Shown here: one piece after another, positions 1 to 64,000 of the stretch
Position numbering within the stretch: position 1 is the first letter of the stretch
Layout: each line of letters opens with the position of its first letter
NCBI RefSeq assembly: GCF_038025025.1
Contig: NW_027117344.1
Location: 682,001 to 746,000, forward strand
Length of the DNA stretch: 64,000 bases
From: Phyllosticta citribraziliensis
Lineage: Eukaryota
Direction: 5' to 3'
The notes under the pieces: generated by a model
The model's input: the letters and a program-made list of their open reading frames with translations, nothing else
What the model was told of the DNA's origin: nothing
Databases searched by the model: none
Position numbers and translations under genes: made by a program

Positions 1-49
1 AAACTCTCTGTCGACCAGGGGCTGCGCGCAGGAGCTAGCCCAAATCACG

Positions 50-1621
50 ATGCCTGCGCCTGGACTCCAAGACCTGGGCGCAAAATCCGACGAACACCCT
101 GAGCAGCAAGCCTCATTCCCGCAGACCCAGGAGGAGATTGACAACGACCCACGCGTCTCGTGGTCAATCTCTGGCAACAAATACATCCTCGAGGAAGAAA
201 ATGGCACGGAATGGGCATACGACCCTAAGCTTCAAAGATGGATCCCATCGGTAGGCTGAAGCCCTTCTCCCTCGTCGCAAACCGTGAAAAACATCCATGG
301 CGCTGGTTTCTGGCTTTCTTTTTGGCGAATACTCCAACGATGTCTCGAGGCTCCCGTATTGACTGGTTCCGATCGTGTGCAAACAGCTTGACGAGGACGA
401 TCTTGCCAGACAAAGTGAAGCTTATGCGGTCCCCGGTGTCGACCAGCAAAGCACAGCGGACGCCTTCGACGACTTTGAGCAAAACGTGAGGGCGGAGCCT
501 GGCGACGCGGACAAGAAGACAAAGACTGCGCGCCCCAAGAGGAAGCGTGAAAAGGAGGAGAAGCGTCCTGTAAGGTTGCCCACTCCACTCTCCGTGTCTT
601 TGGCTGAACCTTGTAGGCCCAAAATACTGCGGTATACGCGACCTCGATCCCTCTCGATGCGACTGCCGAAGAAATCGAAGAAGTCTTCGGCAAATATGGA
701 ATGATTGCCGAAGCTCTGGAAGACGGCAAGAAGCGCGTCAAGCTCTACACGGATGACAATGGCAACTTCAAGGGAGACGCCCTCATCATCTACTACCGCC
801 CTGAATCGGTCGAATTGGCCATCTCCATGCTGGATGATAGCGAGTTCCGCTTTGGAACCAAGGGCCCCAACGGCAACATGCGCGTCCAAGTGGCAGACTC
901 GTCTTACAAGAAGCAGAAAGACGATGACAAGAAGCAACACTTTGAAAGCCGCACCCACTACGATCGCGAAAAGTTTGCCAAGAAGTTGAAACGTCACAAG
1001 GAGAGGATGGAAAAGTGAGTGTCAAACGGCTTGACGGCTGCACAAATGCTTACACGCGGGTAGGAGGATCGGCGAATGGAGCAGTGAGGAAGAAGAGGAA
1101 CGTACGCGTTGGGAGAAGAATGTCGTCCTGAAGCACATGTTCACTTTGGCGGAGCTCGAGGTATGGATCCGTCGAGTCCTCGGCCCATCGACATCGGCTA
1201 AGCCCCATCGCAGGAAGACAAGGACGCCTTTGACGAAATCCACGAGGACATCCAGGAAGAAGCATCCAAGTACGGAGAAGTCACAAAGGTCAAGATTTGC
1301 GACAAGGAAGTGGACGGCGTCGTCATTGTGCAGTTCAACGACTTTGACGCGGCCGAACGCTGTGCCGCAGCTTTCAACGGCCGCTCCTTCGACGGCCGCA
1401 CAGTCGTTGCGTACATTTCGCAGCAACGAGAGAATTTCAAGGCAAAGAGCTTGGAGGAGCGCACGGGCAAGTCGGAGGAGGCGCGTATCGACGAGTTCAC
1501 GACCAAGTTGGAGAAGGGCGAGCTGGCAAAGAACATTGACGGCGGCGAGCTTCCTCCTCTCTCGGACGCTGCCGCCGAAGGAGAGGCTTCCAAGGGAACG
1601 CCTGGTGCCGTTGCCCCTTGA
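50..1621 (+). CDS. CUS2: Splicing factor Cus2/Uap2/Tat-SF1 (HTATSF1) homolog, RRM + UHM
   Basis: Exons ~50-251, 387-569, 617-1014, 1064-1160, 1214-1621 with GT-AG introns; RRM motif KRVKLYTDDNGNFKGDALIIYYRPESVELAISMLD and UHM VVLKHMFTLAELE...DGVVIVQF...FNGRSFDGRTVVA. Confidence 0.9.
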
Positions 1622-2986
1622 CCACGCTTCTCGATCACTTCGATCTTGGACAGCAAGCATAGCATATGAGCGCTTTTACACTGCCAAAGCCCCAATCGTC
1701 GTTGGCGGGAGGCATGAATACCTCGAGCGCCACCATGACCAGCATGGGTGACGGCTATCACGCTTGTCGTTGGAGTCAAGCAACGAGAACGCTAGTTTCT
1801 CGGTTGGGTACCTCTGGCAGACAGACGAGGACTTGGTCTTCAAAGTGAAGCCAGTTGACGGGGGAAAATTCAAGAGAGAAAACAAATCTAAATCAACAAA
1901 TCCTCCTTCAACACTGGCCAATCAATATCTTGACTGTGGAAGAAGAGACGATGCTAGCGCTCAGATGTCCCGCCCGTATCCCTTGGTTGAAGCAGGCATG
2001 ACAGACAGACACACAGGGCCCGCATTCGTCCACAAGATCTCCCATCTTCTCAATCGCAGGATACATCCAACGGACGCTCCCACGCACTCACCCCCTATCT
2101 AGTCCATCATCGCGCGTTCGCGCAACGAAGCAGGCAGCGCAGGGAAGGCAGACAGACAGACAAGCTCCCATTCGCTCCCGCAGAGTGTCACCCCCCATCC
2201 GCCACCCACGCGCCGACCCTTCCTCCCTCCCTCCCGCCCTGCCGCCCTGCCGCCCCATCTATCCATCTATCCACTCATTGACGACCAAGTACACTTGGGG
2301 GGCGTATCCCTACCTACCAACAAACCAATCAACCACGCTCACCCCTACTTTATCATTCGCCCGCCCGCCCGCTCTTCCAAAAGCAAAATCCACGCACGCG
2401 TACACACACGGCGCGTAGTAGATGTATGTGCTGGACGTGTCTGTCTGGCAAGCCAATCGACATCGATTGATGTTGAAACGGGACAGCGGCACGCGTGGGT
2501 TACAAGAGAGGGAGGTGAGGGGAGGGGAGGGATGAGGCGTGTCTCTGACTGGTTGGCTCATGCCGCAACGCACGCACACGACTGCCTGGAGACCGAAAAA
2601 GAAAACATTCCAACAAGCATTGAACGTTGAGCGCGTCACAGTAGAGCCCCTGTGGATGTGAGGTTTCGAGTCCGGCTTTGTGTGTTGTATGGGAGAGAGG
2701 GATCGAAAACAGACGAAGTGCTGGCTTTTTGGATCAATGTGAGTTCATTGTCCTTCTGCAGCTGAATCTGTTTGAAAGAGGGCGAGAGAGGAGAAAGGAA
2801 AAGGAAAGATGGTGTGGTGCATTCGTGAATTCAATGATTCTCGTACTGAACTTGACAAGAGATCAAAACCCAGAGCGCCTGGCTAAATGCGATGAAATAC
2901 CAAACTCCCGTCCATCAAACAGTCCATTCCCAATCTCATACCCATTTTCGGCTCGCACTCCACGACTCAACCCCCACTCGCCCCCC

Positions 2987-4900
2987 TCACGGACAGAACA
3001 ACACCATATTCCTCGCCGCCTTACTAACACTCCTGTCGCGATTCCTGCCCCTGAGCCAATCCCCACTAATAGTGCGCCGCCGCCTCCTCTTCTCCTCTCC
3101 ATCGCCTTCTCCCTCACTCTTATCGCCCTCTCCTCTCCTCTCCACCGTCAGGTGCACATTTGCATTTGCACTCGCACTGCCCGCGCGCTCATTGCCACCG
3201 CCACTACCACTTGCGCCCGTCTCCCCATTCTCGGCCTGGGCGAGTACCAAGCTTGTCGTGCTCGCACTCGCGCCAGCGCTGTTGCCGCCGCCCGCGTAGT
3301 ACCGTCCGGCGCCGGCGACTAGGTTGACCGAGCTGCGCGAGGCCGAGCGGGAGCGCGCGCGCGCTTGCGCCCACTCGCGCGCGGCCACCTGCTCGGACAG
3401 GCGGTGCGCGTCGAACGTGCTGAGGCGCTTGTGGTGTTTGGCAGTCCTGGCGTTGTGAATGCCGCCATTGTTGCTCTGGCGGTTGTTGTTGTTGGTCGAA
3501 GAAGCGGAAGAGGAAGACGACGACGAAGAGGCGCCAGAGCCGTGGCTGCCGTTGCTGGACGTGCTGTCGCGGCCGGTGCTGTGGCTGCGGCTGTGACGGT
3601 TATGGACAACGGCGGTGGCGGTGGCGGGCGCGGGCGCGATTTGCTGCAGAGGGTTGAGGTGCAGTTGGATGTGGAGGGGGTTGGAGAGGGTGCGGCGGCG
3701 CGTGGAGCCCGCCCGGACGGTGCTGCCTGGCATCGACTGTCTCTTGGACGCCGTGCTGCTGCTGTCGTTGCTGGAGCCGAGGTAGGCGGCCATGGGAACG
3801 GGTAGCGCCAGTGTTGAGCGATTGCCGCGGTTGCCAGGGCGCAGCGATGGCGGGAGGTGTGATGTGTTTGACGCCATCGAAGCGCTGGTCGTCGTGGGAG
3901 GAGTCGGGGGCGCGGCGGCCGTCGTGTTGACGGAGCACGACGACGACGAAGGAGAAGAGTAGAAGGACGAGGGCGTGATGGGCGGGGAAGGAAGCGTTGA
4001 TGGCACCAACTTCGGAGACTCTTCCTTCGCCTCCTTGTTCTCAGGCTCTTTGTGATGTTGCGGCTCGTCGTGGCTCTCGACGACAGGCGTGTGAGGCTGG
4101 ATGCAGATGGAAGGGGGCAGCGGAGGTGGTAGCGACGAAGTCATAATCTTCTGCGATGTCGACGCCGAGCGCGTGCTTGGTCGCGAGTCCGTAGTGCTGG
4201 AGTTGGGGCCTGACGAGGTGGCCGTGCACGTCGTGATGCTGTGGAGGCTACCGTGCTTGCTGACCAGGGGGCTAGGGGGACTGGGTTGGCGTTCGATTTG
4301 GAGCGGTACGAGGCCGGTCGAGCTGAGGCAGTGGTTCGAGGTAAAGCCGGGGTCGTTGTAGGTGATATAGGCGATGACATTTTCCCCTGCGGATTGGGCG
4401 TGCCGGTGTGGGTCAGGTGCGACAGTCGTCCTGACGTTGCCATCATCCACGTCTCTAAGAAGAGGAGTGAGAGTCTGAGTGCTTCCCTGCCCGACGTTGG
4501 AGGCTCTGTTCATTTTGAGCTGTGATTCCGTCGCCCTGTTGTTGTTCAAAAGCTTGGATTGTTCGTTTTGAGCGGCAATCGCCAAATCTGCTGGTGCTTG
4601 GGTCGTACGTTCCCAGGCGAATGATGGAAGGTTTGCAGTCGACATGGCCTTGTTGCCAGTATCGTGGTTTTGGTACGGGTTGTTCTTTTCAAAGTCGTTG
4701 CTCTTTGTTCTGCGGAGGCCTCTCTTCTTGAGCATGAATCCGAAGACGGACATGAGGAGAATGAGTCCGAGGGTGCCGAATATAGCCGCAGTGACGATGG
4801 TGATAATGTGGGTACTGGAGGCCGAAGAGCTTGCGGAAGATGTCGTGGATGATGTGGCGCTGCTTGTTTGTGATGAAGACGTTGTGGTGTCCTGGGCCAT
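2987..4900 (-). CDS. Hypothetical Ser/Thr-rich single-pass membrane protein with long low-complexity tail
   Basis: Long uninterrupted ORF; first ATG at 4900 (MAQDTTTSSS), S/T-rich N-terminus, hydrophobic segment IITIVTAAIFGTLGLILLMSVFGFML followed by basic KKRGLRR, then S/P-rich region; true start or upstream exon uncertain. Confidence 0.6.
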   Translation of the reverse strand: MAQDTTTSSSQTSSATSSTTSSASSSASSTHIITIVTAAIFGTLGLILLMSVFGFMLKKRGLRRTKSNDFEKNNPYQNHDTGNKAMSTANLPSFAWERTTQAPADLAIAAQNEQSKLLNNNRATESQLKMNRASNVGQGSTQTLTPLLRDVDDGNVRTTVAPDPHRHAQSAGENVIAYITYNDPGFTSNHCLSSTGLVPLQIERQPSPPSPLVSKHGSLHSITTCTATSSGPNSSTTDSRPSTRSASTSQKIMTSSLPPPLPPSICIQPHTPVVESHDEPQHHKEPENKEAKEESPKLVPSTLPSPPITPSSFYSSPSSSSCSVNTTAAAPPTPPTTTSASMASNTSHLPPSLRPGNRGNRSTLALPVPMAAYLGSSNDSSSTASKRQSMPGSTVRAGSTRRRTLSNPLHIQLHLNPLQQIAPAPATATAVVHNRHSRSHSTGRDSTSSNGSHGSGASSSSSSSSASSTNNNNRQSNNGGIHNARTAKHHKRLSTFDAHRLSEQVAAREWAQARARSRSASRSSVNLVAGAGRYYAGGGNSAGASASTTSLVLAQAENGETGASGSGGGNERAGSASANANVHLTVERRGEGDKSEGEGDGEEKRRRRRTISGDWLRGRNRDRSVSKAARNMVLFCP

Positions 4901-7254
4901 AACCGAAATAAGAACACTTCCGGGGTAATGGGGGACCTTATGAACTAACAAATGAGATGAGTAGTACAGGGGTAGCCTTAAAGCCTCTGCACTGGTCCTT
5001 GCGGTTGGTGGAGTAGTCTAGAGAATAGATGACATGGCAAAAGACGTGATGTCTGGCGCAGCTTTGTACGCGTGCAGTCTTTCTGTTCGGAGTAAAAATA
5101 GCCGCTTTTGTCGAAAAGGACCCCAACTTTACATGGCGATCTTTGACAACGCGGAGGTAGACGTAGAGCCGCAGTGGACGTTTGGTGTGGCGTGCGTCCA
5201 GCGGCCCCCACCGAAAGGAACACCCCTCACAATCCTTTGTGGTCGTTGCTTTGAGGTGATTGGACCGTGGTGACGAAAGAGGAAAATGCGTAAACAGCTT
5301 TCAGAAAACAAGATGTGGTCCGGGTGAGAAACAAGAAGCGCCATGGCGACATCCACCCCCAACACAGGGTGCCTGATTCGGCTTCAGCCTTGCCATATTG
5401 CGCTTGGGTTACCTTGATGCATAATCCATTTCCAGTCAATTCTTGAGTTGGTCATAATGCCTGGAGCTGGCATAAGGACTGCTTGTCATCTTCTCCTGAC
5501 GCCCAGTTCTAATGACTACATCTTGTGCGCGTTGAATGCTGCGCCCTGGGAAAAGAGTGCGTGGAAGTCAGGCGGTGGATCGATTTGCGGACAGCAGAGC
5601 ACGCGCAGGGAGGGCGACGTGGTAGGAGCTTTTGGGTGGAGTAGCAGGGGCTGTGCATCATCACTGCCTGTTTTGGAACGCGTGTGCTCGGTCCCGGATC
5701 CGACAGGGAGAAGAAGACGTCAAGCACAAGCCAAACCAACAGGCAGCGTCTCCGTCCCAAGAATATTGGCGAGCATCATTACCACCCCGTTACTGAATTG
5801 GCGCGTGCCGAATCCTTCCGCCCTGCAGCCAAAAGGCGTCACGAAATGTGGTCGACAAAAGACGTGAGGAGGCTGTGGAAGGAGGCTTTCTTCCTCCAAC
5901 CACGGGCCTCATCATCTAGGTGACGAGTTTCGATAAACCTGAAACACATTTGAGCTCAAGCTCAAGTCGGACGTCTTGGCAGGCGGCCGCAGTGTCGTCG
6001 ACAAGATCCCAGAAAACATCTCCGCAGTCAGACCGCGATGATCTCCGGAAATTTGGCGCCGACCGACTCGAAATTTGCATCCTTTTCCCACCGCCATTCC
6101 CAACTCGGTATTTTTAGGTAGATGTGGTCCAAGTCTGGTGATCGTCTTCCAGAAGGTGGTGTTGGTCGTGGGGGTCGAATTCATCCCCTTGTTGTTCTCC
6201 TCCTCTTTCAGCAAACCCAAACTCCCTTGGTCCGAATGCGCGATGTTCAGATGGGCTTGCGCGTAATGTGCTAGCGCAAGACTACCGCCGAGATGTCAGA
6301 GTTCTCTTGGTTGCCTTTGCTCGTATGTACACATCACCCGTTGACGCGGCGCGTCCACAGCTCAGTCCACTTCATCGTCGGCAACCATGCGCGGTGCGCG
6401 ACATTCAGCGCTGCGCCTTCATCTCTGCCAGCATCCCGCCATTTCCAAAATTTTCCATATTTCTCTTCAAACAAGCCTTTCGATTCAGCAGACAATAATC
6501 TCGTCCGAGCAGAGAAAGACGCGCCACAGTGGCGCTGCAGCTGACTGCCTACGCTTTTACGGTGCTGACCAACCACGTGGGAGGAGCGAGAGAGTACATG
6601 GCGCAGCCAGAGAGCATGTTGCCAGAAGCCGCTGGCGGGTTCGCCTCTGCGCTCTGTTCCTTTGCGTTTAAGACGCTGTAGCTGGAAAACCTGCGTTGCG
6701 TCAGCCTTGCAGCAGCCCTATCCAAAGCACGTACATAGGTCATCGTCCACTCAAACGCATTTTTGTTGCTCATCTTTTTCCTCAGCCCTGAATTTATTTG
6801 CAAAGAAAACGCCCGGCACCAGCCCTTCGAGGTGAGACTCGAGCACAGTCACAGTTGCCGCTATTGTTCACGTCGTGTTTAGCAGGACGCTGACCATCCG
6901 GATGAAGCCGACTTTGAGCAGGCCGGCGGTGCCTGACATGACTCACCGCCTGAGCCACTCTGTCGTATACATCGTGTCAGCATCTGTAAGGGCGTAGGCG
7001 CGGTGGTGGTGTCGATGCAAGAGCGGAGCAGAGAGAACGGGAGTTGACAGGCAGCGTTTGGCACCCCTCGGGCCCGCGGGAACAGGCAGGGGGGTTAGCG
7101 GGCCGGTCCAAGGAAGTAAGTCCTGGCCGGCTGTCGCCCGCGGCTCCGGGCCAACAATCGGCCGGCCGAAAAACGACTATATATTCCTCGCCAACCCTCC
7201 CCCCAACCTATCCTTTTTCTTTCTCTATCAGTAGGTTATGATTAACATCATATA

Positions 7255-7788
7255 CCATCGAGGCTCCGCTACGGCGGCTTGCTGAGGGTCAGTCGTTCAA
7301 ATGGCTTTTCTTCCGTTCCCGGCCTCGTTGAGAAAAGGCGTCCGTCTTTCCTACCAGCCGCGCAGCTATTTCCGATAGCTCGTGGCTGTGGGATGGCCGC
7401 TACATGCCATTTTGACCGCTTTGTGGCATTTTTTTATTTTTCTTCGTTTGGGGGCCCCTTGCTCCCACTCCGACAGTCTGGCGCTCGCTTCTCCGCTCAG
7501 GCGGTGCTGTAAGCACTCATCAACGTTTGTGAGGGTTCTGTGCTTCTCGTGCTGTTGCGGCGGCATTGTCGCAGAGTTTTCGCGGTGCCAAAATTGTTGC
7601 GTCAGCCTCAACGCCTCGACATAGTTTTGGTCTTGGATGTGACTGCAATCTACCCATGTTTATGACACGTCTCGCTGTTCTTGACCGCATGTCGCTGTGT
7701 TGACGAGCCCGGCGCAGTGCGTGGCAAAGAAGTGACTCCCTAAATCTACCCGCAGCGGTCAACGACAACCCTCTGGATCCAGACATGG
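7255..7788 (+). ncRNA. Candidate large structured ncRNA, H/ACA-like 3' end
   Basis: TATATA at ~7178; long-range stem 7258-7264/7613-7619; C(UACG)G tetraloop hairpin 7266-7277; several hairpins with G-U pairs on + strand; 3' hairpin with internal loop ending 15 nt before ACA (7783-7785); no convincing ORF. Confidence 0.45.
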
Positions 7789-8066
7789 CGCAAGGAGCAT
7801 CATTTTTGTTTCTCTCTCCGCACCAACTACGTTTTTGAGACTCGTCGGCCTTGCTTAGCGCATCGGCTACGGTTGTGCTTGAAGCAGTTTTGGCAGCTCT
7901 ACATGCTGCTGAGCCGTTCAGTCACTCATCACTTGAGGCCACAAAAATTTCGAGCGCTGATTGCTGTTTCATTTGCTATCTGTGATGATACTGCGCAACC
8001 AATTGAATGGCTACGAAGATGGCCGAGAGCCCAAATGAGCACAACAGACCCATGCCGAAAATGACC

Positions 8067-8877
8067 TTAGTAAAGGCGGCGGGGAGGAGACATGGTAGCC
8101 TTGATGGTCAGGCTACCAACGTTCTGCCAGCCCTTCTTCAACAGGGAGACGAGGTAGTTGATGGCAAGCATGATGTTACCAATCAGCTCGTCCTCGGTCA
8201 TGCCAACGTTGCCGACGGCGACACCCATGCAGAGAACCTTCTTGAGCTGGAACTTGACGGTGGACTTGACCTCGGTGATCTTGTCGCCCAAGTTCTCGGA
8301 GTGAGAGACGGGGGTAGGGAACTTGCCGGCTGTTTCGCTCGTTAGCAAAGCCTCTCACAATGCTCACGCTACCGAGGTTCTTACCCTTGGAAAGACCAGG
8401 ACCCAAGAGACGGGGGATCTGCTTGATCAGAGTGTCGGAGGCGATGAAAGCATCGTACTTCTTCGCGAGCTTCTTGATCAGCTTCTTGTTCTTGTTGAGC
8501 TTCTTCAAGTCCCTTTCGAATTGTCAGAACATCTTCTCCAAAATTGTATCCAGGATCCTTACTCGGCGCTCATGGCGTCAACACCGCCGTGCTTGGCACG
8601 GTCAATGTCGTGCTGGTCACCGAGAATGCAGATGGCCATGCCCGGGCGGGGGACCTTGGGCAGCTTGACGGTGCCGGAGAAACGCTTGTCACGCTGGGGG
8701 TCATAGTTCTTGAGGCCGATCTGGAGCTCGACGGTCTCGAGGAAGTTGCGCTTCTTCTCCTGTTGGGCTGTCAGCGGTGCACGGCAGAGTCTGGCGACGA
8801 TTTTGACGCACCTCGTTGGAGTAAGCGAGCAGCTCCTTGACGTTGCTGCGCACGCCGGCGACGGTGATCTTGGACAT
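8067..8877 (-). CDS. RPL1: 60S ribosomal protein uL1 (L1/L10a)
   Basis: [17 protein letters not shown]...[33 protein letters not shown]...[25 protein letters not shown]; exons 8877-8812, 8759-8563, 8512-8385, 8329-8067. Confidence 0.98.
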
Positions 8878-9274
8878 ATTGAATCCGTCTTCCTAAGAAC
8901 CTGTTGATTCCTTCGGTGTGGTTTGGCGCAGCCGTTCGTGGTTGGAGAGAAAAAGTCGGTCGTCAGGTCGCCGCTTGATTCATTTCCAGGGCGCGACGTG
9001 CGTGGTCTGTGCGCCGACTTTCTTTCTAAGCGAGCGCTAACCCCGATTGGTGCACTAGCGCATTTTGCGGGAAAGAAGCAAGATGTTGGGTTACTTTTAA
9101 ACTTTCAACGTCGCTCGTCGTCTCCTCCTGCGACTCTGTGCTCGTGCCTGGCTGTGGCATCGCCTCTCAGACTTTTGATTCCGACCACTTGCGACCATGT
9201 TTTCCTACGTCCTCGCTCGACCTGAAATACTCTCAACCCAAAATGCTGACACTTCCAAGACCATTCCCAACACC

Positions 9275-10009
9275 TTAGGATGATTTGCGATTCACCGAAG
9301 AAGCCCTCGCCTGATACTCCATGTGGGTAGCAAGCTTCCGTGGAGGCTCCTGTTGTGCGTAGATTCCGGCTCTGTCCTGAGGACTCGATTCGTACCACTC
9401 TTCGCGGACCACACGAAACCCGCTTCTCTCGTAAAGCGAGCGAGCGGCGTCATTGTCCGCATCGACGACAAGCGTGAACCTGACGTCTTTTCCCACTTGA
9501 GATCTGATGGTCCAGATGGCATGTTCAAGGAGCGTCCGACCGACGCCCATTCTTTGCGTCGCGGGCTTGACAAACATGCCGGCCAAGCGAAACCTCCGCA
9601 CCGGCAAAGCATCGCCAGCTTGGTCCTCGGATTCTGTGGACGATGAGGCCTTGGACGGCGAATTTTCCGAGTCGTCGCCTATTTCGAAGAGCACAAGATG
9701 CCCCAGCCAATCGCCAGCGAGAATGGCAGACATGTCCAGGTTCCCTCTCTTCCCAGGATCTCTGGATTCCAACGTGGCAACTGCGACAAAAGTCGTCGCT
9801 TGGGTATCTTTTAGGCGATTCTCCCACGTCTCAAAGGCAAACTGCACCTCTTTCTCGTACGTGGACGAAAAGGCCTGGGGCGAGTTTTGCAAGGCCATGA
9901 GACGAAAGGTCTTCTGTCGCTCCACCAAATCCTTCCAAATGGACGGATCTGGGCAGTTGCGGGGAAGGGCGAAGATGCGATAGCCTCGCGGTGGGTGTGC
10001 TTCTGCCAT
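9275..10009 (-). CDS. GNAT-family N-acetyltransferase
   Basis: RLMALQNSPQAFSSTYEKE N-terminal motif, acetyl-CoA motif A (GMFVKPATQRMGVGRTLL) and motif B (VDADNDAARSLYERSGF); ATG at 10009. Confidence 0.85.
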   Translation of the reverse strand: MAEAHPPRGYRIFALPRNCPDPSIWKDLVERQKTFRLMALQNSPQAFSSTYEKEVQFAFETWENRLKDTQATTFVAVATLESRDPGKRGNLDMSAILAGDWLGHLVLFEIGDDSENSPSKASSSTESEDQAGDALPVRRFRLAGMFVKPATQRMGVGRTLLEHAIWTIRSQVGKDVRFTLVVDADNDAARSLYERSGFRVVREEWYESSPQDRAGIYAQQEPPRKLATHMEYQARASSVNRKSS

Positions 10010-10421
10010 TGGCTTTGCAAGGGTCTGGGTGGAGGCGGTGAGACCAGCAACTGATTCTGGGCACGTTTCGGTCAAGTGAATCCTTGGCCGTCTTTCCACA
10101 AGTCTTCAAAGTCGAGCTTGTCTCAGAGATGAGGTCAGTGGAAGGCTGATCGGAGCGGAAAAATGTCAAATCAAGGTAACGGTCGGTGGTTGGTGTTTGT
10201 GGGTTGCGCATAGGGCGTAGCGTCTCGTGTGACCCCGGTAAGCTCAAGCGTGACCTACCCGCATGTCTGGCTCTCCGCGTCCACCAGCTCCTTCCGCCCC
10301 ATCACAAGATTCAAACAATGACCCATGCTTGACGCCTCGATCAACCAACAGATATTTCATTTTCTTTCAAAATATATCTGCCTGCTAGACTTCTCTCTCT
10401 TCTCTCCTGTCCGTCAGTAAA

Positions 10422-12554
10422 ATGTCCGTCAACGACCAGCAAACCCCGGACCCGGCTGAAGACCGCCCTCTACCCGACTACTACCGCAGCCTTGGGAACA
10501 CTGAACTTCTTCAAAAGATTCAAAATCTCGACGAACATGCAGTCTTTCGAGGATTTCATGAGCATGCAAGCAAAATCGCCAGCCGCAATTTTGTCATCGA
10601 CTTTGGTGAAGAGGAAGCCTGGTGCGGCTCTGATTTAAGCGCCGGCGGGCTCAAGGCTCTTCTAAACGCTGAGGTACTCTCCTTTTCCTCCTCACAACTT
10701 TTTACCAAGTCAGATTCAAATTTCCTTCTATTGAGGATTTCTTTCGAATTTGGATTATGTCTGACGTCTTTCCAGAGGCCCGCGGAGCTTAACACGAGAT
10801 GGATGTGAGTGATGCAACTCTTGGAGGAAGATACACAACTAATCTTGCCTCCAGCAACATCTGGCTTCCCTACGCTCAAAAGGATCTCATCGGGGTGAGT
10901 TTTTCATTCCATGATCTCTGGCCAAAATTCTTACAGCTGCCAGGTGCTTGCAAAAAATTACGACTTCTCTCCCCGGCTGTTCGGAATGATGAAGTCTGAT
11001 CCGGTGGAAATCAGCTCCAAAAAGCCAGCATCTAAACACAGCTCCAATATTCTTAAAAGGGGAACCAACTACTTCCATAGGCCGCGACCCAACGGGACGA
11101 ATCAAGCCCACATGAATGGATGGCATCAGCCCGAAAAGAGCTTGGAACTCGACTTTCTCCCGCAGCATGATGCCCGCGAGCTGAGCCACTACCGCCTGAT
11201 CGACGAAGTATGGCATTGGTCCTCGTGGGATGAGGGGCGTCGCTATCTGTGCATTGGATACAACTCCCTTCACAACCTCCATGGCTCAGGGAGCGCTTCC
11301 ATCAGCAGCAGGGACAGTAAAGGCGGCAATCAAGACCTTCCCGACGGCAAACGCGTATGGAGTTGGCTTCTGATCTGCGAGGATAAGACCGTCATTAGCA
11401 TCCACGAGGACCCATACCCACAAGCATTCCGCGAGGACGGAACCGCAGTTCTCGACGGTATTGATGGACGGGGTCTCCTATCTATACGGCGAAATCTTTT
11501 GAACGTCATTCGCAACCTCTCCAAAGCGCACGAGTCGTCGCATGACCCGGCCATTGCCATGCTGCCCATCCGGCGGCGGGTAGGCAACTCGGAAGAAGAG
11601 ACGGCGCACCGGCCGTCGGACGCGCCGGGGCTCCTGTTTTACGTCCTCTTTGACGACTTCTTCACGACGTACAGCCTGGTGGCGCGGCGCGAGCACAAGT
11701 ACGCGGCGGCGCTCAACGAGCTGCGCGAGTCCATGATGCAAAAGGCCGAGCTGGGCCACATCAACCGGCTACACCACATCGGACGGCAGCTCTCGGTGCT
11801 CAAGAACATGTACACGTCGTACGACGTCATCATCGACCGGGTGCTGGAGAAGCAGGAGACGACGCTGGCCAGCCTCAAGAACTCGCGCGTGCTGCAGCAG
11901 GCGGCGACGACGCCCGCGTACCCCATCGTCTACGGCGACGACGACACGCTCGACGACCTCGCGCAGAGCCAGTTCAGCGCCCGCAGCGCCGCCACGCGCG
12001 CCAGCAACGCCAACGACGCGCCGCCGCGGGCCCCGCTGATCCCCAACGACGCGTCGCTGCTGGGCGTGGCGCTGAGCTCGGCGGCGCGGGCGCGCTTCAA
12101 GCGGCTCCAGTACCGCACGCGGCTGTACGCGCTGGCCGAGATCGACTCGTGCCTGTCGCAGAAGGAGTCGCTCGTCATGATGAACTTCAACCTGATCGCC
12201 ATCAAGGAGTCGCTCAGCGTGGAGCGGCTCACGCGCGTGACGCTGCTGCTGGCCAAGGCGACGCTGCTGTTCATGCCCGTGAGCCTCATGGCTGCCTACT
12301 TCAGCTGCCAGTTCGACGGCGTCGTCTTCACCCCGCGCCAGTTTTGGATCGCGTTTGCCGTCGTTGTCGTCGTGAGCGCTATTGCGCTTGTGGCGTTTTC
12401 TGTTATCAGTGGGACCATGGAGGGCAAGATGCTGGTCAGGAGTGCAAGCAAGGCGTTTGTCGACAAGGGGCGCGGGTGGTGGGGGCGCAGGAAGGAGAGG
12501 GGGAGGATGGAGATGGAGATGGAGGATGCGGACGTGTTGGGCAAGGACGCGTGA
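10422..12554 (+). CDS. Fungal CorA-like domain membrane protein (two C-terminal TM helices)
   Basis: Exons 10422-10673, 10776-10804, 10855-10894, 10944-12554; NTRWINIW, VISIHEDP, coiled segment, SVERLTRVTLLLAKATLLFMPVSLMAAYFS followed by a second hydrophobic helix. Confidence 0.8.
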
Positions 12555-13179
12555 AGATGACGGAAAGATGGCAGTTTGCGTTTGACGGATGTGCTTTTGA
12601 AGACCGACTCTCGCTTGGGAAGAACGAAGCCCTTGGTAAGAAGGATGGAATTGGCTGCATTCATCGGCGATCAAAATTGGGCATCATTCATTCTTTATTC
12701 CATTCATTCGTAATGTAGATGTGGGAAGAAGCAGCAGCCTCTGGGAGTACAAATGCACATTTCCATGTATCATACACAGTAGTATCGGCATCAAGTCAAA
12801 TCTTGTATTCAAAGCCTGCTTACGCCACGGCCGTCAAGCAGCAGTCGTAAGAGCGCATATCGTGTGCCACCTATAGAGCAATCATGCCGGTGACTCGAGC
12901 AACACAAAAGGCCTCCCAGATCCCATACCAAAGCTTGCCAAACCCAATGGAAAGCCTTCGTAGAAAAGGTGACGTCAAGCAAAAAAGAAGGGTATTTGCA
13001 TGTGGAGAGGTGAGTGCTCCTATCACCAACTATATATAGAAACGAGCCCAAGAAAAAAGGAGGAGCATCTGGACCACTTGTTGAAATGGGCCCGACGCAG
13101 ACCGACCACGCACCGTTTACGCCATACGCTTGCAACGCATGTGCTCTCTAGATTCAAGATGGTAGGAGCGCCCGTTGGA

Positions 13180-16100
13180 TCACGATGACAGGACTGCCGC
13201 CGCCTTGATCGGCGCCGTGTTGCCGTTGTGCGAGTACGAGGAGGAGTTGTTGACATCTTCGACGACTTGCTCGAGTTCCTGGTGCGCTGCGCGCCCGTTG
13301 GTCTTTGAGGCGCCGTTGCCAGTGACCTTCTCAATGTGCTTCTCCTCGGCGGCGGTGAGGCCCTTGCGGATGGCGAGGACCGAGTCGACAATGACGGCGT
13401 CAATGCCTTCCTCGACTTGGAGCTGTGTACAGTTTGTTATACAAGAGGTCAATGAACTTGATAAAGGATTGACGAACCTGGACATTGATGGGGTCGTTGT
13501 TGAGCGTGCCGTAGCTGACGCATACCAATCCGGACTCCTTGACTACCCTGACCAGGCGAGGGCACATCACGAGCGGTTCGGCTGCAGAGACGACACCGAG
13601 GAGATTCCATCGCGAAGCGAATCTGATGGACTCCTGAAGACTGCTGGCCCTGATGTCGCCGACAGGGCAAGTGCCGGCATCTGTGAGGAACAGAATGGGA
13701 ATGGAGGGCTGCTTGAAGGACAGCAGGAGACAAATGTCAGGGTGGAAGGAGGAGAAGATGATGTTCCGGTTGATACCGAGGTCATACACCTTCTCCAAGA
13801 CCGTATTAACGAATGAGTTGAGCTCCACGCCATATGTGTCCATTTCGTGTTCTTCGGATTCGTGCAACATTGGGTATTCTGACACTGATGAGAAAAACGT
13901 CGAAAACGGCTATGCTCGCACTTACTCATCTCAATGTTGAATCCAATGTTCTCCGGAAGGACCTTGAACATCTCCTCCAAAGTCGTAAAAGGTGCCTGGA
14001 TGAAGTTGCCTCGACTGTTGCCCTTGTAGCCCTTCATCTTGAAGTCACGGGTGTGCTTCATGCGCTCATTCAACGTAGAAATGTCTTCGTTGACTCCCAC
14101 AGAGTAGGAGCGGGCTCGCTTGACTCTAGCCCGTGCAGCCCCCTTGCCATCTTCTTTTTCAGTGGGCGAAGAGGGTCTGCTTTGGGATGTCTGGGCACTC
14201 CTCTGCTCATTGACGTGGAGGAATTGCTCGAGCGTGAGGGTGTGGACTGGCGCATCTATACCTGTCTCGCTGACGAGGAAGTCGTGGTAAATGACTGGAA
14301 CGTGGTCTTTGGTGAGTTGAACATCTGCAACGATTAGTTCAGTTCCAGTAGGCAGCACTATCATGTCTTACCAAACTACAACATGTTAGCGTAGCACGTG
14401 GAAATTTGAAAAGGAAGACATACCTCGACGTAAGAAGCTCCTAGGTTGGCAGCAGCAATGAATGACTGGATTACTGTCAGTTCCGCTCGCCTTCTTCGAA
14501 TTTAAAAGACCATACCTGGAGGGTATTCTCGCCAAGCTGCAACGACTTGCGATCGGCCATGTTTTTGCCCAGACCTTCACAAAAGTTAGGAAGTGACGGG
14601 GGTTGAAAAGGGAACCAAAGACCAAATCACCTCTGTGTCCAATGACCATCGTCGACGTCGCCGCCATACTCTTCCAATAAGTATGGTTCTCCGTGATGGA
14701 CAGATTTGGGTGGGAGAAGGGCGTGATGATGAGGAAGTTGAAATTGACTGATCCAATCACGTCGAGAGTATTCGCAGCGACGATCGGCACGCTGACATCA
14801 CCCTTGAGTGTCATTCTGTTAGATCCCACGTTGGGCTTGATGCTCGAAAGCAAAGCCACGGCGCGGCCCACTACCCGCTCTTTCGAGCCGGCATAAGTGG
14901 GTACAATGTCAAACAAAAGCTTGACCTTGGCTACGTCCTTGGTGTTGAATGTAATGGGATCAGTGCTGATGTTCTCTTGAACAGGAAGGTCAATCACGGT
15001 TGGCTCTCCACTCGCTCCATGAGCCGAGACAACTACCGAGAGGGCCGTATCGAGCTGAGTCGCATGTGCCTCAGTAATTGGGATATCATCGAGCTTGACT
15101 GGCTCAATGTGTTTCCTCATGTCCATGCTTCCAAGGCTCACGAGGAGGAGCGTCTCGTCCTTCAGATAACGGTGACCAAAGGTTTTGACTGGCTCAGGAA
15201 CGCGCTCTTTCGATGCGCCATTCGAGCGTCTCTCCTCGATGGACGAGTTTGGAGGAGACTCAGGGCGGGCACTGACGTCGGGCTGCTTGGAAGAAGCGGG
15301 GGGCGGCGTAACTGCAGCAAGAGCGTTGGCAATATCCAAGTGGCCACGCAATGCAGCATGCTCCTTTGGCGTCCAGCCTGAAAGGTCCTGTCTCTCCAGC
15401 TCCGCGCCGGCTTCTATCAAGAGTTCTGCAACTGGCAAGTGGCCGTCGACGCAAGCAATGAAAAGTGGCGTCCAGGCGAATGCCTTTTCTGGAATGTTGA
15501 GATCCGCCTTTTGATCGGCAGAGCCATCAACGAGCGCTTTGGCACATTCCGTGTGACCATATCGGGCTGCGACGTGAAGAGCAGTCTCGCCTTGTTGGTC
15601 TTGATAGTTGATGTTGATGTCAGCTTCGACCAGAAGTTTTACGATCTGGACAAAATTTGACTTTGTGGCCATGGCCAGGACGGCCCCGGATTTTGAGACG
15701 GATTTTCTTCTTGAAATCTTCTCGTCAGGGGACATGTGCCAGTTCTCGGAATCCAACAGCAACTTGGTTGTAAGAGGATGGCCTCCGATGACACTGAGAT
15801 GCAAAGGTGCGTAGCCCTCTAGATCTTGCCAGGCCGGCGAATCGATACCTTCGGTCACGTTGAATTGACCCCATTGTTGCATGTGCTGAATGACGATCCG
15901 GCAAATGATGACGAATCCATGCTGGGCAGCGTAATGCAGAGGAAAGCGGCCAAAAGAGTCTCTGGATAAGAGTGCCGAGCGCTGATGCGGCTTCAGGCTG
16001 TCCAGCAAGAATGACAGCAAACCGACAGACTCATCGTCTGTCCCCAGGAGCACACTCGATTGCGACTCGGGCATCTTGCTTGCCGGAGGCATGTGGACGG

Positions 16101-17145
16101 GCGACTCTGCAGGGGAAATGAAGTTGGATCCGTTCTTGATTTCCCAGGCGTTCGGCAAAAGGTTGCTCGAGGCTTCTTTGGGACTCCCGTTCTGCACCTC
16201 GTTCGCCTTGGACCGGCCAATCGCGATCACAAGGCGATGGATGCAGTTGCGCTTGTTGAGATCGTCCTCATCTTCCAAAGAATTGATGTGAGAAAGTGTC
16301 GTCTCGATGCAACGCTTTGATTTGCACGTAATGGATCGCTGCAATAGGTTGAGCAGCAGCTTTTGGTAGCCCGAACTCGATTGGTCATCTCCAACGCTGG
16401 GGTCATTGAGAAGTTCCTCCAACTTCGAGCCATCGTCGCTGCGAATGGCTTGATCCACAGTATCCAGGAAGCCAGAAGAGAGATTCAGCATGGTCCTGGA
16501 TGATACGCGCTTCAAAGAGCTCGTGGAATGAACCGAGCTCGCGTCGTCAAACACTTTGGTCTCCCCAAGTCCAGAAAGCCAGTCATTGATGGCTTTCAAG
16601 TCCTGCTGAAGCTTGTAGTTGGTCGCGAAAGGTCTGGGGTCAACCTTTGAGGCCAAGTAGCGCTGCTGATTGTGCGTGGCGGGGAATTTCTTGTCCAGCT
16701 TCTTGGTGATCTTGACAAAGCCCCTCCGGTTGACCTCTCCGTACCACTGCAGCTTGCGCAATTGTCCGCGGAGTTCGAGCAGAGCGCTCACCAGATCCTC
16801 GAGCTCGTCGCGGTCGATGCCGTCGGGGAAAATGGAGGCGCGGTCATATCGGTCGTGCAGGAGCTTCAGGCGCCTCGCTGACTCTGCGTACTTTTTGTTG
16901 TAGAATCCGTCAACATCTTCGAGGTTTCGGTCGAGGAAGTAGAAGAATTCTAGAATCGAGTCAGTCGGAAGCGCGCCAGCCGCATTCGAGGGGAAAGTGA
17001 AGCTACCTGCAAGATCGGCCTCGCGGCCTTTGTTCTTTGCTGTCTCGCCGGCAGACTTGATGAGCTTCTTCAGGCCCTTGTAGTCAATGTAGGCGGAGGC
17101 CCACTCGGGGACTTGGTTGCGGGGCAGATTGTGCCCAAACTTCAT
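13180..17145 (-). CDS. GDE1: Glycerophosphocholine phosphodiesterase (SPX-ankyrin-GDPD)
   Basis: MKFGHNLPRNQVPEW SPX start, NRRGFVKITKKLDK, ankyrin repeats (GETALHVAA, WTPLFIAC), GDPD motifs VIGHRG, YVEFDVQLTKD, FNIEMK, GIDAVIVD; multiple GT-AG introns. Confidence 0.96.
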
Positions 17146-18957
17146 GGTGAGCAAGCACACTCGAGTGAGGCGGCGAGAAGAGTATTCAAGATAGGGTTTC
17201 AGGATGGTCCGGAAGAAGTAGTTGGGGAGATATATCACGGCAGGCGGGCGCGGAAAGAGGGTGAAAGGAGGAAGACGAGGAAGTTTTTGAAAGAAGCGGT
17301 TGCCGCGCACTCCATTCGCTCTCGAGGGGGGAAGACTGCTGTGCAAGGTGGTAAAGACTGGCGTCAGCGGAGGGTGGACGTGTGGTAGTGCTTGGTCGAG
17401 TGGTCGTGGCCGAGTCGGCGGCTCTCGTTGGTCAGAGCAGCAGAAGGCAGGGCCGGGGGCAGGTTCCTAAGCCCCGAGCAAAAGGGCCAGCTGCATCATA
17501 GCAAAGCCAACGGGCCGGATGGAGGGATCGAGAGGGACCGCGGGTCTCATAAAGGAGACAGACGTGTGGGAGGGCGCGAAAAAGCTCACCAGTGCCGTGG
17601 TTAGGTCGGGTTGCGCCGCATTCCAGTCCCAGTCCGGGTCCGGGTCGCTTCAGCTTCAGGTCACGCCCGCGCAGGTCCAGGCCAAAGTCCCTCTGTCGTC
17701 GAAGAGGATAGATAGTTAGCGACGAGGAGGCCGGCGAGGTCAATATTTACATGGTTTGGGCCGACGACGTGGGCCGCTGACTAGTGACCGACAGCGCGCC
17801 CGATGCCATCGCCACTCTGGGTACAGGGCTCACTCGTGTGGAACACCGCATTCCTCGCGTCCAGACTACGACTCCACCTGATTCTACCACGCGACCCCCA
17901 TCCTCTCTCTCCCTCTCCCTTGCCTCCCGTCGTCACCGCCGCACTTATTTGGCTGCGCGCTCCCGTCACCGCGCTTCATGCTCTGCCTCATATCATCTGC
18001 CAGGGGTTGCGCTGCTCCTTGTTCCCCGGCACCTCCTTGGCCAATCCACCCTACAAACACCCACGCCATAATCACTTTCTTCACCACCTCAATTCCAATC
18101 ACGACCCGCAGGAGCCAGCCGTATCATCGACTCGTGCAGCAAGCCCGTCAGCGCAGCCGACCCACCTGCTGCTTTGACGAAGACGCATACCGTGCCCCTC
18201 GTCGCGCATGCACCAAGCAGCGACCGGCCTGCCACTCTGCGACCAGACAAGCAACCAACCGCATGCATGCCGCGCGCGCCTCCCACTGACAGATTACCGA
18301 CCCCATACACGCTGCCAACCAACACCGCTCCGCCTTAGCAAGCCCGCCGCTTGGCCTCTCACCCCCAGACCCGACTCGCCCGCAACGCCCAAACACACAA
18401 GTCCGAGAAGCAAGACAGGACAAGATGCTCGCCTCGGCCAAGCCACTTGAGGACAGCGGAGGCAGAGCCCCAACACCATCACACGCGCCTAGACATCGGC
18501 GTTCCCCTTGCTAATCGCTCTTAGCTCCAGATCCCCAGGCACCGGCCCCCACGCGTTCTCTGCAACTTCATCGGACAATGAGACAGCTCGAAGCCCGCCC
18601 AGCTCCACACTCGATATGAGATTTTGACAACGATGCTTCAAGTCCAGAAACAGTACAAATCGACCGGGAGTCGTCTCACACAGCTCAACGGGACATTTCC
18701 GGCCGTCTCATCTGGTGCTCCAACTGCCGGCACCGACACAGCCTCACCAAACCACTCCCACCACACCGCACCTCGCTGGCACCCCACCGGCAGCCCCTCC
18801 CCCTCCCGTTCAGCCGCCGCGCCGCTACCAGCACGGTAGCAAGACCCTGATCGCCAGCTAGCGCGCTGCATGCCGCCGTCTCACAAGTCATAAACAGACT
18901 TGGCGGGTTCCTCCTCCAACAAGCTGGATAGCACCTTCCTAAATAGGAAGTCCTCTC

Positions 18958-19039
18958 GGTCGCTTAGCTCAGTTGGTTAGAGCGTGGTGCTAATATCAAG
19001 TTAACGCCAAGGTCGCGAGTTCGACCCTCGTAGTGACCA
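18958..19039 (+). tRNA. tRNA-Ile(AAT) with 8-nt intron
   Basis: Cloverleaf GGTCGCT/AGTGACC acceptor, D arm GCTC/GAGC, anticodon stem TGGTG/CGCCA with CT-AAT-A, intron TCAAGTTA, T-loop TTCGACC; TTTT just downstream. Confidence 0.96.
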
Positions 19040-20887
19040 TCTTCTTTTGCACCTGGCGCCCTTGGGGCCTCTCGTTTTGTCTGGCTGGCTGGTAGGCCGC
19101 TGTGGGACCCACAGGAGCATGATGATGACGCTGCGGTTGCGCGAAACGTTGTGCCGGCTCCCGGCGGTGGCGGCGGAATGCGGTGGACCCTGATGATGTC
19201 GGTGGCAAGAGAGAGCGACGTTTGGCTTTTGCTTCGGTCCGACACTGAGTCGTGCGACTTTGCCGTCGTGTTCGGACAGGAAGCAGGAGGTGGCAGAGAG
19301 GTGGGTAGGTAGGTTTCCCCCTCTGCTGGAAAGTACCGCCAGTCGCGGTCGGCTTGCTGGCCTTCCGGATCTGCCGAGCGGCCGCGTAGCTTACCGGTGA
19401 AAACTCTGGTTTTCATCAGCGAGGCAACCTGTAGACTGGGGATCCATCCGGATGGAACCCTGAGACGAAAAGCGCGGCCAGGTACGTTAGAGGGATAGGA
19501 TGGAGGATGAATATTGAGAGGCTTGATGGATATGCGGAGCGGGCAGAGTCTGCTTTAAGTATCGACTTCCGCTGTCTTTACTTGCGATAAGACTATAAGA
19601 TAAAGGATTTGGAAGTAGAGGAGAAGGGGTATGGAGAAAACAGAACTTTGGACTCGTGCCATAAACGACGGTACTTGGGGCTTCTAGCAACGAGGTAGAA
19701 AATCAGTAAGAGACATGGATCCCTTTATATTGCTGCTGCAAGATGCTCAAAGACTTGTCATTAAGACTCTTTCTATTTGCCCCTACCGCCAGCATCAACT
19801 TCATCCGTGGACTGCGGTACTGTGGGCTGGACTCGAATTGAGCCTCTCCTATTGCTTGCATGGCGCATGTTTGCTATGCCACCTTGCTCACCATCACTGT
19901 ATAATCACGTCTCCATTAACGTGTAGGTCATTGAGTGTATGGATTTGTACAACGGTGCCATCCCATCTGATAGGCACCTCGTCTTCAATGCTATTCATAT
20001 GTCTTCATCCCTCCTCATCTCTCTTCATATCTCTCTTCAACATCATCGTCATCGTCATCATCATCTACCCCGTCGTCTGTCTCTCTCTCTCTCTCTCTCT
20101 CCTACGCCATGAGGCATGCGAGTGTGCGTGCATACAAACGATCAATCTATGCTCCTTCCCCCTCGCCTCACCCTCACCCACATGCCTTTCTCTTTCGCTC
20201 AACGCCAAACTGTTAACTGTCAACTGCCACAATGACAATTTGACCCACCCATCCATCCATCAATTTTCCCATCCTGAACAATCCGCACCCGCGCCTCCTG
20301 AGCCCAAAACGAGGAAATCAATCGACAAGAAACAAAGAAAGCAAGGGAACTCGTCGCAAGAAGAAGATGGCCGTCCTATGCGTGCGGACGCATGTCTTCG
20401 CTCTCTAGCCGAAGCTGCAACAGGAACAGTAAAAGGTAAAGGAAAAGGAAAAGGAGAAAGATGATGGGTACCGAGGCATGGCAAGGTACCTTTCAGGCAG
20501 GCCGTTACGACAACAAATCGATCCGCAACCGTGATGACAGATGGCAAATTGTAAAAAGACCTACCACCACCATCCTCAATCCAAGGAAAAAGAATCCTCA
20601 TTTTGCGTGCATGCATGCGTGCGCCATTCGTGTGCGTGTGAAGCCAGAGAGACCGCGGGTGGGGCAGGAAGAAGAGCGGCCCGCGGAGCTTGAGAGATGG
20701 GAAAAAAGAAGGAAGAGGAGAAAGCATAAGCATGCATGCACGCATGCAGGAAAGATGTCAAAAAAAGAAAAAAGGCCTCTCCTGAGTCGCCTTGAAGGAG
20801 ACAGAGCAGAGCAGAGGATATGGAACGCCAAAGCCAGCAGCAACCAAGTGACCAATGAAGCAACCAACCAACGAACAAAAAAACAAC

Positions 20888-23485
20888 TCAGAGCTCGCCG
20901 TCCCCAAGACCTGCTGCTGCTTCTTCTTCTTCTTCTTCTTGTTCTGCAGGCGGCGGCAACGGGACTCCTTCTTGTTGCTGTCGTTGTGGTTGCGGCGCAG
21001 CGGCCGGCGGGCCAAACGACCCCTCAATGTCCGACTGGTCGAGCGTGCTGACAAACGCGCGCCGCACAAACTCGTACCACACGTGGTGTTTCGGCTTGGG
21101 CTTCTTCTTGCCCTTGTCCACGCTGACTTGCACGTCAACGTCATCAGCCTCGCGAGCGCCCTCGCCATCGGTTGCCGAGGAAACCTCCTCCTCTTCGTCT
21201 TCAGGCGTGGCGGCGGCGGCGGCAGCGAATCCATCCTTGCCAAAGCTGCCGATGCGGCGGGCCAGGTTGATGTAGCTGCGCACGGTGAGGTCCGACAGCT
21301 TGTACTCGTCATCCTTGTCAAAGGTCGAGTATTCCTTTTCGAACGCAAACGGCTTGGGCTGCGGTTTGCCCGGTTTGGGCTTCTTGCCGCGGTGCTTGCC
21401 CTCGCGCCAGCGCTGCGAGGCGAAGCCGTCGCCGTAGTCGTGCAAGTCCCCGCCAACGCCGTCTTCGTCGGCGTACAGGCAGGACGTGGGATTCGACGAC
21501 GCACATTGCGGCTCGTCTTCGGTCTCGTCGCCTTCTGCGTCTGCGGCGCTGGCAGGAACGGTGGCGGCAAAGTCGTTGTTCAGTTGGGTCAGGTTGGCAA
21601 AGTATTGCGTGTACCCCGTGAGGGAGAGGGTTTGCGGAGAGTAGGCCGGGCCAGGAGGCGAGGATTTGGAGGGGCCCTCGGGAACCGTGAACTTGTACTT
21701 TTTCTTCTTCAAAGCCTTGCCCTTGCCCTTTTTGTTGTTTCTCTTTTTCTTCTTCAACTCTTCAAAGTCTTCGTCTTCCGTGTCAGAATCCGTCATGTCT
21801 TCCCAGGATTGAAGCTCTTGCGAGGCTTCAGAGCGGGCGGGGACTGGAGCTCCAACGCTTTCTATGCCGGTGATGTTGTACTCGATGACCCTCATCGACG
21901 GGAAAAAGTTTGGAATGATGCTTGCGCCCACAATCGAATGGCCATATCGCTCGCCAAATTTACCTCCAATGCCCTCCAAAAAGTCCGAGTCATCATTTGG
22001 TGGAGTCTGGACGTCTTCCTTGCCAAAGAGCCCTTGGATCGCTTTGAGCAACGACGTTTGATTTCCAGGGGGAGCCGCGGAGTCGGTCGGTTTGACAGGC
22101 CTGACTGGGGTGGGAAGTGCTGACCACGCATTCCGCAAGTCGACCAAGTAGTCCTCGGCGCTTTGCACAGAGATCTCGTCCTCTTCGGCAGCCGACAGCT
22201 TTGGCTTCATGGATCCCTTCATCTTGCCCTTTCGGACACTATTCTTGATGTCCGAAAAGTCATGCAGGATGAAGTGGTCAATGTTCATGTGACCGTACAT
22301 GGAAGTAATGATGATGTCGCGGTATTGCTGCATCCAAAAGGTGTACTTTTGCCAGCAGGTTTCATCCCAGCTCTGTTTGTTCGCGGTCCGCGCAGGCGGG
22401 ACGTGTCCGATCAAAATGGCCTTCATGCCGCGGTCGCGGAAGATCTGAAGCTGAATGCGCAGCCATTCAAAGTGCTCGTAGCCCGGCTCCGAGTCCATGG
22501 CGCAGCCATCCACACCCGAGTTGGAGTCGAAAAAGTACCTGCGTGACGTCAGCGATCGTCTAATTTAAGCTTATGAGATCTGATATGCGGCGTATCGAGA
22601 TCTCGGCTTATTGTCTGTACTCGGCCATGTTTCCCGCGGGAACACGAAAAGTTTCGAAACGCGTTCGACGGTCGGTGCCTGCCACGCGACCGACCACGAG
22701 GACAGTCGGGAATGCCGGAGGGGCGGAGCGTGTCACTCACATGGTGTTCAGGCTGACGACAGCCAATTTGTTGGGAATGGCCTCGACGTAGAACCACCCG
22801 CCCCGCTGGAACTGGTGTCGCTGCTCCTCGGGGATGAAGTTTCGCCAAATGTGCAAAAAGTTTTGGGTCCACCGATTGGGGCCCTCCAAGAAGATGTTGT
22901 GCGGTAAAATGTCATTGTTGCCCACGGTCGGAATAATGGGGATTATGAGGTCGTTGGTAGGGTCGTCATCGTCGTCATCTCTCCGGCCAAAAACTTGTCG
23001 AAACTTGTCCACGATGAACTCGTTTTGCGCGACAACCTGGGCCTCGTTGCGCGGAATCTTGTCGTCGTTGTCGTGGCGTGCCGAGTCGCCGGTCCACACG
23101 ATGAAGTCGATTTGATCGCGAATGTTCTGGTCGATCCAATCGAAGGTGGCATTGATGAGGGACAAGGGGCTGTCGCAGCCCGAGGTTTCAGCTCCGTAGT
23201 ATCCTGCGGGCCCAGTGCCGCGGTGGCAGGCGGCGTCGGAAGAGGTGGAGGAGTACGTTTCGTAGTAGGGGTCGGGATGGAAGTCTGGAGAGGGCAGGTC
23301 AGCGGCGGTAGGCGAGCATTGGAGGGGTTGGGAGCGCGCAGACCGGTGATGTGGAGGAAACGGCCAGTCAGCGGGCGCGAGGGCTGTAAGGCTGCATGTT
23401 GTGCGCTAGCGGGCGGGAGTGCCTGGCTGATCTGCCCGCCCACAACGAGCATCAAACCCAAGGTCGCGCTCGCGGAGGGGGCCAT
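20888..23485 (-). CDS. PPN1: Vacuolar endopolyphosphatase (calcineurin-like metallophosphoesterase)
   Basis: Hydrophobic N-terminus, FLHITDFHPD, WTGDSARHD, GNNDILPHN, ILIGHVPP, YGHMNIDHF; exons 23485-23344, 23284-22741, 22538-20888. Confidence 0.95.
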
Positions 23486-23957
23486 GAGGGAGGGAGAGGG
23501 GAGGAGTGGGGACGCGGAGAAGAGAGACAATGGGCGAGGAATGGAGAAGGGGAACAGAAGAGGGTGGAGTCTAAGAATATTTCAGCTGCAAAGAGTTGGG
23601 ACACGCGCCCCCCACGGCCGGTCGAATGAAGGGTAAGCGTGACCGCCAGACAGGAGCGACGTAGCTTTTTGTCGTCGACCCCGGGCCCGTCCTGCCTCGT
23701 GCGCCAAGCTGCGTCTGCCATTCGTGCAAGCGGCCCGCGGGTGATGTCACTGGGCCCTCAAGGTGCCCGTTTCCTTCGCTGAGGTGAAGCCCACTGCAGG
23801 TCACCCGCCCGCCAGAACCAAAGGAAGTGTGTGATGGCTCATCCTCCACAACCACCTCCTCTCTCCAGCTGCCAAGATTAATCCCGCATTCCCCGGACTC
23901 CATCATCTCCAGTCTGCGACGCCCCTCTGAGGTGCCGGCGTTTCGTGTCATGCCTCT

Positions 23958-23963
23958 CACGTG
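23958..23963. promoter_or_regulatory. CACGTG E-box (possible Pho4/NUC-1 or Cbf1 site) upstream of PPN1
   Basis: TCACGTG ~470 bp upstream of the PPN1 ATG; PPN1 is Pho4-regulated in yeast; single hexamer only. Confidence 0.3.
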
Positions 23964-24416
23964 TCACGCGCTAAGGTAGCCGTCTGCATCCATCCGCTCT
24001 CCTCTGGCTCCATCGACGGCGAATAGGAGAATAGGGGACCTTGAATCTTACTGCAATGCATTCTTCATACCGGGGCCAGCCATCCCTCCACTCTTCAAGG
24101 CAGCCATGCAACTAGCCAGGTCGTGTCCTCTCCCCCATTGGCCGCCCTGCTATTCCATCTGCTAGTCTTTCTCAAATCCCCCTCCCCGTTTGTACACGCT
24201 CGCTCGCTCGCTCGCTCGATAAAATGCAAGGACCCGTCCCGTCATCCCGCCAAGGCGAAACGTTCCCGGTACCTGCCATGTGCTCCTCCGGAGCCTAGAC
24301 CGCCCGCCTGCCTGCCTGCTGTCCCGAACTCCTTTCAAATGCTGTGTAGATGCAACTGACTGTATCCATAAACGCCCATCAATGTCGCAAAACGCCGTCA
24401 TCATGCTCTCGTCCAT

Positions 24417-27400
24417 CTACTCCTTGGCCTTGCTCGTCTCCCCGTTGCTCTTGTCCGCCGCATTGCCAGACGAGCTGTCCTTCTCGCGCATCGCTATCTT
24501 TTGATACATGTCGTTGAGCTTGGAGCCCTCGACCCCTTTGCTTGGCCAGTACTTGTCCGCCACATATTCCCTGTGCCAATGTTTAGCTCCTCGCTCAATT
24601 CAGCCTGTCATCACTTGCAACGTACCAGATCCGCGCCCTCTCTGTCGGCGACGTCTTGTGTCGTAGGCCCTTTTCGATCAAGTGGCCCACCTGCTTGAAC
24701 TCTTCTTTCAACGTCTTTGACCGTTCCTCGCGATTCGGCATTGCCGACACGGTGCACCTGTTCAACATTGCCAAATGCTTGGCCACTGGGACGAGCATCT
24801 TCTCGTACGAACTCTTGTGGCTCGGCCGTCCATTGTGACTACTGCCTTCGCCGCGGCGGTGGTGACCCTCGCTACTCTGTCGAGGCCGGTCCTCTCTGCG
24901 GTGCTTGTGCCTGTCGTCAACGTCTCCGCTAGCCTTGCGACGGATTTCGGGAGTGCCGTTGCGATCCGCATGATGAGACCGACGATCGACGCTGTGCCGA
25001 TGCTCGCCCTGGCTGTGTGCACGGTGTCGAGGCCTGTCGGGTTCCCTGTTACCCTTCCTCATCGTCGCCGGTCCAGGGCTCGCCGACCCACTTCCCGCCT
25101 TGTCTTGCCGCCGGTGAAGACCACCGTGCTTCTTGCTGCCGCGATGTTGTACGTCGAGAGCTCGCCTGGCTGCCGCGTTGGAGTTGAAGCTTGCCTTCTC
25201 CTTGAGCGTCGTGATGAGGTAGTTAGCCCTGCGGACAAGATGGACGGCACCGGGCGACTTGGCATTCTTTTCCTCAGTCTTGTTGCGTTCCTCCTTCTTG
25301 TCGACTCGATGCTCTTCCAGGAAGAATTTGTCTTGCATTCCCAGTTCGGGGTCGTCTCGGATCGCCACCCAAGAGCCGTAGCCGTGCCTCGCAATACCAA
25401 CCGCCAACATGCCGTCCTCCCGGGCTCCCCAGGGACAACTGTAATGCGCTGGCTTGTGCGCTTCTGGCAGGCGGAAGTTGCGCCAGTCTGCCACCGAGTC
25501 CACGGCATCCTTGATCAGTTTCATTTCGTTGGGTCGCTCCAGGATCGTTTCGGCATTGAGTCGTTTGACACCTTTCCAGTCGAAGAGTATGGCCTTCTTG
25601 TCCTTCTTGGTCAGGATCTTGTTGTTCTCGCGGGCCATGGCCTCTGTCTTCGCACTCTCCTCCCTAAGGAGCTCTCGACAATGGTCCATGATCTCCTTTA
25701 GGGTTGCCTTGATGACTTCAGGATCACGGCCGACCAGCTTTGCTTCACGGGTCATCGCTTCGCCACGCTCCTCGAAGTTGCCAAACTTTTCGTGGGCACG
25801 GATGAGGTTTCGGATTTCCTTCTCGTTCAGGGGACGTTTCGGATCCTCGTCCGGCCCAGACTCGTCTCCAGATTGAACCGCCTCTGCTGCCTCCAGTGCA
25901 GCTTGGCGAGCGCGTTTCTTGGCTGCTCGCTGTTCTCGTTCGTCTGAGGGAGCTTTGCGCTTCCTAGGCGCATTCTCTTCGATGACCGAGGCAAGGTACT
26001 TCTCCTCTTCCTTTCGCTTCTCCTCAGCCTTGATCTCGTCCAGCTGATCCTTGGGGATAATGTCATCCCACTCGAGGTCAAGCTTGACATCAGTATATTC
26101 AAAGCTCTTGAGAAAGTCTTCGCCGCCGTCCGTGGTGATGCCTTCCGGCTGCTCCGTCTTGTGCTCTTCGGCATTCTCAAGGACGGCATCGATGTCGAGC
26201 TCCTCGAGTTTCCGCTGGTTTCCGGTCTGTTCAAACATCCTCTGACCACGTTTCTTCAGGATGCGGTTAATGTCGTCGGACGAGGTTGGTTCCGCAACAG
26301 CACGTGCCACGCGGTCAAAGGTCTCTCTGTCGCCCTTGTCTGTCACTGCACGCTGGATTGTGATGTACTCGAGCATGAGCTTATTTCGAGCGCGTTCGAG
26401 GACTTCTTCCTCGACCGTGTCCTTGGAAACGAGTCGGTAGACTGTCACTGGGTTCTTTTGGCCAATACGGTGAGCACGCGCCATTGCCTGGAGGTCGGCC
26501 TGGGGGTTCCAGTCCGAGTCGAAGAGAATGACTGTGTCGGCGGTCATGAGGTTGATGCCCAGACCACCAGCTCGAGTAGAAAGCAAAAAGCAAAAGTCGA
26601 GGCTCTCATGTGCGTTGAAGTGTTCGATTGCCTGACGTCTCGCTCCTGACGTAATGGTGCCGTCAAGCCTTTGGAACTGATATCCACGCAGCTGGAGATA
26701 GTCGCCAAGGATGTCCAACATCTTCACCATCTGGCTGAAAATGAGAACTCTGTGGTTGTCCTTCTTCAATTTGGTAAGAAGCTGATCCAAAAGCATCATC
26801 TTGCCGCTGCTAGTAACCAGGCCTCGAAGATGGTCTTCACGGCGGAAACCACCCGCCAACGCACGATCTTCGGCTCCAGGAAACATGTAGGGATGGTTGC
26901 TGGCTTTCTTCAACTCCATCATGATGTTCAATAAAGACTGCTTTGGGCCGGTGGCACCTGCGTTCAGCGCCGTATAATTCCTGGTCAAGATGTTCTTGTA
27001 GTACTCAAGCTGGAGATCGGACAGTTCAACTCGAATGATCTTCTCGGTCTTGGGGGGCAGATCATTTTCTACTTTTTGCTTCGTCCGACGAATCATGTAG
27101 GGACTGATTGCGTTGGTGAGCTCAGCAATCTTTTGGCTGGCAGACTCGGATTGTAGGTCAATGTTCTCATCAACCTCGACCTTGCCAGGCATAATGAAGT
27201 CCATCAAGGCCGACAGCTCTCCCAGCGTGTTTTGCATTGGGGTGCCAGTAATGAGAAGTCGGCTCGGCGCACCAAAGTCCATTAGCTTGGCGTAGAGTTG
27301 AGATTCGCGGTTCTTGAGACGATGAGCCTCGTCAACAGCCATGAATTGCCACTTGATTTGGGAAAGAAATGTCGAATCGGCGAGGACGAATTCATACGTA

Positions 27401-29416
27401 GTCAGAAGGACGTGGAACTTTGTTCGCTTCACGTTGCCATCCACTAGCAGCTCGTACTCGCGGATAATCTTTCGCGATGCTTCGTTGCCATTGTAAACGA
27501 CATAGTTGATGTCCGGTGCCCAGTTGTCGAAAGTTTCGGCCCAGGCAGGCAACGTGGACAGAGGGACGACAACGATGAACGGGCCCTGTTGACCGCGATC
27601 ATGTCGAAGCCAGTTCATGAAGGAAACCGTTTGCACAGTTTTCCCCAGCCCCATTTCATCAGCCAGTATAGCGTTTTCTCCTTTGCACCAGTGGTACGCA
27701 AGGAAGCTGACTCCGCGTAGTTGAAAGTCTCTGAGCTGACCATGCTTGACGTACTCTGGTTGCTCGCGGATGGCGACGTATTTTCGACGGGTCTGGAGGC
27801 TCGATTCTTTTTTGTCGGTTATGGGAAGCTTAGAGGATCGGTCGAGGTAGCGGTCAATTTCTTGCTGGGCAAGCTGGCTGACAAGTGATGCAGGCTCCCA
27901 TGTACAATCTTCGTAGGGCAGCGCTCTCCCTGGAAGAACAATCAGTGGCTGGCAGGAAGCAAAGGGCAAAGCAAATCATACACTTGACCAAGTACTCGGT
28001 TTCCTCCTCGCCATCCTGCGCTCCGATGACTCGTTCAACGTGGCGTGACGACTCATAAAGATCTTCGACCTTTTCACGATCGAGATTCCATTTCTCCTTT
28101 TCTTCTGATGGGACGTCCGGGTCACCCATGATCATGATCTCTTCTAGGACGATCTTCCGCCAGTAATTTTCAACCTTTCGAAAGCCCTTGAACCCAGAGA
28201 GAGAAGAAAAGGATTCATATGTAGCATGGTATGGTGCCTTGCCGGTCCATTTGATCTGGTTTTGGTTAGCAATGACATGACGAACGGCAAAGGGAGTAAC
28301 TAACCAGGTACTCAAAGTCATGCTTGTTGAGATGAGACATGTCGCCTTCTGCTCAACAGTTAGCAATCCATGCGCAGGAACTGGACGGCCACACCGACCA
28401 AGGCCTTCCTTCTGCCGATGGAGAATGACCCGGTCTATGGTCGGAGAGTCATCCTCCTCGGCATTGACCCAGTAGTTGGGCGTCATTTCCTCGGATTCGT
28501 CGCTGAAGGGGTCGTCGTCGTCTTCATTGTAATTCGTGATCCTGGCCGCTTTACGTGTCGAGAATCGTACTTCGGCCTGAGAAGGAGGTGCCCTTCCGGC
28601 GGCCACCATCGACTGGCGCTTCTTTTGCTTCTTGGAAAGAGCATTTCGGCGACCGCCAACATACGCATCCGAGTCTGACTCTGATTCGGGAGACGATGGA
28701 GCTTCAGGTGAAGGACGACGTGATCCTATGAAGCGTCAGCCAGTGTTCGACTGTTTGTGGGAATGTGGGAGAGGGTTACCTCGAGCAGGCATCGTGGTTC
28801 TCGGCTTCTTCCTCCGCCGTGGATTGACAACGTCAGAGTCAGAGTCGTCTTCTTCTGAGCTGCTCTCTGCCTGTTGGTCGTGTAAGTATCGTGAGAACGG
28901 ACCATCTATCCCAATGAGCACTCACCAGTCGGCGAGTAGGTCGCGCGCGGCCCTGCGGAGACAATTAGAATAGGGGTCCCTGGGGATGGTGACGTGAAGA
29001 CTCACGCTTCGCCTTAGCCCGTACAGCTCTGGATTCTGTGCTATGTATTCGTCATCTTCAACGCTGGCTTTGCGTTTTCGGGTAGCTGAGGACTCCTCCG
29101 ACGATGATTGCGCCGCCTCATGCTCCTCGGACCGTGGTGGAGGAGTCTCAGACTCGTAGTCGCCATCTTCATCTCCTTCAGCGTCTTCGCTATGTGAGGA
29201 CTCTGACATTGCCTCGTCATCATTTCCTCCATCGTGTACGGGACTTTGGTGATCGCTGGCGGATGATAGGTCTGCGGCGGGATGGTTTGCTGGGTCGGAG
29301 ACGTCGCTGGCACTGCGGGCGTCTACGTCGTCGGCGTTGGTCACGTTTTGTGCGAGAGGTGACGAGTGGCCGTTCATGAGAGGCAAAGAGGGAGTCGGAT
29401 TCGGAGGAGAGTGCAT
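24417..29416 (-). CDS. CHD1: Chromodomain helicase DNA-binding chromatin remodeler Chd1/Hrp
   Basis: NPELYGLRRS, double chromodomain, SNF2 ATPase ILADEMGLGKT, DEAHRLKN, LLSTRAGGLGINL, DWNPQADLQAMARAHRIGQ, SANT/SLIDE (AVHLVRRANYL); multi-exon, stop TAG at 24417-24419 after final intron. Confidence 0.96.
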
Positions 29417-30369
29417 GAGGATGGACCCGGCTAGATGATGGTCATGGTCAGCCTGATAGTTCGATGAGGAGACGCGTTGGCGGAGCGAAACAAGGTGCGC
29501 CGTGATCTCAGAGATTACGCGACTCAAAGCAGTCAAAACGCGACTCAATACGCTTCAATAGGCGTGAAGAACGGAGGTCCGATGGTGGAATCATGCTCGT
29601 GATGACGGGGCACAGGAAGTGATGAAGACAAAGTGAGGGGTCAATGGGCTTTTAGGGGCGCCAAAGCTGGTTTACAGCAGTCGAGGAGCAGTCAAAAGGA
29701 AGGAGAGCAGGGCAGAACGCGAAGATGGAGCAGTATATGATGAAAGCAGGGTATACAAGGTGGAGGTTGATGACCTTCGCCGAGCGCCAAAGTGGCAGCG
29801 AGACTGAGGAATCCTCGGCGGTTTGCAGGGGTGCGACTCGGTGACAAGAGGAAAAACTCACAGGCCATGGCGAGAGGCTATCTGGGGAGCCTATCTTCGA
29901 GTGTAGCAGCCGTGGTGGGAGGTGGGTGGTGGTCTGGGCCGCGGTGGAGGAGGAGATTGCTGCAGCGAACTTGGAGCCATGAGAGAGGCACAACTGGACG
30001 CCCGTGGCCGCCATCCCAAGACGGTAAAGCGGCTTTTCTGACTAACGTGACCTACGACCACCAGCCAATGAGTGCGAGAGTGAAGCGTCTTACTGAACAA
30101 CAGGCACCTTTCCAAATATTCCATTCCCCGACAAAGCCACGCACTGTCAAAGCACTCGCATCGCCGCCGCTCGCCGCTGTCCTCGACTTTCTCTGCACCC
30201 TTGTGGTTCCACTCCGTCGTCGACCCCCTCAGCACCAGCTTGCGCGCGCGCCCGGCCGTTTCCAAACGACGCCCGACGGGCACGATCTCCTCGCTGTTTT
30301 TTTCACCTGCGCGTGTCGACCTCTGCTCGTGCTGCTCACCCCGTTTCCGCCGCCCGACCGCTCTCCGCC

Positions 30370-32625
30370 ATGGCCGACAGACTGACCAGGTGAGTCGCTC
30401 CGCTGCCCCTGGACCTCCAACGCTGACATTGCGCGCAGGATTGCTATTGTGAATAGCGACAAGGTGCGCCAGCGCAAAACCCGCCCCGCCAGCCCCGCGT
30501 TGCAACCATTGTGGACTCGACTTCGCTAACCGCCGCCCCGTCAAACAGTGCAAGCCCAAGGTGAGACCCCTGTTACGCGCGAGCCATTGGTCTTGTTTGT
30601 CTGACTTTGAACCCAGAAATGCAGGCAGGAGTGCAAAAAGTCCTGTCCCGTCGTCCGCACCGGCAAGCTCTGTATCGAAGTCGACCCGGCGTCAAAGATT
30701 GCTTTCATCTCCGAGCGCCTTTGTATCGGTTGCGGTATCTGCCCGAAGAAATGCCCTTTTGACGCCATCAACATCATCAACCTGCCTACCAACCTCGAAA
30801 CCCAAGTGACCCACCGATACTCTGCAAACAGTTTCAAACTCCACAGGCTGCCTATGCCCCGGCCTGGTCAGGTCTTGGGTCTGGTAGGAACAAACGGTAT
30901 CGGAAAGAGCACGGCGCTCAAGATTCTCAGCGGCAAGCTGAAGCCCAATCTCGGAAGATACGACAACCCGCCTGACTGGGAGGAGATTCTCAAGCATTTC
31001 CGTGGATCTGAACTCCAAAGTAAGTTCTCACAAATTTGGGACATTTGAGCCAGGGGGTGCATGGTACCGCGGAACGAAATCTTGAAGTTGGGCTGTGGGT
31101 TATGGCTTGGACATGGTTGCGGCAATCAGAAAGATTGGCTTTGCTCAAAATGGGTGCTGACGAACGTTCAGACTACTTCACCAAGGTCCTCGAAGACGAC
31201 TTGAAGGCCATCATCAAGCCCCAATATGTCGATCAAATTCCCAAAGCCATTAGGGCCGCAGACAAGAGGGTGAAGACGCTCATCTCGAGCCGTGCTGGGC
31301 TGGGTAACCTGGACCAGATCTGCGACGAGCTCGAGTTGAGGCACATTTTCGAGCGTGAAGTTGGACAGCTGTCTGGTGGAGAGATGCAGCGTTTTGCCAT
31401 TGGCTCCGTGTGCGTCCAAAAAGCGGACGTCTACATGTTTGACGAACCCTCATCCTTCCTGGACGTCAAGCAACGTCTCAACGCCGGTCGGATGATTCGC
31501 AGCCTTCTGCGTCCTGACGACTACGTCATCGTCGTCGAACACGATTTGTCCGTACTCGACTACCTCTCCGACTTCGTCTGCGTCTTGTACGGAAAGCCCG
31601 CAGTTTACGGTGTTGTCACACTGCCTTCGTCGGTGAGAGAAGGTATCAACATCTTCCTCGACGGTCACATCCCCACTGAGAACCTTCGTTTCCGCGAGGA
31701 ATCCCTCCAATTCCGCGTTGCGGAGGCAGGCGAAGACTACAGCACCGACAACAACCGCGCATACAGCTACCCGGCCATGGAGAAGACGCTCGGCAGCTTT
31801 AAACTCGGTATCAACACTGGTGACTTTACCGATTCGGAGATCATTGTCATGATGGGCGAGAACGGAACCGGCAAGACGACTTTCTGTAAAATGCTTGCAG
31901 GTGCACTGAAGCCCGACAACGGCAAGAGCGTTCCTCCAATGAACATCTCGATGAAGCCTCAGACCATCACCCCCAAGTTTCAGGGAACTGTGCGACAACT
32001 CTTCTTCAAGAAGATCAAGGCCGCCTTTTTGAACCCTCAGTTCCAGACCGATGTCTACAAGCCTCTGAAGATGGACGACTTCATTGATCAGGAGGTCCAA
32101 AACTTGTCCGGTGGTGAATTGCAGCGTGTCGCCATTGTCCTTGCTCTTGGTATCCCCGCCGACATTTACCTCATCGACGAGCCTTCGGCGTAAGTACTCT
32201 CTTTTTAAGTCACCTGACATTTGTTAACCATGACATAGGTACCTCGACTCTGAGCAGCGTATCATTGCCTCCCGCGTCATCAAGCGTTTCATCATGCATT
32301 CCAAGAAGACTGCCTTCATTGTCGAGCACGATTTCGTCATGGCTACCTACCTTGCAGACCGTGTCATCGTCTTCGATGGCCAGCCCGGTGTGGATGCCCG
32401 CGCCAACACTCCCGAGAGCTTGTTGACTGGCTGCAACAAGTTCTTGAAGAACTTGGACGTCACCTTCCGCCGCGACCCTAACTCATACCGTCCCCGTATC
32501 AACAAGTACGGCTCCCAGATGGACCAGGAGCAGAAGTTGGCTGGCAACTACGTAAGTTTTGACAAGACCTGGTGCTCGTACTCCCCTCTGACTTTATCTA
32601 GTTCTTCTTGGAGGAAGAGAGCTGA
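30370..32625 (+). CDS. RLI1: ABCE1/Rli1 Fe-S ABC ATPase, ribosome recycling factor
   Basis: [42 protein letters not shown], two NBDs ([23 protein letters not shown]); exons 30370-30389, 30440-30463, 30549-30560, 30617-31019, 31172-32189, 32239-32551, 32602-32625 ending FFLEEES. Confidence 0.98.
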
Positions 32626-33464
32626 AGAGGGAGTCCCAAAGAAGGACTACCCGCCACGTCACGACATCCCTTCGTTTAACGGCGTTCTGGGCCGAGGATC
32701 ACTGGGCGGCGGAAAAGGCAGGCGAAGGACATCCGGCATACTGAGGCGGCGCAAACGAGGGCTTCCGGCAGAGGAATGCGCGTCTGACGAAGACGACGAC
32801 GAAGACGACGGCCCGCTCCTGGCAGTGGTCTACCTCCTGTCACATCCTCAAGACCACGGCCGCAGCTCTATTGAGCGCGGCTGGTCCATGAGGGTCACGG
32901 GTCAAGCTAGGTGACTGCTGCCTTCTCCTTCCCCTTCTTCCAAAAACTGCTTTTCACGAATTCTCGGTGTTGGACTCACACCACCACAATGCATGCTGTT
33001 TTTAATGCGGTAGATAGACTAGAACTGCTATCTACAGGGGTCGGGGCCCAGGCTGGTTTCGGGACTACGCCAGTGAAATGAGGGGAAAACTGCCGTACGC
33101 TTTCTGGAAGAAGAAGGGACCTTTTGCTTGTGTTTGACTTTTTTGGGGGGAGCCGCGCGGCTGGCATCTCGGGCATTGTAGATAGAAGAAGGCGAGCAAA
33201 AAGACGCTTCGACATACCATTGTTGTGCAGCAAGCAAGCTTTGCCTGTCAGATGCCGATGAGTGATCCGTGATGGCATTGATGGGGACAACTGTTAGTAG
33301 TAGGATCAGGGGGTCTCCAGATTGCTGTGCAGCTCATGGGGGCAGTCTACTCCTTTTTTGAGGCCTGGCGGCTTTCCTCCATACGTCAGGGCCACAGGTC
33401 ATTCTTCCTCTTCTTGGGCCACTTCTTCCTTGCTGCCGCTTTCCTTCGAGGGTAAAGGAGAGTT

Positions 33465-35947
33465 CTAGTCTTCTTCAATCTCACCCTCCTCGCTGCCCGA
33501 ACGGAGACCGGGGTCCTCTTTCGGGGGCAAGGAAGGCTGCTTCGCAGGTGTCCTAGATCTTTGACGACGAGGGGAGAAGGTGCGCTCACGTGACCGTTCC
33601 CGACGAGTCCTCTGCAACCAGTTGTCAGTCTTCGGCGTCCAAATTAAGCATAATTGTTTCCGCATACCTTTGCATCCCGCTTGCTCTCTGGACTTTCGCT
33701 CTCCCTCCTGCGTCGCATGCTACCTGCGCTCTTGCTGTCGCCATAGTCCAACTCGCTCGCCTTCTCGCGAGGGTCGGCACGACTGATGTAAGAGCGTTCG
33801 CGCTCGACCTCACGCTCCCGACGCTCGCGATCATAGTGGCTGAGACTACTGACCTCTCTGTCCCTAACATAGCGATCCCCGCGGTCGCGATAGTCCCTCG
33901 TACGCGGCGGCGGCGAAACCCCAGAAAGACTTGACTTGCGATATTGGCGTTCACGATCGGCTTGAGCCTTGCGGCGGTCTGCTTCGTACGCATCGGGCTC
34001 AGGCGTGCGAGTGCGGTGACGGCGAGGCACGTGGCCGTTGCGGTAGTCTCGGTCGTCGTAGCGGTCGCGGTCGCGATCACGATGCTCGCGTCTGCTGCGT
34101 TCCCTCTCCCGTTCGGCCTCCTTGTCCTTGAGGCGGCGAAGGTGCTTGTCGAAAGCCAGGCGGCGCAGCTCATCCGTGTCCAGTTGCCGATATTCTTCAA
34201 ACTTCTCAATGCGAGGACGTACCTGCTCCCATGTGTCACCAAGAACGACCGGCGGGTCCAGATGCTTAATCTTTGAGCGCAAAGCGTCGACAGCCCGGCG
34301 CTCGTTGCGCTCAGCGCGATGCTTGTCTTCCTCACTCCGCTGGTGCACCTTCTCCATCAACCGCTCGAAAATGAGCGACAGAGAGTGCTGGTCGATGGTT
34401 GCTGTACGGCGATCAGCTTGCATTACAGACAGGAACTCATCCAGGGTTGTCTTTTGTGTAATATCGAATCGTCGGTCCTAATTGAACGCGTTAGCAGCTA
34501 ATAATTGAATGAAGACCATCGATTCACTTACGTCCATGACGTCAAGCACATCATTTCTCTTGCTGCGCAGCAGGCGTTCTTCCTCCTCCACCACATCCCA
34601 GAATAGGTCCAGAGGAGTTGATCCAGCCTGGCCCAGCATCTTCACATACCGGGGCTCGTTCTCAATAATGGGATGAACATCTTTCCACTTGGTTCCAGCT
34701 TTAATCTTTCCGTCGCTGCGCAGCTCGCTGAGCAAAGTAATGAATTCGTCCCGATTCTTGCGTTCGCGCCGAGCTTTGGTCTGTTTGTGCTTCTGGCGAG
34801 AATCATTGAAGTTGCGCTCAAGATTTTTGATGTGGTGGTCAAAAGCCTTGAGAATGTCCAATTTAGTGAGCAGCTCAAACTTTTCATCCCCTCGGAAGCG
34901 TTCACTCTCCTGGACCATGTTCTGTGCCTCGGACCAACGAGTCCAAGGTTCCAGCTGTAAGTCACCAAAGACTGACGCTAGATCGTCGGCAGCCTGCTTG
35001 CGCGCCTTAGCCTCCTCTTCGTTGTGGGCCTTGTATAGCTCAACAATGTAATCTTCGAAGAGCTGCCTCCGTTCTTCATCGCTCCTTGCCGAGCGGTAGA
35101 TCGTCTCGCCTTCGATAATGGGTTTCGCCGTCTTCCATTTCGTGTAATACTTGATCTCTGGATGGCTTCTCAGCATCTTTCCAAAGTCACTCCGAAGTTT
35201 GGCAAGCCTCTCCTTCTCGCGCTCCTTTTCCTGCGCACGCACGTCGACGACATACTTCTCAAACGCCAATTTCCGATCCTTCGGGTCCTTTATGGCGCGG
35301 TATTGGTCGTCCTTAATGGTGGCACGCATCGCTTGGTCCCAGGTCCAGTCAGGCTGAACTCCCGCGCGCTTCAAGAGCTTCATAAAGGCGGCTTCAGCGT
35401 CGTCGTGAGAAGAGTATTCCGGGCCGTGTCTCGCGTCGACCGATGGGACGGATCGGAGGCTCTCTAGCTTCTCGGACTGCGGGTACCCTATCTGACGTTC
35501 AGTACCCAAGCGTTCATCCCTATTCCAAGAGGCTGGGGTGAAGTTGTTTGTTCCTCCGGCAACAAATTGCGACGCCCTATGAACAAGTTAGACATGAGCC
35601 TCTAGCGCAGCTAAGATTCTAGACGTACGGCGTAGTTGGCACGGGCTGTGGCAAGCTGTGCTGTCCCATCCTCTTCAGGGGCTCTGGCATCTCCCACGAC
35701 GACTGCCTCGTCACGTCGTTATACCAGTACTTTCGGCCATCCTTGTGTACCGCCTCCTTCCAGGAAGCATCGATTTTGGCGCGCTTCTCATGGTCAGTGA
35801 ATTGTCGCGACAGGAAGGTGGGAGGCTACAAACCTCGGCAGGCGACAAGTCTTCCTCTGGCCTGGTCCACTGAGTGGCCTTGGTGACGGTGTTGTAGTAG
35901 TACTCGCGCCCGTCCGGCGCGTGCGCCTTTTGCCAGACGCCCGCCAT
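33465..35947 (-). CDS. PRP40: U1 snRNP protein Prp40 (WW + FF domains)
   Basis: Two WW domains (WQKAHAPDGREYYYNTVTKATQWTRP), FF repeats (AFMKLLKRAGVQPDWTW, GSTPLDLFWD), RD/RE-rich tail ending EEGEIEED; four introns. Confidence 0.95.
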
Positions 35948-36368
35948 GGCTCCAATGACGTTCGAGTTGGATAAAGCGCTCGTGGGGCTAAATCGGGGGG
36001 ATGCGGTAGCAATGTAGGGATGCGCGTGTCTGGTCGCGCCCTCACGTACGAAGATTTGAAGTCGCCAGCAAGACTCCGGAGCCTCTGCGGCACGCACGGA
36101 CGGCGTCTCGCGCACGGGCGCTGATCGACACTGGAGACTTGGCGCGAGCCGACTCGAGCTTGACAACAGCATCCCCTTTGAACAACAACGAATCCCTCTG
36201 CCTCCAATCCGACGGCTCAGCTCCTCTCCTCGCTACTCGCAGAATCGTGTAGCAAATCTTGCCAGGCTTGGAAAACTCTGGTGAGACCAAGGCCTCGGCT
36301 TCGACAGGGATCGAATCGCCAGGCCAGCACGCGTCGGCTAAGCTTGACTGCTCGCAAGCAACTGCGTA

Positions 36369-38238
36369 ATGGCGACGGCGAAAGCGTCCAGTCATTCCAG
36401 GAGTACGAGTGGTGATTTCTCCGACAGTTCGTTGGTCGAGACTGTGGTGCCCGCTGCTTCATCCATAAATCTTCAAAAGTCACTCGACTCCTGGGATGGG
36501 GTAATCAATGAGTCGAGCACATCCATCCTACCATTTCTTTCTCAACGGCAATTCCTCTTTTTTGGTATGATATAGTCAACATCGTCAGGCTGGCGCATAC
36601 TTCTTACTCATTGCTAGGAATGTAGATGAGCTCGTCTCCGTATACGTCGTGTTACGTACCCCTGCCATTGACGGAGAAACTCTGCGCTCCTATCTTGGAA
36701 GGCTTTCCATCAATGTCGAGGCGTTTGCAACATCGACTGCGCCGCTCTCCCATCAGCCAGGCGGCGGACATCCCCCGCCTCTCAAGGAACTTCTACATAC
36801 CGCAACAGTACAGGCCCCCGGCGAACCGGTTTTACTACAGTCCAAGAGCGTAGCCTATGAAAATGGCCATACTCAAGAGTACTGCTACGTTGCATGGAAA
36901 GCTGAAGTATTTCTGGGTGAGCAAAATCCAACCCTGATCATTTCAACCAGCTTATATCGGACGTTTAGGGCACCCAAGATCCAGGTTACCTCGTCCTGTT
37001 GTTTATTTTTCTGTTGGTGCATCCATGAAGCCAGCCCAGCAAATCAAGCTTGAGCTTCTCGAGGACGAGTATCTTCCGAGTCTGGCTCCACTCTCTGGGA
37101 ATCTGCTAGAAGCATTTTCTCGTGATCCTGCTCTTCAAGGCATCAAACCCCATTTGTCTGCCTCTCGCATCACGAGGGTGGCCCCTACAGCGACCGTTGA
37201 GCGGGAACTCCTCCGGCCGTTGCAAAATGCCGGGCGACGGATGTTTCGCGCTGTACCTGCTCTTACGTGGAGGATTCGGTACACGAAAAGCTACGCCCCA
37301 GTCAACGATGTCTCCATTTTCGCTGCATTCGATTTTGAAGTCAATGGTATGTCTGGCTACAGCCTTTCACTAAACCAGGTCGACCTTTCGCTGTCAGATG
37401 GGAGGGTCGAAGCGTGTGGGCATCGACTCGGCGCCAACGTCAGCAATACTTTCAAATATGGCGACCAAGTTGTGCTTCTCTACAAACTCATACCGAACGA
37501 AATCTCCAAGGACTTCACGGTACCCATGCACATCCATGCCTTGGATGTGCGGATAAGAGCAAAGATGCTCATTTCAGAAGACTGCCAGCCTGAAGTCGCC
37601 ATTGACTGGAGAACAAATGTGGACGTTGCTCACGTGCTCAAAACAAAACTCAAGGTTCCTGATCATTTACTCGGACGGTCTGCGCATCAGAGAAGCAGCG
37701 TAGGATCCCCTATGAGATCGCCGGGTCCAGTGTCTCCGACATACACCGAAGGAAGTCAAGACGGTGGCGCGCTTGGAGCTATTGGACTTGCCATTACTGT
37801 GTCAGGGCCGGAGCGTGTTTATGTGGCAGAGCCTTTCATCTGGGACATTTTCATTGTCAACCGGGCGGAAAAGGAGCGCCAGCTGGAATTCCAGGTCATT
37901 TTTAAGGATCGTCCTCGAGGCAAAGCTCCAGATCTGTTGCTGCGGACGTCCAGAGGCCTCAAAATTGGGTAAGCAAATCGCGACCATTTATTTGAAGCTG
38001 TCCGGGCTAATATTTACTCAGTACGATTGGTCCCCTCGCATGTAAAACCACCCAAATCGAGCTCGAGCCGTTCAAGGACGGCGTTCTGTCGCTCGACTCC
38101 CTTCGACTTGTGGATGCGCAGACACAGGAATACGCAGACATTCGCGACCTCCCAACCATTGTCTCGTTTGTCAAGCGGACCAGCGCTCAGGGGAATTCAA
38201 GGCTACAGGTAGAACAGCGGTCCTCCCTGGCCGTTTAG
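36369..38238 (+). CDS. TRS65: TRAPP II complex subunit Trs65
   Basis: QRQFLFFDE N-terminal motif, EDEYLPSLAP..NLLEAF, FIWDIFIVNR, C-terminal IGPLAC...LRLVD...IRDLPTI; exons ~36369-36564, 36626-36916, 36969-37968, 38022-38238. Confidence 0.82.
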
Positions 38239-39071
38239 CAGACCTGGTCAAGAATCGGCGTGGTCAGCAGGCTGATGATGGTTTCCCCAAAGAGCCAGAA
38301 CAGACAAGACGCTGTGTAGCCTGCGTAACTATGCACAATGAACGGACATTACATCGCAAGCTTGACTTCCTTCGTCCGACCTGTTCACGTGATTTTGCAA
38401 CATGGTTGATTTGTTCATATGAGGTAGACTGTCAGAGTAGTGCCTGTTGGTAAACGTGCCGAGTCGGTCTGGTCGGAGGGAGCAATAACATGATTGGCGC
38501 GCATCATGGTTTCGGGAGAGCTGCCCGAGGAGGCGCATTTGGGTTCTCGCAGCCTTTCAAAGAAAAGACGTGACCGGCGGTTGATCGGCTGGCACGGAGT
38601 CGGGAACGTCCCGTGACCAAAGTTGCAACTCTGAGCTTGTGTAGATCGAGGTGGACGAGCGCAAAGCGTCTAAAAAAAGGTAGGGAGGGAGATTGTGTCT
38701 GGACTTTCGGGCGAAGCGGATGGTCAGACTTGGCTGTGCGATGGATGCCGGTGGAGCAACTTGCGTGTCGACCTGAGCAGGGCAGCCGGCAGGACATTCT
38801 CGACCGCTAGGCGCAGAAGAGTTGCCTCCCGCCTGACGAAACACCACCTTCCAGCCTACTTCTCAACCCGACACTCTCTGCCTGCCGCCCAAATCGACCG
38901 CCGTCTTCCTCTCCTCAGCGACAGCTTGTCCTTCGCCATATCGACGCTGCTGGCGCGAGCGCTAAGCCCTGAGGACCCTGTGCCATCGCTTTCTGAGCAG
39001 CAGCCGTCACCCATTCGCCAGGAGCGACTACCGACGTCATTCGAAAGGCCTGTGATCCACAGCATACCATC

Positions 39072-40151
39072 ATGATTGAAGGACAACGCCGCCGCCTCTT
39101 GCGCGCCCTCAACAGCCGCTACATCTACGGCAGCATCGTGAGTCCACCTGTAGAATCTGACAGAATCCTTTGCTATCTTCTACTCGGCTGTAACACTGAC
39201 TCCCCCAGCCCCTCCTCCACTCCATTGTTTTCCTCCTCCAAATGGCTGCCGTCTCGATCCTCGTTCGCAAATTCAACTCCTACTATGCGAACCGACCGGG
39301 TGAGTCCACGCAATGGCTACTCTCGACTTGCATCTTGCTGACATCTTATGCGCAGTGCTTACCACCATGGTTACCAATGCCGTATGTGCCTCCCCTCGAG
39401 ACGTCGACGTCATAAGCTAGACAAAGGGTACAAAGGGATTTCGCTGACATTTCTAAAGATCCTCGGAGGCATTGCAGATACCGTGGCACAGTCTGTGACC
39501 GCTATTCGAGAGCGGGCAGTAAGAAAGCCTGGAGGCGTCGCAAAGGACGACTTCTTTGCGATTGAGATACACGAGCTGGACAAGAAGAACCCCTACCCCG
39601 ACGATGAACTCATCCCGAGCTCGAAGCGTCTGCCGCCTCCTTTCGACTTTGAAAGGTTGACTCGCTTCATGGCTTACGGTTTTCTAATGGCGCCCGTCCA
39701 ACACAAGTGGTTCGGCTTCTTGTCCAAGACCTTCCCCATCACCAAGACCTCTGCATTCGTTCCTGCACTCAAGCGCGTCGCTTTCGACCAGTTCCTTTTC
39801 GCCCCTGTCGGTAAGTCGGCTCCACATTCCCTCGACAAGGGTTGCGCTGATGATCATCTAGGTCTTGCCTGCTTCTTCACCTTCATGACCGTCGCCGAGG
39901 GCGGAGGAAAGCGCGCTGTGACTCGCAAGTTCCAGGATGTCTACATCCCCGCTCTGAAGGCAAACTACGTCGTCTGGCCGGCGGTCCAGATCCTCAACTT
40001 CCGCGTCTTGCCAATTCAGTTCCAGATTGTAAGTCGTTCACTCGTCCAGCTCAGGCGCATGCTGACGACTGATTTCCAGCCCTTCGTGTCCACCGTCGGC
40101 ATCCTGTGGACTGCATACCTCTCTCTTACCAACGCTTCGGACGAATCCTAA
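39072..40151 (+). CDS. Mpv17/PMP22 family membrane protein
   Basis: RPVLTTMVTNAILGGIADTVAQ, FDFERLTRFMAYG, KRVAFDQFLFAP, LKANYVVWPAVQILNF, FVSTVGILWTAYLS; six exons. Confidence 0.92.
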
Positions 40152-40978
40152 GCTAGACTCCACCTCTGGTCAATTTTCCTAAATCGTCTCCTGATACTCC
40201 GACGTCTCCTCCAAAATTTCTCACTTCCCGAGACTCTTTCTGGTTTGGGGGTTTACGTTCTTGCGCTTTTGCGGGTCTGGGTCTCGTTGCACAAAGACAA
40301 GGTGCATTACTTGGCGTCGCTGGCGTTCGTTGATGGTCCCTGTAATCCGCTGGCATGCGTGCTATTGTTGATTTAGCTGCTTCAATCAAACCGTACTCTC
40401 GCTACATGTTTCCAAATGAACTTTTGACTTGCCCTCGCCACACATTTGCGCATGGATCTTAGTGGGTTGTTGTGGTCATTCCTGCGGAAAACGGCCGTGA
40501 AGAGAGGTAAAGCACCCGGGGAAAAGTGAGGGTAGGGAGCATTCAAGCTCTCGGGTTCCAGGATCAGGGAGCTTTCTAGACATGGGGTAGGGGAGCAATC
40601 GACCACTTGGCTAGCCGGAGATGGTGGCTGTGTAGCCGAGGTGTTCCACGACTTGCAACGAGCCTGAAGCTACAGTAAGGTAAGGTATGGTAACGGAAGG
40701 TACCTGTACTGTGTGTATCCAGGATGCAGGCACTCAACGCGCTTGGGCGCGAAATTGACACCAACAGTGCGCGCCTTCCCCAAAGCGGTTAAAGTTCGGG
40801 TGTTGTGCATGCCAACGCGACTCTCGCTTGCCGTGAGGCAGGCTGATCATCAAAACAATGTCATCGCAGCGTGTACGCGTCTAATCAAGGGTCTTATCCA
40901 TCTTGACCCCGATCCATGCCCCTTCTCACATTCTAACCTCCTCTTCTGCAACTGATTCATTTGCGACGACCCTTCAAA

Positions 40979-42212
40979 ATGGTAGGGGTCTACCAACGCA
41001 CCACAAAAGTCCATCAGTGAAGCTAAGAGACCAAAACAGAGCTTCAAGTCCCTGCGCCGGCTAGCTGCCGACCACGCAGCCCTTCATTCCGAACTACCGC
41101 CCAACTACCTCTTTCCGGCAAACTACGACAGCGATGACCTGACGCATCTCGACATCCTCCTCGCCGGCCCCGAGGGCACACCGTACGCTGCCGGTGTGTT
41201 CAAGCTCCACCTCGAGATCCCAAAGACCTACCCATCCGCTCCGCCTACTGCACATTTCCGGACGAGAATATGGCATCCCAACGTAGAAGAGGCGACGGGC
41301 GCCGTTTGCGTAGACACTCTGAAGAGGGATTGGCAATCGACCTTGACTTTGAAAGACATCCTCGTTACGATATCTTGCCTGTTGATTCAACCGAACCCGG
41401 CGTCGGCATTGAACTCGGAAGCTGGCGCGTTACTGCAAGACGACTGGGAGGCTTTCTTCAAAAGGGCAAAGTTGATGGTGTCGATACACGCTCAAGTTCC
41501 AAGAGATCTCAGGCAAAGCGTAGACGAAGCCAAGGCAAGGGGTGAAGAAAAGCCACCGGAGAAGGAAAGAGAGCCGGAGAGGATGATGGAGAGACCAAAG
41601 GGCAAAAGCAGGATGAATGAAGGAATTTCTAGCATCACCAGAGCTAGTGCGCGGAAAGCAAGAACAAATGCCGCAGCAAAGTCTCAGGCTGAACAGGAGG
41701 AGAATCGAGAGGCACGGCGAGAGTCTGAAGATTGGATCCCGGCGCCCGCAGTCCCAACGTCGACACAAAGTCTATATGGAACGACCATGGGCCCTCCCTC
41801 GACCGATTCCCTTGGACTTGATTCTTCGGGGGCGCAGTTTCCGAACACGCCTTTGAACAATACCGGCCAGACTCCTGCGTCGGCACCGAGGGGTGCTCCA
41901 GCTCGCGCGTTGCGTCGGAGCCACCTGAAGCTGCAGTCCTCGTGCCAGACTCCTCAGCCGCAACGATCTCAGCAATCTTCAGCAAGTCCGCAGCACTCGA
42001 TCGCCAGCTCATCTTCGAACGGCTCTTTGAACACCCGTCTCAATACCCTATCATTTGGATGGTCACCCGACAAGGCCACGAAGAAGAAGCTGTCTCCAGA
42101 TGCGGAGAGGAGAGTCAGACACGAAAGTCGCAGATTCAAGGCTGCTGGTTACTGCTTGAAAAGATACAATCGCGGCGCGTTTGGTCCGCGGCAGGGTCTC
42201 AAACGCTTGTGA
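40979..42212 (+). CDS. Ubiquitin-conjugating enzyme E2 (UBE2S-like) with long C-terminal extension
   Basis: ATG-only exon 40979-40981, intron to 41039, then SFKSLRRLAADH...GPEGTPYAAGVF...IWHPNVEEATGAVCVDTLKRDW (catalytic Cys)...PNPASALN. Confidence 0.9.
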
Positions 42213-42585
42213 TTTTGGCTCTTCTTTGAGTCTCTGGCGTCTCTTTGGACAATCATTTCATCTGGACATGGAGTTAAACACGCATGGGGTGGCTTTGATG
42301 CATAGCGCTGGCGTTTGGGAGTTTTTGCCTCCTCACGGCACAATTTGCTTGGCCTTGAGAACAATGGAGAAGAGGCAGATATGGCATTCCTCGCTTCTTC
42401 CTTCTTCTCAAATTGAGCAGAGAAGTAGAAAGTGGACCTTTGAATGAACCGTAGCAAGTCAAGCTTTGCATCCGCGATTTGAATGACCCAAAGTGACATT
42501 CGGCCTAGACCCGGCCACTACTTTCCAACCAGATTTGACAACTCCCAACACCCGACAACTCGGACAACACCACCAACATCCAGAA

Positions 42586-43913
42586 ATGTTTAGCATTGGG
42601 AATGAGAACGGACCAGCGTCAAAATGCATCTTCACTCACAGCGTGCTGCCTGAGCACATTGACGATCGTCACCCACCAACAAAGAAAAAACCTTTCGCGA
42701 CCATAACCGAGCTGCCGTTTGCTCACACAGCAAGTCTACCACACCCATCAACGTACGGACTGCGCTGACTCTTTGCCCAGGTTGACCTGATACTACCTCA
42801 AGAGGTTCATCGGGCATTCAAGCAGCAGCTCGATGGAGATGTCGGGTCTTTTCATTACGCCCGTGTGTACATGACTCTTGGCGAAATTGTCGACGGCGAT
42901 TTCTTCAACGACTATGTCAAGACTGGTGCGACACTTTGCCTATGAAGTGAACACACAAGCTTATGGCGCTCTAGGCAATATCCTCATGATCGCCGAAGGA
43001 AGGCGTGGCATCGACAATACATTCTCCCTTCGCGAAGGTGCGTTTCCGGCAGGCAGAATAATCGTTGCCGATTTGTTTTTTCTTGGGTTTGCGTTCTAAG
43101 TTGCGTCCACAGGTGTCTTGAGGCTAGATCTCGATCGTCCGACATATGAGCGATGCGGTCTTGATGGCAAGCCTGTGCGCCATCCGGGCAGAAAGCATAC
43201 AAAAGAGCGATATGGTAAGCACACCCAAGAGATTCGACACCGGGCGAGCCGACGCTAATGAACGCAGCCGTCGAAATCGAGCTCCGCAAGCCCTCGATGC
43301 TTCACGGAAAGAAGGGCTTCGAGCGTGTCGTTTGGGCGTTCAAGAACGTGTTGAACCACTCGCTAGCCTGGCTTTTCCACGATCTGAACTCGCCGCGCGG
43401 AATCAGAGGTAGACGTCCCCACGCACGTCGCTGGCTTCTAGAAAGACATGTTTCTGACGGACAGCAGGCCCGATATCCAAACACCAGCCGCACTGCTTCA
43501 CAGCCAGTCCTGAGGCAATCGTCATGCCGCACACCAAGCTCCCAGCTCTGACCTCTATCGCAGACCTCTGCGACCCGGAGTACGGCGCCGAGGTGCTCGA
43601 GTGGTTCGGCATGGTCAGCCTATCCTCGCCGCGCATCGACGCGCGTGAAAATGTCGACTCGTTTCTGAGCCGCTACGAGGTACCTATGCCGTACAGAAGA
43701 GATGGCGACCCAGACAGCCCGGCCGTAGAGACGCTCGTGCGGCTGAGGTGGCGCGGCCTTGTCCCTGCTCCGTTCCTGCTGCGGCTGTGGCTAGCGACGC
43801 GCGAGGTGGTGGGAGAGCGCTGGATAGCGCTCAGCGTGGCAGGGTTTCGGCAGGACGCGTACACGATGCTAGGAGTTGGCGCCAGGGATGTTCTGGCTTG
43901 GGAGTGCAAATAG
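42586..43913 (+). CDS. RPP40: RNase P/MRP subunit Rpp40
   Basis: PFAHTVDLILP, LDLDRPTYERCGLDG, IELRKPSMLHGKKGFERVVWAFKNVLN, EWFGMVSLSSPRI...DSFLSRY, LRWRGLVP, WIALSVAGF; six exons, first intron GC-AG. Confidence 0.88.
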
Positions 43914-44043
43914 TGGAGGCGCGTGGGAAAGGGGATATATCTTGAATCGCGTTCTACCACGATTGAAGGTGATGAAGCTTTCCTGTTTCAGCTGGGGTGC
44001 CATTTCTTTCACCTGATGGTGATCGTCCTGACAAAGCCCCAAA

Positions 44044-45447
44044 TTACACCTCAGGATACACGTCCGTCCTCCTCAGCAGCGGCATCTCTCTCCGAATCCT
44101 CTTCAATACCTCCAAATCCACCTCTGCAGTCGCAAGCTCCGGCTCCGGCCGGTAACCCTGCTTCCCTTCCGTGGCATCGACGCCGCCCAGCTCAGCCAGC
44201 ACCTCTCCCCAAGGCGACACGATCATGCTGTGGCCATAGCTGCAGCGCTTCTCGTTGTGGAAGCCCGCCTGCGCGGCCGCCACGACGTACGCCTGCGTCT
44301 CGATGGCGCGGGCGCGCAACAGCGCCGACCAGTGAGCGCGGCCCGTCGGCACGGTGAAGGCGGAGGGATACGTGATGATTTGCGCATTTTGCCGCTTGAG
44401 CGCAAGGCTGATTTCAGGGAAGCGGAGCTATGTTGTTCAATGGGCTGTTGGTAAGCTACTGCGGAGCTGCGGGAATGGACGGGGAAGAGGTATTGAAAAT
44501 GATGTACGCACGTCAAAGCAGATGGTTGCTCCCACCCTGCCTACGGGTGTCTCGAACGGCGGCAGAATCTCTGTCCCCGGCTGCACACTCCTGGACGCTG
44601 CGTCAGCAACAAGAAGACTTGCCACGGTAGCATACTCACTCGCTCTCCTTCAATATCGGCCCGCCATCAATTTCGACATCAAACAAGTGCAGCTTCTGAT
44701 AGCGGTGGCCAACGACGCCGTCCTCGTCGATCCACACCGCCGTGTTCTTGAGTCTATTCTTCTGCTTCTCTCCCTGGCTGCCTTGCTCCTCGGCCGGCTC
44801 GTGGATTCCGACGTGGATGGGGAGTTTGTGGGTGCGGGCAGCTTCTTGCAATCCGAGGACGAACGGGGATGTCGTGATGGGCTTTGCCAGCGATATGGAT
44901 TCGGCGGGCGAAGAAGCGATGTAGTCTGACGCTTCGGGCAAGAAGAGCGCCTAGTGGAGTTGGGAATTGAACCAAAATTTTGGATGAAGGATGTTTTTGG
45001 GGTCGGAGAACATGCAGACGTGGGGAATGGTGTATTTACCTTAGCTCCCAGCGATGCTGCTTTGGCGACGAGGGTGCGGCATTGGTTGAGATTGTGCACC
45101 ATGCTCGTCATGGAGCATATTTGACCGACTGCCTGGAATTGTTGTCAGATATTCCTTACGTTGCAAATGAGTTCCATTCGAAGTCGAATCTTGCTCGACC
45201 TGGAACACGTGGGGCAAAGCGGCATCATTCAATTTGTAGCGTGAAAACTTCCGTCCCACTCTCCAGACTGCAGCGAAGGCTCCGGTCTTGGACCATAATC
45301 AACCCTCAGAACCTGGTGTGACTTTGACAGTGGCCTTTGGGAGACAATATCGATCGATCGAAATCAAAGACAAAGGGGGGGGAAGATAGACAAGACCCAG
45401 AAGAACATCTGAGGGGATACAGAACACGCACTCACCACCAGCACCAT
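44044..45447 (-). CDS. Carbon-nitrogen hydrolase, Nit1-type (deaminated glutathione amidase-like)
   Basis: MVLV|AVGQICS, LFLPEASDYI, YQKLHLFDV, ICFDLRFPE (catalytic E-K-C triad), TGRAHWSALLRARAIETQ, SYGHSMIVSPWG; 12-nt first exon 45447-45436. Confidence 0.92.
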
Positions 45448-45770
45448 CTTGACTTCAAATGGCGTGACTTGGGACTTTCGATGAATCAACAAAAGTCTAC
45501 AGGGCTCCAAGAATTGGACACCCGGTTCCGATGATCCCAGCTCTTTAAAAAGATGTTGTCGCGAGCAAAGGCGCGCAAGTCGTTGCGGAGAAAAGTGGGA
45601 TGTCGTCGTTAGTCAACACGCGGAAGCAGCACACGTCGTCTTCTTCCCCAGGATAGCACGCCACCTCCCCCTAGACAAGCCTTCAGCCCGACAAGCAAAA
45701 GGTGTCAAAGGAAGAAGCCGAGTTCCCTTGACGCCAGGAACTCTTTACCAGGGCAAAAGGAAATGCAGGA

Positions 45771-45852
45771 TGGTCACTACGAGGGTCGAACTCGCGACCT
45801 TGGCGTTAACTTTATATTAGCACCACGCTCTAACCAACTGAGCTAAGCGACC
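45771..45852 (-). tRNA. tRNA-Ile(AAT) with 8-nt intron (second copy)
   Basis: Reverse complement identical to 18958-19039 except one intron base (TAAAGTTA vs TCAAGTTA); AT-rich TATA-like sequence upstream at ~45886-45903. Confidence 0.96.
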
Positions 45853-46413
45853 TGCTATTGTGGAAAATAACATCGGCTAATGCAAATATATATTTATAAT
45901 AAATTTCACGTGACGTACTCAGGGTTTCCAATTCAGGAGATCAGCATCACCGACAATGGACTTTAAATGAATTGACTGCAAAAATGAGAAGCAGAAAGAT
46001 ATTCCAAGTAATTTTGGCAACCCTTCCATTGATTGAGGCACCATTGAGAGAGAAAAGTGTAAGTGTTTGTTATACGCGGACTGTTTGAAACATCCACACC
46101 TAAGTTTTGAAGCTCTCCTGTTTTATTCAGTCTTTGAAGCCTCGCAATGATGATTTCGAGTCTTCGGAGGTCGTTTATGGTGAATAAAGGAAGCTCTTAC
46201 GTTTCACTTCGTGGCCCTCGATGGCAGTCTAAGTCCAATTTGTGTTTTGTCTTCTTTCGCGTTGCTTTTCGCTCAGTCTTGCTCTTTTTGATATCACTGC
46301 CTCGACATTTTCCTCCAGGTCGTCTCCAATTTTGCCGGCATGTTTATTTTCCTGATTCTCGTGTACCTCTACTGATTACATCCCTCTTTCCCTTCCTCCG
46401 TCTGGCTGCCCCC

Positions 46414-48090
46414 TTACTTCCACTTCTTTTCCTCAGTCCCCTCCTCCATTTGCCCTTTCACTTCTACTTCTTTCCCTACATCCTGGTTCTCTCCCTCTTC
46501 CGCTTCCTTCTCCTCACTCTTTCCCTCATTCTTCTGCTCCGCTTGCCCTTCCACTTCCACTTCTTCACCTGCGTTCTCGTGCTCAACCTCCTTCGTTTTC
46601 TCTCCCTCTTGACTCTCCTCTTCCATCTTCTTCATCTTCCTAAAGACCTCCAATTCAGCGTTGTACAGCTTCAAGTCTTCGAGCTTCCTCTCAACCAAAA
46701 GCTCCATTTCACGACGCGTTTCTTCGCCAAGGAGCTTCTCTCTCTCAAGCTCAGATGCTCTAGTCCCATGAAAGCGTTCATCCAAGCAGTCCCAGTAGAT
46801 TTGATCAAAGTCATTCGAATTCCTCAATCCCTGGACAAACCAAAAAGTCCCATCATCCCAGGACTGCTCCATCAGTTCCGAAAGGCGAGGTCGAGGTGGT
46901 AGCTTGCAATCTGCAAATGCAGCATTCCCATCGTCGTCATTCGTGATTGCAGCTTCGTCTTCGAGCTCACGTAAGACTTTCAAAAAGAGCTCGAACTTGG
47001 GGCGATACGTATCCACAAAGTTTGTCTTCCCATGGTCCCAAATCCAGTCACCAGGCTTGCAGACCAGCAGCCACGGGGGGGGACTGCATGTGTACTGGTA
47101 AGGTGCTGCGTACGAAAATTCCCAGTCCAGCACCGCGATGATGTTGAAGTCGTTGTCGACGAGGACATTCCCCGGAGACAGGTCGTCGCAGAAGAGGGCC
47201 GCAGTAGGGAGGCTCGGAGGAGCAGTAAAATTTGGTAGAACCGACTCACGGAAGAGGTGGCGAGCAAGAAATTTCTCTCTGCAGTCCTCAGCGCATAGGT
47301 CCATATAATCTCGAGTATCGTCCTTTCTACTCATGAAGTCGGCCGCGTTGCGCTGTGCTCGAAGCTGGAGCATTCTTTCATCCACCAGGGCGGCAAAGTA
47401 CTTGTCGGCCATGTCGAAGGACCCCTGCACCAGAAGCTCTGGCGGCATGCCGCAGCAACGGACTGTTTCATTCATACAGTGCGTGACTGGCCGTCGATGC
47501 TCGACATTCCAAACAGCGCGTCCGTCGCTGAATGTTTTCTCCATCGACCCAATGCGATCGAACACACATCGCGAGAGCTCGAGTGTTATTTTTGCCATGG
47601 CGCGGTAAGCTTTCACCAGAACCTCCTCCGACAAACCTAAGTTCAATGCCGACGCGCGATCCGCAGGATTCTCTCTCAGCAGGTCAATCAGACGCGTGCC
47701 GCCCCGTATGAAAGTCGTAATCATATATGGACCGATACCGTGAGGACTTTGATCGGTGAGAGAATATGTTATGACCTCTGGAACAGGGAGTGACGTCCTA
47801 TCTCGGAGATACTCCATGACGGCGATCTCGTTGAGCATTTTTTCATCAGGGAACATGACCATGTCCATGTTGGGAAAGCGCGCCAGCCAGGGCTCTCCAC
47901 CCTCAACAAACTCCATCACGAGTCCAAAGTTGAACGAGCCGCCAACAAGCTTAGAGATGTTCGCAGGTTCGCTGCTGCCTCGTATTCGCCCAACTTCTTC
48001 GCGAACCCACTGTTGGTTTTTGATGAGGTTGTCGCCGAAACGGAGCCCATTCTTCTTGTATACGTCCTCGGTGACTACGTCGTTGTTCAT
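46414..48090 (-). CDS. APH/choline-kinase-like phosphotransferase family protein
   Basis: Single exon; GGSFN glycine loop, RFP...EKMLNEIAVMEYL...PVPEV, LFCDDLSPGNVLVD...AVLDWEFSYAAP; acidic C-terminal repeats; start at 48090 or slightly upstream (ORF open to 48135). Confidence 0.85.
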   Translation of the reverse strand: MNNDVVTEDVYKKNGLRFGDNLIKNQQWVREEVGRIRGSSEPANISKLVGGSFNFGLVMEFVEGGEPWLARFPNMDMVMFPDEKMLNEIAVMEYLRDRTSLPVPEVITYSLTDQSPHGIGPYMITTFIRGGTRLIDLLRENPADRASALNLGLSEEVLVKAYRAMAKITLELSRCVFDRIGSMEKTFSDGRAVWNVEHRRPVTHCMNETVRCCGMPPELLVQGSFDMADKYFAALVDERMLQLRAQRNAADFMSRKDDTRDYMDLCAEDCREKFLARHLFRESVLPNFTAPPSLPTAALFCDDLSPGNVLVDNDFNIIAVLDWEFSYAAPYQYTCSPPPWLLVCKPGDWIWDHGKTNFVDTYRPKFELFLKVLRELEDEAAITNDDDGNAAFADCKLPPRPRLSELMEQSWDDGTFWFVQGLRNSNDFDQIYWDCLDERFHGTRASELEREKLLGEETRREMELLVERKLEDLKLYNAELEVFRKMKKMEEESQEGEKTKEVEHENAGEEVEVEGQAEQKNEGKSEEKEAEEGENQDVGKEVEVKGQMEEGTEEKKWK

Positions 48091-51000
48091 GGCGAATTTT
48101 GAGGAAAGGCAAACGATTTTGATGCTATTGATCAATCAATCCAAGATAAAAAGCAGGATCGGCAAATCAAGGATCAAGAACAGCATTTGGCGACAAAAGC
48201 GCGCATCAAGTGCAAGTGCGCAATGTTGCAGAACGAAGGACCAGCTCTATACCCTTGTCACCCTTGCTTCTCCCGCGACAGGGATCCAAACTTGAGCACT
48301 ATGCCTGTTCTGTGTTTGCGGCGTAGCAGTGGACGCCCTTGTGTAACGTGGCGCAAACCAACACCTATAGAAAGTCTCAACACAGGCGACAGCAAAAATG
48401 GGAAAACGTATATTTATTGTTCATTTTTGCACCAGGCAGTGTGTGCGGCCCTTAAGGCTCTGAATATCCAGTTTATTGACATGTGCCCTTCATGCATGTA
48501 AGTTAAACTGAACTGCATAGATAGAGGATAGCCACACGAAGCTTTCAAACGCTTGAACGGGGCTCTAAATTCTAAACTCTGGCGGGAAGATGCAGCGCCC
48601 TCGTACCTTTATACAGATACAAGTTGAGCCAGTTTTCCCTAGTTCTACACGTTTCCTGCACCAGAAATGACATACTTAGGCTTCCTATTCCTTTTGAAGA
48701 CATCACATTGAACCTGTGTCGACGATGCGACATTTATGCTTTACATAGGCTGTGAAAGCGATAATTCTGCGACAGATGCCTCACATTCCTTTCAAGTCCA
48801 CGGGAACTGTCCCGCGGTATGCGTACCCGCCAGCTGAACTGATCTTCCTCTAGAAACTCGGAAGAATCCCTTCTATGGTAACGGGTTGGCATTTGCGTTT
48901 TTGGTGCGCCTTGTCGGCTAAGAACAGGGGGATACGTGCAGTGCCGTAGTAGCTGGCGGCCGAAGGACGATTCTGATTCTATTTGAATGTAAACGCCCGT
49001 CACACTGCTAGTTGCATATGCATGGCAAACCAGTCCGTTGGAATCACTGTTCGGAGGGGCACAGTTCCAAAGCATGCCTTGTGTAGGTTCCAAACTCGTC
49101 ATCTAATACTATGATGGCATGGACGGCGCTTCGGTTTTCTGAGTATGCCACAAAAGTCATTGAACGGCCTTGAGTTGTTGGTGGCTTGTGAGTAGCTCGT
49201 TACCGTCACGTCAATCGTTCACTATGTCCAACGCCTTGGATGCCATTCGCTCGACGATATTGGGATCCAACTTGGCCGCAGGATTCAATACTTCAATCCC
49301 GGAAGTTGAATGACCACATGCATGTACTGATGAGTCTATCAATATGTCACAAAGCATGTCCAGTGGTGCCAACAACCAACACGAGCAGAAACACTCGGAC
49401 AAGGGTTCCTATTCCTGTAGACAATGCATGTCCTAGAGACAATTCTTGCGCCCGGCAAATGGCCTACGATGAGATTGGTAGCCTTGTTAAGGATTAAACT
49501 CGCATTTTTGTATTTCAACTCCTACATAAGCACAGCGTGCGGACAACCAGCCTTTCAAGCCATGATTTCAAAGCTCAAACCATTATTACCATCTTCCGAC
49601 GCACTCCCATCTCTCGAAATTCATCATGAGCGAGCGCGGCAATGAGAAAAATGCCATGACCGACCCAGGGCTCAACGGACCGAAGGGAGCCTTGCAGGCC
49701 CTCTAGGGAAAGACGCAACAGAAACAGCACGCTTCGAGCCTCGAATTCGCCAGAGATGATAGGGAGTTTTTGAAAAAACAGGGCGAATCATCAAGGGACC
49801 GACACCGTCAAGGGAAAACAAAGGACAGTGGGAATGAGGATGGAAAAAACAAGGACAATGGGAAAGTCGATGAAAAACCAAAATAAAGTGAGTCGCGATA
49901 CATTCACAACGGTCAGAGGTCAAGAAGAATATGAAGCCTAAGCTAAAGCAGTTACCCCTGGATCCTTCCAAGCAGCCGTTCGCAGTATTCGCGGTTAACA
50001 TCCCGATTGCTGCCAGAATTCACGCCAATCGAAAAGACAGCTGAAGCGTTTGGGCAGTTAGGGAGGGAAAATACGGAGGAAGACTTCAGGGGATCGCCTT
50101 TTACAAATCTCACATTTCTTTCCCCATATACTATGCGCCCTGCTTCCTGTGATTCCAGTTAGTTGATTACCTATGCAAAGTGGATAAAAAGATTTGTCGT
50201 GCTTATGGAAGTGTGAAGCAAGACACCTTTGTCACCTCTGCAGGAAGTGCCGTAACTACCCCTAGTAAACTTCCAACAGCATCAACAGAGATCGCGATAT
50301 CAATGCATAGATATTGACAGCAAGTGAGAGTAGAGAGCGAAGTTATGGCATATATAGCTTTGGAGTTACTCGAAACCACACATGATTTGAATGCTCCTAG
50401 ATGGGTTGGATTCTTGTCGAGTGCCTGTGCGAATTCTCCCAGAGTGGTTACATTTGATTGAGACGAACATCCTTGAAATGAAGCAGAGTGGCTACATGAA
50501 TGCTTGCAGTACGGTCACAGTAAAGGAGTACAAACACCTCGAGATTCCCATACCCAAGCTGATTGAATGCTCTCAGGATGTATGTTGAACAAGAGTATGA
50601 TACTTCTTAGGAAATTGGTGTACTTGCGGTGGTGAGCCGCTGAGGATATGATCGATGAGATGTCATAGTACAGCGTGAATGCTTCTTGAGTGACATTTGC
50701 GAAAACATGAATCCTCCCAGACGAGCTTCATACAACTGACGATGGATCCCCCCCATCCAGTCAGCCTGCTTCACCATGAAGTCCAGATGAGACGAACAAG
50801 AATACGACCAAAAACAAAGGGCAACGAAAAAAACCGTCGACGAGCTGCGCTCCCGGCAACCTCGCCAAACGAAACTTGACACACACCTGACGTCAAGGAG
50901 AAGCCCTCCATGTGCACACAAGGTACTCCTGTCAATCGCCGCCCGCCGGCGTCTGCGCGCGCCGCCCCGTCGACACGCAGCGGAAACGGCTAGCTAGCTA

Positions 51001-51461
51001 GCTGAGCTAGTAAGCAGAAGCGGGAACCAAGAAAAGAAGGAGAAAAGTATCCGAGAGCGAGCCACACGCACTAGCTAGCTTCCTGGTAGCCAGGCACCAT
51101 GTGCGGCTGATCGGTGCTGGGTCCGGCCTAACGCAAAGCTTGCCCTTTCTATCTTTCCTTACCGCGTGCGTGCACACACACACACACTTGCTAGTAGCAA
51201 CCGACCCATCCGTCTGGTAGACTAGCCAAGACAAACGGGGAAAAAGAAGAAGAAATGTTCGCTCTCATTGGATGGAATGTAAATTCAAGAGAAAATGGTA
51301 CATCCTTTCTGTCCTGCGCTCAAAGCATGTGAGGACTTATCCCGCGTAACGCGTGAGCTTGGTGACGTAGGAAGAAAGGGAGCTTGTGATCGACTGACGC
51401 AAGACAAGACTTGACAGACTCCAACGTCGAAGCCAAAAAGAGACAAGGGGTCACTGTAAGG

Positions 51462-51466
<5 letters not shown>

Positions 51467-51498
<32 letters not shown>
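51467..51498. repeat. (AG)n microsatellite
   Basis: About 16 perfect AG units. Confidence 0.9.
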
Positions 51499-51505
<7 letters not shown>

Positions 51506-54500
51506 AGACGCAAAAGAGCTACTCCACCAGAAAAGTTCCATCATCGTGGCTGCGCCACCTTGTGCCAAGCTCCAAACGTCTCGCCGTCCCGCTGCAGCCA
51601 GCTCTAGACGCAGACGCAGATTCCAGACTGTGGCCAGGACCCGGACCTAGGGCCGACGACTAGGACTAGACGATGACGGCGATGAGCCAGGAGACAGGGA
51701 AGGGGGCGCGCAAAGGATGATGGGGAAACAGCGAGAATTCGATTCGGAAATCTGCGACCACGCTTCTCACATTTCCCCATCCCCTTGTTCCTCCTGAACA
51801 TGTCGCTGCTGTTGCTGCTGCAAAGGGCAAACCAAAACAACTTCTCAAACGAGGGTGCGTCCCATGTGAGCGCCACATCGAGAGATCCCTCGCCCTTCTT
51901 CGCACGCGTGTGCCTGTCTCAGATGATGCCAAAAATACCTAATACCTCTTTATTTCGCTCTTTTGCCTGCCGCGGCAGCACACAAGGGAGAAACACGGCG
52001 ACGGGAGAGCGACTGAGGAAGCGCTGTCGCTCGTTCGCCACACACAGGCAGCAGATCGATTCATCGTCAGGTGGGCTGAAGGAATCGTCAATGCGCGCTA
52101 GTTGTTGGCTGTCGCCACACTTTGTTCCCCCTTCTTAGGCGGGTCGAGCTGAAGGAGAAGGGCAGAGACACAAGGCGGGAAAAGGAGGCCACGGGGCCAG
52201 CAGCAGCAGCGGCGGACTCTGCCGTATGCGTCCTGCAGGCGAAAGTCGGACAGGCCAGCTTCTCAGGCCAGGCTGGGCCAGGCTCAACGAGCGCAGTAGT
52301 CCTGTGCTGTGTGCTGTGCTTTGCTGTGTGTGTTGTGTTGTGGTGCGATGCGGGCGCCATAGACGACGCCACATCATACCCTTCTCTCCCACGCTACTCG
52401 CTTTGGGCTAACACACCTACACTCTGCACTGCTCTCACACGCGACGCGATGGGCCGACGCGACGCCACTGCGCGCACCCCACGGTACACGCTACGCTTCG
52501 TAGCCTGTACGGCTCCAGACGCCACGCCACGCCCGCCCGCCTGCCCACACTGCAGCCGCCCGTGTCGTGGAGTATACAGCTTTCGCAGCTACTAGCTACA
52601 TGTAGCCAGGCCGAGGCAGATACAGCGCGCAGGCGGGCGGGCGGGCAGGGCCAAGGTCTTGTCGTCGTCTTGAGCCTCCGCGCCTTTTTGCTTGTCGTTC
52701 TTGTAATTCTTGGTACTTTCTGCTGCTGCTGCTTCTTCACGTCCCGTCTGGTCTCGTCTCTTGTCGTCGCCCCTTGTCCCGTTCCTGAAGCACGCCATTA
52801 CGCGTACACCCACCTCACCACTGCTGCTTCTGCTGTTGCGCAGGAGCGAGCAAGTGAGTAGTGGCGGCGAGGGAGACGGACGAGCAAGTCCAAGCAATCC
52901 AAGCGGGCGAAATCGGGTCGCCGTGGCGTGGCAACGGTTTTGCTTCGCCAGCTCGTCGACTTGGCTGTCGTCGTCATCGTCGCCGTCGTTTTCGGCGTGC
53001 CGCACCGATCTATTCTGCGGGAAGCTTCTGTGCCGCTTCGGCAATGTCGCCTCGCTCGTATGAGTGCTGCGGCGCGGTGATGGGATTGAGTGTCCGATGC
53101 GAGACGGGGACGACGTCAAACAGAGAGGAGGAAGCCGAGCAGGAGGAGGCGAAGTGAACCGAGACGGCGCGAGTAAGGGACGGACTGTCTGATTGACAAA
53201 CAGACATACGACGGAGGAGGCACAGCATAGCTCACCGGTTTGCAGCAGCCGGCTACGTGCAGCCAGCTCGCTCTGGAAGCGTCCTTTAGGTCCTTTGGAG
53301 AGAAAAAGAAATGAAAAGAAAGGGCAATGTGATAGGAGACAACGCGAGGCTGGAAGATTCGAATCTACCATTCTGCTTCAGGACGTATCAGGGAGAAGTG
53401 AAAAGCTGGGTTGGTCAGTTTCCGCAAGTAATTTGGCTTGGAGCCCATAGGCTGCTAATTTCTAGTTTACCCAGACATTAATTTCAAGAGGAGAGGGAGG
53501 GGTCATGGACGAGGAGGAAGTGGACAGTGACTGCAGCACCTGCCCACTAGACCGCGCCTCTCCTCGACTCCCTCTCCCTGCTCCACAGCATCGACAACGT
53601 GCACTCACTCACCTGATTCAATACCCCACCGGCTCCACCATTGAACAGCGAACTCCAATGGACATTCCGAACAAGATCACAAGCGGTGAAGCCACCACAA
53701 ATTCTTTGACTGCCCTTTCATGAGAAGGGGTGTCCCTTTTGCTTGTTGTTGGGTTGGTGCTGGCATCTATCACCGGGCACGCACGCACGCATCCATCGTC
53801 GTTGATGCGTGGTTGTCTAGATTGCCTGCATTGGCTTGATGCAGGCATGTAGGGTAGGTGGGTGTCTGGCAAGCAATATATCTGTCCAACGCCACTGAAC
53901 ACGTCCATGCGGAGAGTCGGTGACGCGGGATCGGACAGAGTGATTGATCGCTGCGTTTCCTTGCCTACCACGCTTGCCTTTGCACTTCTTTGACCAATTC
54001 TTCAGACCTACTGATAAAAAGTGGTCTGTGGTGAACTCCATCCAGAGGCGTAGATCCTCGACTTACCTACAGGGCCTGACTGTACTGGCCTGTTCGGTAG
54101 AGCTGCACCGCGGAAATGCGGCACATCTACCTATTCACGCGCACGCCAACCCACCTCGACATCAGCAGTACGCCGTTTCAGCAATGTTCCATGCCGCAGC
54201 CGCAGCAGCCGGCGCGCGCAATCTCAGTCTGCAGGCAAATCAGGCCAGCTCAGTACAGACATGTACACACAACGATGGCCAAATGTGCGGTAAGTAGCCA
54301 GAGTTAACTAACTAGCGCCACCGCTTCGCTGGGAATAACCACAGAGCGGGACGCAAGCAAGGTGGTCCCAGGATGGAGAGAAGCCAAGACGGGCGGGCCA
54401 GCGGGCGGGTACCCATACCGCCGGCGCGGAGAGGGAGACGAACCTGGACAACGGGACGCCCCCGTCGCTGGTATTGGCGAGGGTGTCCCCGCCAGAGAGA

Positions 54501-55407
54501 TCAAGCGGTGGAGCTGGATCGGTCTGGGGAGCGTGGTCGATGGTTTTTGGTGGTGGTAGGGAAATAGATGAATGCGACAGCGCCGGGCTGAAGCGAAGAA
54601 GGGAAAGCTGCAAGAGAGATTTGCTGCGCCGCGCGAGACAAAAATAACGGAAAACATGCGAGCAAAATGACGGCCGCCGCACCGGCTGCGAAATGGGGTC
54701 TGTTGGTAGACCGGTGTTGGCTCCTGGTGTTCCTCGTTCCTTCTGCGTCGACGCCCACCGCAATGACGCGAAACCGATGGCTGAGCTGCTGCACTGCCGC
54801 AGCACAGCAAAGAAGCAACATGTCTCGGGGCGCCGCGACAAGTGTTCGAGCTCTGCAGCCAACACAAGGCTGAAAGGGGAGGTTTGAGAGAGCGGCGGCG
54901 GTGGAGGTCAAGCGTCGAAGCGGTCAGGTCTGCTGCCACAGAATGTAGGTCAGGCACCATTTTGTCCGTGGCTTTTTTCGGCAATTCGCGACGATCGAGA
55001 GTGCTGCTGTCCTTTCTCTTCGACGGCTCATCGCACACAGCTGGCTGGCTGGCTGCGCCAAGGGGCCGTCTTCTCTTTTACGAACACGGATATTCCGCCT
55101 ACCCGTTGACACACAGAGAATTCCGACTTGGCTGCCAGCTGGGCGACTGACCGACCGGCTGCGTGCCAGCCAGCCAGCCAGCCAGCCAGGTGGTCGCCGC
55201 GGCCGCCTTGAATGCTGCTGCTGGCGTGATGTGGTCTTGCCTGGTGGTCGTCGTCCCGCCCGCCTCCGGGGGGCATCCGTCTGTCGTCCGTCTGGCTGTC
55301 CGTCCCGTCCGCCGTCCGCCACGCGGCGATCAGCCACATGGATGTGAGGGTGGACAGACCAAGTGCCTAGCTAGTGGACAGCCCTGCGCGTAGTGCTTCT
55401 GGAGGAT

Positions 55408-55430
55408 AAAAAAAAAAAAAAAAAAAAAAA
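55408..55430. repeat. Poly(A) tract
   Basis: Run of 23 A; a second run of 18 A lies at 56392-56409. Confidence 0.9.
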
Positions 55431-58400
55431 GAGTCAACGCCACGCATCGAATCAAAGCAGGCTGCGTTGTGACTCGACGGGCTGGTGGCCGACCGGAAAA
55501 CGCCCTTTAGACGCCCCCCGTTCGACATATGGACTGATCAATGGCGGGACGCCGTCTTTCAGCTCCAGGCTTCCCCGCGCGCAACGCACAAAAACAGGAC
55601 ATGGATTCATGCGAGACGTGGTTCACGACCCCCGAGCAGCACGCACTCCACACATTGCATTATTGCGCGGCGGCCGACCGACCCAACTTGAACGATTTGA
55701 GTAACAGACGACGAGGGGCCAAGGCACCAAGCAAGCCCAAGCCAAAGTCCGAGGGGGCATGTGGCCGGCCGATGCGAGTGCGAGCGCGAAAAGTACAAAC
55801 GCCGCTGAACCAAGCCCAGCCAACAGCAAGGCAAGACAGGCCAGGCCAACAGGCAGGCGAGCGAGCAGGCAACGTGACGAGCTCGGGCATTGGATCATGT
55901 CTTCGCTTGCTCCGCCGCATTTCCCCCTCCTTTTTGCTCGCTCTGCTAGAGTGGGGCACACAAGGACGAGCGAGGACACGGGTGTAGCTCTGGTCGCTCG
56001 CCACGCTTGGCCCCGCCTCGATGTTGGCTGGGCCGGGGCATGTAGACGCCGCGCGAAGCGCACATTTTCCGTCCCGGTGTTCGTACCACGTGCGTTGGTA
56101 CGGGATCCGCGCGGATCAGAGAGATGCCGGGTAGCTGGCATTGGATATGAGCGATTGAGCCCGATCCGGCAGCTATCCGGGTGCAGATGAGCGGATGTTG
56201 GTTTCCTTTGGACACACCGAAGGGCCCGCCCAACAACAAGCAAGTGAGGAGAGGTGGAAGTGGGCCGGGGGATGCGCAGCAGGGCAGCGGGAAAAACAAA
56301 GCAGAGAAACAGGCATGGCTGGCAGGTGGGGCAAGGCCCTCGTTGGACAAGGACTGGGGGGAAGTAAATGAGACGAGAAGAAGGTAGAGGGAAAAAAAAA
56401 AAAAAAAAAGAAGAAATGAAAATTCCGGAAAAGGACAGCTATGCGGGAGATTTGGAATAGGCAGACGGACGACGACGAGGAAATGACTGAGGCTCTTGCG
56501 GGTCCTGGCGTGGTGGAAACTCATGCAGTGCATCGCAGATGAGCATTCTGGAACTTGGGCTCGAGCTGAGAGGGGCGACATGGCACGGGAGGACAGCAGC
56601 ACGCGCGAGCTCCCGAGCATGGGAGTGGTGGTGATGGTGTCTGCAGCGTGAAGTAATGGGACAGGCAGAATATCTGGCCGGCAGCGATTGGAGAGGCGGG
56701 TGTGAAGGAGGGCGGGAGAGTCGAAACATGCATCGGCTCGTACAAAGCTATTGTGTCGTGCTCGGCTTGTACCGCTCGCTGGTTGAAGCGAGACCAACAG
56801 GTGATCATTTCCTTCAGCCCCCAACCCGACCGACGTCCAGGCAGCCAGATGGATGTGCGCAATCCCCGCATGGCAGCGGCACGCATCAATAGTACAAGGG
56901 ACGCGTGGAAGATTGGACTTCCGTACAGCCATCCAATTCGGCAACCAAGCCTCTGTCGCTAAACCTCTACTCCTTCTGGCTTTTCGTGTGCGCATGCGAG
57001 CCCTTTTGTCCACGGCTTTCTCCAACCCAGCCTGCAGCTAGAAGATTGCAAATGATTAGACAGCCGCCAAGCTCCGTCGCTTCAGCTGTGCTGCCCACTG
57101 CCAACAAGTGCGTCGCGAAATCTGGGGAGGACGACGACGAGTTCCACACGCTGGCCCCGTCGGCGAGCTGAATGGTTTCGAAAAGCCTTGTCACCGTGTA
57201 TCCAGCGAGCGCCTCGACTTGCTTACTGATCACTGCGCGCGGCCACGTGGGCCATGCGAGCGTGCAAATGCTGTGCCATCCGATGGTGTGCTGGGTGCTG
57301 GGTTTTGCGCCCGCTGTCTTGGGCATGGTGTTTTGTGTGGGAGCACGCGGGGGACCGAGTCCATCCGGCAACGAAAGCACTCGTCACAAGTCGAGACCGC
57401 CACCGCTGGCTGCTTTTGCCGTCTGGACCGGCCATTACTTTGTCCAAAACTGCATCATGACGTCCGTCGTCCCGGAGGATTCGCAAGCCCTCTGCCGTAC
57501 TCGCCGAGTCCGCCGGCGTCGTCATATGCCCACGAGCTGAGAGCTCAAGTTGTAGCACCTTTGTTAAACTTTAAGCAAGCCAGTCGTATGAATGTATGCC
57601 TGTGCCCAGCGGGCGTTTCTGTTTGATCCCATGGGGGCCATTCGTCCCGCGACGTTGAGTACGACGCGGCCATTCGCCTGCTAATTATAGAGGGCCTCCC
57701 GGGGAATGCCGCAGTCGATGCCCGGTCCGTCGCCAGGCCTCCACGATTGCCAGAGTCGACGTGATGGTCTGCGGTAAATGCTTCATTTTCCACATGAGGA
57801 CACCGTTGCGTCGCCATGTTGGTCGCCAAGGATCATGACGGTGAGCAGTGAAGGCTGTTCCAAGTCGCTGGTTCGTAGGGCTGGAGGAGCCGCTTGCTTA
57901 CAGGTACGTCGCACGTCTTTGACGCAAATCTCTTGACCGCTGCTTGCAAAGCCCCCCAAGGCAGCAGAATCCAACAGGTGTGGCAGTTTCCATGGCAGAT
58001 GCGCCGTTTTACTGCAAAAGAGTCGAAGAAAGCGCCGCCCATGCAGCTGCGCCAGCCGGCGAGCAGGCTATGATGCAGCTCGAGCGCGGCGATCCCGTCT
58101 AGGGCACTGAAACGAGGGCGGTCCTGTGCCATTGCGACATGGGTCCGATAGAGAATTACCAAGCATGGACACGAGCTTCCAATCACACCGAAAACATCCA
58201 TCGGCGACCCTGGCGAATATCACAGGCTCGCATGTGATATCAAAGGATGCATCAACGTCGTTTGACGGCGACTACCAGCCCTCTCAGGCTGCAGATGGCG
58301 GCAGGCGCTCCTTCGACGGGGGGCCATGCATGGTGCTGTCCGGACAAGCGGCGGGGAGGAAAACGTAGCCCGCGGACACTGGCAGACTCATAGTTTGACG

Positions 58401-61338
58401 GCTTCGAATGGTGGACGGTATCAAGGTGCTCTAGGTGCCATGTTAGTACAGATTGGTCGTGGCTGGGGAGCGCGACAAGGGCGGTTCAAGAGTGCCGAGA
58501 GGTTTCAATGACGGAGGGCGAAAAGCATAAACATCCAGCGCAGGCAAAAGTAGCTGGGCGCAGGATGAGTGGACGGAGAGAAGGAAGTGATAGGAAACAA
58601 CGAGCACCATCTGGCGTCGGTTGATAGGGAGGCCGACTAGCTCGCTCCTGGGCGCGCAGAAACAAGCCTAAAACGTATTGTACTCGATGAGGCAGTGGAG
58701 CCAACCTTGGGCCGTTAATTTCTAAATTAGGGACCAAAAGTGCCGTTGCTGGAATGGTGGGGAGGCCACTCGGAGACTTTGTTTTTGGAGACACAAGACA
58801 GTGGTCGTCCAGAATCCTACGTCGCGGAGGCTATGACAACGCGCGGCCCCAACAGTGAAGTAGCCGCAGGGCAAGCGCGGGATCTGCATGGAGGATCGTC
58901 TGTTGGCAACTTTTTTCCTGTGGTCTTTTTCTGGTTGCGGCAGTGGTGACGAGTAGAAGAAAGCATTGCGCCGTGGCATGAGAATAAACTCGGCTCAAAT
59001 CAGAGTCGGCGCAGCCCTATGCTTTGGATGCTAAAAACAGATCTGAAACTGGGTCCAGAGGAGCGTCACAGCAACGCTGGCACGAGACTGGCCTCGAGGG
59101 GCAAACAGCAGCCACCGACGCCGCGAGAGGGTTTTGAGGACGACGTTGGTGGGCGGACGGACAGCGAGACGCCAAACGTCAAGGGCGCACGGGCAGGTTC
59201 AAAAGGAGCAAAAAATGATTTTTGCTGGAGCTAATTGCCGCTAATCTCAACAGCAAGAAAAGCAGGGCCCCGAGACGGTAGTGCTTATCATGTGCCGCGG
59301 CGGCCACCATGCCCCTCAAGGCTGTGTGGTCGGTGGTGGTGGGCACTGACTCTCAGTCCAAGGCGCTGAGGAGAGATCGGGAGGGCCCGCGAGCGCCATA
59401 CCGCCGGGTTGGGACAGTGACCCAGGACAGAGGGGAACGGTGGGAGATCAGGGTGGAAAAGTGCCCACCCAGTCTGCGGGGTCTTTTGCTTAGCTGAGTG
59501 ATTTGTGAACATGATAGCACGACGGCGACTACGACCATGGTGTCGTGGAGCTCCTCCTTCTCGTCGTCGTCGTCGGCGCGGACGCGTCGTCCTCTCGGAG
59601 CACGTTTTGTGGCCGATGGTGCTTCGTTTCTGAAGCAGGGGGGGGCTGGCATCGGAAAAGTCGGGCTTCGGCGAATGGGCGACTGGCGACAAGCTTTGTC
59701 CTAGCGATCCTTGATCCCCAGCCGGGTGCATTATTGCGATAGCGAGAGAGAAAGAGCAGCTGCACGGCGTCGGTGCCCGGATTGGCAGAGCGGAGCGGGG
59801 AGACGAGATGAAAGTGGCCGTCACGACAGTCGTTGCTGTGCCGCAACAGGTCACTCGCAAGCCGCCCACGGCCCAAGACGCGGGGCGGGAGATCTGAGGG
59901 CGCGCCCAGCCCCACGTACGCTCTGTGCCTAGCCACGCGGGTGGGGAGTTGGGGTGGCTGCTCAGGACAACGACGGATGGTGGCGATGACGGGAATCCTC
60001 GGTGGCCCCCAAGATGTTTGGACGAGTTTGACGGAATAGTGTGGGAGTAGCGGGTGTTGCGGAGAAAGGGAAGGGCAAGGGCACTCAAGCGGAGTTAGGC
60101 CCTATCGCCGCCGTGGCCGTGGGGAGGACGAGGGACGAGGGGCGGGCAGCCAAGTCGAAACGGCCAGGGAGCAGCTTGTTTCTGTGTGCCTCCAACTCAC
60201 CGACCCTCTGCCATGACTATGTATCGTCGTAGGGCTGTGGCCTGGGGTTGCGGATGGGGTTGGGACGGGGCCGAGTGTAAGACGCTTAGTTGGCTTTAGC
60301 AGCTGGCAGCTGCGCCGGCCATCCCTGCCACAGCGTGAGGATATGCAACACATGTCGACGTCGTATGGAGCTGGAGCTGGAACTCGAGCTGGAGGGAATC
60401 GAAACGCTGCCATGCCTCGACCAAGTCGCGTCGCGCAGAAAGGCATCCAGACAACCACTGCGCCGCTTGCCGCTTGCCGCTTTGGGCAAACGGTCGAGGC
60501 CACTTGCGTCGGAGGGACGAGTGAAGGACGCAAGCGGTGTGTCTGCTAGCCCTACACACAGTAGGCAGAGGTAGGTGGATGTGAATCGGGATTATTTTTG
60601 GCCATGACCTGGCATGCACGTCGCTCTCGCAGTCCGTCGTTCGGTCGGTCGGTCGGTCGTGGCCCCCAAGCTGAATACATACCCAGCAGGCCGAAAGATG
60701 GAGGCCAGCCAGGCCCTTACCTAGGGTCCACGTCCGCTCCGCTCGACTCCAGAGCCCTGGCCCACCGTTCGGCCGATCGCACAATGGTGCCCTTTTGGAC
60801 GACCAGACTGGACTGGACTGGCCCCGAGTCGCACCTCGACTGACCGCCCTCGAGCAGAACTTGGTGGCCGACTTCGATGCCCGCGGCATTGTTAGCGAGG
60901 TGCCAAATATAATGCCATGTTGCTACCTGGGATGGGACGCGCAGGATTGCTAAGCGCTAGCTCCTCTTCTGGACGAGTGCAGGTCTGAGCCTAACGGCCA
61001 AGGCTGCCTCTGCAAGATGCCCTGGCCCATGCTCGCCCGTTGCAAGGGTGCCGGTGCCCTATGCATCTGCTCCCGGCGCTCAGGATTGCTGGCTTGGTGG
61101 CTTGCAAGGGTCACAGCTGCGTAGCTCGACTCGACTCGACTGCGCTGCGCTGCGCTGCCGACTTGGAGACAGCCTCGAGCTGATAAATATCAAGCCGCCT
61201 CCCCGGCCATGATCGTCTTGCAGCAGCCTTATTCCCACGCTTCCACAGACCCTTCTGGCCATATCATCTCGACTCGACTTCGTCTCCTTCTTCACCATCA
61301 TCTCCTCTCGACCTCTGCTTGACCCCGACTTCGCCACC

Positions 61339-62290
61339 ATGAACAGGCACGCTGGTTATGCCTACCACCCCCAGGCCCACGTGCCAACCCAGAGATACTC
61401 GAGCACCAGCAGTGCCTTCAGCCCCAGTGCCAACCCCAACGAGGACTGGACCAAGATCTCCGACCTGGCTGAGCGCAGGCGGATACAGAACCGCATTGCC
61501 CAGCGCAACTACCGTGAGTACCACTCGGGATCCGCCTCCGAGCTGGGCCTCGACTGACCTCTTCCCCAGGCAAGAAGCTCAAGAAGAGGCTCGAAGACCT
61601 CGAGAGGAGGGCCGCCTCCAACTCGGCCTCCCCAGAGCAAAAGCCCGCAGAGCTCTCCCAAGTCCAGCCTCGCGAGGACCCGGCACCCGCAAAGACCGAA
61701 GACACGCACGAGTACCCGCGGACTGCAGAGATTCCACAGCCTCAGTACTACGCCCACGACGACCGGGGCATGTTTGCGTACCAGAACACGCGCCAGATCT
61801 CGACATCTCCTCCTCCTTTTACCTACTCGGCGTACCCGGCTCCCGACGCCGTGTCTTACGCATCCTACTCCAACACGCCCTACCACGCCATTCCCGCCAC
61901 GACGGCAGACCTGCAAATGCCCTACACGCCGTACCTGCCGCCCATCTCTTCAACATACGCCGGCGCTCTTCCCAGCATGGTGGTCCCGGTGAAGCAGGAG
62001 TTCTATGGCGAGGAGGAGATTAGCCCGTTCAGCATGAACTACGCCACGCTCACGGGCATCGACATCCACACCAACGCATACCAAGACTCAAATCCTCATG
62101 TAAAGCACCCTCCCCGACAGCTTCGACGACATTGAAGAGCCGTCCCGCTGACAACGCTTCCTGTCAGACGCCTCCTCTTTCCGACTCTTTCGAATCACAA
62201 TCGGGCTCGCCTCCGGAATCGTGCTCGCTCTACAACCCCGCAACACCGGGGTCGTTGCCGGCGTCGCCTCCACATCTTGGCTGCTACTGA
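61339..62290 (+). CDS. Fungal bZIP transcription factor (ada-1-like subfamily)
   Basis: STSSAFSPSANPNEDWTKISDLAERRRIQNRIAQRNYRKKLKKRLEDLERRA basic region/zipper; exons 61339-61513, 61570-62099, 62168-62290. Confidence 0.9.
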
Positions 62291-63196
62291 GCCTCTTCCC
62301 TTGTTTACGATGTGTCGGAGCGTACGAGCCAAACGAGCATGGTCACGAATTTCAAAGTTTGAGACAGCGTCCCGCGCGCATCTCTCCCATCCATCACTCT
62401 TCCTCTTGTGTGTATATTACCCCATCTCGCGGTGGCCTCGCCCAGAGTCTTGCTTTTTTGGGATCTGCATCCTTCCATCATTCGTTCAGCGTCGGCGTTT
62501 TGAAGAATCACGGTCGTTTTGAATCGGCATGCCATAGGCTCATGGCACGTGCCGCAGGAAACTCATGGAGGCATGTTTGCGAAAGTTTTTTCCCTTCACG
62601 GTCCCGGGTGGATTATCGCATCGGTGCGAAAGGCGTTTCTGAGATCTGGCTCCCCCTTCTCTTTTTCCGGTCACACGCGGTAGGAGGACAAGGACTTGTG
62701 TCTGTGGATTGACGCAATCTTCGGTTTGGCCCCATGGATAGTGGCCAACGTCGACCCACTGGGAATCGTGGCTTTGCTGCTGCCGTTGGGGTCCCGCCGG
62801 ATCCTGAGGATGCTAGGGTAACAGAGCTAAAATTGGCAATTTTTAATAGACCAAGCCTGCTTCACTCGCCGTGCGTATTGATCCTTCGTGATGTCAGTGG
62901 AGCTGCCGAAGAGTGGTTTGTTGTCGGTGTCTAGAACGGGCGAGGTTGGTCGTCGGCAAGTCGGGAACCCGGAAGGCACGGGCTTCGTCCATTCCGCGTT
63001 TGCATGACGCCATTTCGCAGTGGGTTTGGCTCCGTTTGATTCATGCCTGAGGCGTCGATATTGGAAGTCCCACGTGAAACCGTTCCCTCGGCCAACGCGA
63101 CTTCCAGACACCGCCTCTGACGCTCCTCGACCGCGACCGCGCCTGTTTCGTGAAGCCCGTCCACCCACGTTTTGCCTCGACCGTCGAACCTACCCC

Positions 63197-64000
63197 ATGG
63201 CGCCAACCCGAAAGAAGACCACGACTGAGCGCGCCCGGCAATGGCTCCGGGGAGGAGGCGTGCTGCGCGAAGACTCGGACGACGAACTCGGCCAAGAGGA
63301 TTTACCGTGGGAATGGGTGTACAGCGATGAACAAGATGCCGAGGACGCGTCGCAAGACAAGCCGCGCAAGAGGGGGCGGCCTCGAAAGAGACAGATTGTC
63401 GGCGCGCGCATGGGAAGCTTTGAGTGCTGGCTTGGAGACGCAGTGTTCCTCAAGGCAGACAGCAACGAGGCGTTTGTGGGCATCGTGGTTGGCCTGTTTG
63501 ACGGAAAAGACGAGGATACTGGCGAGGACATCAAGATGGCCAATCTCATGTGGTTTCTTACTCCACGCGAGATCCGCAACAAGGCCAGAATGCGGACAGA
63601 TTATTTGGAAGTGGGTGCTCTGGTGCGAGCTCTGACGTATGCCATGCTGACAAAAAACAGAACGAGCTCTACATTACCGCTGATTTCGACGACAACCCAT
63701 TGGTTTCGATCAATGGTAGCGCGTACGTGTTATCGAAAGACGAATTTTTGAAAAAGTACCCCAGTGGCAAGGTTCCGCGTACGGCAAAAGACTTTGGCAA
63801 GACATTTGTCTGTAGGCGCGGCGTCAACACCCGCACAGTCACATATACGGACGAGTTCATCTGGGAAGATGTCTACCATGGGGATGAGAGCTGGCGAACC
63901 CTGATGGAGCTTGTCAAGAGCCAAACCACGGAGACCCGCACGCGTCGGGAGCCGCGCAAAGCGACCAGAGACGACATGGACGACTTTGTTGCAGAAGATG
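63197..64000 (+). CDS. ORC1: Origin recognition complex subunit 1, 5' part (BAH domain), truncated by window end
   Basis: REDSDDELG.EDLPWEWVY, IVGARMGSFEC, ANLMWF, NELYITADFDDNPLVSING, FVCRRGVNTRT; intron 63611-63660. Confidence 0.9.

Follow-up and report, generated by a model that had tools for sequence, protein, structure and literature searches.

A box H/ACA snoRNA gene of canonical size, convergent with RPL1, is very probably the counterpart of yeast snR37, human SNORA10 (ACA10) and N. crassa ACA15

The plus strand of the window (the whole 64,000-nt stretch of DNA analysed here) carries a real non-coding RNA gene at 7211/7227–7407, and the product is very probably a canonical-sized box H/ACA snoRNA, the counterpart of yeast snR37, SNORA10 (ACA10) and N. 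crassa ACA15. The RNA is ~180–200 nt in size, from 7211 or 7227 to 7407, and takes up only the first third of an interval (7255–7788) that a first-pass annotation had flagged as a ~530-nt H/ACA-like RNA. That interpretation is partly supported. There is indeed an unannotated RNA downstream of the RPL1 3' end, with a TATATA upstream (7179–7184), and it does belong to the box H/ACA class, having a hairpin-hinge-hairpin-tail layout, an H box, an ACA and an rRNA guide. By contrast, the earlier model owes its 530-nt architecture, atypical hinge and distal ACA to pairing by eye, and these are artefacts. As a family member the RNA is ordinary: it is previously undescribed, but the family is known and has been studied experimentally.

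The window is fungal, with spliceosomal introns and a G+C content of 55%. The flagged interval sits within a 3-kb region without long open reading frames, flanked by a Ser/Thr-rich ORF and by RPL1 (Table 1), whose last exon gives a Pfam match to Ribosomal_L1 (E = 1.4e-21). RPL1 introns 8330–8384 and 8512–8561 are skipped by RNA contigs from four runs. Because their contigs are spliced at these introns, three runs labelled 'RNA?' are considered to be truly RNA. The RPL1 mRNA probably does not extend into the flagged interval, since its contigs stop at 7973 (2 runs, different studies). The snoRNA locus is covered by assembled contigs of 3 RNA runs/species, the same runs that contain spliced RPL1. 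The organism A contig is identical to the window across 6900–8289, and the RNA contigs of organisms A and B both traverse the whole of the flagged interval. Runs X7 and X13 have stretches without RNA-contig cover, and a splice joint around 7231–7475 is found in none of the RNA contigs; both observations were counted neither for nor against.

Table 1 Features of the snoRNA locus and its neighbours (positions in the window).
Feature	Position	Strand	Remarks
Ser/Thr-rich ORF	2987–5017	minus	Flanks the ORF-poor 3-kb region on one side
TATA-like box TATATAT	7179–7185	plus	48 nt ahead of the leader motif; putative promoter element
Pyrimidine-rich start region	7211–7226	plus	Putative transcription start or leader 5' end
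Leader motif AUCAGUAGGU	7227–7236	plus	Conserved; resembles a 5' splice site (GUAGGU)
Leader hairpin	7234–7256	plus	9 bp, loop UAAC; folds in the window, M1 and M2
5' hairpin	7259–7327	plus	Lower stem 7259–7265/7321–7327; upper stem and loop 7284–7313; from folds
Mini-hairpin CCGC-UACG-GCGG	7266–7277	plus	Small 'internal 5' branch' inside the 5' pocket strand
5' guide strand of the pocket	7278–7283	plus	GGCUUGCUGAGGGU; GCU (7281–7283) predicted to pair with rRNA AGC
3' guide strand CGUUCCC	7314–7320	plus	Predicted to pair with GGGAACG immediately 5' of the target U
H box AGAAAA (ANANNA)	7331–7336	plus	Single-stranded hinge
3' hairpin without pseudouridylation pocket	7337–7401	plus	Predicted; nearly fully paired
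ACA box	7402–7404	plus	Directly after the last pair, G7337-U7401
Predicted 3' tail	7405–7407	plus	From the ACA + 3 nt rule
Remainder of the flagged interval (3' flank/spacer outside the RNA)	7408–7788		No fold excess, no conservation
RPL1 (uL1/L10a) CDS	8067–8877	minus	Convergent with the snoRNA; 3' end toward the flagged interval

Folding of sub-intervals against shuffled controls reveals that the excess stability of the flagged interval is confined to its 5' part. The whole 534-nt plus strand folds with z = -1.74 (6/100 shuffles equally stable), while the minus strand gives z = 0.04. The block 7257–7406 displays z = -2.89 on the plus strand (3/200 shuffles equally stable) versus 0.09 on the minus strand, supporting the strand originally proposed, for which the G-U pairs also fit. 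The most stable segment is 7227–7407 (z = -3.39), matched by none of 200 shuffles. Values for 7408–7788 (z = -0.27; 40/100 shuffles equally stable) and for 7630–7788, where a 3' hairpin had been proposed (z = -0.12; 81/200), are those of shuffled sequence. A comparison with shuffles had been suggested as a way of refuting the RNA: it is exceeded by the 5' part (7227–7407), and neither by the whole 534 nt nor by 7408–7788.

The MFE and centroid structures of both 7257–7406 and 7227–7407 have the hairpin-hinge-hairpin-tail arrangement, and the same layout is obtained when the variants M1 and M2 are folded separately. The sequence AGAAAA is the sole ANANNA within 7257–7407 and is unpaired in both folds; this canonical H box, rather than the ACATAG put forward previously, is the real hinge. 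Likewise, the real ACA box is found at 7402, displacing the distal ACA at 7783–7785. The 3' hairpin is interrupted merely by a one-sided bulge of 4–5 nt, as predicted for the window, M1 and M2 alike. In box H/ACA RNAs the mature 3' end lies three nucleotides past the ACA. The predicted layout and size of 7227–7407 are textbook H/ACA, a class of stable RNAs bound by Cbf5, Nhp2, Nop10 and Gar1.

Conservation in relatives was found to follow similar limits to the fold. The organism B contig aligns to 6900–8329 at ~91%, with 27 substitutions in 6960–7210, 0 in 7211–7384, 1 in 7385–7407 and 12 in 7408–7501 (~13%). Over the 181 nt of 7227–7407 this amounts to 1 substitution, while the flanks have 39 over 345 nt (Fisher p = 8.6e-7). 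The organism E contig aligns at 7257–7417 only. It differs there at 6 positions and has two 1-nt insertions, which follow 7297 and 7368 and lie in apical loops; its flanks are unaligned, with nothing in common beyond ~7430.

Metagenome contigs were scanned with a pattern that joined the 3' pocket strand to the hinge through seven unconstrained positions. The 18 positions fixed by this pattern comprise the 3' guide, the hinge and the H box, and conservation of these elements among the homologues is therefore not evidence. The scan matched 114 loci, 11 of which are homologues of 73–75% identity with blastn alignments limited to window positions 7211–7405; the remaining 103 mostly represent a single bacterial repeat element. 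When a covariance model was built on the window plus four distinct metagenome homologues, it recovered the 11 homologues and a single window site (7216–7420), and none of the 103 other loci. Two elements outside the search pattern are strictly kept: the 5' guide strand reads GGCUUGCU in the window and in every homologue, and GCUACAU is unchanged in 5/5 aligned sequences. The mini-hairpin loop reads UACG, UUCG or CUCG among homologues. Comparison of the window flanks (6800–7230 and 7400–8000) with the homologue loci gave no similarity, all matches having E >= 2, and the 330-nt flanks of the metagenome homologues show no significant match to RPL1 (best: 21 residues, E = 0.27). Mutual similarity of the metagenome variants falls sharply ~18 nt past the ACA. 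A pyrimidine tract and a CAG ~170 nt past the ACA are common to these homologues. Conservation and covariation, also named earlier as a possible means of refutation, are present within 7211–7407; the segment 7408–7788 is unconserved and best read as 3' flank or spacer.

Compensatory changes support the individual helices. RNAalifold on a plain MAFFT alignment recovered the 5' hairpin, while the 3' hairpin and leader were mis-registered, and a model-based realignment (A2) was used for this reason. A2 contains 12 sequences in 6 distinct rows, from about three lineages. In this alignment, which leans toward the structure used to fit it, 94.9% of cells are paired, compared to 40–55% when the 3' partners are slid by 1–3 columns. 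Both partners have changed in nine pairs, as opposed to 1–4 in the slid versions, and 0/500 column shuffles reach this number; every double change is a single window-versus-metagenome event. Five of the double changes map to the upper/apical 3' hairpin and two to the 5' lower stem, with one each in the mini-hairpin and the 5' upper stem. The 5' lower stem is 100% paired in the 6 distinct rows, with C-G to G-C and G-C to A-U changes, and the mini-hairpin contains one G-C to A-U double change. Helices 6–8 of the 3' hairpin are 98–100% paired and hold the five pairs with both sides changed. An exception to perfect pairing is C7358-G7385, which becomes a mismatched C-A in the metagenome variants; A is likewise present at 7385 in organisms B and E. 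For the leader hairpin (helix 1), 61.9% of cells are paired, the stems being out of register in the model alignment. Folded separately, all three forms have a leader stem in the same position, but the stems differ by sequence (GGUUAUGAU, GGUAAAG and UGGGUUGAC in the window, M1 and M2, respectively).

These data make it highly improbable that the RNA is the ~530-nt molecule first envisaged, spanning 7255–7788, closed by TCGAGGC/GCCTCGA (7258–7264/7613–7619) and ending past the ACA at 7783. Every motif listed for that model is present in the sequence, and the complementary segments do exist, although taken together they do not exceed what chance would give. The C(UACG)G hairpin (7266–7277) and the hairpin at 7355–7388 are parts of the RNA, as attested by their compensatory changes. 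Yeast snR37 is likewise unusually long at 386 nt, and the organism A and B RNA contigs cross the entire interval. However, the closing helix is absent from both the MFE and the centroid of the 534 nt; its 5' arm has a nearer partner at 7321–7327, and this local stem, covarying in relatives, takes its place. A canonical H box and ACA are already present at 7331 and 7402. The proposed distal 3' hairpin (7630–7788) is no more stable than shuffles and is unconserved: TTGGAT (7633–7638), ATCCAG (7777–7782) and the 7676–7688/7755–7767 stem are there, and the stem appears in the MFE of 7630–7788, yet without excess over shuffles. The TGGGGGC/GCTCCCA hairpin can also be found in the sequence, but organism B has changes in it at 7452, 7453 and 7466, none of them compensated, over a region where this organism is ~13% divergent. 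Finally, organism E and 11/11 metagenome homologues share nothing past ~7430. We therefore retain the compact RNA ending at 7407.

The same observations bear on the notion that the locus is not an RNA gene at all, and that conservation reflects a DNA-level regulatory element or a 25-codon ORF (7301–7378). The conserved block does lie between two genes, and a short ATG-initiated frame is present. Nevertheless, stability is specific to the plus strand, the helices contain compensatory changes, and an H box, an ACA box and an rRNA guide are all in place. Furthermore, relatives have a 1-nt insertion after 7368, inside the short frame, and organism B is unchanged even at would-be synonymous sites. 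This explanation is barely credible in comparison with a non-coding RNA gene.

The flagged RNA matches no known Rfam family. Searches of 64 kb, 1.4 kb and 186 nt at gathering thresholds and at E <= 10 returned two tRNAs elsewhere and spurious weak matches; for the 186-nt query no family was matched at E <= 10, including any SNORA10 model, apart from spurious HOTAIR_3 and SpR20. RNase P/MRP RNA, snR30 and spliceosomal snRNA were rejected for lack of an Rfam match. Telomerase RNA was rejected as there is no telomere-repeat run of at least 8 letters in 4500–8500, a lone CCCTAA occurring at 7738.

To assign a substrate, the H/ACA pairing rule was applied, under which the target consists, from 5' to 3', of a stretch complementary to the 3' pocket strand, an unpaired U-N, and a stretch complementary to the 5' pocket strand. 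The sequence scanned was a eukaryotic LSU rRNA fragment (L123), which was located via a universal LSU motif copied from E. coli 23S and consists of the first 361 nt of a contig in a viral collection. It represents the 3' part of an LSU rRNA (Rfam LSU_rRNA_eukarya, 126.8 bits, model positions 2922–3401) from another organism. The best of the 116 U sites in L123 is position 32 (TAGGGAACG-TG-AGCTGGGT), with 7 + 3 Watson-Crick pairs to the window pocket strands and no G-U; the seven are formed by CGUUCCC with L123 positions 25–31. The runner-up attains 6 + 1, including three G-U pairs. As background, 28,547 U sites on both strands of the window were scored, and only one attains 7 + 3, even with G-U allowed. 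Scanning E. coli 23S with the pocket strands gave no equivalent match. The 3' side of the guide duplex consists of 3 bp followed by a U-U mismatch.

The target U, which corresponds to E. coli 2575, is located 23 nt 3' of the A-loop U (E. coli U2552; 2811 in L115). If the yeast A-loop nucleotides are taken as Um2921/Gm2922, the predicted target would be yeast U2944, a helix 90 uridine of the peptidyl transferase centre, in its A-site region. L123 agrees with this numbering at three places: it has A and C where yeast would have Am2946 and Cm2948, and a U nine letters downstream of the target (U2953). The latter, 9 nt from U2944, is reported in yeast (bioRxiv 10.64898/2026.03.20.713187). The distance between the first guide pair and the H box is 16 nt (7315–7330) or 17 nt (7314–7330), depending on counting convention, and the rule given in PMC2780460 calls for 14–16 nt between the target uridine and the H or ACA box downstream of it.

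Being at the limit of this rule, the distance could indicate that the true substrate of the snoRNA lies elsewhere, in rRNA or in an snRNA, and that the helix-90 match is a coincidence. The scan covered 361 nt of eukaryotic LSU rRNA and E. coli 23S only, and two strongly conserved strands of the 3' hairpin (UCUUUCCUACCAGCCG and CUGUGGG) could conceivably form a second guide. Those strands pair mutually, however, as in the pocket-less yeast 3' hairpin. A perfect 7 + 3 match is seen at just 1/28,547 background sites, and the matched site is the very uridine to which snR37, ACA10 and ACA15 are assigned, these being likewise H-box-hairpin guides. Another substrate is thus very unlikely, and the helix-90 uridine is preferred as the predicted target.

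With regard to biogenesis, RNA polymerase II presumably transcribes the gene from a TATA-type promoter of its own. A TATA-like element precedes the leader motif at matching distance (-47 to -49 nt) in the window and its homologues; in the metagenome homologues this is TACAAAA at about -47. Both the organism B substitution-free block and the blastn alignments with the metagenome loci begin at position 7211. In N. crassa, H/ACA genes are described as mostly transcribed independently and >160 nt, with 16/20 intergenic, the snR37 counterpart ACA15 among them (PMC2780460). An independent gene is favoured on the basis of the equidistant TATA-like element and this N. crassa precedent. A HomolD-like CAGTCACA had also been pointed out at 6846–6853. 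It is present, but at chance frequency (3 in the window vs 2.54 expected; 49/100 shuffles have >=3), and is located ~360 nt (364) from the putative start at ~7210.

Alternatively, the same snoRNA could be released from the intron of a short non-coding host transcript. In that case AUCA/GUAGGU (7227–7236) would be the exon 1/5' splice-site junction, with a 3' site downstream, for example CAG at 7473–7475. The leader motif does match the fungal 5' splice-site pattern GURNGU, and intronic origin keeps a small share of the probability for this reason. Organism E has GUAAAU at the GUAGGU position, the pyrimidine tract and CAG shared by the metagenome homologues could serve as a 3' site, and N. crassa offers a precedent in its intron-encoded snoRNAs and non-coding host genes (PMC2780460). 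On the other hand, while AUCAGUAGGU is identical in the window and 3/4 metagenome variants, the fourth has AUCAUUGGGU, lacking a good GU site. The splice site would furthermore be buried in the covarying leader hairpin stem, inspection of 7408–7500 by eye shows no consensus branch site near a YAG, and the intergenic majority in N. crassa includes ACA15 itself. Intronic release is consequently unlikely, and transcription as an independent gene remains the preferred reading.

In the mechanism proposed here, the transcript folds, as structure prediction and covariation show, into a short leader hairpin, a 5' hairpin, the AGAAAA hinge, a 3' hairpin and an ACA tail. The 5' pocket strands (7314–7320 and 7281–7283) are complementary to GGGAACG and AGC flanking the helix-90 uridine, which bound Cbf5 would then convert to pseudouridine. 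The 3' hairpin, devoid of a pocket like that of yeast snR37, is probably a protein-binding or structural module only.

Three features that are unneeded for guiding are kept across two fungal lineages ~27% apart: the pocket-less 3' hairpin with its invariant strands, the mini-branch of the 5' pocket, and the covarying leader hairpin, which stands behind the invariant AUCAGUAGGU motif. In yeast, snR37 combines A-site uridine pseudouridylation with a second, scaffolding function that depends on extra helices, and its 5' leader matters for this function with Upa1-Upa2 and Rbp95 (bioRxiv 10.64898/2026.03.20.713187). We tentatively suggest, as one possibility and not the likeliest, that the compact RNA is a minimal, ancestral form of this 'bifunctional' snoRNP. 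If so, early pre-60S scaffolding (Upa1-Upa2/SPOUT1, Npa1 network) predates the large yeast-specific expansions, and requires an RNA of only ~190 nt. The ~190-nt version marks the conserved elements, which are hence candidates for a non-catalytic function. For annotation, one ordinary snoRNA gene is gained, and a supposed novel 530-nt RNA is dropped.

Filing the RNA as an snR37-type orthologue is based on shared traits: the target and the hairpin that guides it, a 3' hairpin without a pocket, the miniature branch and the leader. The suggestion that it is lineage-specific does not hold, given that the guide, the pocket-less 3' hairpin and the leader match the snR37/ACA10/N. crassa ACA15 family. 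Membership is proposed on predicted function and architecture, with snR37 and ACA15 compared by their descriptions. The main text of 'The fungal snoRNAome' (PMC5824354) mentions snR37 0 times.

Yeast snR37 is described as a 386-nt RNA whose 5' hairpin directs pseudouridylation of U2944 in helix 90, with a long branch from the 5' pocket and a 3' hairpin without a pocket (bioRxiv 10.64898/2026.03.20.713187); target prediction and length are the same in PMC8994135. Like yeast snR37, the window RNA is predicted to guide the helix-90 uridine through its 5' (H-box) hairpin, and to share the pocket-less 3' hairpin, the branch from the 5' pocket strand and the 5' leader. The two differ in scale. The 5' hairpin of yeast snR37 alone measures 204 nt, in contrast to ~180–200 nt for the complete window RNA, and both branch and leader are far smaller in the latter, the long internal branch of yeast being represented by a 12-nt tetraloop hairpin. 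Where the yeast 3' hairpin forms a three-helix junction that binds Upa1-Upa2 and Rbp95, the window RNA has a single 65-nt stem-loop.

N. crassa ACA15 also comes from a filamentous ascomycete. It was identified by cDNA cloning and northern blot, is intergenic, guides pseudouridine 2902 of 26S rRNA through its H-box hairpin, and is listed as a homologue of snR37 and ACA10 (PMC2780460). The window RNA resembles it in its intergenic position and predicted H-box hairpin guide, but has a predicted size of ~180–200 nt compared to 233 nt for the ACA15 cDNA. In human, the equivalent of U2944 is 28S U4521, which is assigned to SNORA10 (bioRxiv 10.64898/2026.03.20.713187). SNORA10 (ACA10) is a vertebrate intronic snoRNA, unlike the independent gene favoured here, and is likewise the predicted guide of the position equivalent to yeast U2944.

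Assembled contigs of the mRNA of RPL1, the neighbouring minus-strand gene, from two runs belonging to different studies share an end at window position 7973. This lies 94 nt past the RPL1 stop codon and is likely the poly-A site of the gene. It is located about 565 nt from the ACA box of the predicted H/ACA snoRNA, which is on the opposite strand to RPL1. On the other side, the ~2.2 kb that precede the snoRNA gene (window 5018-7178) are spanned by a 7,043-nt RNA-run contig of organism A, the source of a contig identical to the window over 6900-8289. No ORF longer than roughly 150 aa was found in any frame of this region, and an Rfam search of 6700-7178 returned no match.

The sequences flanking the metagenome homologues of the snoRNA were also compared. 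At five loci (L028, L071, L067, L082 and L026) the sequence diverges immediately 3' of the snoRNA, and a second conserved block (columns ~140-250 in alignment A3) is present ~150-250 nt 3' of the ACA. This block consists of a pyrimidine tract and CAG followed by GTGATCTC..ATGTGTGTGAC, and may represent a splice acceptor with an exon, or else another small RNA. A search of the window for a counterpart of the block revealed no similar sequence. Upstream of the snoRNA, the metagenome homologues have in common two copies of a GCAAACA repeat and a GTACAAAATC element at -47. These could belong to the promoter of the snoRNA gene.

Features located in the window and upstream of the metagenome snoRNA homologues (the leader motif corresponds to window 7227-7236)
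Feature	Location	Strand	Source or loci
tRNA gene	window 18958-19039	+	Rfam
tRNA gene	window 45771-45852	-	Rfam
GCAAACA x2, with GTACAAAATC at -47	60-160 nt upstream of leader motif		L011, L023, L067, L082, others

The two tRNA genes of the window are 99% identical over 84 nt, lie 26.7 kb apart in inverted orientation, and share an 11-nt insert that follows the anticodon-loop position. ARAGORN run with bacterial settings called neither of the two.

The contig L123, used for the guide target scan, is an IMG/VR entry filed as viral, yet its beginning is the 3' portion of a eukaryotic LSU rRNA. The sequence from position 130 onwards, past ...GGAACCGTTGAT, is A+T-rich with no recognisable rRNA. Despite this A+T-rich part, the full span of the Rfam match covers positions 1-361 and reaches the model end (last position 3401), which suggests either an inserted sequence, such as an intron or an insertion element, or a piece of rDNA that was mis-binned.

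Most of the 103 loci of the pattern scan that are not homologous to the snoRNA (e.g. L001, L002, L005) represent a single repeated element containing TCCGTTCCCGTTCCGTTTGAGAAAAGGAAAAGCGGAAGGGGGG. It is frequently located at contig ends, in some cases at both ends of the same contig (L040/L041, L054/L055). The element resembles a mobile-element terminal repeat in bacterial metagenomes.
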